A DNA stretch of 63,340 nt, counting the filler, from Octopus bimaculoides (taxonomy: Eukaryota), in the NCBI RefSeq assembly GCF_001194135.2. It is 8 parts of 6 records of this genome, joined end to end, with 100 filler letters (N's around TTAATTAATTAA, not from the genome) between each part and the next. Parts side by side here need not be neighbours in the genome. Positions count along the whole stretch, not along the records: positions 1 to 5,891 come from NC_068986.1; 7 more parts are not named here. One strand, 5' to 3'. The position numbers were made by a program, and so were the translations under genes. Shown here piece by piece: positions 1 through 63,340 of this stretch (within the stretch, counting starts at the first letter, position 1; every line of letters begins with the position of its first letter). Below the pieces are notes generated by a model. The model worked only from the letters and a program-made list of their open reading frames with translations. It did no database searches and had not been told where the DNA came from.

Positions 1-214
1 TACTTATTAAATTTTTTTATATGTGGTTGTAGATTTTCATGGATGAATTAAATAATTGTGTTTTTTTTTCTCTAAATTATATATTTATATATTATATATT
101 GTGAAAATTGGAATTAGGAATTTGGAATTTTTCCCTAATATTTTTATCATTATATATATATATATATATAAATTTAAGGAATGGAGTAAACGCATGTTAT
201 AACTGCATACTTTA

Positions 215-298
215 TTCCGACATATGTTTCGAAGAATTACAATTTATGCGATCCATAGGAATCGTCGATGTTAGAAATGTAAACTTCTCCTCAGGGAA
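215..298 (-). ncRNA. Type I hammerhead ribozyme, canonical core
   Basis: Minus strand: TTCC-CTGAGGA-GAAG...CTTC-GAAA-CATATG-TC/GGAA; helix I TTCC:GGAA, helix II GAAG:CTTC, palindromic helix III ACATATGT, GUC cleavage triplet. Confidence 0.8.
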
Positions 299-593
299 AT
301 GTTTGGGAACCATCTTAAACGTAAGATATTATGACATTATAATGCCTCTTTATTACATAACATTCCTCTCCAAAAATTTTTTTTATTAGATCTATATCAT
401 CCTATCTACTCATAAATCTACACTCTGAATTTTCCTTCTCTCTATCTCTCCTTTTTTTTTTCTTGTCCAACCTACTATCTGGTAGCGTCCAAATCTCTAA
501 CGGTTTTTTCAAATAATTTACGTTATAACTTTATCCAACTATAGGTCTCATACTCGGTCATAATGTCTTACCTTTAAGATGGTTCCCATACGT

Positions 594-677
594 TTCCCTG
601 ACGAGAAGTTTACATTTCTAATATCGACGATTCCTATGGATCGCATAAATTGTAATTCTTCGAAACATATGTCGGAA
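594..677 (+). ncRNA. Type I hammerhead ribozyme, canonical core
   Basis: TTCC(594-597) CTGACGA(598-604) GAAG(605-608)...CTTC(658-661) GAAA(662-665) CATATG TC(672-673) GGAA(674-677); predicted cleavage after 673. Confidence 0.85.
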
Positions 678-1180
678 TAAAGTATGCAGTTATAACATGC
701 GTTTACTCCACTCTTTAAATTTATATATACTCAAATACCCAAAATATCAAGGAGTTTCTGCCTCACCAACAGGAGTTACACCACAGTTATTTTGTGATCT
801 TTGCTACCCTGGTTTCTATTAACCCATTTATTCTATCCGAATTATTATTAATTAGGATAAAATAAATACATATAATTAAATATATATATATATATATANN
901 NNNNNNNNNNNNNNNNNNNNNNNNNNNNNNNNNNNNNNNNNNNNNNNNNNNNNNNNNNNNNNNNNNNNNNNNNNNNNNNNNNNNNNNNNNNNNNNNNNNN
1001 NNNNNNNNNNNNNNNNNNNNNNNNNNNNNNNNNNNNAAATAGCAGTCAAAGCTTGACTCTAAACCACAATTCAAGCCATATTCAAAACCATATTCAATTT
1101 ACTTACTTATATATTCAAATAGGCACCCAAACCTTAATTTTGAATCCGCTTTCAATCCTTAACTAATATAATATCATTCT

Positions 1181-1410
1181 AAGGCGGTGAGCTGGCAGAA
1201 TCGTTAGCACGCCGGGCGAAATGCTTCGCAGTATCTCGTCTGCCGCTATCTTCTGAGTTCAAATTCCACTGAGGTCGACTTAGCCTTTCATTCTTTCGGT
1301 GTCGATTAAATAAGTACCACTTACGCACTGGGGTCGATGTAATCGACTTAATCCTTTTGTCTGTACTTGTTTATCCACTCCATGTTTAGCTCCTTTGGGC
1401 AATAAAGAAA
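1181..1410 (+). mobile_element. tRNA-derived SINE, family A (tail variant beta)
   Basis: A-box-like TGGCAGAATCG, B-box-like GAGTTCAAATTCC, body GAGGTCGACTTAGCCTTTCAT..., tail ending GGGCAATAAAGAAA; many copies in window. Confidence 0.85.
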
Positions 1411-1897
1411 CAAATATAGTACCATTCTCAAAACTCAGTCTCAGACGTTCGTAACATTAATTTCAATTGCATAATGATTTTAAAGAAATTATATCTATGC
1501 GGTGTACCATATTTGAGGGATATATATATTTAATGCGTATCGAATACTGATCTAAGAAATATCAAATATCTTTCCACAAAATATTTTAAATAGCAGTAGC
1601 GAAATTTATCATCAGTGTTTGCCAACTTGTACTAAAATGGTCGAACAATTTACGAAATTATACCAGAAAAATAGAGAGGTTGATTGGACAAATGCTCGTC
1701 AAATGGTATTTAATAATTTACAAATGTGTTCTTGAAGAGAATCCTAACATGGGTATAATTGTTATTAACAAAAACGTCACGTTGACAACCAATCCTGGGA
1801 GGGGGGAATCTATCAAAAATTTTAGTGCAAAAGATTCAGCCCGAGCAAAATTCATTAATAATCTATCAATTATCTATCAATAGTGATAAGGATGAAG

Positions 1898-1995
1898 TAG
1901 GCGCGTGGACATAATCATTAGCGCGTCACACAAAATGCTTAGCGGCTTTTATTTCAGCACTTTGTTCTGAGTTCAAATTCCGCTGTGTCAACTAG
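1898..1995 (+). mobile_element. SINE family A, head fragment
   Basis: AAATGCTTAGCGG...GTTCTGAGTTCAAATTCCGC matches family A head. Confidence 0.65.
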
Positions 1996-3232
1996 TTCGA
2001 AGAATGCAACCGGGACATGAAGACAATCTGGAAGTTCGTTACGTAATAAAGTACAAGAAGGCCAGGCAAAGCAAACCGGCCGGGAAGGTCATCATTATCA
2101 TCATCATGTTCCTCCTTTTTTATAGCAATGGTATCATCTTCATCCATTGGATCCTCCCTGGTCTGACGGTCAACAAAGAGTAATTTGTGGAGGTTTTGGA
2201 GGGAGGGAGTTCAAGGGAATATTTCGTGGCAAAAGCCACCGCACTTGCACCAGCAAAATACAGCAGGTCACAATCCCATCCTGTAACCAACTATTTAAAA
2301 AAAAAATAGGCATCAAAATTCCCTCACCCTTTCTCCATTTCAGGCCTTGCACCCTGTGAGTTTTGCTTGTTCCTCAAGGTGAGAGAGAAGACGAAAAGAG
2401 ATGGCTATGACAAGGATTCTGGACACCTTCGTTTTGAAGGAACTCAACGGGCCTTCACGGAGTGGCTGGAATGTTGGCTCAAGTTCATTGACGTCACAGG
2501 ATCCAACTATGAAGCATATCGGACATTTTGCATTAATTTGTCTCAAAACTCCAGGAATTCCCCTTCTATACTTTGTTTTATTCGAGGTGGCTGTTTAATT
2601 CGAACTCTCTGTAACTCACATCTTTCATGAAAATTATATTGTATACGCTATATTTTATATATTGCATATAATATATTTTATATATCAAAGTATATGTTAT
2701 ATATCAAATAAATAAAGAATCCATACAACACAGCTCATTTTATTTTTGTTATTATACAGAAGTTTGAATATACTCTGATTTAGAATTCCTTATCAAACAA
2801 ATATGCATTTAGAATAGAGTTGAGAGCGTTCAGAATATTCCTGCTGGAAATATAGATTCCACAGCAATAACAGTATACTTTATTAGAACAACATTTGCCA
2901 AACAATTCTATAGAAATATACACCATTAAGTGCAAGAGTGATATTTTATAAACAAACAATAATTTCTGTGATATATTGAAACTAGTAGGTAGTGTATTCT
3001 GGAGAAGTATTACATTATGTAACATACTAAGAATTTTTTTCCCAAACTAATCCAAAGTTGCTTAGAATTGTGAAATTATGAAACTACGGAAGCCATATAT
3101 ATACACAGTTTATATAGTAAATTAGGCATGTAACAAAATAACACATATTTAAATACTATTCATGTGCCTTATACATACATACATACGTAAATATATGTAT
3201 ATATACATATATACACAAACATATGTATATAT

Positions 3233-3267
<35 letters not shown>

Positions 3268-3466
3268 NNNNNNNNNNNNNNNNNNNNNNNNNNNNNNNNN
3301 NNNNNNNNNNNNNNNNNNNNNNNNNNNNNNNNNNNNNNNNNNNNNNNNNNNNNNNNNNNNNNNNNNNNNNNNNNNNNNNNNNNNNNNNNNNNNNNNNNNN
3401 NNNNNNNNNNNNNNNNNNNNNNNNNNNNNNNNNNNNNNNNNNNNNNNNNNNNNNNNNNNNNNNNNN

Positions 3467-3528
3467 ATTGTGCTGATGAACGAAATCTAGATTCATTCTA
3501 GTAATCGCGAAATCGGTCGATACGCAAT
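3467..3528 (+). ncRNA. Type I hammerhead ribozyme, tandem copy 1
   Basis: ATTGTG CTGATGA(3473-3479) [A]CGA..CTAGA-ttcat-TCTAG..TCG[C] GAAA(3509-3512) TCG-GT-CGA TA/CGCAAT; helix I ATTGTG:CGCAAT, helix III ATCG:CGAT; first helix II pair is A.C instead of G-C. Confidence 0.7.
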
Positions 3529-3987
3529 TAAGTCTATTTTAAAAGTAAGTTGGTCATCTTCTGTTGGTTGTTTTTTCCTCGCATTAGGTACTAAATGTGG
3601 TTATTTTGAGAAGTCCACTGTGTGGCGTTATTATTTTTCTATAATAATGCCCTTTATATAAATATAAACGAATAATTATATTCTTGGGAATAGAAATTTC
3701 CCTAATGAATTTTTTTACACGCTGGCTTCTTGATAAAATTCTTATAAAAGAGTTTTATCCTTTTTTGAATTTATTTATCAAATATATACACGGAATGCAT
3801 TCAATGTTGAATTTTTTAAATCCTGTCTCCACATGGGTACCCCCAAAAAAACAACCCGGAAGTATTTCCCGCTTCTTTGATGAAGATATATACAGATAAA
3901 CTTCATTCCCTTTACTCTGTCGGATACGTAGTTGTTCGGTTTGGTGAGGTGATAATTCTGTTTATTCATATATATTTTTGGGACAAT

Positions 3988-4049
3988 ATTGTGCTGATGA
4001 ACGAAATCTAGATTCATTCTAGTAATCGCGAAATCGGTCGATACGCAAT
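3988..4049 (+). ncRNA. Type I hammerhead ribozyme, tandem copy 2
   Basis: Same sequence as 3467-3528; core CTGATGA at 3994-4000; predicted cleavage after 4043. Confidence 0.7.
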
Positions 4050-4203
4050 TAAGTCTATTTTAAAAGTAAGTTGGTCATCTTCTGTTAGTTGTTTTTTCCT
4101 CGCATAGGTACTAAATGTGGTTTATTTTGAGAAGTCCACTGTATGGCGTTATTATTTTTCTATAATAATATCCTTTATATAAATATATATATATATATAT
4201 ATA

Positions 4204-5280
4204 CAGAGGTTGGACAAAATAATGGAAACACCTTAATATTTTCACACAAATTTATTTTAATACGGTGTGAGACCGCCTTTGGCAGTAATTACAGCTTGAA
4301 TTCTACGAGGTATAGACTAGTACAAAGTTTGAATTATTTCCAAAGGAATTTTTGTTTATCCTTCAGTTACAACAGTCGCCAGTTCTTGTAGTGATGATGG
4401 TGGAGGATATCGACTCCTTGCTTGTTTTTCTAAAATGTATCGTAAATGTTCAATAATATTGAGATCTGAGGACTCTAGTAGCCACATAAGATGTTCAACT
4501 TCACTAGAATGTTCCTCATGCCATTCAGTAACAACTTTAGCTGTGTGAATTGGTGCATTATCATTCTGAATGATGGTGTTTCCCTCTGGAAACAGTTCTG
4601 CAGCTATAGGATGAATTTGATCTGATAAAATGCTTAAATAGTCTTGACTATTAATTCTGCCACGAAGGGAAACCATTGGGCCGGCGGATTTCCAAGATAT
4701 TGCCCCCCACCACAGGATCATCACAGATCCTCCTCCATGTTTAACAGCTGGAAGAAGGCAGTCTGAGTTAAATGCTTCTTTTGGCTGTCTCCACATGTAT
4801 ACTCGGCCGGTAGTCCGAAAGAAGGTAAAGGTTGACTCCTCTGAGAAAATAACATTCTTCCACTGCTCTAGGGACCAATTCTGTAGGTTTTTACTCCACT
4901 CTAAACACTTTGCAACGTTTGTTTTTGAAAGAAGTGGTTTTCTGATTGCAGCCCTCTCGTGAAATTCGGCTATATGTAGCTGCCGGCGAACAATTTTGTG
5001 GAAACTGGGTTCTTGAGGTGGTCATTAAGCTCTGCAGTAATTTTGTGATCCTTTCTAACAATTTGCGTAAGAGTCCGATGTTCCCTATCTGAAAGTTTTG
5101 GTTTTCTTCTGGAGTTTTGTTTCGACGAGGAGGTTTTTCTCTCTTTCTCAGAACATATTAAGCAACACTAATAATAAATCAAAAGAACATAAAAATGAAC
5201 AAGCATTTCACGGTTTTATAGATATTTCAAAATTATAATGCTATGATGCTAGGTATTTCCATTATTTTGTCCAACTCCGG
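4204..5280 (-). mobile_element. Tc1-like DNA transposon, internally deleted
   Basis: TIRs CAGAGGTTGGACAAAATAATGGAAACACCT (from 4204) and AGGTATTTCCATTATTTTGTCCAACTCCGG (to 5280), TA on both sides; 1077 bp is shorter than a full Tc1. Confidence 0.92.
4356..4880 (-). pseudogene. Tc1 DD34E transposase catalytic domain, degenerate
   Basis: WKNVIFSEES...VKHGGGSVM..WGAISW...QNDNAPIHTAKVV...SSDLNIIEHL; first catalytic Asp reads Glu and the WPxxSPDLNPIE motif is eroded. Confidence 0.88.
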
Positions 5281-5935
5281 TATATATACATATTCTTTTA
5301 TTCTTTTATATGTTTCAGCCTTGAGGCTGTGACCATGTTGGGGCACCGACATTGTAATCACCTATTAAATGTCAAATTTTATGGGTTTGACTGCTGGTAA
5401 AAGAGGGAGTTCAATATGACTGATATCTTTTGAGTTTCCTGCCTTGATATTGGTTCATCTGGGATCTTGGATAGTAAGGGGTCAAGTTGTTTCTTATGCA
5501 TACATAAACACATGCACTTACACACATATATATATATATACATAAATATATATATATATAAATAAGGATAAGATCGATATTTAAAATATTGATCTTATCA
5601 AGTGGTCAGCATGGGAATAAAAACCATCAAAGGTAATAATTATTTAAAATTATAATACAGGGTATCTAAGAGATACCATCACGCTGAAAAATAGCAGTCA
5701 AATCCTGACTCTAAAACCACAATAAATGTCCACCCTTATTTATATAAATTAGTTTTGTCAGTGTATTTACTGCGCTGATATTCTGTCCGGATCGCACGAG
5801 AAGTTTTTAGGCGGGCTATTTAAGCTAGTCGTGTGCATACGTGCATATATATGTATGTATACGCCCGTATATGTAAGTATACTGTTTATGTNNNNNNNNN
5901 NNNNNNNNNNNNNNNNNNNNNNNNNNNNNNNNNNN

Positions 5936-5947
5936 TTAATTAATTAA
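5936..5947. other. Artificial scaffold-join spacer TTAATTAATTAA
   Basis: Centred in exactly 44 N + 12 + 44 N; self-complementary with stops in all six frames. Confidence 0.95.
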
Positions 5948-5991
5948 NNNNNNNNNNNNNNNNNNNNNNNNNNNNNNNNNNNNNNNNNNNN

Positions 5992-6082
5992 GATAATTGG
6001 TGCCACCTTGTTTATGGCTAATGTTTCCAGAATCCACGTGTGGGGAACACTGTCGAAAGCCTTTTGGTAGTCCACCCAGGCC
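5992..6082 (-). mobile_element. R4/Dong-like non-LTR retrotransposon, RT fragment, 5'-truncated at a TAA tract
   Basis: Minus strand reads AWVDYQKAFDSVPHTWILETLAINKVAPII (RT motif WxDYxKAFDSVPH) and runs into the gap. Confidence 0.8.

Positions 6083-6084
<2 letters not shown>

Positions 6085-6157
<73 letters not shown>
6085..6157. repeat. (TTA)n microsatellite between two R4/Dong-like fragments
   Basis: Pure TTA run. Confidence 0.98.
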
Positions 6158-6159
<2 letters not shown>

Positions 6160-6634
6160 TGTTTTGCACAGCTTCTAACGCTGAAGATGTACTACGATGT
6201 CACCCTGTTCACTACCAGTGAACTAAGGTAGGACCCCTTATTTTTTGAGCACCATCCGGAGTATTCGAGCGGTTCCAAGCAGTGCTGTTTTCTGCAAGTG
6301 TTCCACCATTATTGCAGCCCCTATTTGTTCCATGTACTTCTCAAGATTTTTACTCACTGTTCCCAGGGCTCTGACAATTATTGGTACTACTGCTACCTTT
6401 TTCATCGACCACAACCGCTTAACTTCCCAAGCTAACATGTTATATCTATCAAATTTTCTTTCTTCCTTATCACATGCCTTGTTGTCAGCTGGGCATGCTA
6501 TATCTATGATCCAGTATCGTTTGCTTTCTTTCTCAATTAAGACTATGTCTGGTTTCTTATTGTCTATCACTGAATCATAAAATCTCATAGGATCTTTTGC
6601 ATTATCATTTTCAATGATGCCATACTTGTTGCAA

Positions 6635-6636
<2 letters not shown>
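6158..6636 (-). mobile_element. R4/Dong-like LINE 3' end: restriction-like endonuclease domain plus 3' UTR
   Basis: KKPDIVLIEKESKRYWIIDIACPAD...EERKFDRY...VVPIIVRALGTVSKNLEKY...LQKTALLGTARILRMVL; PD-(D/E)xK-type domain; TAA tracts on both sides. Confidence 0.88.

Positions 6637-6690
<54 letters not shown>
6636..6690. repeat. (TTA)n microsatellite
   Basis: Pure TTA run at the 5' truncation point of the element. Confidence 0.98.
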
Positions 6691-6694
6691 GGCA

Positions 6695-6900
6695 TGCTAG
6701 CAGAATAGTTATTAATGGAGTAAAATGCCTTCCGGTGTCTCTTTCAATTCTGTACGTTCAGAATGCAGATCCCACCAAGGTCAACTTTGTTTTTCAGTTC
6801 TTTCGAGTTGATAAAATTAAGTAATAGAAAGGTGCTGATGTCTACGACATCTACAAAAGCCTTTTCTCAAAATTTTTGATTTTTGTGCCTAATTTAATAA
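6695..6900 (+). mobile_element. SINE family A, old degenerate copy
   Basis: GCTAGCAGAATAGTTA...CCAAGGTCAACTTTG...GAGTTGATAAAATTAAGTAA aligns to family A. Confidence 0.55.
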
Positions 6901-7779
6901 CAATAATTGTAACTTATCGTTATTTTCAATTAAATGGTCCAGTGTAGAAACTCGGAATTTTTTTCCTACATCAAACGTAAAAGCCCATTAACTTAATGGT
7001 GAATACATTATTCTTTTTCAATTTGCTGTTATTTAAATTCATTTTTTAGCGCTTCTATTACTCTGTTGCAAGTGCTATTTTTAATGAGAAGGGTTTTTTT
7101 TTGTAAAGTCTATATATATAGTTTCTCTGACGCTTTTTTTTTGTGTTTTTTTTGTTTTTTTTTTGTCGAGAGTCTCTACCGATTGTGGAAAATGTATCCC
7201 ACAGAAATATACGATTTCCATTCCTGACTTAGATATTCTTTTCATTAAGATTCGATGTTACACAATTCTGACATTTATAAGATTTTCCGCAAATAAAGAA
7301 TATAGAGATGGATGTTTACTGATCCCTATGTATATTTAGCATTAGAAAAGCATCGGTGAAGTATCATGTCTCTTTTGCAGATTTCCTAAATTTTCTGTCA
7401 ATAATTTGTAATACAGTAGAGACATGACACTCTTTGGTTAGACCTCTACTTCGTACCTGAAACTGGATGTGGGTCTTATATAAAGGGCTGGGCGTTCTTT
7501 GTAACTGAACAATACGTATTACAAATACCTACCGCAAAACTTATTAAAAACAAAACAAAGTAGTACATATAGAGCTTAAAGAAAACCCAGTGACTAAGCC
7601 CGGTGCTGACTTCATCACAGTATACCTTTACTATTTTTACTATCTACTACCATTACTATTTTCACTATCTACAACATGTAACAAAGATTGTATATGCGTC
7701 AGTAGTCTAGCAGGTATGATTTTTATGGCTATTAGTTTAATAATAAGAGTTCAGAGTTAGGATTCAATATAGTGCTATG

Positions 7780-8060
7780 TTCACCGATAATATATTTAGT
7801 GGGGAACGCGTTTAAAATGTGGTGTGAATATTAAAGGTCGTCTGTCTCTAAACATGAAGTTAATAGTCCAAGAAAGTATTGTTTATTGCTGGGAGTGGTG
7901 GCATTTTCTGAGTATGTGGCAATTTCAACTCGATTTTAATTTTCATCTTAAAGTTGTATTTATAATAGTGCTAAAAGTGCTGAAAATAGTCAAGATACTA
8001 GAATGTCGACGATGTAGTTGTTCTAAAGGAAATATATTGATGTGCCATATCGGTGTGTTA
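7780..8060 (-). mobile_element. Possible highly decayed Penelope-like RT remnant
   Basis: Minus strand YIVDILV...KQYFLGLL loosely matches RYVDDI...LPFLDLL, with many stops. Confidence 0.3.
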
Positions 8061-8612
8061 TGAGGAACAAAAAAAATTCCTTGAGAAACGGAAAACAGCT
8101 AAAGTTTATGAAAGGGAGTTGTATCAAAACAAAAAAGAAAACAACCAGGAGTAACAGTAGTGAAATAGTTATGAGATAAAAACAGTGAGATTCGATCGGA
8201 GATTTGACTGCGCGTGGAGGTGAAGCAGGATAATCGGTAAGACGAATTAGGGTGAAGGCTACTATTTTTCATGCTAAAAACCTCTGCGTATTTTATTCAT
8301 GACGTTATTCTATCAGTATTGCAATGACGTAAATTGAATATAGCTATAACTGTGAATTAACTTCATATAAATTAACTATAACTATGTATTAACTTCATAT
8401 AAATTAGCTGTATAATTAACTTAACGATTTGTCTAAGCTTCCCATACACAGACACATGAACAGTCTATTTTCAACGTCTTTTCTCTTCCTAAATCAAATT
8501 ATATGAATGATGTAACTCTGTAAATGTTAAAGCTAATCTTTTCTAGATCAAAGAATCCATTTTCTGAATATTAAAGCGTATGATAAAGATCTTTTCTAAA
8601 CAAGACACGGGT

Positions 8613-8645
8613 TTATTTTGACATACATACATACATACATATACA

Positions 8646-8677
<32 letters not shown>

Positions 8678-8732
8678 CATACATACATACATACATACAT
8701 ACATACATACATACATACATACATACATACAT
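8613..8732. repeat. (TACA)n microsatellite
   Basis: Long tetranucleotide run; representative of dozens of TA, CA, TACA, AGAT, GA and GAA microsatellites in the window. Confidence 0.97.
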
Positions 8733-9056
8733 AAATACGTGCGTACGTATGTACGTACACCCTAAGATAAAATATCCAATTAATATAAAATCAATTTTTA
8801 AAACTGTAAAAATAACTTAATTAAAATCTTTAAAATAGATAAATGAATAATAGATTATTCCAATATACTTGACTTCTTCTGGCATATCATTTAGTGAGCA
8901 CAACTATCAGAACTACGAATGCAACTGACTGACTTAAAACTATTTTCAGTTGTTTTAGTGAATACTATTAAACAGGAAGTAAGCTCTGATAGATACAAGC
9001 CTGTAACCGGATTTCAGTTCACAGTGGAACATTCTTTCATTTTATTTACACTGCAG

Positions 9057-9152
9057 ATAATTTACGAAATGGAAAAACATGAAAATATAGCATACTTCCC
9101 TTCTTCCTGGAGGCTAAACGTATCAGCTTTTGCTACGTTTGCATGCAGCGGG
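9057..9152 (+). CDS. Candidate isolated 96-nt phase-0 exon (IIYEMEKHENIAYFPSSWRLNVSAFATFACSG), gene unknown
   Basis: Acceptor TTTTATTTACACTGCAG, donor GGG/GTAAGA, only one open frame; no partner exons or family recognised. Confidence 0.25.
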
Positions 9153-10800
9153 GTAAGACATGAATATCAACGTTTCGACCCTTCTCTGGAAAGAAAAAGA
9201 AAAAAAAATCTCTTCGTAAGAATTCATCCAGGTTTGAGAACATTACTAAAGGATTTTTATGAATTTGCATGTATTAGTATACCCAAGGACGGAGACCTCA
9301 ATACTTCAGGTGTAGCGTAAGTCCCGAAATTATGTTTTTATTAATTAAGCTTCTAGGGGATAAGCATGCAAAGCCACTGATGAAGTTTTGACTCTAGGCT
9401 CAAGTCAGCTTTAGTTTATTTACTAAATTCAGGCCCTTCGCTATTTAACCACTTTTAAGTCAATGATAGAGTCTTAAAGTGAACGTTCAATCTATAGGAA
9501 ACAGTAGCCAAATCTCTCTCAAATTGCACCCGACCAGTATGGGAAGGAAGAGTCGAATACGTCTAGAGATAGCCAATGGGGAAAAGATGTTCCTTTGATT
9601 GTAGGGTACCAGGATAGTATTAGGGAAAGGTGTTCGTTTTGATTTTAGGAGACCTAAAAGAAAAGAAAAAATCTTTGATTTTAGGCCTCCTTTGTCACAT
9701 CTCAAGTAAGATTAAACAACAAATACTTTGCACCAAGTAAAAAAAAAAAGAAAACCTCTACAATCAACCAGAGGTTTTGTCAAAAGGAAAATATTTTCTG
9801 CAAAATCTTTCTTTGAAGTATTACTCTAAAATAACGATAATACTAACAGTGAGGAACAAAGGAGTCTCTACACCGTCCCTTAGCGTACGAGAAAGAGTAG
9901 CCAAAGTTCCCTCACATTACACATCGTATTTTAAAAAAATACATTGGACGTGGTCTTTCTGATATACGAAAACAAACCGGAATGTTCGATCAGAGCTGAT
10001 CTAGATGAAGAAAAAAAGAGTGGAACTTTGTTACAAATAGATGTTGCTACTTTCATCAGATATTGGAAATGAACGAAAACTACAACATATACGAGACAAT
10101 TAAACGTGTGATTCAATTCATCGTTTTACGCTAGGGTTTCTAATTTCTCTTTGCTGTAAACTGACTGGCAGTACATCGATCCGCTCCGAGTGCTATGCTT
10201 CAAGCAAGAAATCTTCATTTAATCCGATAAACTATTGTATTACTTCCTTATCCCATCATACAAAGTCTTAGTAAATCGCCAATGAATACACATCAGTTGG
10301 CCCTTTCGTCTGATTGTCGTATTATTGATTAGATATTTCTGGAAGATTTTCTAATCTGATACTAGATGGAATATCTAAGATTTATAGTTGCTGTTTCTTT
10401 TTTCTCAAGAATTAACTGAATATTTTGATTCAAGACATCACGCTGTTGATAGAAGAATAGTTTACAAAACTCTTCTAGCAGCTAAAATTGACTACATTCA
10501 TCTCCTCAAAGAAACATGTATAAACATGCATACGTAAGTAACAACACAACTACATATATAAACACAAAATCATACATATACATAGACGTCTATATGATTA
10601 CACACACCTATATACGTGTGTGTATTTGAGTATCTATGAGTGTATTGATTGATCATTTCTTCATAGAAAAATGGAAACAAGTAAATTCATTTATATATAT
10701 GAGCGTTGCAAAGAGATACACGTAGAAAACACTTGTAAATGTATTTATCGTTTGGTTGTTCAGTCATTCTATGTATGCATGTATAGCTTAATAGACAGAC

Positions 10801-10884
<84 letters not shown>

Positions 10885-10923
10885 GCGTGTGTGTATATGT
10901 ATATATATGTATATACATAGTAA

Positions 10924-11140
10924 TTTAACGCTCGGGAATTGAGAAAGTCTATCCTTTGCCATGATAGATCGCTAGCCACTAAACCTTTTTCTCTTTTCTC
11001 TCCCTGTTTATTTTCTGTGTTCCTTTCTGTCGAAGAGCGTAGGCTCGAAATGTAAAAGACTTTCTCACTTCCCGAGCGTTAAACTAATACATCTGCTTGT
11101 TGTTTACACAGCCGTCTTCGTCTTTTGTTTCTTCTTTTTC
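10924..11140 (+). mobile_element. Short Penelope-type terminal-repeat element with partial inverted duplication
   Basis: TTTAACGCTCGGGAATTGAGAAAGTCT (10924-10950) is inverted to AGACTTTCTCACTTCCCGAGCGTTAAA (11057-11083); hammerhead-like motif immediately before the right arm. Confidence 0.6.
11023..11058 (+). ncRNA. Minimal hammerhead-like motif with variant core
   Basis: CTTT CTGTCGA A GAGC-gtag-GCTC GAAA TG TA/AAAG; A6 reads U, extra A after A9, helix III ATGT (likely from palindrome ACGT). Confidence 0.5.
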
Positions 11141-11529
11141 TTTTTGTAAATTCTCATTATATATATGTATTTATATATATATNNNNNNNNNNNNNNNNNN
11201 NNNNNNNNNNNNNNNNNNNNNNNNNNNNNNNNNNNNNNNNNNNNNNNNNNNNNNNNNNNNNNNNNNNNNNNNNNNNNNNNNNNNNNNNNNNNNNNNNNNN
11301 NNNNNNNNNNNNNNNNNNNNNNNNNNNNNNTAAACAAATGTATGTATGTATGTATACATGTATGTATGTATGCATATGCATGCAGGTATGTATTATGTAT
11401 GTATACACACGCACATATTTATAGAAAGAAAGAGGGAAAGGGAAAGGTAAAGTAAAAGGTAGCGAAACAGTATACGTCTATATAATCAAACCAAGCTGAT
11501 GCTAATGTATATTTGCTTTTATGTATAAG

Positions 11530-11581
<52 letters not shown>

Positions 11582-14500
11582 TGTGTATGTCTCTATATGT
11601 TTAAGAAAGACAGAGTGAGAGGAGGGAAAGAGACAGAGAAAAATAAAGAACAACAGAGAGTCTGAGCAAGCATTATCATTGCAGATTGTAGCTGAAACTG
11701 CTGTGAGATATGTGATAGTTAGAATGTTTATTTCTATTGATTTTATTTTTATTTTGAATTTCAATATATTTTGTAATTTCGCCCTCCGTCTGATTTTATC
11801 AGATTCTTCATTGAAAGATTAAAAGTGGTTTGGCTTCAACAGACAGGTGTCAGCCCTTTAGCTTCAGGGCAGTAAAGTATAACGATGTATTGATTGGTTA
11901 CACCTAAACTCTCAGTGGAGTGTCAGTAATTTTTTTTTTACTGTTCAGTCAACCTTTAATAATTTAACCAATATAATGAATAATTTTATTTTTAAATCAT
12001 TTAATTTAATTATTTAATTAAGGAGCCAAGTAGCATAAAGTCATTTTGATTTTAGAATTATACGAAAATAGAATGAATCAAAGCTGAGTGTGTTTACTGA
12101 CCAAATAAACAGTTTATGATCGATCGTAATAGGAAGACAACGATTTAAGAAGACAGCTTTATGGTTTAGTCACAAGAGAAAGGGCAACGCTCATGAACTT
12201 TTCAAGCAGAGCATTTAGACTGATGGGGGTAAGGGAGGGATAGAGAAACAGAAAGCTTTGCTCAAATGATTAAAGCATCAACTTTTCTAAAAGCATTCAA
12301 GAGGGCGGGTGGCGGTGTTAAACCGGGTGACGAATTATGTATACTATCCACAAACACATACAGTTCTAACGGGTGTGGTTTCACATAGTTTTTGTCTCAC
12401 AAAGTTTCAGTCATAAAGCTTGCGTCGGCCTGAGGTTATGGTAAAGAACAAGTAATTGTTCAGGTACTTCTTAACTACATTACTAATCCTATGTGCACTT
12501 GTTCGTTCACCTTGCAAGGTGATCTGATCCAAAATATTTACTTTGCATTAAATTCCTTCAAATAAATGGTCAACAGTTAAGTTATGCATAACCAAACTGT
12601 GTGTTTGTATACGGTGTATACAAGTCTCCTCTACTCTTTGAAGAAATGGTAATATTGTAATATGTAATATTGTAAAATTGTAAAAATCTCAAAAATGAAT
12701 TGTGAAAATCAAACTATATTAGAATTTGATTGACTAAATTGTGTGTGCGTGCGGGTGCGTGTGCGTGGGTGGGGAGAGAAAGAGAGACAGAGAAACAGAG
12801 ACAGAACAGAGTGGATTACTTCTTATTAGTAGTGATTGTAGCCATTATGAGGTCTCGGTCTTTAAATGTGGGTCAGCTCTGACTGAGTTGAACCTAGGAC
12901 AAAAGACATTACATCCATTACATTAGAAGCTGCAATGTCCAACATAACTTTTCATTTAAAACAACAGCAGGGTATGATTTAAGGGAGATTCGGCTGTTGT
13001 TCTTAGCAGGCCGAACGACGTGCAGATGTACGTCTCAGACGTTTAGTTATACTTATATGCATTTGAGACTAGTTAGGACACCTGAGGTACATAAAACAAG
13101 GTGTCCTAACAAGAAATACTACGAAATAAAATATATAGTAGCTGCAGTTACCTTCCACCCTACGTTCTGTTGGATGATAGTTTAATGCTTTATTCGTTCC
13201 GTCGTTATATCTTAATATTTTTAAAGTTTTATATCTATCTCAAAACAAAAATGACACCGTTGTCCTTATTACGGAACTTAATATAAAGGGAAGAACATAC
13301 AACGGCTGTCTCTTAAACTACCACAAGTCCAGATATCTTTAGAGTATAGTTTGTGAATCAGATCTTAGGAAATACCTGGTGCTGATTTCGTCAACTTCAT
13401 TTTTCCCCCCTCTTATTTATTATTTAATCATAGGAGGAAAGACACCGCTCGTGACCTCTTTGACATCCTCTGAAACAGATGGAGCAAAGGTATATTCTGA
13501 GTAAAGACCTACGTAGCTCAATACTTACAATAGCATGAACTTCACTAAAAGCACCAACGGAGAGATGATGCCAAACCATTCGACCGATTAAGTCAATCGC
13601 TCTAAAACTAGAAAATCTGTCCGATAGGCTTTCACACAGTTTCTGCATATCAAGCTTCACTCATAATATTTTGGTTACTTCAAGACTTTGGGAGAAGTAA
13701 CTTACCCCGAGAACCGTACACCAAGATTAAACTCGAAATAATGCAGTTTAAGAGCGAAATGGTGAACTTTCAAAATTGACATAAGCCATAATTTTTATCA
13801 TGGGAATATGGTCGACTAATCTGATATTATGACATGTCTGCTTCTGATTTGATCGACTTCTTAGAAACTGACGTGCAAAATTGGCCTCCGTAAGAGCTGA
13901 ACTCGAAATGTAATAATTAAAAGGCTTTTTATTTATGGTATAGTGGATGTATTCTACTTTAGTGGTCTACGACTCTACTATTCTAATTCTACTACTATTC
14001 TCCACATAGTTTTACACAAATGCACTTTATTGAAAACAAAGCAGTCTGTCAATCATCTCAGCAAACAGGTTTTTACAGTGTAAGCTGCGCAAATCTAACT
14101 AATGAAGGATATAATTCACCTAATATTGGTATCCAATTCAAGAGGAATGTTCACATTGTATGAAATATTGGACATGTGCACGTCACATACACACCATCAT
14201 CAAAATCAGAACAAAGCAATCGAGACGACTATTCTTAATGAATGACGGATAATGCCTTTTTCAACTGGAAATAAATCTTGTGTACAATGGAGTACCAAAA
14301 AGAGTAGATCATCGAAAAAAAATTTTTCTGTATTTAGATCCACCCATTTTATGTGTCCTGTTCAAAACTCCCTTATGTTTGCAATCCCGTATAGTTTACT
14401 GCTGTTAAAACAGTTTCATCTCTTCTACTTGCAAATTACATTTCATCACTACCCAGTTCTACTCGCTGCATCTATTTCTTCTTTCATCACTCCTGTTGTC

Positions 14501-15119
14501 TTTTCTCTTCAGAACTGAGTACTGCGAGTAGTAATGCTGACAATGCTCAACCAATTATCTCCAGCACCTTAATTTCCTGAAATTCCCTTCTTGACCACAT
14601 TGCTAGTATGGTGGTGGAGATCGTAGTGGTTGTAGTAATTCAGTCCCAGATTAATCCTAGCTGCTTAGATTTATATTAGCAAAGGTATTTCAACTATGCT
14701 CTCTTCTACTCTCTTCTAATTCTTGAGTAATTTAGGGGACATTTGGCTGTTATCACTAATGTAGTCATACTACATGTAATTTCATAGATACGGAATTGCG
14801 GATGTTCAAACCTCAGCTACATCAATTTTTATCTATTTCAGTGGAACTGTTCAAGTGATGGTTACAGCCCCTTCCACAAGACTAAACCTTGATTATTGAG
14901 TATGGACATAATGCAGTACCAGCGATGGCCTACCAACAGCTGATTCTTTTATTTTCAACTATTGTGTATCTAGAACAATACAAGCCAATGTGTCCCTTTT
15001 CTTAAGATGACAGGGTGTAATTTGAAAGCCGTTTAGTTGCTAAATTTAGATATCGAGTGTCTAAGTATAAATTTTGTCTTCAGCTTGTAAAGTTATGATG
15101 AGTTTAATGGTTGGTTGAT

Positions 15120-15590
15120 CTTACGTTATTTTAGTGTTTATTTATGCGCTGGTCAGAGCTATCGCGACGGTGAATTTGGTCGGAGCAGTTTTTTGGAGCG
15201 AGATTAATGTAGCATTTTACTGCATGACGAGCCAGTAATAGCATTCAAACTTTCGATCCCTTATTCAGCTGTCCTGTACTCGTTAACAATAACTTATTGT
15301 AAAAGTCTCACCATTAACTTCATAATTACGGTAATTTCAGTTATATTAATTAGATTATTGTCATTAATTACCTGTATCGAACTTTGAAGCTCGCAGCTTT
15401 GAACAGAGTTGTATTCAGTAGTATATGATAAATATATTAGCTTTATCGCATGCCTAATAAGCCCTTGCAATTGAATTAAGCTTAATGGTATTCCCATTGT
15501 GTAATAGAAATATACTAGCAATGACGGCGATACGATTGTTTGAAAGCAATTGAATTATTCAATTGCGCTGCACTTTAGTTAAAGTTTGGT
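15120..15590. promoter_or_regulatory. Candidate enhancer or conserved non-coding island
   Basis: Non-repetitive sequence dense in TAAT/ATTA and ATTGT motifs; GCAATTGAATTA twice (15467, 15546), the second inside a 21-bp near-palindrome. Confidence 0.3.
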
Positions 15591-16375
15591 ACACCAAAAG
15601 CTTACTTCGGCTCAAAAGTGGGAAATTTTATCAAATAAAGCAGAAAAGCGAAAAGTTTGGGAATACAAAAATATTCTAAATTGAATGCTAGTTTTGTTTG
15701 CAAATAATATTGATTTATTTTATAAGACACACAATCTCATATTTATAGGAATGTGGAAATGGGATTTTGTGTTATCCGTGTTTATTTCGCTACATTAATG
15801 GAGTAAAGAAAAATCATTTCGAACGGGGATCGAAGTCGGCTCCTTGTCTTCACTACTTTCTTGCTTATGCAAATAAATATTATCTTATGCTCATGACACT
15901 TTCCTGGGGGCATTAGTTACATAACCTAAGCATAATAGGTTACACCAACACTCAAAACTGGATTTCGATCTTAAACCACGGAATACACACCATAAAACTA
16001 GCGAAGCAAATATTTAATATTAGCACTTTTCTCCAACAATTGCTGGTATTAACACCACACAGCTAAACGTCTCCTTAACATACCATTTTCTTATCCAAAA
16101 TTCATTAGTCCCAATACAGAATTTGTAATTCTATTCCAATATCCACCAATTAAATAAGGAATATATAGTCAAGTTTAGGTTGCCAAACATTATGTTTAGA
16201 GCAGATGCTAAGTTTCAATTATTCAAAAGTATAACCCTAATGAGAAGAAAATTTCTTAACAAAAATGAAAATTCTGAAAAGAAGCAAGGGAAAAATTTTT
16301 TAGATCTTTCTCGATCAATATTTAAATGGTGATATACAAGGAGAGTGATTTTGATTTTTGGTAGCTATGGTGACT

Positions 16376-16417
16376 ACTACGGACATGTTTCGGTTATATC
16401 TGACCTCTTAAGTGAAG
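16376..16417 (-). ncRNA. Decayed minimal hammerhead
   Basis: Minus: CTTCA CTTAAGA GGT-cagatata-ACC GAAA CATG TC/CGTAG; G5 mutated, helix I partly broken, helix III palindrome ACATGT intact. Confidence 0.45.
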
Positions 16418-17773
16418 TGCAGTTAACACACAACTATTAGAGTATAGAATGATTTGACGTGTATATAGTTCTAGTGTGAATATAATTCGCTGATGACAAA
16501 AGAAGATTTCTCAAAAATGCATAGTACGTAAATATTACGGAGCATATATTGCTGCTGCCTTTACGGAGAGTAAAACCGCACAAATCACACATTTTCTACA
16601 ATTTGTAAACGTCTTAGTTTTCTATCAGATCTCTACAATTTTAGTGATGACTGGTGAAGAGCAGGGTGGCAAGTTTTTGGTTATAGTATGGCGGAACACT
16701 AACGCAGCCACAAATTAATAACTGAAGACATATACAACATAATACCCATACCAAACCACAATAGACAGCTAAGCAGATAACCTACCTACTATGTTAAAAA
16801 CAAACCCTCTAAGATTACGCATTCTTCGACCTGTTGTTACACGATTCTGTTATAAGTAATACTCTGTACAAATGCATACTTCTGTTCAGATTCATACATA
16901 TACACACATATACGCACACATACAAATGTACAGGTGTGTATATGTTATGTCTGTGTGTGTATATGTTATGTCTGTGTGTGTATATGTATGTATTTATGTA
17001 TGCGTGTATTTATTCTTAAACTAAAAGAAAATTACACATCACGAGGGATTTCTTTTGCATATTTCCTCGTATCATATGTGTGTGTGCGTACATGCATGTG
17101 TTTGTATGTATTATTTATTTCTGTCTCTGTCTCTCTCTTTCTCTCTCTCTCTCTACATATATATAATATAATATAATACAATATAATATAATAAAACATA
17201 ATATAATAAATACAATACACACGTGAATACAAATTTTCCATATTTGTAAATGTATACGACGACTGGATTTCTCATCATACTTACAAATCTACATTGACTT
17301 CATTGTGTCTAAAAGATTTACTCTTGTTTGGGTGCATTCATAAAGGACAGCGTTCAAAAAGATATCTTTGGAAAATTATTCAGTCCAGTTTATCACTTAC
17401 TTTACTGTTTGATGCAGATCAATATCTCAGCTTAATCCTTGTCATAAGATTTCTGTCAGATCAAAGACAGTCCCTCCACTATGTGTATTTGTGTGTGTAT
17501 AAACGTATATATGTATGTACGTTTGTATGCATGTATGCATGCATGTATGTATGTATGTATGTATGTATGTATGCGTATGCTTGTATATATGTATATATGA
17601 AAACATATATATGTGTGTGTTATGTGAGCACGACCATATGGAAGGTGGGATGGATGCAAAAATGAGAGAGCGTCACTAGGATAACTCAGTTAAATATTCA
17701 TTTTGGTTAAGCGCGTAAGTTTGCATTGAAGGTAAGCAACGGTTGTTTCTAACAGTTAAGCCGAGTAATCACG

Positions 17774-17812
<39 letters not shown>

Positions 17813-17829
17813 CTTGTCCTTCTTCTAAA

Positions 17830-18032
17830 TCCTTTCTACTATAAGTACAAGGCCTGAAATTTGGGGAGAGGGGGATAGTCGATTACATCAACCCCAATAC
17901 TCGACTGGTGCTTTTTTTTTTTAGCGACCCCGAAAGGATGAAAGCCAATGTCGACCTCGGTAGAATTTGAATTCAGAGCGTAGCGACAAGCGATATGCCG
18001 CTGAGCGTGCTAATGACTCTGCCAGCTCGCCG
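17830..18032 (-). mobile_element. SINE family A (tail alpha)
   Basis: CCTTTCTACTATAAGTACAAGGCCTGAAATTT...GTCGACCTCGGTAGAATTTGAATTCAGA...CTGCCAGCTCGCC. Confidence 0.85.
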
Positions 18033-18274
18033 TATTTTTCTTCCTCAAAATGCACTCGATGTACAACTGTGCATACGTATTGATGCCTAGAGTACAAAAG
18101 AATATTTAGTGAAGTGTGTTAGTGTATTTTTTCCCAAAATCAGTGAGTTTGAACTGAAACATCTGAAGAACTACTAGTTTATCTACATGACTTACAGAAA
18201 GTTCAAGAAATTTAAGGCTGAGTTATTCTGTTTATAAATAGAGTATTATACAAAAATATATGTATATATTGTAT

Positions 18275-18385
18275 ATCTTTTATCTTTTGCCTGTTTTGGT
18301 CATTAGACTGTGGCCATGCTGGGCATCGCCTTGAATTTTTAGTTGAATGAATTGACCCCAATACTTATTTTTTTAAGTCTGGTTC
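18275..18385 (-). mobile_element. SINE family B, 3' fragment
   Basis: TCATTAGACTGTGGCCATGCTGGGCATCGCC...GACCCCAATACTTATTT. Confidence 0.65.
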
Positions 18386-18717
18386 TGTTCCAACCATGCT
18401 GATTATGCGATCAGCTAGGGTTTTAAACTGCGTTTGTAAAAGCCATATTGTTATGTATTAGACTAGGGTCCAAGTGACACTAATCTTCCTCATTCAGATC
18501 ACAGAGAAAGTGCAGTACACGAAAAGTTAGATTTTTCCCTTCAAGGCAGCTGAATTTATCAATTTCTCCACTGCAATTTATTGTAGAGCAACGGTTGCGA
18601 ATTTGATGACCACTTAAAAAGAAATCACCTGTTTCTCTAACATACGATTGCACACACGTTCAATGCAAGATCGTATTGAGCACTTAGTTATAACAACAAC
18701 AACAATAATAATAATAA

Positions 18718-18896
18718 TCCTTTCTATTATAGGCACAAGGCCTGAAATTTTGTGAGAGGGGACTAGTCGATCACATCGACCCCAGTATTTATGGACTCTC
18801 AGAGGTTGAAAGGCAAAGTCGACCTCGGCGGAATTTGAACTCAAAATGTAGCATTTCGCCCGGCATGCGAACGATTCTGCCAGTTCGCCGCCTTAA
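18718..18896 (-). mobile_element. SINE family A, internally deleted
   Basis: CCTTTCTATTATAGGCACAAGGCC...GTCGACCTCGGCGGAATTTGAACTCA...CTGCCAGTTCGCCGCCTTAA. Confidence 0.85.
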
Positions 18897-18938
18897 AAAT
18901 ATTAATAATAATTTTTGGTCACATGGGCCACAAATATA

Positions 18939-19450
18939 CACTGAACCGCAAAAGAAACGCGGTTTTTTCAAATGTCATTTTCATATGGTAAATTAAAAAA
19001 TTAAAAATTTATTTCGGGGATGTATGTGTAAATATTCTAAGACATGCTGGTTTATAACTGAAACCCAAATTGCAGGTAACATTTCGACTTTCCCTGAAAC
19101 GAGACTCCAAAACGCAGCTGCGTTGAATGCAGTGGGTGGCAGTCGCAAACAATTGTCATGTAAACCGAAATGCACGTGCATCTCGTAGAGGTTATGGGTA
19201 TAAAAATCAACTTGAACCGCGTTCCTAGCATTTGTACTTTATCCACCAAAGGTTAGTGTCGTGAATTAAGGTCATTATCACTTGTTATATTACCGTTGTT
19301 GCTTTGTTGAACGGTGTTATTGCGTGTGTTTGTAAAATACTCTTGTTTCACTACTTTGGGCGGTCCAGTTGTCATTTTCCCCTTGTTTGGAGGGGAAGCG
19401 TTATGATGAAATACTAAGATGTAAGTCCGTCCAACGTGGAGTTGTCGGAT
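18939..19450 (+). mobile_element. Left end of a Tc1/mariner-like element, truncated
   Basis: TA followed by CACTGAACCGCAAAAGAAACGC (Tc1-like terminus), internal GGGTATAAAA; no right TIR or transposase seen. Confidence 0.45.
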
Positions 19451-19559
19451 GATGAATTGATGTATTACACAAGTGGCATGGAGGAGTAACTGGCAAGAGG
19501 AGGAAAAGAAAAAAAACCGGAAAAAGTATCAAAAGTTTTGCGGCGGCGGCCGGTGTGTC

Positions 19560-19945
19560 CAAGAGGAATATGTGTACATATATACAGATTGCAATTTCGG
19601 CTGGTTATTCTCGATATTCTCCAATCTGGCCAGCCCCAAGGAAAAACTAAGCTAAGAACATTAGATTCCTTGGAAGAAAGCAGCGAATATATGCAAAAAC
19701 AAGGACGGAAAAAAATCAACAATGTTACACAAAAACAATAAAAATAATAAAACAGGACATAACAACAGATGTCTTTCGACTAAAGACAAATTAAATTAAG
19801 CTGGCGTTGTGGAAATAAGGCCTTACGGCAGGAATACAGGATTTCACAGGCACAACGGCCGCACAACGCACAACACAAACGCACAACGGCCGGCCAAGAA
19901 AGAAAGATCACGCTTGGCCGAACACCGGTCAAGTGAGAACAGTAG
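19560..19945 (-). repeat. Unclassified interspersed repeat, family F (also at 39900-40800)
   Basis: Reverse complement shares CCAAGCGTGATCTTTCTTTCTTG, GCCGTAAGGC, CGCCAGCTTAA...TTTAGTCGAAAGA and CATATATTCGCTGCTTTC with the 40-kb copies. Confidence 0.7.
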
Positions 19946-20216
19946 CTATGTGTACAAACAAAATGAAAGAGTTGTCGTACATATCGATGAGTTACATATA
20001 TGTAGAAACAATGAATGAATTAAATCTGCTTTTCTCAAACTTACACAGGCAAAAGCACGCCGAATTAGAAGCATTCCAGTCATGACCAAGCACAAAGAGT
20101 CAAATTTTATAACCCTAAATTCATTTAAACCTTTCACTCTCAAAACATTTCTCGACATTCGTCAGCCTAAATATTAAATCACGATTCGTTGATGAAACCT
20201 TCCAATATGTAAGACA

Positions 20217-20663
20217 TTGGTTTCAAATTTTGGCACAAGGTCAGAAATTTCAGGGGATAGTTAAGTTGATTACATCGATCCTTGTGCTCAACTTGTACTT
20301 ATTTTATCGATCCCAAAATGATGAAAAGCAAAGTAGGCCTAGGCAGAATTTGAACTCAGGGCGTACAGACAGACGAAATACCGCTAAGCATGTTTCCCAG
20401 CGTGTTAAAGATTCTGCCAGTTCACTAACTTAATTTGTAGAAATATTGATTTCAAATAATGGCACAAGGTCAGCAATTTCGTGGGACGGGATAAGTTAGT
20501 TACATCGATTACAGTGCTCAACTGGTACTTACTTTATCGACTCTGAAAGGATGAAAGGCAAAGTTGATCTAGGCAGAATTTGAACTCAGAACGTAAAAAC
20601 GCTCAAAATGGCGCTAAACATGTATCCCAGCGTGTTAACGATTCTGCCAGCTCACTGCCTTAA
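20217..20663 (-). mobile_element. Two tandem SINE family A copies (20217-20433, 20445-20663)
   Basis: Both copies are followed on the + strand by the same flank TAAT(T/C)TGTAGAAATATT, consistent with local duplication. Confidence 0.85.
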
Positions 20664-21254
20664 TCTGTAGAAATATTACAACTTAATAAAGTTAATTGTG
20701 ATATTGGAATGCAAGCAGTTTAGAACAAATTTTTTTTTTTTTTAAATGGTTAATCTTTTAGCAAGAGCAAAATGGGGTATGTATGTCTGAATAATGAACT
20801 GAAAATTGTTAATTATTATATATATTGTAACAAGAGCTTTTTCTACTCCCAGTGCATCCGCTCTACATTTAATATGTATTTTTCTTTTATAACAATAGGA
20901 TTTTATTTGTAAGGAATGTAGCTATTAATTCTGACTTGTCTGGTGACTGCACTGAGACTCCCTCATTTGCTAATGATAGAGTATTTTCATGATGCAAATA
21001 TTAGGAAAAATCATAAACAAGTTTAGAATATAGATTTAACTTAGAGCAATACATGCATAATACCCATTTTTAAAGATGCAGGTGTTATTGTATGGATAAA
21101 TATCTATGATTAATTTCTACTTCATAAAATAAGTGAACAGGAAGGAAGAAATAATGAGACAATCTCTCCATTTAATCTAATCGCAGTGAAACCTTTATCG
21201 CGCTCATCGTTGACAATGCTTTCAAACATATGTTCTTTCATTCACTCTCTCCTA

Positions 21255-21312
<58 letters not shown>

Positions 21313-21734
21313 CTCGCTTGTTCGCTCTCTAGATTGGCTGATACTGTCATATTTCTTCACATGTATAGCGATTTTAACTCGATGTTGTTCAAGAGACTCG
21401 GTTACCATTCGCAATGTTTGAGTGAAGAAATAATTATAAATATGAAACAAGAACTTTGCCAAAATAACAAAATAAACATCTTACTGTATCTCAGATGTGT
21501 ATATTGAATTAAATTTATTTCAGAATATATAATACAAGGAGCGAATGGGTAGTAATCAACAGTTTACTCGACAAGATTTTATTTTCTTTATGGATTATTC
21601 AGAGAAGTAAAGTTAGCATACACGACACTGTGCAACGTCTCTAAGACCAGTGAGGGGAAAGAGAATAATAAACCGCAATTCATGGAGTAGGGTACAGTGG
21701 GCATTAAAAGTAAAGTAAAAATAAATAGAACAGC

Positions 21735-22070
21735 CTTGCTTGGTTTCGAGGATGAAGATTCAGTTATTCCATCAACTGAACTACCTGCTCATTGAATCAG
21801 CATGTAAGTGGCTGTGTATTCCAAAGACATGAGCACTATTAACATAACCGTCAAATAGAATCAGCATAGCACAATGAGCGACAAAGCCGTGCCGTTCGAA
21901 TTACAGGCATAAACTATCCGGTGGGCTTACACACTGTTTCCAAATTCCACTCACAGGATATGGGTTGACTCGAGTCAAGAGTAAAAGAAAATTACCTTAG
22001 GTGCTACATAGGGGGATCGAACCTGTGACCTGGTGATCATTAGTTAAACTTAATCATTCAGCCATGTTGC
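21735..22070 (-). mobile_element. Old chimeric SINE: family-B-like head with family-C-like tail
   Basis: Head matches CCAAATTCCACTCACA...AGGTGCTAC...GATCGAACC; tail matches degenerate GCTGAATCT...CAGCCACTT...GAGCAGG...GTTGAT. Confidence 0.55.
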
Positions 22071-22779
22071 GTCCATATGTGCAAAATAATGCTTTCCATA
22101 TAGTATGAAGTAATGCTTCAAAATAACGAGTCATTTTCAGGTTTGAAACTTGGTCCATAAGTTTGCAACTGAGAGGGCACTCAGAAGTTTAGCGGTGATA
22201 TTAAATCGATCGTCGTATTAAGACTTAAATTATGTCAACCAATAAAGTTCTAGACATAAAAAGATATCTCTAAAGTAACTTAGCGTTTTGTATAGCGCTC
22301 TTCCATTTCTACATATTCAAAAATAATAAGCGTAACGAAATCCTCTATACAATACTATATAGAGAGAAATATCAATAATATAGGCTCAAAGCATCACATT
22401 GCTAGTAGATTATGCTTTACTGTAAAAGGTTAATAAGAACGAAACACCTACTTTGTTTTCACTGGATTTTTTAGATGAAAGCTCCCAGCTTCACCGTCAG
22501 AATTTTCCCGAAACTTCGGTCAACTGAACTAAATGAAGTTATCTCACTTGTATGTTGTTCCTTTAGTTCATAGACGCAACAAGAGGGAACTTTTGCAAAC
22601 AAATTGCGTGGATAATCTCAGTTAATCGGCGTTTTTCAGGTCACTCATTACATATGTGAAGCTTTAGTTGGTATTATAGATCAATTAAAATGACCCCATT
22701 ACTTCATTGGTACTTGTATATGTCTAATTGACCCCGGAACTATGAAAGACAGTTGGTTTTGCGGAAAGAATTGAAATAT

Positions 22780-23212
22780 TCTTTTCTACTCTGGGCACAA
22801 GGCCCGAAATTTGTAGGGAGGGAGCCAGTTGATTCGATTAACCCCCGTGCGCAACTGGTACTTAATTTATCGACCCCGAAAGGATGAATAGCAAAGTCGA
22901 CCTCGGCGGAATTTGAACTCAGAACGTAAAGACAGACGAAATACCGCTAAGCATTTCGCCCGGTGTGCTAACGTTTCTTATTTCTTTATTGCCCACAAAG
23001 GGGCTAAACATAGAGGGAACAAACAAAGACAGACAAAGGGATTAAGTCGATTACATCGAATCCAGTGCGTAACTGGTACTAAATTTATCGACCCCGAAAA
23101 GATAAAAGGCAAAGTCGAACTCGGCGGAATTTGAACTCAGAACGTAACGGAAGACGAAATGCCGCTATGCATTTCGTCCGGTGTGCTAACGTGTCTGCCA
23201 GCTCGACGCCCC
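22780..23212 (-). mobile_element. SINE family A dimer (tail alpha + tail beta) with 17-bp direct repeats
   Basis: Copies at 22780-22977 and 22980-23212; GAAAGAATTGAAATATT (22764-22780) and GAAAGAATAGAAATATT (23214-23230) flank the pair. Confidence 0.85.
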
Positions 23213-23455
23213 TGAAAGAATAGAAATATTAATTCATAACAAAGGCACAAAACCTCTGATCAGGAGGGAGATTGTAATCAATTAATATCGATCTCATTAT
23301 TTGATTGGTAGTTGTTTCATTAACTACGGAATTATGAAAGACATAGTTAACTTTGATACGATTTGAAATCAGAATATAAAAGAGAATAAATAACTACTAC
23401 AAGACATTTTGTCTGACACTCTAACAATTTTCCAACTGACTGCTACGGATTTATT

Positions 23456-23551
23456 ATAAATATTATTTATAAATATTATTTACTATAAATATTATTTACT
23501 ATAAATATTATTTACTATAAATATTATTTACTATAAATATTATTTACTATA
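23456..23551. repeat. 16-bp AT-rich minisatellite (ATAAATATTATTTACT)n
   Basis: About 5-6 head-to-tail units without spacers. Confidence 0.9.
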
Positions 23552-23609
23552 ATAAATTTTAGATTATTTGATATTATCACGATTCAAGGATGTTTATTTA
23601 TATGATATA

Positions 23610-23995
23610 TTGATTTCAAATTTTGACACAAGGGTATAAATTTGGGGGTTAAGTCGTTTACATAGACCCCCCAGAGCTCAATTGATACTTATTTTATCGA
23701 CCCTGAAAGGAAGAAAGGTAAAGCTGTCTTCGGAGGAATTTGAATTCAGAACAGATACTCAGAACGAAATGCCACTAAGCATTTTGCCCGACATGTTAAC
23801 GATTCTGCCAGCTCTCCGCCTTAATTATATGAAATATTGGAAATATGACTGTTCAAATTCTGCCGAGGTTGACTTTGCCTTTCATCTTTTCGGGATCGAT
23901 AAAACAAAGTACTAGTCAAGTACAGGGGTTGATATACTTGACTTACTCCACTTCCTAAAACTGCTGGTAATGTGCCAAAATTTGAAACAAATATT
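23610..23995. mobile_element. Divergent pair of SINE family A copies (minus 23610-23823, plus 23848-23995)
   Basis: ATCGACCCTGAAAGGAAGAAAGG...CTGCCAGCTCTCCGCC, then GTTCAAATTCTGCCGAGGTTGACTTTGCCTTTCATC. Confidence 0.8.
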
Positions 23996-24258
23996 ACAAA
24001 CACGGTTTATAGCAGAATCAGAATTTAGATACTTGTTTCTGTGTTCCTCATCATATCAAAAGTTCGAAGTATTTTTGATACGATGAGGGTCGTTACATAT
24101 ACGTTCGTTAATTATAGAATATAATATGCTCATTGTGTATATATGAGTGATAGATATGTTTTGTATATCAGTGTGAGCTTGTAAGTATTCCTCCCATTCA
24201 GACAAGATAAACACAAACATATTCACAAACTTGTACAAACGCATTCACACGCACGCAC

Positions 24259-24311
<53 letters not shown>

Positions 24312-24489
24312 AAGAGAGAGAGAGAGAGGGGGGAGAGAGAGAGGGGGAGAGNNNNNNNNNNNNNNNNNNNNNNNNNNNNNNNNNNNNNNNNNNNNNNNNN
24401 NAGAGGGGGAGAGAGAGGGGGAGAGAGAGGGGGAGAGAGAGAGAGAATGCAATACAACACAACACGACATAACACATAAACATTCAGCA

Positions 24490-24610
24490 AATAGCAACTC
24501 TGAATCAGTCATGCAAATAGCACGAACCAAAGGAGTCATCACATGGTCGCTCGACCTACAAGATATAGCAGTCAAACCTTCCTCAAAATGACACGTTACC
24601 ATCTTAAATG
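24490..24610 (-). repeat. Interspersed repeat family E (fragments also near 1040, 5690, 9500, 12965, 15005, 53020)
   Basis: Shared motif approximating AGGGTGTAATTTGAGGGAGATTTGGCTGCTATTTCTAG..GGTCGAGCG. Confidence 0.6.
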
Positions 24611-24719
24611 CATCTTGTTGGATAATGTTATCCTGCATTCCTTACACAAGAAAAAACGGGATGGTACGGTTGGAAAATTTGGGATCAGAGCTGACCCGAT
24701 ACTAAGCTACAATAACAAC

Positions 24720-25250
24720 AATAATGGATCAGCTTTAACTATCTTGCTGATATATACTCCGTCAGAAGATCAAAAGTTGTGATCCACCAAAGTCCGCCAC
24801 AACCAACAGTTGTACAGAATAAGACTGGACAATGGAGAAATACTAATCACAGCGACTCAGAGACTGGTACTCGTGTTGTACAGGTGTTTATCCCGATAAT
24901 CCAATGGCGTACAGATCTTTCAACAAATGATGATCTCATTTGTTATCCTCTCAACTGAAAATCCTATAACGATAGACGAGTGGCAATGTATGCAAACTAA
25001 TTGGAAACGCACGGTAAGTTACAGCTTTTGCCTGCCACCTATGCCTCAAGCCATGCAGATCTACAACATGACTGAATAGTCATCTGTGAAGTTATGGATG
25101 GAAAATCAGAAATGCTATGGACAATGAGGAAGCACAAGCAGACGGCAATCATCTGTGATATATACAATACTGTATCTTATAAAGCATTAAGTGATGAGGT
25201 CTTTATAGTAAAGTCCCCCTACCCACCAGAATGTAAGCATGGTACATCAA
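24720..25250 (+). mobile_element. Very decayed LINE reverse-transcriptase remnant (CR1/L2-like)
   Basis: Ordered broken motifs TSGNVCKL (cf. YRPISLTSxVCKL), KPCRSTT*L (cf. GFRxGRSTxTQL) and KQTAIICDIYNTVSYKAL (cf. DxxKAFDTVSH). Confidence 0.35.
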
Positions 25251-25665
25251 ACTCATAGGTTTTGTATTCTGTTCCAGTGACTCCCAACGAACTATACACC
25301 TGCTCGATCAGGGTTTATAACAATAATAGCACTACTTAGCTTGCAAGGGGATAAACTTATTTGCAAATTAGGATGACTTTGACGACTTCTCTTAACCTTA
25401 ACCTAACGCAGCATGGCAACTGAAATAACTATGTATGTCGAGATATAATTTTAAAGCAGATAGTCTTGTTCGGGATTATAACTTCAGACAACCCTCCAAA
25501 GTTCTTGTTAGTATATTACGGCTAAGCACAATTTTATGAGACCTATCGTACCAAGAGACGATCGCTACAAAGGACCGGTTCTAAAATCTCGGTGAGCTCT
25601 CAAATACGATCTTTTGCATACCAATCTCTCACAAATACATACATACATATACATACATACATACA

Positions 25666-25701
<36 letters not shown>

Positions 25702-25849
25702 TNNNNNNNNNNNNNNNNNNNNNNNNNNNNNNNNNNNNNNNNNNNNNNNNNNNNNNNNNNNNNNNNNNNNNNNNNNNNNNNNNNNNNNNNNNNNNNNNNN
25801 NNNNNNNNNNNNNNNNNNNNNNNNNNATATATATACATACATACATACA

Positions 25850-25885
<36 letters not shown>

Positions 25886-26344
25886 TAATATTCCATTTAC
25901 AATATATATATGTAGGTGTGGATGTGAGGGGATATTAACTGACACAAACGCATACACACATACATACGAAGAAAAAGAAAGTACCAGAACTAGATGACAA
26001 AAGGGAAGCAAAAGAAGAGAGATGTGAGAATAACAAAAGATATACATATTCACATACACGCGCGCGCATGCACGCATGAACGCACGCACACATATGCATA
26101 TACAGACAAACTGAGAAAGAAAAAAGGAAATGGAAAGAGACGTGAAAGATAAAGTTAGAGAAGATTGAAAAAAGAAAAAGAAAGGAAGTGTGACAACAAT
26201 AAAGAATATCGAGATGCAGGGAAAGAACGAGATTAGAGGAATAAAGAGAGAGATGAAGAAAGATGCAGAAGAAAAGCGTAAGATTTCCACCCGGTAACAA
26301 GAAAGTATTTAATGCGCCAGGGTAAAGAAAAATATTGGCTCATA

Positions 26345-26454
26345 TGAAGAAGAAGAAGAAGAAGAAGAAGAAGAAGAAGAAGAAGAAGAAGAAGAAGAAG
26401 AAGAAGAAGAAGAAGAAGAAGAAGAAGAAGAAGAAGAAGAAGAAGAAGAAGAAG
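26345..26454. repeat. (GAA)n microsatellite
   Basis: Pure GAA run. Confidence 0.98.
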
Positions 26455-27185
26455 GCTGGGGAGACGAGGAGAAGTTGGCGAAAGGGAAGTGCGGAGTCTC
26501 TTGTTTGACCAACAGAAGAACATCAATTATGTAAGAAGCACGTAACTGAATGGAAGAACGAATGCAAGATATGCAGAGAACAATAAGTATGATAATGATG
26601 TAGATGTACAGCGTAGAGTTTCACTGTTTAACAACGTGACAAATTGTAGCAGACGACTGACAACATAAGTCTGTTGTTAAACTAACCAATCAACGAACGT
26701 CTTTTAAAAATCGAAGGCTGGTGAGGTACTGGGAGAGTCGGGGACAAAAACATTGTTGCTGTTGCTGTTTTGCCGCTGTTGTTCATATTGATTGTTTTGT
26801 TGTTGACTGAGAGACAGAAGAGTTTGACTAGAGGTGAGTATCGAAAAGAATATTTGAGAGAAACAAGCAGAGCGAAAGAGAGACGAAAAGAAGATGAGAG
26901 AGACAGTGAGAGAGAGAGAGAGAGAAAAGAGGTGAAACAGAAAGAGACTTTATGTGTATTCATGAAGTTTCTTCTGACTGTGTTTATGTGTGTGTGTGTG
27001 TGTAACTAGCAATGTGTTAGAATGGTAGGAATGAGAGAATATCGCAGAACATTCCAAAATATCATCGAATATACACTGACTGATAAAGAATTTGAGATGA
27101 AAGACAGAAAAAGAAAATAAGACTAGAATGAGAAAGGCGTGCTCTTCTCAACTGCTATTATTATGCATATATTATACATACATAT

Positions 27186-27223
<38 letters not shown>

Positions 27224-27569
27224 NNNNNNNNNNNNNNNNNNNNNNNNNNNNNNNNNNNNNNNNNNNNNNNNNNNNNNNNNNNNNNNNNNNNNNNNNNNNN
27301 NNNNNNNNNNNNNNNNNNNNNNNNNNNNNNNNNNNNNNNNNNNNNNNNNNNNNNNNNNNNNNNNNNNNNNNNNNNNNNNNNNNNNNNNNNNNNNNNNNNN
27401 NNNNNNNNNNNNNNNNNNNNNNNNNNNNNNNNNNNNNNNNNNNNNNNNNNNNNNNNNNNNNNGTATACATATATATATATATATATAAACAATATATGAG
27501 TATATGCATATATATGTACATGTATGTATATACGTTCATCTACATGTACATATAGATACATAACTGGGT

Positions 27570-27835
27570 ACATGACGTGGCAAAAGAACAAGGACAAAAT
27601 GGTAAACAAGGTGCAACAAACAAGCAGGCCACATAGAAACATCCCCTTCATCAGCTGCCACCATTAAAACTCCGGCGTTTCGAAGAATTAAGGCAGTACG
27701 CATCGTTAAAATGGTTCTTCCCACGAACACAAATTAAATTGTTTTCGTGGAGGGTAGTGGCGGACGGAAAACAAGACAGGAAAACGAAACAGTGAAATAA
27801 ACAAACAAAAAGGCCGTACAGCCAGACGTGAAGTG
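27570..27835. repeat. Unclassified repeat-like segment
   Basis: GC-richer block between microsatellites containing CCCCTTCATCAGCTGCC...CCGGCGTTTCGAAG; single copy in window. Confidence 0.35.
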
Positions 27836-28187
27836 TGTATGCATGTATGTATGTATGTATGTATGATTGTATGTGTATAAATATCAGCATATACTCATGT
27901 GCGTACGCGGAAGCGATCAAACACACATACTCTAGCATGCATATAAATAAATACATACTTATATACAGAGATACGTACATATATATTTACAGACACAGAT
28001 ATATTTGTGAGTGGGTGTATTTGTTTACATGTGTATATGTGTATGTGTATTGTGTGAATGCATACGCGTATGATTATATGGATACACATTTACTTACTTG
28101 TGTATGTGTGTACCTACAACATACACACAGATATTCATATCTAAAGACATATACAAACAGATACATAGAAGTACATATACGCATGTT

Positions 28188-28247
<60 letters not shown>

Positions 28248-29460
28248 TGTGTGTCTGTCGACAATTTAGAGAGTGGATTTATGACTGAAAATATTTATTA
28301 TTTGTTTCTTCATGCGTATCTCTGAATTAAATTATAAATATTCTAACTCCTAATCCGTATGTTGAGTACTCTTTCCTTTCATCTACCCAACTACATATAT
28401 ATGAACAAAATGTGTGTTTGTGTTTTCAATATATATACATATACATGTGCATGTGTGTGATATATCTATCTATCTATCTATCTATATANNNNNNNNNNNN
28501 NNNNNNNNNNNNNNNNNNNNNNNNNNNNNNNNNNNNNNNNNNNNNNNNNNNNNNNNNNNNNNNNNNNNNNNNNNNNNNNNNNNNNNNNNNNNNNNNNNNN
28601 NNNNNNNNNNNNNNNNNNNNNNNNNNNNNNNNNNNNNNNNNNNNNNNNNNNNNNNNNNNNNNNNNNNNNNNNNNNNNNNNNNNNNNNNNNNNNNNNNNNN
28701 NNNNNNNNNNNNNNNNNNNNNNNNNNNNNNNNNNNNNNNNNNNNNNNNNNNNNNNNNNNNNNNNNNNNNNNNNNNNNNNNNNNNNNNNNNNNNNNNNNNN
28801 NNNNNNNNNNNNNNNNNNNNNNNNNNNNNNNNNNNNNNNNNNNNNNNNNNNNNNNNNNNNNNNNNNNNNNNNNNNNNNNNNNNNNNNNNNNNNNNNNNNN
28901 NNNNNNNNNNNNNNNNNNNNNNNNNNNNNNNNNNNNNNNNNNNNNNNNNNNNNNNNNNNNNNNNNNNNNNNNNNNNNNNNNNNNNNNNNNNNNNNNNNNN
29001 NNNNNNNNNNNNNNNNNNNNNNNNNNNNNNNNNNNNNNNNNNNNNNNNNNNNNNNNNNNNNNNNNNNNNNNNNNNNNNNNNNNNNNNNNNNNNNNNNNNN
29101 NNNNNNNNNNNNNNNNNNNNNNNNNNNNNNNNNNNNNNNNNNNNNNNNNNNNNNNNNNNNNNNNNNNNNNNNNNNNNNNNNNNNNNNNNNNNNNNNNNNN
29201 NNNNNNNNNNNNNNNNNNNNNNNNNNNNNNNNNNNNNNNNNNNNNNNNNNNNNNNNNNNNNNNNNNNNNNNNNNNNNNNNNNNNNNNNNNNNNNNNNNNN
29301 NNNNNNNNNNNNNNNNNNNNNNNNNNNNNNNNNNNNNNNNNNNNNNNNNNNNNNNNNNNNNNNNNNNNNNNNNNNNNNNNNNNNNNNNNNNNNNNNNNNN
29401 NNNNNNNNNNNNNNNNNNNNNNNNNNNNNNNNNNNNNNNNNNNNNNNNNNNNNNNNNNNN

Positions 29461-29498
<38 letters not shown>

Positions 29499-29868
29499 TA
29501 TATATATACATACATATAGATATACATATATATGCATATATATACATATATATACCTATATCTATGCATATATATGTATACATACGTATATGTATATATA
29601 TACGCATGCATCTATGCACGCACGTATGTATATATGTATATATGTATATATGTGTGTGTGTAATCTTCAAAAGATCAACAAGAAACTCGGTGTTAAATTT
29701 CACTTTACATTATTTTGTACATTATTTCTTGCATTGAGTACTATCTTTTCTTCTTCGTGTTTACGCGTCTGTATACATATATATACACGCACACGTATAC
29801 ATATGTCCATATACATTCATATACATACATACAAACGCATACATATACAAATATACATATATACATTT

Positions 29869-29931
<63 letters not shown>

Positions 29932-29989
29932 TATATATATATATANNNNNNNNNNNNNNNNNNNNNNNNNNNNNNNNNNNNNNNNNNNN

Positions 29990-30001
29990 TTAATTAATTA
30001 A
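29990..30001. other. Artificial scaffold-join spacer
   Basis: TTAATTAATTAA inside a 100-bp N gap. Confidence 0.95.
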
Positions 30002-30123
30002 NNNNNNNNNNNNNNNNNNNNNNNNNNNNNNNNNNNNNNNNNNNNACATACACACACACACACGCGCGCACTCACTCGCACGCACACACACACACACGCT
30101 CAAACATAAAGACACACACAGAC

Positions 30124-30168
<45 letters not shown>

Positions 30169-30327
30169 CAGATAGATAGGTAGAGGCTACTAGCCGCAAA
30201 TCTTACAGTTTCTTCACAGTTCATAAGTAGAGACGTTCCACGTCTCTTTCTACAGTCAACAACAAATATATTCAAATATTATATAGTACTGCCATAAATG
30301 AATCTTCTTTCATACAGAATGCTCATG

Positions 30328-30668
30328 TGGAAGCGCAATGGCCCAGTGGTTAGGGCAACGGATTCGCGGTTTCGATTCCCAGACCGGGCGCTGTGAGTCT
30401 TTATTGAGCGAAAACACCTAAAGTTCCACGAGGCTCCGGCAGGGTGAACCCTGCTGTACTCTTTCACCACAAATTTTTCTCACTCTTACTTCCAGTTTCT
30501 NNNNNNNNNNTCGTCCTATTCTGTATCACGCTGAATCTTCCCGAGAACTACGTTAAGGGTACACGCGTCTGTGGAGTGCTCAGCCACTTGCACGTTAATT
30601 TCACGAGCAGGCTGTTCCGTTGATCGGATCTTCTGGAACCCTCGTCATAGTAACCGACGGAGTGCCAA
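30328..30668 (+). mobile_element. tRNA-derived SINE, family C
   Basis: A-box TGGCCCAGTGG, B-box GGTTTCGATTCCC; tail GAGAACTACGTTAAGGGTACACG...CAGCCACTTGCACGTTAATTTCACGAGCAGG...GACGGAGTGCCAA. Confidence 0.8.
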
Positions 30669-31392
30669 TCACTTTAGCTCATAGAAGACGTATATATCCT
30701 CAGCCGACTATAGCTTAAAAGAAAGCATTACCGTAACAATTTCTTGAGTCATTTCGAATAACATTCGTAAAAATTATAATTTATTTGATCTCTTAATATA
30801 TACAATTAGGCTAGCTTAATATCCGCATATCTATTTGTAATGACTTGCCATTGAATAAACAAATAAACTGTGCGCATTTCTAACGATGACAGAACAGACA
30901 CGAAAACTTAATTAAATCTAATTATTAGAGAGATTGGTTGTAAGAGAAAGAAGGGCATAAGTAGTGTTAAAACATAGCTTCCATGCATTTCACGTGCCGA
31001 AAAACAGTTGCCAAAATATTAGGTATGCAAATTAAGCTTTCGACGATTGTGGTACTAATTTATGAATACATTAGGTAGCAGTTGAAATTTTGATTTTTCA
31101 TCCAGGAAAGAAGTTTGATATGTCTTTTCTAATACGCAAATATTGTGTTCATCGCAGAAAAATGTTTTTAGCTTCAGACCACGGCAAGTGAGTCACACAT
31201 GCGGTGATCTGAAGTAGGCCTTATCACATTCTGCATAGAAACTTATGGTTCAAAAGTTTGATGCTAGGCGAAAAAGTGGTGGTAAACGACGAAACTGAGT
31301 TAGTAAGAAGAGGCGTATGCTGATGGATAGAGTGAAAATGTATACATTACCACATCTATGTGCATGTGTACGTGCATGTGTACGTGTATGTA

Positions 31393-31424
<32 letters not shown>

Positions 31425-32839
31425 TGTGCGTGTGAGCGTTTCTATTTTCTGTCTGTCCCGCAGTAGACGCACACTTTGCATAATCTGAACTCTGGCGTTA
31501 CTGTATGCCATACAAAACAGTCTTTTTGTATCACTATTATTGAATTACTTTTCATCACGAATAAGCCATTTTCTGTTCAAATTAAAACTATTACATCCAC
31601 TCACATATGTTTGCGTATGTTAGAGGCGATGCATGCAAGTGTTTGTCATTATATGTTCCTGCTAAGTGTGTGTGCAATGAGAAATCACAGAAAAGGAATG
31701 CAATTAATAATGTCACTGATTTAAGTTCAAAAAATTAAATTAAGTTATACTTCGACTCTTGCAAAGTTGTATAGAATTTAATAATTGCAGGAAACCTAAT
31801 TAATTTTTTTAATGATTTTGCAAACGAAATCACTTTGATATTTGAATAAAATAGCAAGCATTTGAAGTCTCTAGTAATGTAACTGAAATAGTAAATAAAT
31901 AATTCAAGACAGTGTTTTCATTAACCTCTTGCGACACTTGTAAAAACTGAGGTAGAATGAGTCCTTGAACTTAGTAACTCTGAGATCGAAGTATCAATGA
32001 TAAATTACCGTGATGTGTAAAAATAGACAGGTATCATGAGATCAAAATATATTAAAAAAATATTTTCACAATTTTGATATGGAAAATATCAAATTTTACT
32101 TTTTATAGGAAAGTCAGTGACTATTTTATAAAATTAAAAGTTTACACTTTTACACTGATATACATATATACATGTGTCTGCGAGCGCTCCCTTGCGTGTG
32201 TATACATAAGCCTATAAAAGAAGGCATTGTTGAACGTTATATTTCTCAATTTAGGCATATCACTGTTTGTATTATTATACTTAGTTCTAAGGCGGCAAAA
32301 TGTCTCCAGCCAGAATATTTAGGGGTATTTCGTCTGCCTTTACGTTCTAATTTCTAATTCGGCCGAAATCGACTTTTCCTTTTGCAGTCGGTGAAAATAG
32401 GTAACCCTCTAGTTCTGCAGTCGATATAATAATTTTCCCGTCTTCTCAAATACTGCTGGCATTGTGCCAAAATTTGAACCCATCATTATGTTTAGCTATG
32501 GACTCACTTATAATCGCCAAAGNNNNNNNNNNNNNNNNNNNNNNNNNNNNNNNNNNNNNNNNNNNNNNNNNNNNNNNNNNNNNNNNNNNNNNNNNNNNNN
32601 NNNNNNNNNNNNNNNNNNNNNNNNNNNNNNNNNNNNNNNNNNNNNNNNNNNNNNNNNNNNNNNNNNNNNNNNNNNNNNNNNNNNNNNNNNNNNNNNNNNN
32701 NNNNNNNNNNNNNNNNNNNNNNNNNNNNNNNNNNNNNNNNNNNNNNNNNNNNNNNNNNNNNNNNNNNNNNNNNNNNNNNNNNNNNNNNNNNNNNNNNNNN
32801 NNNNNNNNNNNNNNNNNNNNTGTGTGTGTGTGTGTGTGT

Positions 32840-33045
32840 ATGTTTGTGTATCTGTGTTTGTCCCCCCCCCCCCAACATCGCTTGACAACCGATGGTGCTG
32901 CGTTTACATCCCCATAAATTAGCGGTTCGGCAAAAGATACCGATAGAACAAGTACTAGGCTCACAAAGTCGATTTGTTCGACTAAAGGTGGTGCTCCAGT
33001 ATGGTCACAGTCAAATGAGTGAAACAACTAAAAGAGTAAAAGAGT
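32840..33045 (+). mobile_element. SINE family B, 3' half
   Basis: CTTGACAACCGATGGTG...TTAGCGGTTCGGCAAAAG...GCTCCAGTATGGTCACAGTCAAATGA...(AAAAGAGT)n tail. Confidence 0.85.
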
Positions 33046-34452
33046 ATAGTGTTTATTGTATAAAATGTTGATTTAGAACAACAACAAAAAAAAGAACGAA
33101 AGAATGACATGCATTTATTTCCTCCTCTGTTATGTAGACGTATACAGGGGATATCCCTACACAATTTCTGAATTGGGTGGAATTTGATGTTCCATAATAT
33201 TTTATGTTGATATGTAATGCCAGTCTTACAAGTCAGTTACCAACCTTACAAGTTTGTGTTTATAACATATAACTTGATTAATAAAAATAAAAAAAAATGA
33301 GACGGTAAATTCTATATTTATAAAAATCTATAATAATAAACCCTGTACAAACATGTGGCTGAAAAACATTATATAACATACAAAACAAATATATTTCGTT
33401 CGAAATCCTTCGTAACGGGATCTGAAGCGCTTGTTTACAGAATACACATAAAGTGAATATCCTCCAATAAAGTATAAGGATAATGAATGGAGACAACACA
33501 TTATTTGTTCCGAGCAAAATTTGGACACTAATCCCTATTAAATCCGATTAACCATGTCCAATGCACTTGACATAGATGACGTATAACATATAACACGTTC
33601 AATATTTATCAAATAAATGTTTGAAATACAAGCCTGCATCGATATTATTTAATCGTACTCGGATTGAAATGTTGCCTTTGTCTCTTGAAAGAAATTAATA
33701 TCAGAAAATAGACATACACACTCGCACATTCAAACACGCAAGCGCACGAGTGCACATATATATTTGCTATTAAATTACACAGAGACCGAAAATGAACGAC
33801 ACTCGCCAAAAAAATTATCCTCAGTAAATAGCTCCATTTCAAAACATAAAAACATCCTACAAAATAAATCATTCATCTTCCTAGAATAAAATTGCGAACC
33901 AGCAAGGAGTTCATGTAGATATGTACAACGGCTCGAGAACAGTGGGGGTAAGGGATGCGGGCAGAACTCCTAAAATATTCTGGGGTTGCAGATTCAAAAT
34001 TTGGGCACCTACTTATTTTTTTTCAGGTTTACTGGGTAAAGCGTGAGCTGTGAAAAGTAGGTTGAAGTTAGGTTTATTCTCAAAGAGCAAAGAAGAAAAC
34101 CAAATCAAGGAAAATAAAACAGAAAAAGACCTTTAAAAAACATCTGGACCTGGGTTTTCACCCATTAAGCAAATTTTGCTCCCGAGCCGGTGATTATCTA
34201 CGATCAGAAAAAGAAAATGCAACTAAAAAACTCACATTACTACAGGATCTAATATCTCATGCCTAGTAGCCTAGACGGATCGTTCTCATGCTTTTAACAA
34301 AAGACAGCCTGTGACACCCAATTCGTTTGTATCATTAATGCATACACACAAACAAATGCACGCAGACACGCACACTGGAACACACTCACCCACACTAACA
34401 CGCATGTATATACATAGATACATACATGCACACACGCGCGCGCACACACACA

Positions 34453-34492
<40 letters not shown>

Positions 34493-34738
34493 TACACACG
34501 CACAAACACATATATATATAGGGCAAGATAGAAAAAGAAACGGATTTGTATGTATGTGTGTATATAATCATCAAATGTCTAATGTGTATATGAGGTTAGG
34601 CGGAATTCAACGTATTTTTTCTGTATAACCTCATTTATTTTTCTACAATTCTTATTAGAACTTGTGAATTTAAACACAATTTCCGGACGGAAAGCATTTT
34701 CTCCTGCCAAATATAGAAAATATCGATGCTATTTTAAC

Positions 34739-34779
<41 letters not shown>

Positions 34780-34789
34780 NNNNNNNNNN

Positions 34790-34846
<57 letters not shown>

Positions 34847-34999
34847 ATTATGCATATATATACACGAGTTTTTAATAGATTTTCCTATATTTAGTACTTC
34901 CTGGTGATGTCTTTTCATTCCGAAGCAGCGTATATTTTTTCATCTTACTTGAAGAAAATCACTCATTCACCGAAGTATAGCCAGACTCACATACACACA

Positions 35000-35040
<41 letters not shown>

Positions 35041-35298
35041 ACGCACGCAAGCACTCACACAAACATGCGGACACACACACACAAACAAATATATATGTAT
35101 AAATATATATATATAAATTAATGTATTTGTATATATGTTTATATAAACACATATAAATACATATATATGTGGTTCTTTGTGTGTTTGTATATCTATGCAA
35201 GTAAGTATCTATCTCTGTATATATGTATCCATTTATATATATATACATATATATNNNNNNNNNNNNNNNNNNNNNNNNNNNNNNNNNNNNNNNNNNNN

Positions 35299-35310
35299 TT
35301 AATTAATTAA
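35299..35310. other. Artificial scaffold-join spacer
   Basis: TTAATTAATTAA inside a 100-bp N gap. Confidence 0.95.
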
Positions 35311-36223
35311 NNNNNNNNNNNNNNNNNNNNNNNNNNNNNNNNNNNNNNNNNNNNAATTGTAATTAAAGGAGTATTATTTGAATGAAACTATATGAGAATT
35401 CGGCATCTTAGGCTTTACTAACCTGACCTGTGTAGATACGCAGCCCTATGTAGGATGCCTGGGTTCATTTATGTAATATGAATTTATTCGTGTGTTAACA
35501 TTTATTGAATTTCTCAGATCTAGCGTTTAAATGTTTTGCTGTTTAATTTTGCTTATAATAAACAACATGGCTTTGAATGGCTTATAAGAAATATGGTCTT
35601 CTAACTGTGAAAAAGTGGTGAGATTCTATTTCAAATCTAAGCTTATAGCCCACCTACTTGCACACATTGGAGAACACTTATTTTGTAGTAAAAAAAATAT
35701 ACTCCCGTTTGAGAAAAACTCTCTCATTAAAATATTTGCGAAATCTTTGTGAATTATAAACTCGTATTAATATATGAATACACATTGGTCCAAAAGTATA
35801 TCCATGTGAAATACGATTGAAATTGTTCTGTGTTGAAGAAACCTATACGCGTATTTATTCACTGAATACGTATTGAGAAAACTATATCAATGCGAAATAT
35901 CTAAAGAAACATTCAGCGTTAAATAAACTTAGATATGTAATTTATAACTATGTACAGACGGGGAAGAAATTATCATGTGATATGTGTTGGAAATCGTTTT
36001 CTTGAATCCCAGAAATATACCTTGCAGAATGCTCTATTTACTGTTATTTGTCATTAAAATTTCTTACAAATAGACATTCTCATTAATCATGACAGGAAAA
36101 CCATAAGAGTAAGAACTTTATAGATGTGACAGTTGTAAAACATTAATTTCATTCCAGCCATGTAGTAAAGCAAACATTTAAGGAGGAAATTATTGGTGAG
36201 AAGATTTGTAGATTCTCTATCAA

Positions 36224-36438
36224 TCCTTTCTAATTTTGGCACAAGACCAGCAATTTTGAGGGTAAGGATAGGTCGATTACATCGACTCCAGTATTCAACT
36301 GGTACATATTTTATCGATCCCGAAACGATAAAGTAAAAACGTTTACCTCGGCACAATTTGAACTCAGATCACAGAGAGCCGGAAGAAACGCTGCCTAACA
36401 TCTTGCCAACGATGTGATGATTCTCCAGCTCGCCACCG
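36224..36438 (-). mobile_element. SINE family A
   Basis: TGGCACAAGACCAGCAATTTT...ACCTCGGCACAATTTGAACTCAGA...CCAGCTCGCCACC. Confidence 0.8.
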
Positions 36439-36829
36439 TAACACTATCTTTAGATAAAAAGTATAAAAACAAATAACTAAAAAATATAAGACAGCATATT
36501 ACTATTTGTTCGTTCTCTACGATCTCAGTCCAAATCATGCCGAATAGACTTTACCTTTTATCTTTTCAATCTACTAATATAAAGTACCAGTTCATGACGG
36601 AAGACTCGAGTAGTCGATAGTATCGCATTATTTACTCAGGAGTTTTGGGTCATCAGATTTTCCTTGTGAACTTGAGCACTCACCAGGTTAAACTCCGCTA
36701 ACTGGTTACAACAGTTTGGGCCAGCCTCCAGGATAAGAAAACAGCCTCACATCAGTCTTAAAGGCACTGAAAAAAAAACGATCAGAATCTCTGGGTGAAG
36801 TTCAATTCAATGATTATACACACACACAC

Positions 36830-36861
<32 letters not shown>

Positions 36862-37414
36862 NNNNNNNNNNNNNNNNNNNNNNNNNNNNNNNNNNNNNNN
36901 NNNNNNNNNNNNNNNNNNNNNNNNNNNNNNNNNNNNNNNNNNNNNNNNNNNNNNNNNNNNNNNNNNNNNNNNNNNNNNNNNNNNNNNNNNNNNNNNNNNN
37001 NNNNNNNNNNNNNNNNNNNNNNNNNNNNNNNNNNNNNNNNNNNNNNNNNNNNNNNNNNNNNNNNNNNNNNNNNNNNNNNNNNNNNNNNNNNNNNNNNNNN
37101 NNNNNNNNNNNNNNNNNNNNNNNNNNNNNNNNNNNNNNNNNNNNNNNNNNNNNNNNNNNNNNNNNNNNNNNNNNNNNNNNNNNNNNNNNNNNNNNNNNNN
37201 NNNNNNNNNNNNNNNNNNNNNNNNNNNNNNNNNNNNNNNNNNNNNNNNNNNNNNNNNNNNNNNNNNNNNNNNNNNNNNNNNNNNNNNNNNNNNNNNNNNN
37301 NNNNNNNNNNNNNNNNNNNNNNNNNNNNNNNNNNNNNNNNNNNNNNNNNNNNNNNNNNNNNNNNNNNNNNNNNNNNNNNNNNNNNNNNNNNNNNNNNNNN
37401 NNNNNNNNNNNNNN

Positions 37415-37450
<36 letters not shown>

Positions 37451-37525
37451 CATATACATACATATATATGTGTGTATATATATACACATATATATATGCA
37501 TATATATATATATATACATATATAT

Positions 37526-37780
37526 GAAGGCGCGTGACTTAGTGGTTAGGGCATTCGGTTCACGATCGTAAGGTTGTGTCCTTGAGCAAGACCCTTTATT
37601 TCACGTTGCTTCAGTTCACTCAGCTGGCAAAAATGAGTTGTACCTGTATTTCAAAGGGCCAGACTTGTCACACTCTGTGTCATGCTGAATCTACCTGAGA
37701 ACTACGTTAAGAGTACACGTGTTTGCGGAATTCTCAGCCACTTGCACGCTAATTTCACGAGCAAGATGTTCTGTTGATCG
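37526..37780 (+). mobile_element. SINE with family C tail and a different head and middle
   Basis: CGTGACTTAGTGGTTAGGG...GTGTCCTTGAGCAAGAC...then GAGAACTACGTTAAGAGTACACG...CAGCCACTTGCACG. Confidence 0.75.
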
Positions 37781-37844
37781 TATATAACTAGGTTATATAT
37801 ATATATATATACTTTATTTTAAAGCAGCAGAAATATAACAAAAG

Positions 37845-37880
37845 CTGTTACTCAGTTTCACGTTCCCGTTCGTCGGACAG
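37845..37880 (-). ncRNA. Minimal type I hammerhead, position-4 C variant
   Basis: Minus: CTGT CCGACGA ACG-GGAA-CGT GAAA CT-G-AG TA/ACAG. Confidence 0.65.
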
Positions 37881-37912
37881 TCTTTTTTTCTTTTGTTGTT
37901 TTTTTAACAAAA

Positions 37913-37950
37913 CTGTCCGACGAACGGGAACGTGAAACTCTGAGTAACAG
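37913..37950 (+). ncRNA. Minimal type I hammerhead, position-4 C variant
   Basis: CTGT(37913-16) CCGACGA(37917-23) ACG GGAA CGT GAAA(37934-37) CTC-T-GAG TA(37945-46)/ACAG; GUA triplet, GNRA-capped helix II. Confidence 0.7.
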
Positions 37951-38304
37951 CTTTTGTTATATTTCTGCAGCTTTTAAATAAAGCATATTACTCTACCTCT
38001 GGTATTTGAGTACTCTTTTTTCCACCTTGTTTCACATTTATGTGCTTACTCCGGTATGTAACCTAGTTTGATTTTGGCCATTATCGGTCAAGTCCATAAC
38101 AGACTTGATATCGCCACCTGGAGAAGTCTTTTGAGTCTTTTAAGTGTATGTGCGCGCGCGTATGAATGTCTGTCTGTGTGTATGTATGCATGTATGTATG
38201 TATATAAGTGAAACTAAATCAGAGCAGCGACAGCTATTCTGAGTTTTCATTTAATATAACACGGCTCTTATGTATTGAGTACTCTCCTTTTCTGTTACAC
38301 AAAT

Positions 38305-38371
<67 letters not shown>

Positions 38372-39150
38372 ACAGGTAGATAGATAAAGATATACATGTA
38401 TATATATGTACGCATGTATGTATACACTTATATGAATATGTAGGTACACATATATAAAGCATAAATAATAAACGTGTATGAGTATATATTTGTGTGTTTG
38501 CATGCATCATTTATCGGAGGCAGGTGTATGTGTGTACATATGTATACATATATATAGATATATGCATGTATGTATGTATGTATGTATGTATGTATGTATG
38601 TATGCATGTACGTATAAANNNNNNNNNNNNNNNNNNNNNNNNNNNNNNNNNNNNNNNNNNNNNNNNNNNNNNNNNNNNNNNNNNNNNNNNNNNNNNNNNN
38701 NNNNNNNNNNNNNNNNNNNNNNNNNNNNNNNNNNNNNNNNNNNNNNNNNNNNNNNNNNNNNNNNNNNNNNNNNNNNNNNNNNNNNNNNNNNNNNNNNNNN
38801 NNNNNNNNNNNNNNNNNNNNNNNNNNNNNNNNNNNNNNNNNNNNNNNNNNNNNNNNNNNNNNNNNNNNNNNNNNNNNNNNNNNNNNNNNNNNNNNNNNNN
38901 NNNNNNNNNNNNNNNNNNNNNNNNNNNNNNNNNNNNNNNNNNNNNNNNNNNNNNNNNNNNNNNNNNNNNNNNNNNNNNNNNNNNNNNNNNNNNNNNNNNN
39001 NNNNNNNNNNNNNNNNNNNNNNNNNNNNNNNNNNNNNNNNNNNNNNNNNNNNNNNNNNNNNNNNNNNNNNNNNNNNNNNTATATATATATATATATATAT
39101 ATGCGTGTCTATGCATATATATATATGTGTGTGTATGTGTGTGTGTGTGC

Positions 39151-39197
<47 letters not shown>

Positions 39198-39459
39198 TTC
39201 TAACACAAGTATGCACAACGACACATTCATGCGTTTGTGATTTGCATGTATATATGCTTATAAGCATATTGTGTATATATGCGTATACATATCATCTATG
39301 TACATATATGTGTGTATGTACATGCATATACATACATAATTATATAAAGAAACATATATGGTTATACATAGTTATATACGTTTATATATACATATATCTA
39401 TATAAACACACACACNNNNNNNNNNNNNNNNNNNNNNNNNNNNNNNNNNNNNNNNNNNN

Positions 39460-39471
39460 TTAATTAATTAA
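39460..39471. other. Artificial scaffold-join spacer
   Basis: TTAATTAATTAA inside a 100-bp N gap. Confidence 0.95.
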
Positions 39472-39515
39472 NNNNNNNNNNNNNNNNNNNNNNNNNNNNN
39501 NNNNNNNNNNNNNNN

Positions 39516-39550
<35 letters not shown>

Positions 39551-39859
39551 AATGAGAGAGAAAGAGAGAAAGAGAGAGTCCATTTTTTTACACACACACT
39601 CATATACATCTCTTTCCCTCTCTCTCTCTCTCCTTCTATATATATAGATGTGTGTGTTTGTCTATGTGCGTATACGTAAATATATATACACAAACAAGAG
39701 TTACAAAACGGAGTATAGCTATTCAGAAATTACAAACAAAAAGCTGGAGTACAGTCTGTGGGGAGCTTGTCTCCCCTGTCAGTCATTGGATAAGCGCTTT
39801 CCCGTAGCTAAGAGTTGATTTGACACTTATTTCTAGCAATGCTGACATTTCTTGGCATT

Positions 39860-40800
39860 CTCCTTCTTTAACCCCTCCACTTTTTTCTGTTATCTCCCTT
39901 GTACGTTTCCCTCTGTCTGTCTGTCTCTCTCTCTCTCTCACTCCTTCTCTCTCTAGTTCCTTCCCTAGTTTTTTCTCTCCCTCTGCTCCCCACCTCTCTC
40001 TTTTTCTCGCCCGTGATCGGTGCTCGACCAAGCATGATCTTTCTTTCTTGCTATGACCGCTGCTCGAACAACACCGTATTTTCCTGTCTCCTAACTGGAC
40101 TCTATGTTTGTTGCCGCAAGGCTTACAGTTCACACGCCAGCTTAAGTTAACTTGTTCTTTTAGTCGAAAGTTATTATTCTTGTTGTTTGTATTTGTAATC
40201 GTGTAACATCTTCTCCGTTCTCTCGTTTTTCTAACCGCTCGCTTTCTGAGCTATCTTTCTTTAACCCCTCTAGTTTCCTCTGTTATATCCCTTGCACCGT
40301 TTCATATGTCCCTCTCATTCTCTCTCTCTCACTTTCTCTCTCTCTCTTTCTCTAGTTCCTTCCCTAATTCTCCAATCCCTCTGCTCCTTACTACTCTCAC
40401 TTCCTCCCACGTGATCGGTGCTCGGCTAAGCATGACTTTAATTTCTTGGTCTGACTGCCGCTCGCACAACACCTTATTTTCCTGTCTCCTGACTACAACA
40501 TATGCTTATTGCCGTAAGGCTTCCACTTCATACGTCGGCTTAACTTAACTTGTCCTTTTAGTTGAAAGATACCTGTTATTATTCTTGGTGATTATATTTG
40601 TAATCATGTTACATTTTCTCCGTTTTCTCGTCTTTTGTTTTGTCTGTGATGTGGCACATATTCGCTCGCTTTCTTTCAAAAATTTAATGCCCTTAGCTTA
40701 GATTTTTGGAGCCTACCAATTTTGAACAGTCTCAAGTTTAACAAGCGGACACTGTAATGATGATTGGCAGCTTGACTGAAGAATAGAAAGCATCGAATGT
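39860..40800 (+). repeat. Family F repeat, two diverged tandem units (~39860-40250, ~40260-40800)
   Basis: CGTGATCGGTGCTCG.CCAAGCATGA and GCTTAA.TTAACTTGT.CTTTTAGT.GAAAG occur in both units about 400 bp apart. Confidence 0.75.
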
Positions 40801-41299
40801 TCCGTCCTAGTTTGTCTTCCTTCTTTGCATCGTCCTTCTGTCTGTATGTTTTCATTGTCATCCGTTACGTTTTTATTCCACTTTTTGGAACCGGAATTAA
40901 TTTTCTGTCTTCGCTCCTTTACCCAACATGGGTCCACTGTCCCCTCCTCTTTATCTGACTCTCCTACTCTCCTCTCTTTATATCACACCTACTTCCCCTC
41001 TTCACTCCTACCCACCGCTCCAAAACTCTCCTGCCCTGACACCTATTTCCTCTCTTCACTCCTACCCACCTACTTTCATCTACTCCCCCCTACATCTAAA
41101 TCTCTCTCTGTTTATTTCCTCGTCTTCCTTTCTGTTGGAGAGTGTAGGCTGGAAAATTACTTTCTCACATTCCGGAGTATTAAACTAATACACCTGTTTT
41201 CTGTAAATTACAACTAAATATATATATAATATAGGGAGAAAAGATGGATATATATATATAGGTGTGTGCGGGGAGAGGGGCAAAACGAACTCTTCCCTC

Positions 41300-41553
41300 G
41301 AAGACGAAGTATCAGTTTTCAACTTTTTGCGAGATGAACTGCACAAATGATTTGTTTATAGTGTTCAGATGTATTTGTCGTACATTAGATCACTTTCTTC
41401 ATCAACTCGCTGTACCAGTCATCCGGTGTCTAAGAGATCGCTCAGCAAAGTGAGATGAAGTGTTTTCCTCAAGAACACAACGCACCACTCATCCTAAAAC
41501 TTGAAACCACGATCCCGCATTCATAACAGCAACACCCTAACCATTAGACCATG
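41300..41553 (-). mobile_element. Degenerate SINE with a head like the 37526 copy and another tail
   Basis: Minus: CATGGTCTAATGGTTAGGGTGTTG...GTGCGTTGTGTTCTTGAGGAAAACACTTCATCTCAC. Confidence 0.6.
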
Positions 41554-41689
41554 ATTCCTATATGTGTGCGTGTGCGTGCGCGCGCGCGTGTGTAATAGAA
41601 ATATGGTACAAAAACAAAACCTTTTTATGAAAAGTAACGATAGATATATACAACTAGATGAACTGAGGTAGGAACAAAAGTAATAGAAG

Positions 41690-44600
41690 TCATTATCGTG
41701 AATTGTTAAAGAGATTCAAAGGCATAGCCTTTTCATAAATTTCTGTTCACTGCTTTGGATGTGCACCGATTACCGAAGGGTGTCGGGTCTACTAGTCCCT
41801 GAGTAAAAAGATTATACGTAAGTTAGGTAAGTAGTTCTGGATTTGGTGTAATTAGGGTAGATATAAATCTGTAATGTGAATGGTGTACGTGATGTATGGG
41901 GCTTAGTTGTATTAATTGAAAGGTTAGTAACGTTCTGTATTATATCATGTGTTCATATTTAGTTGTGGAAGATATTTATTGATGGAAGTTGCCTCTTTAT
42001 TCATTTCTTTGCTGTAATGAGGTGTTCTGTGAATATTGATAGAAGGGGGAAATTAGAAAATTAAAATTAAGGTTCCTAGCACAACTTTCTATGTGTTCAC
42101 TGACCTGTATCTGTCTGTATTTTGAGTAGCGGAATTATTCTTTGTGGAGAGTGGTTCTTCGACGAAGTGATATTCCTGTTTGGCTATTATAATTATTACC
42201 ACACCCTCAGTATATAATGGCATAGATTAGGTTTTCCGAGTCATAGGTGAAATTTCCTTTAATCTTAAATATTTCACCTTGTTTGAAATGGAACTCTGAA
42301 CTCTTCAAAAGTTGGGGGCATGTACCACAATTAGGTCGACCACATTTTCTCACTTTCTGTTCCGTTGTTAATGGATATAGTTTTGCGCTAGTTAATATTT
42401 TCTTCAACGATTTCGGTTGCATTTTGCTTTTGATAATTTTGTTCATTGTTTTATCTCCTGTGAGGCTGGGTAGATTTTGGATGATAATGTTGTAGGCTTC
42501 GTTATTTCTAGGGTTATGTGTGGAGATGTATGGGAGTATGTTTAAGTCTGGTGTAGTATTTCGGTTGACTTCCTTTAATGTTCGTACATCTATTTGCTTA
42601 GCTCTTTTAATGCCATCATTTATTAATGATACTGTGTAATGTCTTTTGATTAGCATTGATCTGAGTTCAAGGGGTCTTCGTCCACGAGTATAGGTATTCG
42701 AAACTACGGTACAGATTCTTTTCGGTAGATTATAAGGTATATTAATTTTTTATGTGTTTGGGGTGGCATGAGTTGAATAATAGATATTGTTTAGAATCTG
42801 TGGGTTTATAGAATATGTCTGTTTCGATGTGGTTATTGACTATTTTAATTAGGATGTCAAGAAAAGGGAGTTGTTTATTGCTGTGCTCCATGGTGAATTG
42901 TATGTTGCTATTAATATTATTAAGCATTATTTTGAAATCGAGGAGTTTGTCCATGCTATCTTTCCATAGTATAAAAAATCGTCCAAATACATCTCCCAGT
43001 TCTCCTTTAAGCACTGAAATGATGTGTCATATTTTTGTAGTGATGATTGGTACATTTTAAGTTCTTAGTAACCCATTACAAGGTTTGCTATCACTGGGGC
43101 AGCTCAGGTTCCCATTGCAATTCCACATTAATGTCGATAGTAAACTGTATCGTACATGAAATAGTTGTTCAGTAGGATGAATTTGAGTGCTGCGATTATG
43201 AATCTGTAGTTGATGCGTCCTGGGATCTTTTCTGGGTATTTTTCTAGCCAGAAGATAATTGCTTCTATACCATAACCGTGTGGGATATTAGTGTACAGGT
43301 TCACCACATCGAAAGATATTAACAGGGTTCCTTCATTTATTGTCTTCGGAATTTGGTTAAGCATGTCTAAGTCATCCTTCAATCTTTTCACGTATTTTAG
43401 AAATGGTTTGAGTAAGATGTCTAGGAAGTTGCTGAAACGGTGGGTTTCACAAGCAGGGCCAGCAATGATGGGTCTTAGTTTGAGGTGAGTAGGAGCAGGA
43501 ACATATAATGCATAGGCTTGGAGAAATTTTGCAAGCTTTAAAAATACGTAATTTTTTTGCCTATTTTAGGTCTTTATTTAAAATTGAAAAAATAGTCAAT
43601 TTCATTTTTAGTGAGGCCCTTTCCATGTATTTGAAGTAAGGAGGATAAGTTTTTCAGTGTCTTGGCTTGTATTGTACTATCTTCTCATAGTTAATATTAT
43701 TTTCCAACATGGAGAGTATTAAATTTTTGTAGTACTGTGTCCATCACCACTATCGCACTTCCTTTGTCGGCTTCTTTAATGGTGACGTTTATATCATTTT
43801 TTGATTCGATTAGGTCTTTCCATTCATTTGCATTAAGTTTGGATTTAATTAGTTGTTTTTGTAGGATATGGAAAGGAAAATTGGTAATTTGTTCATAAAA
43901 TGCATCGAGTGCATTATTTCTGCCTTTTGTAGGACAGAATTGGCTTTTTGTCTTTTACTATTGAGTCATCTTCGATGGTGTGGTTGCGAAGTGCTTCTGG
44001 GAGGCGTAATTATCGGCAGAAATTCATAGTGTTATCCTTAATTTCTTTCGGGTTCGATCTGCGAAGTGTTGTTGTAAACTTTAAACATCTTGCTTGAATT
44101 TTTGTTTGTGTAATACTTAGGATTTTCTTTGATAAGTTGATTATTTTCAGTTGTTCTTGTACATTTTGTTCCATTTCACATCTCTGTTTCTCTTATTCAG
44201 GTCTTAAAAATATGGTTGTAGTAGGTGGATTGTTGTGGAAAGTCTCTATTCCGTTTGGTTTTCTGATGAAAAAATGGGTGTAAAGTGTGTCTGTGGTAGT
44301 ATGTTTGTCGTGGAGTGACTGTGTAGCGGACTAGATTATGGTTGTACTGAGGGTTATTATATTGTCTATGGTTGATGTGATTTGGGTTTAATTTATTTTT
44401 AATATTGTAATGTGGGTTGAGGGAGAAGTTATGTTGTCTAGTTAGGTCGTGTCTAGTTGAATGCTTGAAGTAACCATGTTGAGGGTTAAGTCTCGGAGGT
44501 AAATTCTTCCATCGATTGTGAGATGATGTGAGTAGATTGGTAGGTATTGGTTCCCGGAAGTTATGTTCCCGAAGGTTAGTCTCGAGGTTTGGATGGATCC

Positions 44601-45030
44601 TTTGATTTGTATGCAGGGTGCCTTGAGGATTACGTCCAGATGTTCGATTGTGGTCTGAATTCCTTATTGTTGTTTGAAAGTTATTTTGGGGTGTAAGAGA
44701 GGTTAGGTAGGTGGAGCTATGTCTCCAAGATCGTCTGTGATTTGTGTTAGATAAGTGTGGGGTCATTTCTGTGAATGTTTTTGGTCTATATTTCTTCAGG
44801 AAGGTGTTATCTGATATGTTTTCTATGTTCGACTGTGTTTTGTACTTAATAAAAAAAATTGGCTTGTATTTCCCAGCTTTGTAGGAAATTAGTTTCTTCA
44901 GCTTCACAATTTGTTTTCCACAGTTTAAAAACAGTCTCCAAGCGTTGACCATATGAAAGTTTCTTTAATTCGTTGCAGATTTCCTCATCTATGTCTCTAA
45001 ATTTATGTTCATTGCTTAGCGCTCTAATAT
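41690..45030 (-). mobile_element. Penelope-like retroelement (RT + GIY-YIG), probably Neptune type, near full length but decayed
   Basis: Collinear fragments LISFDVVNLYTNIPH, GIAMGT, LPFLDILI...FYKPTD..QYLLFNSCHP, Cys-rich linker KCGRPNCGTCP, then LIYAI...GQTGISLRRRTTLH of the GIY-YIG domain. Confidence 0.92.
41950..44952 (-). pseudogene. Penelope RT-endonuclease polyprotein, frameshifted (ORF-track pieces 44197-44952, 43128-43391, 42742-43014, 42207-42656)
   Basis: Multiple stops, frameshifts and a deletion around the YxDD motif. Confidence 0.88.
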
Positions 45031-45049
45031 ATTTATATATATACATATA

Positions 45050-46236
45050 TATTTGGCTGGCAAGGAAGTAAGTTCGTTTTTCGCAAATAAATTGATTTAA
45101 CATTTTTTGAATGACGCTTGTCAATGTTATGAGTCATTTCCTCTTGACTTTTGATGGCCGTTATTTTAAGCTTACTGTAGAAGAAAATTGCGTTTAATTT
45201 TGATTAATTTCGTTTGTAGCTGTCAGTGCTGTGTCAGTTTTAAGATGGAATGCAAAATCGAACATTTTCTCCATATTTTGCTTTTTATTTCTGTAAAGAC
45301 AAAAAAGCTGATGGGGCTCACGAAAAAAAAAGATGTGAAATTTATGACGGTGATTCCTTAACAGAACGAAAATGTCAAAAATGGTTTAAAAAATTCGGTT
45401 CTGAAGGTTTTTCACTCAAAGATGACCAACGTTCTTGTCGACCTACTGAAGATGAGGATAACCAAAACAAAACCAAAATTGAATCTGATTGTCATATAAC
45501 TGTGCGAGACATTGCGAAGAGGCTAAGTGTATCACACACAACAATAGAAAATCAATTGAAATGTCTTGGAATCGTTAAGAAGCTCGATATTTCGGTTCCA
45601 CATAAATTGAAAGAGATTAATTTAACAAAACGAATCGATATTTGCGATATGCATCTCAAATGCAATGAAATCGTCCTCTTTTAAAAGAAATCACCACTTG
45701 TGATGAAAAACGAATTGTCCAAAATAACATCAATCGTAAACGATCATGGTCCAAGCGTAATGAACCAGCACGAGCCACATCGAAAGCTGAATTGCATAAA
45801 AAGAGACATGCTGTAAATTTAATGGCATTACAAAGGTGTTGTGTATTTTGAGCCGTTTCGATGCCAAACGATCAATTGAAATGTTTACTATCAAACGATC
45901 AATAGAGATGTAAACTGTCAATAACTAATCAAACTGAAGGAAACAATCAAAGAATAACGGACAGAATCGACAAATGGTAAAGGAAACGTATTCCACCATG
46001 AGAAGGCTAGGCAACGTCTTTGCTAACCTGTGAAGTATTTTTGGAGCGTGGGTGGAAAGTGATGTCATATCCACTATATGGCTGTGATATTGCACCATCA
46101 CATTAGCATCTATATCAAAGTTTGCAAAAGTCTTTGAATGGTAAAACTTTCAATAATGATAACGACCTTGCTTCAGTTTTTGGTTAATAAGGATCAGAAT
46201 TTTATGAGCGCAGACATATGGAGTTGCTACAAAGAT
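45050..46236 (+). mobile_element. Mariner (DD34D) element, degenerate, right end missing
   Basis: ERKCQKWFKKF...RSCRP HTH region, SVPHKL (WVPHxL), TCDEK, FHHEKAR (HDNARPH), CDIAPS (YSPDLAPSD), SLNGKTFNND. Confidence 0.9.
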
Positions 46237-47188
46237 TAAGGGTACTAGCAACCACAGTATCCTTAATTATTAATTGATAATTTATACCATTATAGGTTTT
46301 TTACGCATGCTAATCCGCTGAAATTATAATAAAAAATAATATCCTCATAAATGTACACGCCTTCATGTGTTGTCCCAAATCACCACTTGACAACCAGAGC
46401 TGTTTTGTTAGCGTCCCTGTTATACAGCAGTTCGATGGAAAAAAATAAAATAAGTACCGGACTTAAAAATAAGAACTGGTTTCGATGACACCCATCAAAA
46501 TTGTGTCCTAGAATGATCGCAGTCAAAAAATAAATAAGTAAATAATATTTAGTGATATAATAAATCTAATTTTAATGTAATGTTTCGAATTAAGCTCCAT
46601 TGCTAGACCTGCACCATTAACAACAGAAACAGAACCTCACAAACAATGAAGAATTTGAGTGGTAAGATATTCAATGCAAGAGGCAACACAATTGAACTAT
46701 AGAATGGTGTGGAATTACCGAAAAATAATTGTGTTTTAACAAATATGAACTTCGTGTCTTTGGGCGTGTGACACAAGCGTTCACTGACGAGCTTCAGTAT
46801 CATTAGACTATTTCGGTCTAGTTGAAATAGCGGTGAAATGGTCACTCGAGAAATATGAAGCAATGTGTATTTGTTTGAGTAGGAATTTAAAAGAACACCA
46901 CTGATAATACTACCAAAATGTGTTATGCATACGTTCGAATAAGGTCTAATAGTTTACCTCTCATACCAATTTTCAGCTCCCAGTAACTTATTAAATCTAC
47001 TTTTGTATTTATTTTAGTCACGAAAGGGTGTGAATAAATGCGAACATCTATCTATCTATCTATCTATCTATTTATCTCTCTCTCTATCTCTCTCTCTCTA
47101 ACTCTCTCTCTCTCTCTCTCTCTATCTATCTGTATATATATATANNNNNNNNNNNNNNNNNNNNNNNNNNNNNNNNNNNNNNNNNNNN

Positions 47189-47200
47189 TTAATTAATTAA
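47189..47200. other. Artificial scaffold-join spacer
   Basis: TTAATTAATTAA inside a 100-bp N gap. Confidence 0.95.
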
Positions 47201-47821
47201 NNNNNNNNNNNNNNNNNNNNNNNNNNNNNNNNNNNNNNNNNNNNAAATACTTGGAAATAGATTGAAAGTAGGTCAGCCATCTTGATCGGCGTATTTATTA
47301 CATTTATTGTAGCTCTGGTAACTTTGAAAATCTATGTTGGCGTTAAAAAAAACTGGATAAATTCTTGCCTTTAGTAGTTTCTAAATTTGGTTCCATTTCC
47401 TTAAATTAACAATATTTCCTGTGTATGAAAAAAAAAAAAAAAAAGAGAAAGAAAGAAAAATAGGAAGAAAATATTCGAACGAACAAGAAAAAAAACGTAA
47501 AAATAATCCCTAAACAAAAACAAGGTAAAGATATATTGATAGAAATAAAAGCTAATTTAATAATATCTGTTTTTGGATGTTGCCAAAAAACATTGAGAGA
47601 ATATAAATGAACTGTAAATATCCCAAGTGATTTATATTCGATGATTTACGACGGGAACCTTTTCTACAACCAAGATATTTGGCGCCTTAGATGTTTCAAA
47701 TTCTTGAAAGGAAATCAGATGAAAATAATTTTTCATGTAATTGGAGCAAAAGAAAGAAAAAAGAATTACATATATCTAATTCTTAATTTGGTTCTATATA
47801 TTTCTTGTTTATAAAACATAC

Positions 47822-47903
<82 letters not shown>

Positions 47904-48041
47904 GTCTGTCGAGTACAACAACCTTATCGATTCTATTCCAATATTTTCCTTTAAAATGATTTACAAGCGTTTGTTGATGATCACTCCTGTCAAATCTTCC
48001 CTAAATGGCTTGTCTGTCTGTCTGTTTGTCTTTTGACTGAT

Positions 48042-48160
<119 letters not shown>

Positions 48161-48689
48161 CTACTATGTAAGTATGTATATATGCATGTATGTATGCATG
48201 TATATATGCGTGCACGCATGTTTGTATTCATGCATGCATGTATGTATGTACGTACGTACGTACGTATGTATGTATGTATGTATGTATGTATGTATGTATG
48301 TATGTATCTATCTATCTATCTATCTATCTATCTACCTATCTATCTATCTATTCCGATAAGCGGCCTTTTAATCATATCATCGAGCATACACTGCAGTACA
48401 AAGAAGCGTCTGAAAATTGAACATAAACCGGCTACCCTTTGGGTGAAAGCCAATTTGCAACAGTCGACGTCATGCAAAACTATTTAGATTAAAGAGCAGC
48501 TGAAACCAGATTTATAAATAATCCTCTTAATAATGAATCGCACGATATGGAAGCTGGAAATAATACAGGTATGTGTGGGATCGATGACGAAAGTCATTGC
48601 GAGAACTCTGGAAAAAAAAAATCTTCATTCACAGGTGTGAAATTAACACTGGTTTACAAAACGTTTTTTTGCTCTGAGGCAAGGATATG

Positions 48690-50740
48690 AATAGGTGTTT
48701 TTTTTTTTTACTAATTTTGATGTGGTGAATTCAATTTTCTGAACAGTCTTTTTTCTATCACCTCTCGTTTTTGTACTTTCACATGTCCCGTTTTAATTAG
48801 ACTGCATATAAATTCAAAATATAATGTGCTTATTTCATCTGTTACAAAGGCATATTACAGAACCCCTCCCCTGGAATAAATACAGAGCATTGAGGGAATC
48901 AAATTACTTGGCTAATACAATACACACAAATCATAGTACAGCAGACAGTTAGAAATGATTTGTTTTGAACGATCTTGTGTACTTTCCCCTGGGATGTCTC
49001 ACAAGAGCATCCAGCAAAAGTTACCCATCATGCTGGGGTTCCACTTGCCTTGGGGGCTGCTCTCCATTTTAGTAATATCTTGGTGGAACCCTTCTCTATG
49101 CTCATAACTCATTGCTCCGAGCTTCGGAGGGAAGAAGTTTCGGTGAGAGTGGAGAAAGTGAATTTTGAGTGACATTCGGCATCCCATATCCTCATAAGAC
49201 TGTAACAACTTCTCGATACACTCTTAGTAATCTAGTACCCGTCTGTTATCAAGGAAGCCATGGCAGACTGACTTAAATACCTCCCATACTCTCAGTTCCT
49301 TTATGGTAAGAAGCTCCTTAAAGTCCTTATCTTTCAGCACCTCTCAAATCTGAGGTCCGAAGAAGATGTCCCCTTTGAGCCTCGCAGAACTCAGAGATGG
49401 GAACAAAGTGCACAAGTGTTGGAAAGCAGCGCCATTTTTGTCCATGGTCTTCACGAAATTCCCCATCAAACCAAGCTTGATATGAAGAGGAAGAAGAAGC
49501 ACTTTGTTCATGTCCACCGGGAGCTTTTCTTAGACACTGTGCTCACCAGGCACGAAAGTGCTCCTAAATTCCCAGTCTTTCTGCTTGTAGTGCTCGGACA
49601 CAGCCCGACCATCCCAGAAACAAATAAAGCAAGAGTGCTTTGTGAAGCCTGCTTGCATACCATCTCCACAGAGACTCCACTGGTACTGGCTGCATTTGAC
49701 AGCTTTCAAAAGGAGCTCCGTATTGTCATACGACTCCTTAAGATGGACTGAGTAGGCAATGGAATGCTGGGGTATTTATTTCTATTGTGCAGGAAACCAA
49801 GGATGGTAAACAAGCCAGAAACATTTGTGCAGTAGCACAACCTGGTTTTCATGTCGACGAATGAATCAAAGTCCTGGTTCCGTGTCCTGAAATTGGTGAT
49901 CTTTACATCTACCTTGACCAGGTTCCACTGCTTAAGCCGGGATACCAGGAGCTCTGACTGCTGCTTAGATAGACAGAAATCACGGGCAAGGTCATTCAGG
50001 TCTTCCAGCGTGATCCAGTGGGGCTCATTGCCACTTGCTCCTGAACAAACAGAGACATTGTCTTCAGAAGAGATCAACTTCGCAGAATCTTCTCCCTGAA
50101 AGCACTTCTTGATCTGATGAAGGAAGATGATCCTTATTGGCTGGGGGTCTAGGGACAGGGAGATCATCTGAGTGGGGAACAGGTCTCATAGCTGAGGGAT
50201 GGTTGAAATATTTGCTCTTTTTTCTAGAAGAAGCATAGAAACCTGTTATATTTGTTAGACAAAAAATAACAATCCTCTGCATTGCTTCGTGACCCACTCC
50301 AGACCATCGGGATAGCAAAGTTGAAGGCTGCTTTCTTGCTGTTAAACCATGAAGTTAGTCCATTGAAGAAAGTTTTACAACAGATGTGTGGGGCCCAGGA
50401 TTTGTCTTGATCACTAATTTTACAGTCAAAATAATGAAAGTAAGCAGTTCTCAGGAAAGAAGTAATTGCTCGGTGCTGTGCAACTGTCTAGAAATCCCCC
50501 CCCCCCCACGTAGCAGAATGACTTTGTCTTGTTGATGCAACCTCGGTGGTTTGAAGTGCCTGAAGCCATTGTAGAGATATGTTTCATATGTATCACAAAA
50601 ATCTGTAAAACAAAACGAAAATTGCGCATATATATGGTTACGTGAATTGTATATCTCAAAAACTAGAGGTGATGAGTGAAAACAGGTTTTTGTATCTAAA
50701 ATCAGCAGCCCCAAACTAGGCTAGAACAAATATTCTTATG
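48690..50740 (-). mobile_element. Chapaev3-like (CMC superfamily) DNA transposon, degenerate
   Basis: SFCYV, DQDKSWAPHICC, SAMRPVPHSDDLP, DLNDLARD..LSKQQSELLVSRLKQWNL, LPLHIKLGLMGNFVK, GCRMSLKIHFLHSH, EGFHQDI; imperfect long inverted ends (ATCACCTCT.GTTTTTG near 48757 and 50657). Confidence 0.8.
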
Positions 50741-50919
50741 TTTGCTTCAATTTCTCTGTAAACCAGTGTTATCTATGACATTCCTCATTATTCGCAACTT
50801 CTGTTTGGATCACACAACTGGGAGTTGTTATGTAATCGTCTGCTCATAATATGAAGTATTAATTTCAGGGTCAATATACTATACGCTGCTTTATTTTTCC
50901 ATAAAAGAATATTCCTCTC

Positions 50920-51321
50920 TTTACTCTCTTTTACTCTTTTACTTGTTTCAGTCATTTGACTGCGGCCATGCTGGAGCACCGCCTTTAGTCGAACAAATCG
51001 ACCCCAGGACTTATTCTTTGTAAGCCTAGTACTTATTCTATCAGTCTTTTTGCCGAACCGCTAAGTTACGGGGACGTAAACACACCAGCATCGGTTTCAA
51101 GCGATGTTGGGGGACAAACACAGACACACAAACACACACACATATACATACATATATACGACGGGCTTCTTTCAGTTTCCGTCTACCAAATCCACTCACA
51201 AGGCTTTGGTCGGCCCGAAGCTATAGTAGAAGACACTTGCCCCAAGGTGTCACGCAATGGGACTGAACCCGGAAGCATGTGGTTGGTAAGCAAGCTACTT
51301 ACCACACAGCCACTCCTGCGT
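50920..51321 (-). mobile_element. tRNA-derived SINE family B, full length, with CORE-like segment
   Basis: Minus: A-box TGGCTGTGTGG, B-box GGTTCAGTCCC, CORE-like CACCTTGGGCAAGTG, internal CA/TA tract, (GAGTAAAA)n tail. Confidence 0.88.
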
Positions 51322-51387
51322 CTATCAATTAATTTAGATGAAGTAAGCAAGATTCAAGCCAATGCTTTCGGTTATTTTGATATCGAT

Positions 51388-51868
51388 CTTTTATCTTTTA
51401 CTTGTTCCAATCGTGAGGCTGCAGCCATGCTGGGGCTTTGAAGAATTTTTAGTCGAATGAATCGACCCCAGTACTTATTTTTTTAAAGCCTGGAACTTAT
51501 TCTATCGGTTCACTTTTGCCGAATTGCTAAGTTACGGCGACGTAAACACAACACCCGTTGTCAAGCGGTGGTGGGGGACATCCTCCGACACAAGACACAC
51601 ATACACACACGCATGCATGTACACGCGCGAACGTACATACATACACGTACATGCGCGCACGCTCACACATATACGCTCACATAAAAACACACACATATTA
51701 TATACGACAGGCTTCTTTCAGTTTCCGACCACCAAATCCACTAACAAGGCTTTGGTCGGCTCGAGGATATAGTAGAAAATACTTGCCCAAAGTGCCACCC
51801 ACGCAGCGGAACTGAACCTGGAACCATGTGGTTGAGAAGCAAACTTCTTACCACACAGCTATGCCTGT
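51388..51868 (-). mobile_element. SINE family B, second adjacent full-length copy
   Basis: Same layout as 50920-51321, more diverged. Confidence 0.85.
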
Positions 51869-51883
51869 CCCTAAATGTTTAAC

Positions 51884-51987
51884 ATTGGTTTCAAATTTTG
51901 GCACAAGGCCAGCAAGTTCGCGGGGAGGGATAAATCGATTACAATTATTTATTTTATCAACCCTGGAAGGATGATTGATGTTAACTA
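51884..51987 (-). mobile_element. SINE family A 3' part running into a gap
   Basis: TTTCAAATTTTGGCACAAGGCCAGCAAGTTCG...TTTTATCAACCCTGGAAGGATG. Confidence 0.75.
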
Positions 51988-52884
51988 NNNNNNNNNNNNN
52001 NNNNNNNNNNNNNNNNNNNNNNNNNNNNNNNNNNNNNNNNNNNNNNNNNNNNNNNNNNNNNNNNNNNNNNNNNNNNNNNNNNNNNNNNNNNNNNNNNNNN
52101 NNNNNNNNNNNNNNNNNNNNNNNNNNNNNNNNNNNNNNNNNNNNNNNNNNNNNNNNNNNNNNNNNNNNNNNNNNNNNNNNNNNNNNNNNNNNNNNNNNNN
52201 NNNNNNNNNNNNNNNNNNNNNNNNNNNNNNNNNNNNNNNNNNNNNNNNNNNNNNNNNNNNNNNNNNNNNNNNNNNNNNNNNNNNNNNNNNNNNNNNNNNN
52301 NNNNNNNNNNNNNNNNNNNNNNNNNNNNNNNNNNNNNNNNNNNNNNNNNNNNNNNNNNNNNNNNNNNNNNNNNNNNNNNNNNNNNNNNNNNNNNNNNNNN
52401 NNNNNNNNNNNNNNNNNNNNNNNNNNNNNNNNNNNNNNNNNNNNNNNNNNNNNNNNNNNNNNNNNNNNNNNNNNNNNNNNNNNNNNNNNNNNNNNNNNNN
52501 NNNNNNNNNNNNNNNNNNNNNNNNNNNNNNNNNNNNNNNNNNNNNNNNNNNNNNNNNNNNNNNNNNNNNNNNNNNNNNNNNNNNNNNNNNNNNNNNNNNN
52601 NNNNNNNNNNNNNNNNNNNNNNNNNNNNNNNNNNNNNNNNNNNNNNNNNNNNNNNNNNNNNNNNNNNNNNNNNNNNNNNNNNNNNNNNNNNNNNNNNNNN
52701 NNNNNNNNNNNNNNNNNNNNNNNNNNNNNNNNNNNNNNNNNNNNNNNNNNNNNNNNNNNNNNNNNNNNNNNNNNNNNNNNNNNNNNNNNNNNNNNNNNNN
52801 NNNNNNNNNNNNNNNNNNNNNNNNNNNNNNNNNNNNNNNNNNNNNNNNNNNNNNNNNNNNNNNNNNNNNNNNNNNNNNNNNNNN

Positions 52885-53005
52885 CTACGTTAAGGGTACA
52901 CGTGTCTGTGGAGTGCTCAACCACTTGTACGTTAATTACACGAGCAGGCTGTTCTGTTGATCGGATCAACTGGGACCCTCGACGTCGTAAGCGACGGAGT
53001 GCCAA
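52885..53005 (+). mobile_element. SINE family C tail
   Basis: CTACGTTAAGGGTACACGTGTCTGTGGAGTGCTC...GACGGAGTGCCAA. Confidence 0.85.
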
Positions 53006-53156
53006 ACTATATCTAGGGCAGGATGTGATTTGATTTGAGATAGATTTGGTTGCTATATCTAGTAGGTCAAATAGAAGATACTCTGTTAACTATCTTCCTT
53101 ATATCGCACTTATTTTATCCACACCCCTTCTTCGTCTCTCTTTCCTATTCCACTTA

Positions 53157-53229
<73 letters not shown>

Positions 53230-54009
53230 GTCTGTGTACCTCCGTCATTCTCATGAGAAAAGAAAGACTCAACTTCATTATCAAGCATTCAACCCAATGT
53301 TATATATTTTCTATTACAATGTTATATACTTTCTACTTCAACTCATCAATAGACAATTATATATAAAGACTACTAACAGGTGGGTGGGGGTGGGGGGGAG
53401 TTTGAGATAGCGATAAAGAAAGGAAATAGAGAAAACAACTACAACTACAAATAAAATAAGCAAATACATAAAGAAACAAAATGAGACCTTTGTTGAGGAA
53501 TCTTACGAAGGCTTGAATACACGCTAGTATATAACTGGACATATATTCTATCGACGTTGGGGGCGAATGGAAAGCAGAAACAATTCTGATGTGAAAATAC
53601 CACGAAGGTACTAGTTCTCAAGGTAGTACTGAGCTGCAAGAAATAGCAACTAAATTAACCTCATAAAATAACGTATCGTAATAAAATGGATTCACATTGT
53701 ATGATGCTGTTTTAAGAATTATATCTTAAGGAAAAGTCAGTATGATCGTAGTTTGAAGATTTTTGATCTTAGTTCTAGTCAAACAGTGCTGAACTAGAGC
53801 TAAACAACAAGACCAGCAACTACTAAAGAATCATTAGTACTTTAGTATGTACTCCAGCATTCCTCTTTCCACTGACCCACAAAAGCCAGAGGTTGTGATG
53901 GGTAATAATAACTGCAAAATTTCATGGGATTTCTCTATAAAAAATTGAGCATTCAATTCAAACAACGGGACCATATATGGTCGTTGAGAACAAACCAACT
54001 AACAAACAA

Positions 54010-54351
54010 CTAGTGCAAGATTATAGAATTTGCAATACGGTATGATAGTAGAGGGGATATGAAAGAGAGAAAATTGAGAAATACCAGAAACTAACCAGAG
54101 AGATGAAGAAATTGTAGAACATATAAGTGACAATTGTCCCTGTTGGTAATTTGTGTTCTGGACAGAAATTAGAAACTATTTTCAAAAAGGTTGGAGGATA
54201 TTGGAACTGAGACATGTATTGTCGACCTTTAGAAACTTATAAACTATATTCTGAAAGAGTCTGAAGAAAAAGTCTTGAGATTTAACGAAACTTGCTGTCA
54301 CTAAGCCTCAGGATAACAATCCTGCTAACAAAATTAGCATCTAATAGGTTT

Positions 54352-54353
<2 letters not shown>
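54010..54353 (+). mobile_element. R4/Dong-like LINE 3' end, decayed endonuclease domain plus 3' UTR
   Basis: CKIIEFAIRYDSRGDMKERKIEKYQKLTREMKKL*NI*VTIVPVG; ends directly in (TAA)n. Confidence 0.7.

Positions 54354-54427
<74 letters not shown>
54354..54427. repeat. (TAA)n microsatellite between two R4/Dong-like elements
   Basis: Pure TAA run. Confidence 0.98.
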
Positions 54428-54428
<1 letters not shown>

Positions 54429-55325
54429 TGCAATTTGGCCTCGATAAATGTGCAAAAGCTACCTTTATCAAAGGAAAAATGACAGAAATATCTAACGTTA
54501 ACCTTGACCAGCAGAATGTCATAAAAGAGTTAGAACCAGCGGAGAGCTACAAATACCTAGGGGTACTTGAAGGGGACGGAATCAGGCATTCAGTGATGAG
54601 AGAATGGATCAGGAGAGAATGTTATCGCAGGGTGAGAGCAAAACTTAAGACAGAGCTGAAACAAATCTGAAACAGAAGGTTTTTATCATAGCAGCCCAAG
54701 ATCAATGCCTACCTACAAGGAACTACCAGGCCAACATATTAAAGAACGGCAGCTTCCCAGCATGTCGTGTATGCCAACAACAAAATGAAACCATTGATCA
54801 TGTTGTCTCCAAGTGCAGTCTTCTTGCGCCAACAGAGTATCTCAACAGGCATGATAAAGCTGCACAATATATTCACTGGGTAATTTACAAAAACCTGGAC
54901 TTGCCCCATGATAAATCTGGTGAGAATACAAACCACCTCCAGTGCTTGAAAATGATCACATCGCACTCCTCTGGAACTTCACCATTCAAACCGTCAGAAA
55001 GATAGATGCAAATAGGCCAGACATCATATTGACATCAGACAAAATCATGCCTCCTCATTGATATGACTGTCCCAATCGATATAAACGTATCTGTCGAGGC
55101 CTACCAAGAACTGAGCAAATATAAAGATCTTGAAACAGAAATTAGCAAAATGTGGAACCTGAAGACTAAAATAATACCTGTTGTCATAGGTGCCCTGGAA
55201 ATGATAGCANNNNNNNNNNAAAATAATACCTGTTGTCATAGGTGCCCTGGAAATGATAGCAAAAGGAGCTGATTGCTACCTAGCTCAGATATCAGGAAAC
55301 CCCAAAATGGCAGAAATTCAATAGA
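54428..55325 (+). mobile_element. R4/Dong-like LINE, 5'-truncated: end of RT, CCHC zinc finger, restriction-like endonuclease
   Basis: QFGLDKCAK...YKYLGVLEGD, AAQDQCLPTRNY, CRVCQQQNETIDHVVSKC, NRPDI, LIDMTVP...[13 protein letters not shown]...PVVIGAL. Confidence 0.9.
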
Positions 55326-55804
55326 TAATACCGACCCTAGTACTTGACTGGTATTTTATTTTTATCGACCCCGTCTGGCTGAAATTCTTTCATTTTGTCC
55401 ACCACAATCTCTCTTTCATTCAAACAACAACACGTTTGCAGGATGTGCGCAGGGCATATAAAAATATAATTATTTATAAATGAAGGACAGGATAAGGGCA
55501 TTATAGAATATGTTGAGACATATAGCTAATAACAAATAATACGAAGATGTACTTGTATGGAAAATGCTTTAATATTAGATCACGTGCCGAAATTAAAACG
55601 ATTGCACCGTCGTGGAAGGCACAGGTTAGTCATTCAGAAATACACAAAGGCTGTTAATTTCACTTAAACATTGTTTGTAATACGGTGTCAAAATTCTCGC
55701 CGCTCGAAACTGCGACATGGTCATTGACAAGATTTGTGCTGTTTCGTAATTAAGAAATAAATAACTCAATCTGTTTAATACGAAATAGATTACACAAAAT
55801 CCAG

Positions 55805-55846
55805 AGATTTCGTATATGCCGTTAGACTATGGTTCGGCAGCACCTG
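55805..55846 (+). CDS. Weak candidate short or first exon (MPLDYGSAAP if started at ATG 55816)
   Basis: Strong donor CTG/GTAAGT at 55847 in non-repetitive sequence; acceptor weak; no family recognised. Confidence 0.15.
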
Positions 55847-56239
55847 GTAAGTTTCGCTTCAAAGCGCAGCGCTGGGTAACATTTCCTTTTCTGAAAAACA
55901 AGCAAGTGTATAAGCATGCAACTCTCCACTATTTACGCCAATTTTGATGTTTCTCAAGGGAAAGGTAAAAGCCAACACATCTTGTTACCGCAGGTGTTGG
56001 AACAGACGGAACAGATGTGGGTCAGTGACCAGATGCTGCAAAAACATCTCATCTGACGTTCTAATACAGTGCTTCCTCAACCTATTTTTTTTTTATTATT
56101 CATCACTCGCCTTTGTTTCACTAACACCTTTTTTCAACAGCCACCTGTAACGATCCAACGAAATTAAATGCACCTTATGTACGTATTCATCATATATGTA
56201 TAAAAAAAATGATAAATTAAGTGATTAAAAAAAAAACCA

Positions 56240-56312
56240 AGTTCGAATTGTTCGACTACAAGTCTTCATGGCGGTGCTCCAGCATGGCCGCAGTCCAGTG
56301 ACTGAAACAAAC
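56240..56312 (+). mobile_element. SINE family B 3' end
   Basis: GGCGGTGCTCCAGCATGGCCGCAGTC..GTGACTGAAACAA. Confidence 0.75.
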
Positions 56313-56486
56313 AAAAGATTAACGACATCTATGCATGTCCTCCTGGATATACCTAATTTTTGTTTCAAGAACGGAAACTCTTGAGCTATTTCTCAAGCCA
56401 TGAATTTATACTGCTGCTCTGCTGCACTGCTGCTGTTGCAGCTGCTGCTGATAATGATAATAATGATAATAATAATAATAATAATG

Positions 56487-56532
<46 letters not shown>

Positions 56533-56540
56533 TGATGATG

Positions 56541-56577
<37 letters not shown>

Positions 56578-56651
56578 TGATGATGATAATAATAATAATA
56601 ATAATAANNNNNNNNNNNNNNNNNNNNNNNNNNNNNNNNNNNNNNNNNNNN

Positions 56652-56663
56652 TTAATTAATTAA
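56652..56663. other. Artificial scaffold-join spacer
   Basis: TTAATTAATTAA inside a 100-bp N gap. Confidence 0.95.
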
Positions 56664-56863
56664 NNNNNNNNNNNNNNNNNNNNNNNNNNNNNNNNNNNNN
56701 NNNNNNNCTGTAAATAGGTTTCACTGGTAGGAAAAATAATAAAATATTAAAAGAGAAAATACACATGTACTAGAAATTAAATATTTTCTGAAACTAACAA
56801 TAAATATTCTAAATTATCAATTGAAGATTATCATAAGTTTTTGAAAAAAATAAGATGAAATAA

Positions 56864-57080
56864 TCCTTTCTACTATAGGCAAAAAGGCCTGGAATTTTGG
56901 GGAAGGGGCTAGTCAATTATATCGACCCCAGTGCTTAACAGGTACTTATTTTATCAACTCCAAAAGAATGAAAGGCAAATCTGGCCTTGGTGGAATTTGA
57001 ACTCAGACTGTGAAGCTGGAAGAAATGCTACTAAGCATTTTTCTCAGAGTGGCAATAATTCTGCCAGCTTGCCACCTTAA
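56864..57080 (-). mobile_element. SINE family A (tail alpha)
   Basis: CCTTTCTACTATAGGC...GGTGGAATTTGAACTCAGA...CTGCCAGCTTGCCACCTTAA. Confidence 0.85.
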
Positions 57081-57529
57081 TAAGATGAAATAACAAAATA
57101 TAAAAATTAATCCAGCTAGTATTTAACATTAAAACATTGATAATTCTAAACAACTGAGAACTATATCTAGGTTTACAATGTATTTGCCAAGAAGATAGTT
57201 TATAGAATTGTAAAGAAAAAAANNNNNNNNNNGCATGAACTTTCTACCAATAAACAAACATTCTAATAAAATTCAGCAAAAAATCTCAAATCATACAGAC
57301 ATGAGAAAATAGAATTAAGTAATGAAATTTCTTTTCATAACTTGTGCACATTAAAAGAATGTCTCCCAATAAAAATAATTTGAAGTATTTTATTAGTGAA
57401 TCTTGGGGAAAAGGATGTCTGTTTTTCATCACATCAGAGTGGTGTTGTAATGTAGTATGAGAGGCAGAAAATGGTGTGATGCCAATAAAATGAAAGCATA
57501 TATACAGCAAAGAGAGAGAAAAATAACTA

Positions 57530-59469
57530 GGCATTTATGTGGCTTGATATGATGAATGCTCTTAAATTGGTTACACACAAACTGCAGGAGTATGCCATGG
57601 AGCTGTTCTAGATCCTGTCAGAATTTCACTAATTGATGATGAACTATTATGTCCAATTCTACATGAGATTTACCACAAAGGGCTATACAACAACTTGGCA
57701 TAAACTTGATGTGGGAATTGCAGCTGGTGTAAAATTTCAGTGATTTGGTTCATTCTTGGAGTGGAAGTCATCCCATAAGGTATAATGACCATGAAATAAA
57801 GGTCCACCTCACCCCTAAGAATACTTAAATGGATAACGTTGCACAGCTGGTTAAAGATGAGAAATCAATGATGATAATTTTGTGTAAACTGGATGAGCTG
57901 ATAAGCTGGTAAAGGAGGTATTTTAAAACAAAGAAGTCATGCAGTGTAGAACTCATTAAAGGAAGACTGAAAAAAGTGAAGTATGAAATTGCAGAAGTTA
58001 TGCCTACTATAGTAGAGGAGCTTGTGAAGAGTCAGGGGAGACTGTACCACTTANNNNNNNNNNTACTATAGTAGAGGAGCTTGTGAAGAGTCAGGGGAGA
58101 CTGTACCACTTAATGACAGAAGTGAGGTTGAGTAGAGTTCAGAAAATGACAGAGGAAGAACTCTCAATATTTCACAAAAGGTTACTGCCAGGCAAGTTCA
58201 GACTGATGTTGGCAATTTGTTCTGTACCCTAGACTGTAGTGTTGTATGAAGTTGTACTGACATAAGTTGCAATCATTGAACAGAAATGTCAGAAATACAT
58301 CTGTAAGTGGCTGGGATTGCCACAGACCCTTGCATGCATGGCTTTGTACAGCAACAAAGGTCCATTTGAGATACCAATTTGATCAGTAGTGAAGTAGTAC
58401 AAATGTAGTAAAATGTAGACTATATTGTTGCTGTATTATACAAATGGCTATGTTATCCATTCCTCCCCATCCAGAGATTGACTGGAAGAAAGTGGATAAC
58501 GTTTGAGGCAACAGAGAAGTTTTAGTGAGGTCCCTAGAATATAAAAATATAGTGGTCTACACACAGACCAACAGGAAAGGACTTGGAAGCAATGAGTNNN
58601 NNNNNNNATAGTGGTCTACACACAGACCAACAGGAAAGGACTTGGAAGCAATGAGTTCAAACCATACCATATTTTGAATGAGAAGGAGAAAAGAACTGCA
58701 ACATCCAACCAGATAAAGGAAGAAGACCACTCTATGGAGTTTGTACAATGTGGCCAGCAGGGACAGTGTGTTGCATGGTTAGATGAAAGCTAAGATGGAA
58801 AGAACTTCAGTCCTGGGAGCCAGCAAGAATTAGTTTTCTGATCTGCTCCATCTATGGCATGCTTCCAAGTTTTGCACACCGAAAGCATTGGAAAATGGAG
58901 GCATGTGGTCTGTGCAAATGTGGAAAGGTTAGAACAATGAGGCACATATTCACCAATTTCCCACTAGGGCTGAAGAACAGATGCACATGGCAGTATAACC
59001 AAGCACTTAGAGTACTGACTGATGCAGTGGTGGAGAGGATAATGTGAATTAGCAATGGTGAAAGACCACAAGTAGTGGAGCATGGGAAGATAAAGGTTGC
59101 AAGCCAGCCACTGTAAGGAAGAAGAATGATCAAAAATGAGAAGGGAGTTGGGAGTTTTTTGTTGATTCTAATGGTAAATATCACTTGTCACTTTCTACCA
59201 TCAAGAGACCTGACCTTGTCATATGGTGCCAAGAAAAAAAGATGGTAAAGATGGTTGAGCTGGCAGTTCCTTAGGAAGGAAACATCGAAAATGCTCTCCT
59301 TAGGAAAGAAAATATAAGGTGTTTAAACTCTGTGAAAACAATGGATGAGAGGTAATCTGCCTTCCTGTACTAGAAAACTGCCAGAAGTTGTTAAGAAAGT
59401 AACTCATTACATCTTCCTCAGGAGAGAGCATAAGTGATGCTGCAAGAATTAGCAATGAGGATGGTAGAA
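57530..59469 (+). mobile_element. Hero/R2-group non-LTR retrotransposon, decayed RT, zinc finger and endonuclease
   Basis: WLDMMNA, WHKLDVGIAAG, LPGKFRL, KYICKWLGLP, TGRKW, TQTNRKGLG, ISFLICSIYGMLP, CGLCKCG..TMRHI...TWQYNQALR, KRPDLVIW...VELAVP*EGNI. Confidence 0.8.
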
Positions 59470-59513
59470 NNNNNNNNNNNNNNNNNNNNNNNNNNNNNNN
59501 NNNNNNNNNNNNN

Positions 59514-59525
59514 TTAATTAATTAA
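59514..59525. other. Artificial scaffold-join spacer
   Basis: TTAATTAATTAA inside a 100-bp N gap. Confidence 0.95.
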
Positions 59526-59569
59526 NNNNNNNNNNNNNNNNNNNNNNNNNNNNNNNNNNNNNNNNNNNN

Positions 59570-61700
59570 TGACGCAATGTTGCTATCTGTACCGAGTTCG
59601 ATTTTTGTAGTGGCCGGATGGCACGGGGGCCAAGTTTTGGATGGATTTTAAAATTGATGCCAACATCATTTGTGCAATATTGATGGAATATTTTCCACAT
59701 AACACAACTGATATAGCGCTCCCGGCGGCGTTGGAAAAAATAAAGATTGAGTCTTTTTAGTCGACCCCAATAATCAATGTCTCTTATGCCGTCTATCTTT
59801 CTTGTTATTGACCTCTGGAGTGCTTCTGCTTTCATGAGTTGCTTCGTATGGAGAGACCACAGTGTGCAACAGTATGCAAGATGGGGTCGGACAAAGGTAG
59901 AGTAGAGAAGGATGACGGTGTGGGCATCTCTAGACCGGAAAGTTCTCAGAATCCAGGAGCACATCTTGCGAGCCAAATCAACCTTGCTGTTTACGTGGGA
60001 ACTCCAGCTTAGATTGTTATCAACAATTACTCCAAAGTCTCTGGTGTTGTTGGATGACATTAGGGAGTAGCCTGAGAGAAGAGTAGTTTCAGAGTATCCT
60101 CTTTTCCAAAGTGGATCAAATTAAATTTATCTTCATTTAGGAGCATATTGTTCTTTTCTGCCCATTGGACAACAGCAAACATATACGACTGAAGGCATGT
60201 TCGGTCTCCCATACCGTTTACGGCCTTCTGGAGTTTGGAATCATTTGCAAAGATTTTCAATGTAGAATGTTTGATGACATTTACTATGTCATTGATGTAG
60301 ATAATGAAAAGGAATGGGCCCAACACAGTACCTTGTGGTACCCCACTACTGACTTTGGCTGAGCTGGATCGTATTCTTTCAAACAAAACATGTTGGGTTC
60401 TGTTCGCCAGGAAACACTTTATCCACTGCAGCAGCTTTCCACAACCTCCAATTTTGGACAGTTTCTTCAGCAGGATTTTGTGGTCCAATCTGTCAAATGC
60501 CTTGCTGAAATCAATGTACATGACGTCAGTATCGGAGCCCTCTCCCAGCGCCTTTAAGATGTCATCAAAATGGTGCAGAAGCTGCGACAGGCAGTCCCTG
60601 CTATCACGGAAACCATGCTGGTTGGGCTTCAGCAGATTGTTGTCTTCGTGGAAGTGAGTTATTCGCGATCTCACCACCCTCTCAAATACTTTAATGATAT
60701 GAGAAGTTAGTGAAATCGGACGGTAGATCACTGGAAGAGATTTGTTTCTCTTTTTGAAGACTGAAACGACAGAGTGGGAAAGAAATGATCCTGCATCAAG
60801 TGGATTTCTCCAGAGCTCAGCTAGAGGAGGTGTAATTTGATGTCGACACATCTTCAGGGCAGTGGCCAGGAACTTATCGGGACCTACTGCCGAGTTGTGC
60901 TTGATCTAATCTATTTCTCTTAGGATATCAGGAGCACCAAAAGTTATGTCAGATATGGTTAGATACTAACCAGATCAACCGCATTAGCGTTACTGAAGAC
61001 AGAGCAGTATTGTCTCTGCAGTATCTCGCATATGGATTTTGCATCATCATGTGGAGTGTTGTTCTTGTCAACCAGAGGACCAACAGTGGAAACAGCGTCT
61101 TTATGTTTTTTGCAAATGAATAGAACATTTTGGGATTGAGTTTTATTTTCACAATGGCCCAACTCTCAACTACTCTTTGACTGTTGATGATGGTCATTAT
61201 ATTTTTGGGGAGGTCGTGTTTTTTCGATTCGAGTGATTCAGTGAGAGTCGAATGAGTGCGTTGCTGCTGGCAGTATTTAAGTTGGTTGATTTTCTTGTTA
61301 ATTCTTTTTATTTTTTCTGATAATTGCATTTATATTTCTATGGATTCTGCACTTGGATTTGTATACTGATCTTAATGGAGTATGTCTTGCGCATATATTT
61401 GTCACAGTATCTACAAATGTCTGCCATGATGTGTTTATGTTGGAGGACGTGTGTACGCGCATGAAGGCCCAATCAACTTGTGAAAGATCATGATTGATCA
61501 CATCCCAGTCTGCGTTATGCAGATCCATAGTGTCAAATGGATGGACTGGAGAGATGTCACTGGATTTGATCTTTGGGTGGTAGACTGTCAGATCGCAGAG
61601 AACCATGTCATAGTCTGAGAGCAGTGATATTTTTTCCACTGCAATATTGAAGATAGTGTCAGTGTGGTTACTGAACAGTAGGTCCAAGGTGTTTTCGTTG
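59570..61700 (-). mobile_element. CR1/L2-group LINE ORF2 (end of APE endonuclease plus RT), decayed
   Basis: LDLLFSN..SDYDMV, YRPISLTSHIIKVFER, NQHGFR, YIDFSKAFDRLDH, SGVPQGTVLGPFLFIIYINDI, IFANDSKL, RDFGVIVDNNLSWSSH, YSTFVRPHL. Confidence 0.92.
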
Positions 61701-61804
61701 GGTTAGGAAAAACTCATCCATGAAATCAAAAATCAATTCGATTGCTTCCTTATCAGAGGTTGAGGCGGAAAAAACTCTATAGGTATCCAGAATGAATCTG
61801 GTAA

Positions 61805-62415
61805 AAGGGGATGGGGTGGCCGATTACATTGCACCCGGTACTCATCCAAAAGAATGAAAAGCAAAGTCAATGCTGGATGAATTTGAACTCACATCGTAAA
61901 GACGGACGAAACGCTGCTTAGTATTTTGTCCGGCATGCTAACGATTCAACCAGCTCGGCACCATGTAGACTTATTAGTAACCATTTCTACTATAGGCACA
62001 AGGCCTCAGAGTTTGTGGGAAGGGGTAAGTCGATTACATCGATCCCCTACCCCCAGTGTTCAGTAGGTACTTATTGTATTGACCCCAAAAAGATGAAAAG
62101 TAAAGTCGACCTTGATTGAATTTGAACTCAGAACGTACATACGTACCAAATGGCGTTAAGCATTTTGTCCAGCTCGGTACCATGGTAGAATTACCAATAA
62201 TCGCTTCTGCTACAGGCGCAAAGCCTGAAATTTTCAAGGAGTCAATTACATCGATTCTATTGCTCAACTTGTGCATATCTTATCAACCCCCCAAAAGGAT
62301 AAAAGTCAAAGTCGTCTTTGACAGAATTTGAACCCAGGACATTAAAAAAAAAATTAAACAACAAAAAAAACCTGCAACAAGTATTGCTAAGCGGTTTTAT
62401 CCGGTTGGCTAATGA
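61805..62415 (-). mobile_element. Three head-to-tail SINE family A copies (~61805-61962, 61981-62180, 62205-62415)
   Basis: Three occurrences of AAAGTC...GAATTTGAAC.CA, each with family A flanking motifs. Confidence 0.8.
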
Positions 62416-62609
62416 CTGTCTGTTTGACATCATGCAAAGTTAGAGATAACGTTAAACTTGTTATCTATTCTATAATTAATTAATTCATATTATTGCTCCT
62501 TAACATATATCTTTTGTCGGTGTCGTTTTACATTCAGTTTATATATATATGTGTATATATATATATATATGAATGAAAAAATATATTCATATGCGTGTGT
62601 GCGTGTGAT

Positions 62610-62649
<40 letters not shown>

Positions 62650-63072
62650 CGCGCGTGCGAGTGTATTGTTCTCCACAATGACTCATTTTAGTGTCAGACC
62701 CAAATCACCCACAAAAAGTTCCTTCGTACGAAAAGCGTTTACGTTTGTGATCAAGTGACTGAGGTCATACATCATATTCATTTCATAAAACAATAGGGAT
62801 TCACAAATACAGAATGCTCTATACTCGTATACCCTTTTTTTTTTTTCATGTTATTATTTTTAGGTTACTTGAATTTTTTTGATAGTTGCTGTTCCTTCTT
62901 TATCTTATTATATAACTACTGCTGCTGTTGCTGCTCTAATATTATTATAGTCCTGTTAGCGTTATGCGCAAACATTTATACTCACATATACCTACCTACC
63001 TATTTATAAACATATATATATATATATGTATGTATGTACGTATATATGCACGTGAGTGTGTATGTATATATA

Positions 63073-63340
63073 TACTCTTTTACTCTTTTACTTGTTTCAG
63101 TCATTTGACTGTGGCCATGCTGGAACACCGCCTTTAGTCGAGCAAATCAACCCCAGGACTTATTCTTTGGATGCCTAGTACTTATTCTATCGGTCTCTCT
63201 TGCCGAACCGCTAAGTTACGGGGACATAAACACACCAGCATCGGTTGTCAAGCAATGGTGGGGGGACAAACACAGACACACAAACACACATACAATATAT
63301 ATATACATATAATACGACGGGCTTCTTTCAGTTTCCGTCT
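63073..63340 (-). mobile_element. SINE family B, cut by window end
   Basis: (TACTCTTT)n tail, then near-identity to 50940-51183. Confidence 0.9.

What the first reader, a model, noticed from the sequence alone, without database searches (positions are those of the whole stretch)
3467..4185. Tandem double hammerhead that would excise a 521-nt RNA (retrozyme-like unit)
Two direct repeats put identical hammerheads 521 nt apart, with predicted cuts after 3522 and 4043 (AUA triplet). Helix III ATCG-GT-CGAT has only a 2-nt loop as a monomer but pairs completely between two copies with tandem G.U pairs, which is what the tandem supplies. The enclosed segment has weak Penelope N-terminal similarity, suggesting a deleted LTR-like Penelope derivative that could release and circularise a monomer. 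Caveats: the first helix II pair is A.C in both copies, and copy 1 starts at a gap edge.
Basis: partly seen in the sequence, partly recalled or inferred. Interest (0 to 1): 0.85.

Follow-up and report, generated by a model that had tools for sequence, protein, structure and literature searches.

The report
Tandem Penelope-type hammerhead repeat (retrozyme-like)
A short non-coding repeat in an AT-rich animal genome carries a hammerhead self-cleaving RNA motif twice, 521 bases apart; it fits the known class of small ribozyme-bearing retroelements derived from Penelope-like elements, so it is a good but ordinary example whose activity is untested.

Summary
A 200-nt direct repeat (3467-3666 and 3988-4187, about 97% identical) places two identical type I hammerhead motifs 521 nt apart, with cut sites after 3522 and 4043. 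Every core position is present except G10.1, which is A opposite C. Helix III (AUCG-GU-CGAU) cannot close as a 2-nt hairpin but forms a 10-bp duplex between two copies.

A motif this good arises by chance about 3e-9 per base, or about 4e-5 for this window. A second, unrelated hammerhead-like motif sits in an inverted repeat at 163-729.

The unit is non-coding and AT-rich. Its RNA folds far better than shuffles (z about -5.5). It abuts (TA)n and ends 144 nt past the cut. These traits fit animal non-LTR retrozymes, that is, non-autonomous Penelope-like derivatives inserted as a partial tandem.

Not supported:
- Penelope protein similarity was not found (Pfam, HMMER against 1.84 billion proteins, word searches).
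- Rfam's hammerhead models do not match.
- No relatives were found, so there is no family consensus or covariation.

Cleavage and circularisation remain inferred. The A.C pair and a competing fold argue for weak or lost activity. I rate it a new member of a known kind, of modest interest.

The parts
3467..3528 (+). Hammerhead motif, copy 1 (type I): helix I 3467-3472/3523-3528, core CUGAUGA 3473-3479, helix II 3480-3508, GAA 3509-3511, helix III 3512-3521, A17 = 3522 (cut 3522|3523)
   Evidence: Sequence; descriptor scan; chance rate 3.4e-9 per base; structure energies. No Rfam match.
3988..4049 (+). Hammerhead motif, copy 2, identical to copy 1; A17 = 4043 (cut 4043|4044)
3467..3666 (+). Upstream copy of the 200-nt direct repeat (pseudo-LTR-like). 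Its true 5' limit is hidden by the N gap 3268-3466.
   Evidence: the repeat finder D6/D8/D12; alignment A1.
3988..4187 (+). Downstream copy of the direct repeat. It ends where (TA)n begins, which I take as the 3' end of the element, 144 nt after the cut site.
3667..3987 (+). Single-copy internal segment of the unit (321 nt), non-coding
   Evidence: No Pfam match, no homologues.
3523..4043 (+). The 521-nt RNA that double cleavage would release. It is predicted to be highly self-paired, with its ends brought together by helix I.
   Evidence: Linear MFE -133.6 kcal/mol, z -5.8 / -5.3. Circular MFE -127.8, z -5.65, 64% paired. Seven of eight control windows of 521 nt gave z between -0.75 and +1.4.
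3170..3267 (.). TA/CA-rich microsatellite upstream of the gap; probable left part of the target microsatellite
   Evidence: TRF; sequence.
4176..4203 (.). (TA)14 directly after repeat copy 2; probable right part of the target. It continues at 5281-5289 beyond a later Tc1-like insertion.
   Evidence: TRF; sequence.

Best explanation
This is a partial head-to-tail tandem (at least 1.4 units, period 521 bp) of a short, non-coding, hammerhead-bearing retroelement. It is of the kind called animal non-LTR retrozymes, now regarded as non-autonomous derivatives of Penelope-like elements (PLEs). It is inserted in a (TA)n microsatellite.

Proposed mechanism:
1. (Inferred) A transcript reads through both repeats.
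2. (Shown as possible by sequence and energy) The two hammerheads cannot close helix III alone, so they pair their AUCGGUCGAU strands into a 10-bp helix. This gives a domain-swapped double hammerhead in which helix I of one copy is completed by the other copy.
3. (Inferred) Each site cuts after A17 (3522 and 4043). This releases a 521-nt RNA with 5'-OH and 2',3'-cyclic phosphate ends, held together by helix I.
4. (Inferred from published work on other species) A host RtcB-type ligase circularises the RNA.
5. (Inferred from published work on other species) A PLE reverse transcriptase/GIY-YIG endonuclease supplied in trans copies more than one unit length and inserts it at AT-rich DNA. That would explain the partial tandem, the (TA)n flanks and the 3' end about 140 nt past the ribozyme.

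This particular copy probably cleaves poorly or not at all, because of the A10.1.C11.1 mismatch and a competing fold. Both repeats share A10.1, so the source element already carried it when this copy was made.
For: Motif and chance:
- All core positions except 10.1 are present in correct order and spacing.
- Chance expectation is about 4e-5 per window.
- None of 36 metagenomic sequences that share the core plus the helix III string has both helix I >= 4 bp and helix II >= 3 bp.

Architecture matches published PLE/animal type I hammerheads (PMC4209133): long helix II (3 + 5 bp), open helix I of 6 bp with no loop 1, and a short self-complementary helix III that requires a dimer.

Energetics:
- Helix III duplex -8.4 kcal/mol.
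- Double hammerhead -28.8 against cofold MFE -32.1 kcal/mol.
- In the 583-nt tandem transcript, -146.8 against -149.2 kcal/mol. It is within reach, since tertiary core energy is not modelled.

Properties of the unit:
- Period 521 bp lies within the reported range of 51-972 bp. Most families have 7 or fewer units (10.64898/2026.07.22.740005).
- G+C is 32%, non-coding, RNA highly self-paired, as described for retrozymes (PMC7229834).

Insertion anatomy:
- (TA)n lies on both sides.
- The 3' end is 144 nt after the cut. In the one PLE studied in vitro, reverse transcription starts inside the first ~172 nt after the ORF start, the cut lies 26 nt after that start, and targets are AT-rich (PMC11167929).
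- Microsatellite targets, (TA)n included, are reported for Naiad and Neptune PLEs (PMC8557442).

A second, unrelated hammerhead-like motif lies in an outward-facing inverted repeat ending in (TA)n at 163-729. This is the other typical PLE arrangement. It shows that such elements populate this genome.

The AUA triplet occurs in natural active hammerheads (PMC1636495).
Against: - A10.1.C11.1 replaces the pair that PMC4209133 lists as highly conserved even in minimal PLE hammerheads.
- Rfam hammerhead covariance models give no match even at E <= 10 on 734 nt.
- The predicted lowest-energy fold pairs the core CUGAU with AUCGG: monomer -14.9 against -9.1 kcal/mol for the hammerhead fold.
- No second family member was found anywhere.
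- No sequence link to any PLE was shown.
- Only 1.4 units are visible, and the upstream copy begins at a gap.
- (TA)n tracts are common in this window, so flanking by them is weaker evidence than it looks.
- PLE hammerheads cleave poorly in vitro and are dispensable for insertion in vitro.
Confidence: 0.68

Rival explanations
1. Dead relic. The element is of the kind described, but this copy (and perhaps its whole lineage) has lost ribozyme activity. No 521-nt RNA is excised, and the repeat is only a fossil of a past PLE-mediated insertion. This rival concerns present function, not identity, so it overlaps with the best explanation.
For: - A.C at 10.1/11.1 in both copies.
- A competing, more stable fold hides the core.
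- The two repeats have diverged at 5 events in 200 nt, so the insertion is not recent.
- A Tc1-like element has since inserted in the flanking (TA)n.
- No Rfam match.
- The window is a mosaic of decayed transposons.
Against: - Apart from position 10.1, every core position and all three helices are intact in both copies.
- All 5 differences between the repeats fall outside the hammerhead and the 37 nt after it.
- A10.1 predates the duplication, so the element moved while carrying it.
- A still offers N7 at the metal site next to A9, and an A+.C wobble is isosteric with G.U (general knowledge, not tested here).
Confidence: 0.45
2. Pseudo-LTRs of an internally deleted autonomous Penelope-like element. 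On this view the 321-459 nt between the ribozymes is what is left of the RT/endonuclease ORF.
For: - Direct repeats with a hammerhead flanking an internal segment is the PLE layout (PMC4209133).
- The AUG inside CUGAUGA opens a frame, as in the Anolis PLE. After one stop it stays open for 56 codons.
- Stop-free stretches tile the + strand.
Against: - No Pfam RT or GIY-YIG signal, and no homologue for any frame.
- The minus strand has even longer open stretches (93 codons), so openness is not a coding signal here.
Confidence: 0.15
3. Assembly artefact. The genome holds one copy, and the 200-nt duplication comes from an unmerged haplotype or a repeat-resolution error next to the gap. In that case no tandem ribozyme pair exists.
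For: - Copy 1 starts at the very first base after a 199-N gap.
- The first 99 nt of the two copies are identical.
- The assembly is visibly fragmented at microsatellites (gaps at 899-1036 and 3268-3466, each after (TA)n).
Against: - Both copies and the junction 3666|3667 lie inside one gap-free contig (3467-5891). The duplicate is not across the gap.
- The copies differ at 5 events, including two indels.
- Partial tandems are the expected native form of such elements.
Confidence: 0.12
4. Chance hammerhead-like string inside an unrelated local duplication or unclassified repeat.
For: - About 20 motifs of this quality are expected by chance in a 3-Gb genome (extrapolated).
- No Rfam match.
- No relatives to show conservation.
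Against: - Expectation is about 4e-5 for this window.
- The motif also has features not required by the descriptor: a self-complementary helix III including its loop, an extra 5-bp distal helix II, duplication in tandem at retrozyme-like spacing, (TA)n flanks and a highly structured unit.
- A second independent motif lies 3 kb away.
Confidence: 0.05

Closest known systems
Animal non-LTR retrozymes (Cervera & de la Pena 2020, PMC7229834; Li, Clavereau & Pollet 2026 preprint, 10.64898/2026.07.22.740005)
   Same: A type I hammerhead in each unit of a short, AT-rich, non-coding head-to-tail repeat. Dimers are common. The RNA is highly self-paired. The proposed cycle is self-cleavage, RtcB circularisation and PLE-mediated retrotransposition. 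The unit length of 521 bp is inside the reported 51-972 bp range.
   Different: The classical retrozyme hammerheads have a 4-bp helix II and loop 1-loop 2 contacts. This one has an 8-bp interrupted helix II, no loop 1, and an A.C at 10.1/11.1. Only 1.4 units are visible. No expression or copy-number data exist.
Minimal hammerheads in the pseudo-LTRs of Penelope-like elements (Cervera & de la Pena 2014, PMC4209133; Frangieh et al. 2024, PMC11167929)
   Same: Long helix II, short open helix I, and a small self-complementary helix III that needs a dimer. The motif lies in direct repeats. Targets are AT-rich or microsatellite DNA. The 3' end lies roughly 150 nt or less after the ribozyme. Intrinsic activity is expected to be low.
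   Different: There is no RT/GIY-YIG ORF between the repeats. G10.1-C11.1 is not kept. The usual bulged nucleotide after A9 is absent. No sequence similarity to any PLE was shown.
Hammerhead satellites: newt satellite 2 (~330 bp) and Dolichopoda cave-cricket pDo500 (~500 bp) (PMC7229834; PMC2837043)
   Same: Tandem units of a few hundred bp. The hammerhead has a helix III too weak to act as a monomer, so it cleaves as a double hammerhead in multimeric transcripts.
   Different: Those are long arrays with canonical loop-loop contacts and demonstrated transcripts. Here there is a two-copy partial tandem and no transcript evidence.
Plant LTR retrozymes (Cervera et al. 2016, PMC4918200)
   Same: Two hammerheads in direct repeats bracket a non-coding segment that is released and circularised. 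The element is non-autonomous.
   Different: The plant elements carry type III hammerheads, true LTRs with PBS/PPT, 4-bp target duplications and G+C above 55%, and they are mobilised by Ty3-type elements. None of this applies here.

Membership tests
Hammerhead ribozyme, type I | Conserved core C3 U4 G5 A6 N7 G8 A9 and G12 A13 A14 in the right order between three helices | tested here: met
   CUGAUGA 3473-3479 and GAA 3509-3511, and the same at +521.
Hammerhead ribozyme, type I | A15.1-U16.1 pair closing helix III, and H17 (not G) at the cut site | tested here: met
   A3512-U3521 and A17 = 3522. The triplet is AUA, which is known in natural hammerheads (PMC1636495).
Hammerhead ribozyme, type I | Helix I open-ended, helices II and III closed by loops | tested here: met
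   Helix I has 6 bp (one G.U). Helix II has 3 + 5 bp with a UUCAU loop. Helix III has 4 bp/2-nt loop on paper, 3 bp plus a tetraloop in the energy model, and 10 bp as a dimer.
Hammerhead ribozyme, type I | G10.1-C11.1 pair at the base of helix II (highly or 'quasi' conserved) | tested here: not met
   A3480 lies opposite C3508 in both copies. No alternative register restores a pair.
Hammerhead ribozyme, type I | Match to the curated covariance models (Rfam Hammerhead families) | tested here: not met
   No hammerhead hit at E <= 1 on the whole piece or at E <= 10 on 3467-4200. The paper that described minimal PLE hammerheads found them with a relaxed structure descriptor because canonical helix sizes returned very few (PMC4209133). 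The two papers consulted that compare them call them minimal or atypical type I variants.
Hammerhead ribozyme, type I | Helices supported by covariation among relatives | not testable with these tools
   No relatives were found in any collection. The two copies are identical across the motif.
Hammerhead ribozyme, type I | Site-specific self-cleavage | not testable with these tools
   This needs in vitro transcription or RNA data.
Animal non-LTR retrozyme | Head-to-tail repeats of a few hundred bp, each with a type I hammerhead | tested here: met
   Period 521 bp. Two hammerheads and 1.38 units are visible, and the upstream extent is hidden by the gap.
Animal non-LTR retrozyme | Low G+C (<45-50%) and no coding capacity | tested here: met
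   G+C 0.32. No Pfam or homology signal.
Animal non-LTR retrozyme | Highly self-paired monomer RNA | tested here: met
   z -5.3 to -5.8 linear and -5.65 circular. Controls were near 0, except one that contains (TA)n.
Animal non-LTR retrozyme | Multicopy family in the genome; expressed as linear and circular RNA | not testable with these tools
   Neither the host genome nor its transcriptome is available. The host was not identified.
Penelope-like element (autonomous) | Single ORF with a telomerase-like RT and a GIY-YIG endonuclease between the pseudo-LTRs | tested here: not met
   Only 459 nt lie between the ribozymes. There is no RT or GIY-YIG signal. It is therefore not an autonomous PLE.
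Penelope-like element derivative (non-autonomous) | Hammerhead of PLE architecture: long helix II, short open helix I, self-complementary helix III | tested here: met
   compared with the description in PMC4209133.
Penelope-like element derivative (non-autonomous) | [quoted passage not shown] | tested here: not met
   Treating A3480 as a bulge leaves C.C at 10.1/11.1 (sequence).
Penelope-like element derivative (non-autonomous) | Partial-tandem insertion into AT-rich or microsatellite DNA, with the 3' end a short distance past the ribozyme | tested here: met
   (TA)n at 3170-3267 and 4176-4203. The 3' end at 4187 is 144 nt after the cut. Compared. The 5' junction is hidden by the gap.
Penelope-like element derivative (non-autonomous) | Sequence similarity of the termini to a PLE of the same genome | not testable with these tools
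   No host genome or PLE repeat library is at hand. The protein-level tests were negative.

The most novel reading that the evidence does not exclude
The A10.1.C11.1 hammerhead is not a defect but a working natural variant, for example through an A+.C wobble or with help from a PLE protein. On this reading it still excises a 521-nt circular RNA from a two-copy locus, in a host lineage where retrozymes have not been described. Because both copies share the variant, the element would have moved while carrying it. That would relax what is taken to be the most conserved helix II pair of the ribozyme.
Probability: 0.12. Interest if true: 0.5.

Novelty: new member of a known kind. Interest (0 to 1): 0.3.

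Why it matters
If it is active, the locus would add a new sequence family to the small circular-RNA retroelements of animals. It would also give a natural test of how far the G10.1-C11.1 pair can be relaxed.

Even as a fossil it is useful in three ways:
- It ties a retrozyme-like unit to Penelope-type insertion anatomy: (TA)n target, partial tandem, and a 3' end about 140 nt past the ribozyme. This supports the recent proposal that animal retrozymes are non-autonomous PLE derivatives.
- It shows that curated covariance models miss this class, so descriptor-based scans are needed to annotate such genomes.
- The class itself is well described, so the general significance is modest.

Tried and rejected
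- Rfam on the whole piece and on 3467-4200 at permissive thresholds found no hammerhead, only microsatellite-driven miRNA noise.
- An exact-pattern scan for the motif in bacterial/archaeal genomes, viral contigs and metagenomes found nothing.
- A relaxed pattern in metagenomes gave 36 hits. All are chance matches, lacking either helix I (>= 4 bp) or helix II (>= 3 bp), and none resembles the unit. They served as a negative control.
- Exact look-ups of three window ORFs found nothing on record.
- Word-indexed protein searches with the 79-aa minus-strand ORF, and with the 56-aa frame after the core AUG, found nothing.
- HMMER of the 71-aa ORF against 1.84 billion representatives gave two unrelated repetitive proteins.
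- Pfam on all long stop-free segments gave nothing above noise.
- Literature string searches for the ribozyme, the SINE-like repeat and the Tc1 terminal repeat found nothing. The supplement of the 2014 PLE hammerhead paper is not held.
- I tried to identify the host through the Tc1-like transposase. The nearest relatives are only 74% identical (protein). The two ENA contigs fetched share nothing but the Tc1 element, at 76-79%, so the host remains unknown. My impression that the SINE-like repeats look cephalopod is from memory and unverified.
- My guess that 2000-2630 holds a mariner remnant was not confirmed by Pfam.
- I rejected the alternative register with a bulged A after A9, because it gives C.C.
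- I rejected a monomeric 4-bp helix III with a 2-nt loop, which is sterically disallowed.
Full report
**1. What is in the sequence**

The piece is AT-rich (G+C mostly 0.25-0.45). It has two N gaps, at 899-1036 and 3268-3466, and each follows a (TA)n tract.

From the first base after the second gap, a 200-nt stretch (3467-3666) recurs at 3988-4187. The repeat finder reports it as families D6, D8 and D12 with spacing 521/520. The pairwise alignment shows five differences: a G/A substitution, two single-base indels, another G/A substitution, and an adjacent GC/AT change. All lie after the first 99 nt. Similarity ends where copy 2 runs into (TA)14 (4176-4203) and copy 1 continues into unique sequence (3667 onward).

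Both copies, and the junction 3666|3667, lie in one uninterrupted contig (3467-5891). The duplicate is therefore not a pair of unmerged contig ends across the gap.

**2. The hammerhead motif**

Reading the sequence gives, for copy 1:
- helix I AUUGUG (3467-3472) paired with CGCAAU (3523-3528): 6 bp, one of them G.U
- core CUGAUGA (3473-3479)
- helix II (3480-3508): A.C, then CGA/UCG, a 3x3 internal loop, CUAGA/UCUAG, and the loop UUCAU
- G12 A13 A14 (3509-3511)
- helix III AUCG-GU-CGAU (3512-3521), with A15.1-U16.1
- A17 at 3522

My own descriptor scan of both strands recovered exactly these two sites.

The only departure from the consensus core and its closing pairs is A10.1 opposite C11.1. 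Treating that A as the bulged nucleotide often seen after A9 leaves C.C, so no register rescues the pair. AUA before the cut is sub-optimal, but it occurs in natural active hammerheads (PMC1636495).

**3. Is it more than chance?**

I simulated 295 Mb of first-order Markov sequence with the window's dinucleotide make-up:
- The relaxed descriptor hit 43 times (1.5e-7 per base).
- A motif as good as this one (helix I >= 6 bp, helix III >= 4 bp, helix II >= 3 bp) hit once (3.4e-9 per base). That is about 4e-5 expected for the two strands of this piece.
- A 3-Gb genome would still hold roughly 20 such strings by chance, so the motif alone is not proof if the scan was genome-wide.

Three things go beyond the descriptor:
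- Helix III, including its 2-nt loop, is self-complementary. The motif also has a further 5-bp distal helix II.
- It is duplicated in tandem.
- Among 36 metagenomic sequences that contain the core plus the exact helix III string, none has both a helix I of at least 4 bp and a helix II of at least 3 bp.

The same scan also found a second, unrelated hammerhead-like motif in both arms of the 173-nt inverted repeat at 163-335/557-729. Two independent motifs in 5.5 kb, against an expectation of 0.002, means this genome is populated by real hammerhead-bearing repeats.

**4. Negative result from the curated models**

Rfam 15 gives no hammerhead match at E <= 1 on the piece, nor at E <= 10 on 3467-4200. 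This counts against simple membership.

There is a plausible reason. The paper that defined the minimal PLE hammerheads found them with a relaxed structure descriptor, because canonical helix sizes returned very few hits (PMC4209133). It and the 2020 retrozyme paper, the two sources consulted that compare them, describe them as minimal or atypical type I variants. I did not test whether the Rfam models recover such motifs.

**5. Dimer requirement and energetics**

- A 2-nt hairpin loop is disallowed in the energy model. As a monomer, helix III can only be 3 bp plus a tetraloop.
- The whole monomeric hammerhead fold scores -9.1 kcal/mol. A competing fold in which CUGAU pairs with AUCGG scores -14.9.
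- Two copies can pair their AUCGGUCGAU strands into 10 bp with two central G.U pairs (-8.4 kcal/mol).
- Written as a nested, domain-swapped double hammerhead, the dimer scores -28.8 against a cofold optimum of -32.1. In the native 583-nt tandem transcript, the double hammerhead scores -146.8 against -149.2.

The active form is therefore close to the predicted optimum but not the optimum. The model ignores the tertiary energy of the core.

This matches the published picture of animal type I and PLE hammerheads. Their helix III is too weak for a monomer, they act in multimeric transcripts, and they stay silent in the monomeric circle (PMC4209133; PMC7229834). In the predicted circular monomer the core is indeed sequestered.

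**6. The unit**

The 521-nt RNA between the cuts folds to -133.6 kcal/mol, with z = -5.8 and -5.3 in my own run. As a circle it folds to -127.8, with z = -5.65 and 64% of bases paired. Helix I brings its ends together.

Seven of eight control windows of 521 nt from the same piece gave z between -0.75 and +1.4. The eighth (z = -7.1) contains a (TA)n tract and a palindrome.

The unit has no coding signal:
- No Pfam family matches any long stop-free segment on either strand.
- There is no homologue of the 79-aa ORF.
- There is no homologue of the 56-aa frame that follows the AUG inside CUGAUGA, which is where the ORF of the Anolis PLE begins.
- HMMER of the 71-aa ORF against 1.84 billion representatives gave two unrelated repetitive proteins.

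**7. Insertion anatomy**

A TA/CA microsatellite (3170-3267) lies upstream of the gap. (TA)14 follows copy 2 directly. A Tc1-like remnant (4204-5280) has since landed in that tract, and the tract resumes at 5281-5289. The element thus sits inside a (TA)n microsatellite.

Its 3' end (4187) is 144 nt after the cut. Three published observations fit this:
- Microsatellite targets are reported for PLEs: (TA)n for Naiads, and a similar bias is hypothesised for Neptune (PMC8557442).
- PLEs usually insert as partial tandems that create pseudo-LTRs, often with an inverted 5'-truncated copy alongside.
- In the one PLE reconstituted in vitro, the target is AT-rich. Reverse transcription starts internally within about 172 nt after the ORF start, and the hammerhead cut lies 26 nt after that start (PMC11167929). 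This predicts a 3' end up to about 146 nt past the cut.

The match is suggestive, not proof. It rests on one PLE of another clade, and (TA)n tracts are common in this window.

**8. Most likely mechanism**

*Shown:* the motif, the tandem, the possibility of a dimeric helix III, the structured non-coding unit, and the (TA)n flanks.

*Inferred from the literature on other species:*
- transcription through the tandem
- double-hammerhead cleavage that releases a 521-nt RNA with 5'-OH and 2',3'-cyclic phosphate ends
- circularisation by an RtcB-type ligase (PMC7229834)
- more-than-unit-length reverse transcription and insertion by a PLE enzyme supplied in trans

A 2026 preprint reports that animal retrozymes co-occur with PLEs and cluster with their pseudo-LTRs. 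It gives unit lengths of 51-972 bp and says most families have at most seven units. The present locus fits that description.

Both repeats carry A10.1, and two identical later mutations are very unlikely. The source RNA therefore already had A10.1. This is compatible with the finding that hammerhead cleavage is dispensable for PLE insertion in vitro. Whether this variant cleaves at all is open. I consider weak or lost activity somewhat more likely than not.

**9. Rivals**

- *Dead relic.* Same identity but no present function. This remains quite plausible.
- *Internally deleted autonomous PLE.* This lacks any protein trace.
- *Assembly artefact.* This is weakened by the single-contig argument and by the indel differences, but only long reads can exclude it.
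- *Pure chance.* This is very unlikely given sections 3, 6 and 7.

**10. Comparison with what is known, and novelty**

The locus works like, and most probably is, a member of the animal non-LTR retrozyme / non-autonomous PLE class. It has a PLE-style rather than a canonical hammerhead.

It is not an autonomous PLE, because it has no ORF. It is not a plant-type LTR retrozyme, because it has a type I motif, no LTR features and low G+C. One quasi-conserved hammerhead feature (G10.1-C11.1) and the Rfam model test are not met. I therefore file it as a probable member, not a proven one.

No relatives were found in the collections available. They hold little or no sequence from the unidentified host. 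The family is new to these databases, but the kind is known. Interest is modest, at 0.3.

Noticed in passing
window 163-335 and 557-729 (motifs at 594-677 on +, 298-215 on -): A second hammerhead-like motif, unrelated in sequence to the finding, sits in each arm of a 173-nt inverted repeat (95% complementary, 221-nt spacer). It reads UUCC-CUGACGA-GAAG...CUUC-GAAA-CAUAUGU-C-GGAA. It has a canonical G10.1-C11.1, a GUC triplet and a fully palindromic helix III (ACAUAUGU). Within the core the arms differ only at the free position N7 (C or G). The arms point outward and end at (TA)n, like the inverted arrangement described for Penelope-like copies. The chance expectation for any relaxed hit in the window is 0.002.
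   Followed up: partly
window 4204-5280, minus strand: A Tc1-like transposon remnant with 30-nt terminal inverted repeats (CAGAGGTTGGACAAAATAATGGAAACACCT) and a 146-aa ORF that matches Pfam DDE_3. It is inserted at a TA inside the (TA)n that follows repeat copy 2. The nearest relatives are 74% (protein) and 76-79% (DNA) identical, in contigs of ENA assembly ERZ25070786, so they do not identify the host.
   Followed up: yes
window 1183-1300 and 1890-1995: Two diverged copies of a tRNA-derived-SINE-like repeat share a B-box-like TTCTGAGTTCAAATTCC. ARAGORN calls no tRNA. From memory they resemble cephalopod SINEs, but this was not verified.
   Followed up: partly
window 3473-3477 with 3512-3516 (and +521): The core CUGAU is complementary to AUCGG of helix III. 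The resulting inactive fold is the predicted optimum for the monomer, the dimer and the circle. It resembles the metastable core-trapping structures discussed for viroid hammerheads, and it may be a built-in off-switch.
   Followed up: partly
window 3467-3565 vs 3988-4086: All five differences between the two repeat copies lie downstream of the first 99 nt, that is, after the hammerhead plus 37 nt. This could reflect constraint, gene conversion or assembly collapse. With five events the chance is about 3%, and the test is post hoc.
   Followed up: no
window 899-1036 and 3268-3466: Both N gaps start directly after (TA)n tracts. The assembly seems to break at microsatellites rather than at the 521-bp repeat.
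   Followed up: no
window 1037-1063 and 5689-5715: A 27-nt repeat (AAATAGCAGTCAAAGCTTGACTCTAAA, 93% identical) extends to about 40 nt by eye. It is probably part of another dispersed repeat family.
   Followed up: no
window 5303-5823: A control segment folds with z = -7.1. This is explained by a (TA)n tract (5526-5564) and a palindrome near 5567-5600 (GGATAAGATCGATATTTAAAATATTGATCTTATC).
   Followed up: no
window 3476-3658 and 3648-3896 (+), 3781-4059 (-): There are unusually long stop-free stretches on both strands of the unit (56, 83 and 93 codons) in 32% G+C DNA. The + strand frame starts at the AUG inside CUGAUGA but stops after four codons. No homologues were found for any of them.
   Followed up: partly
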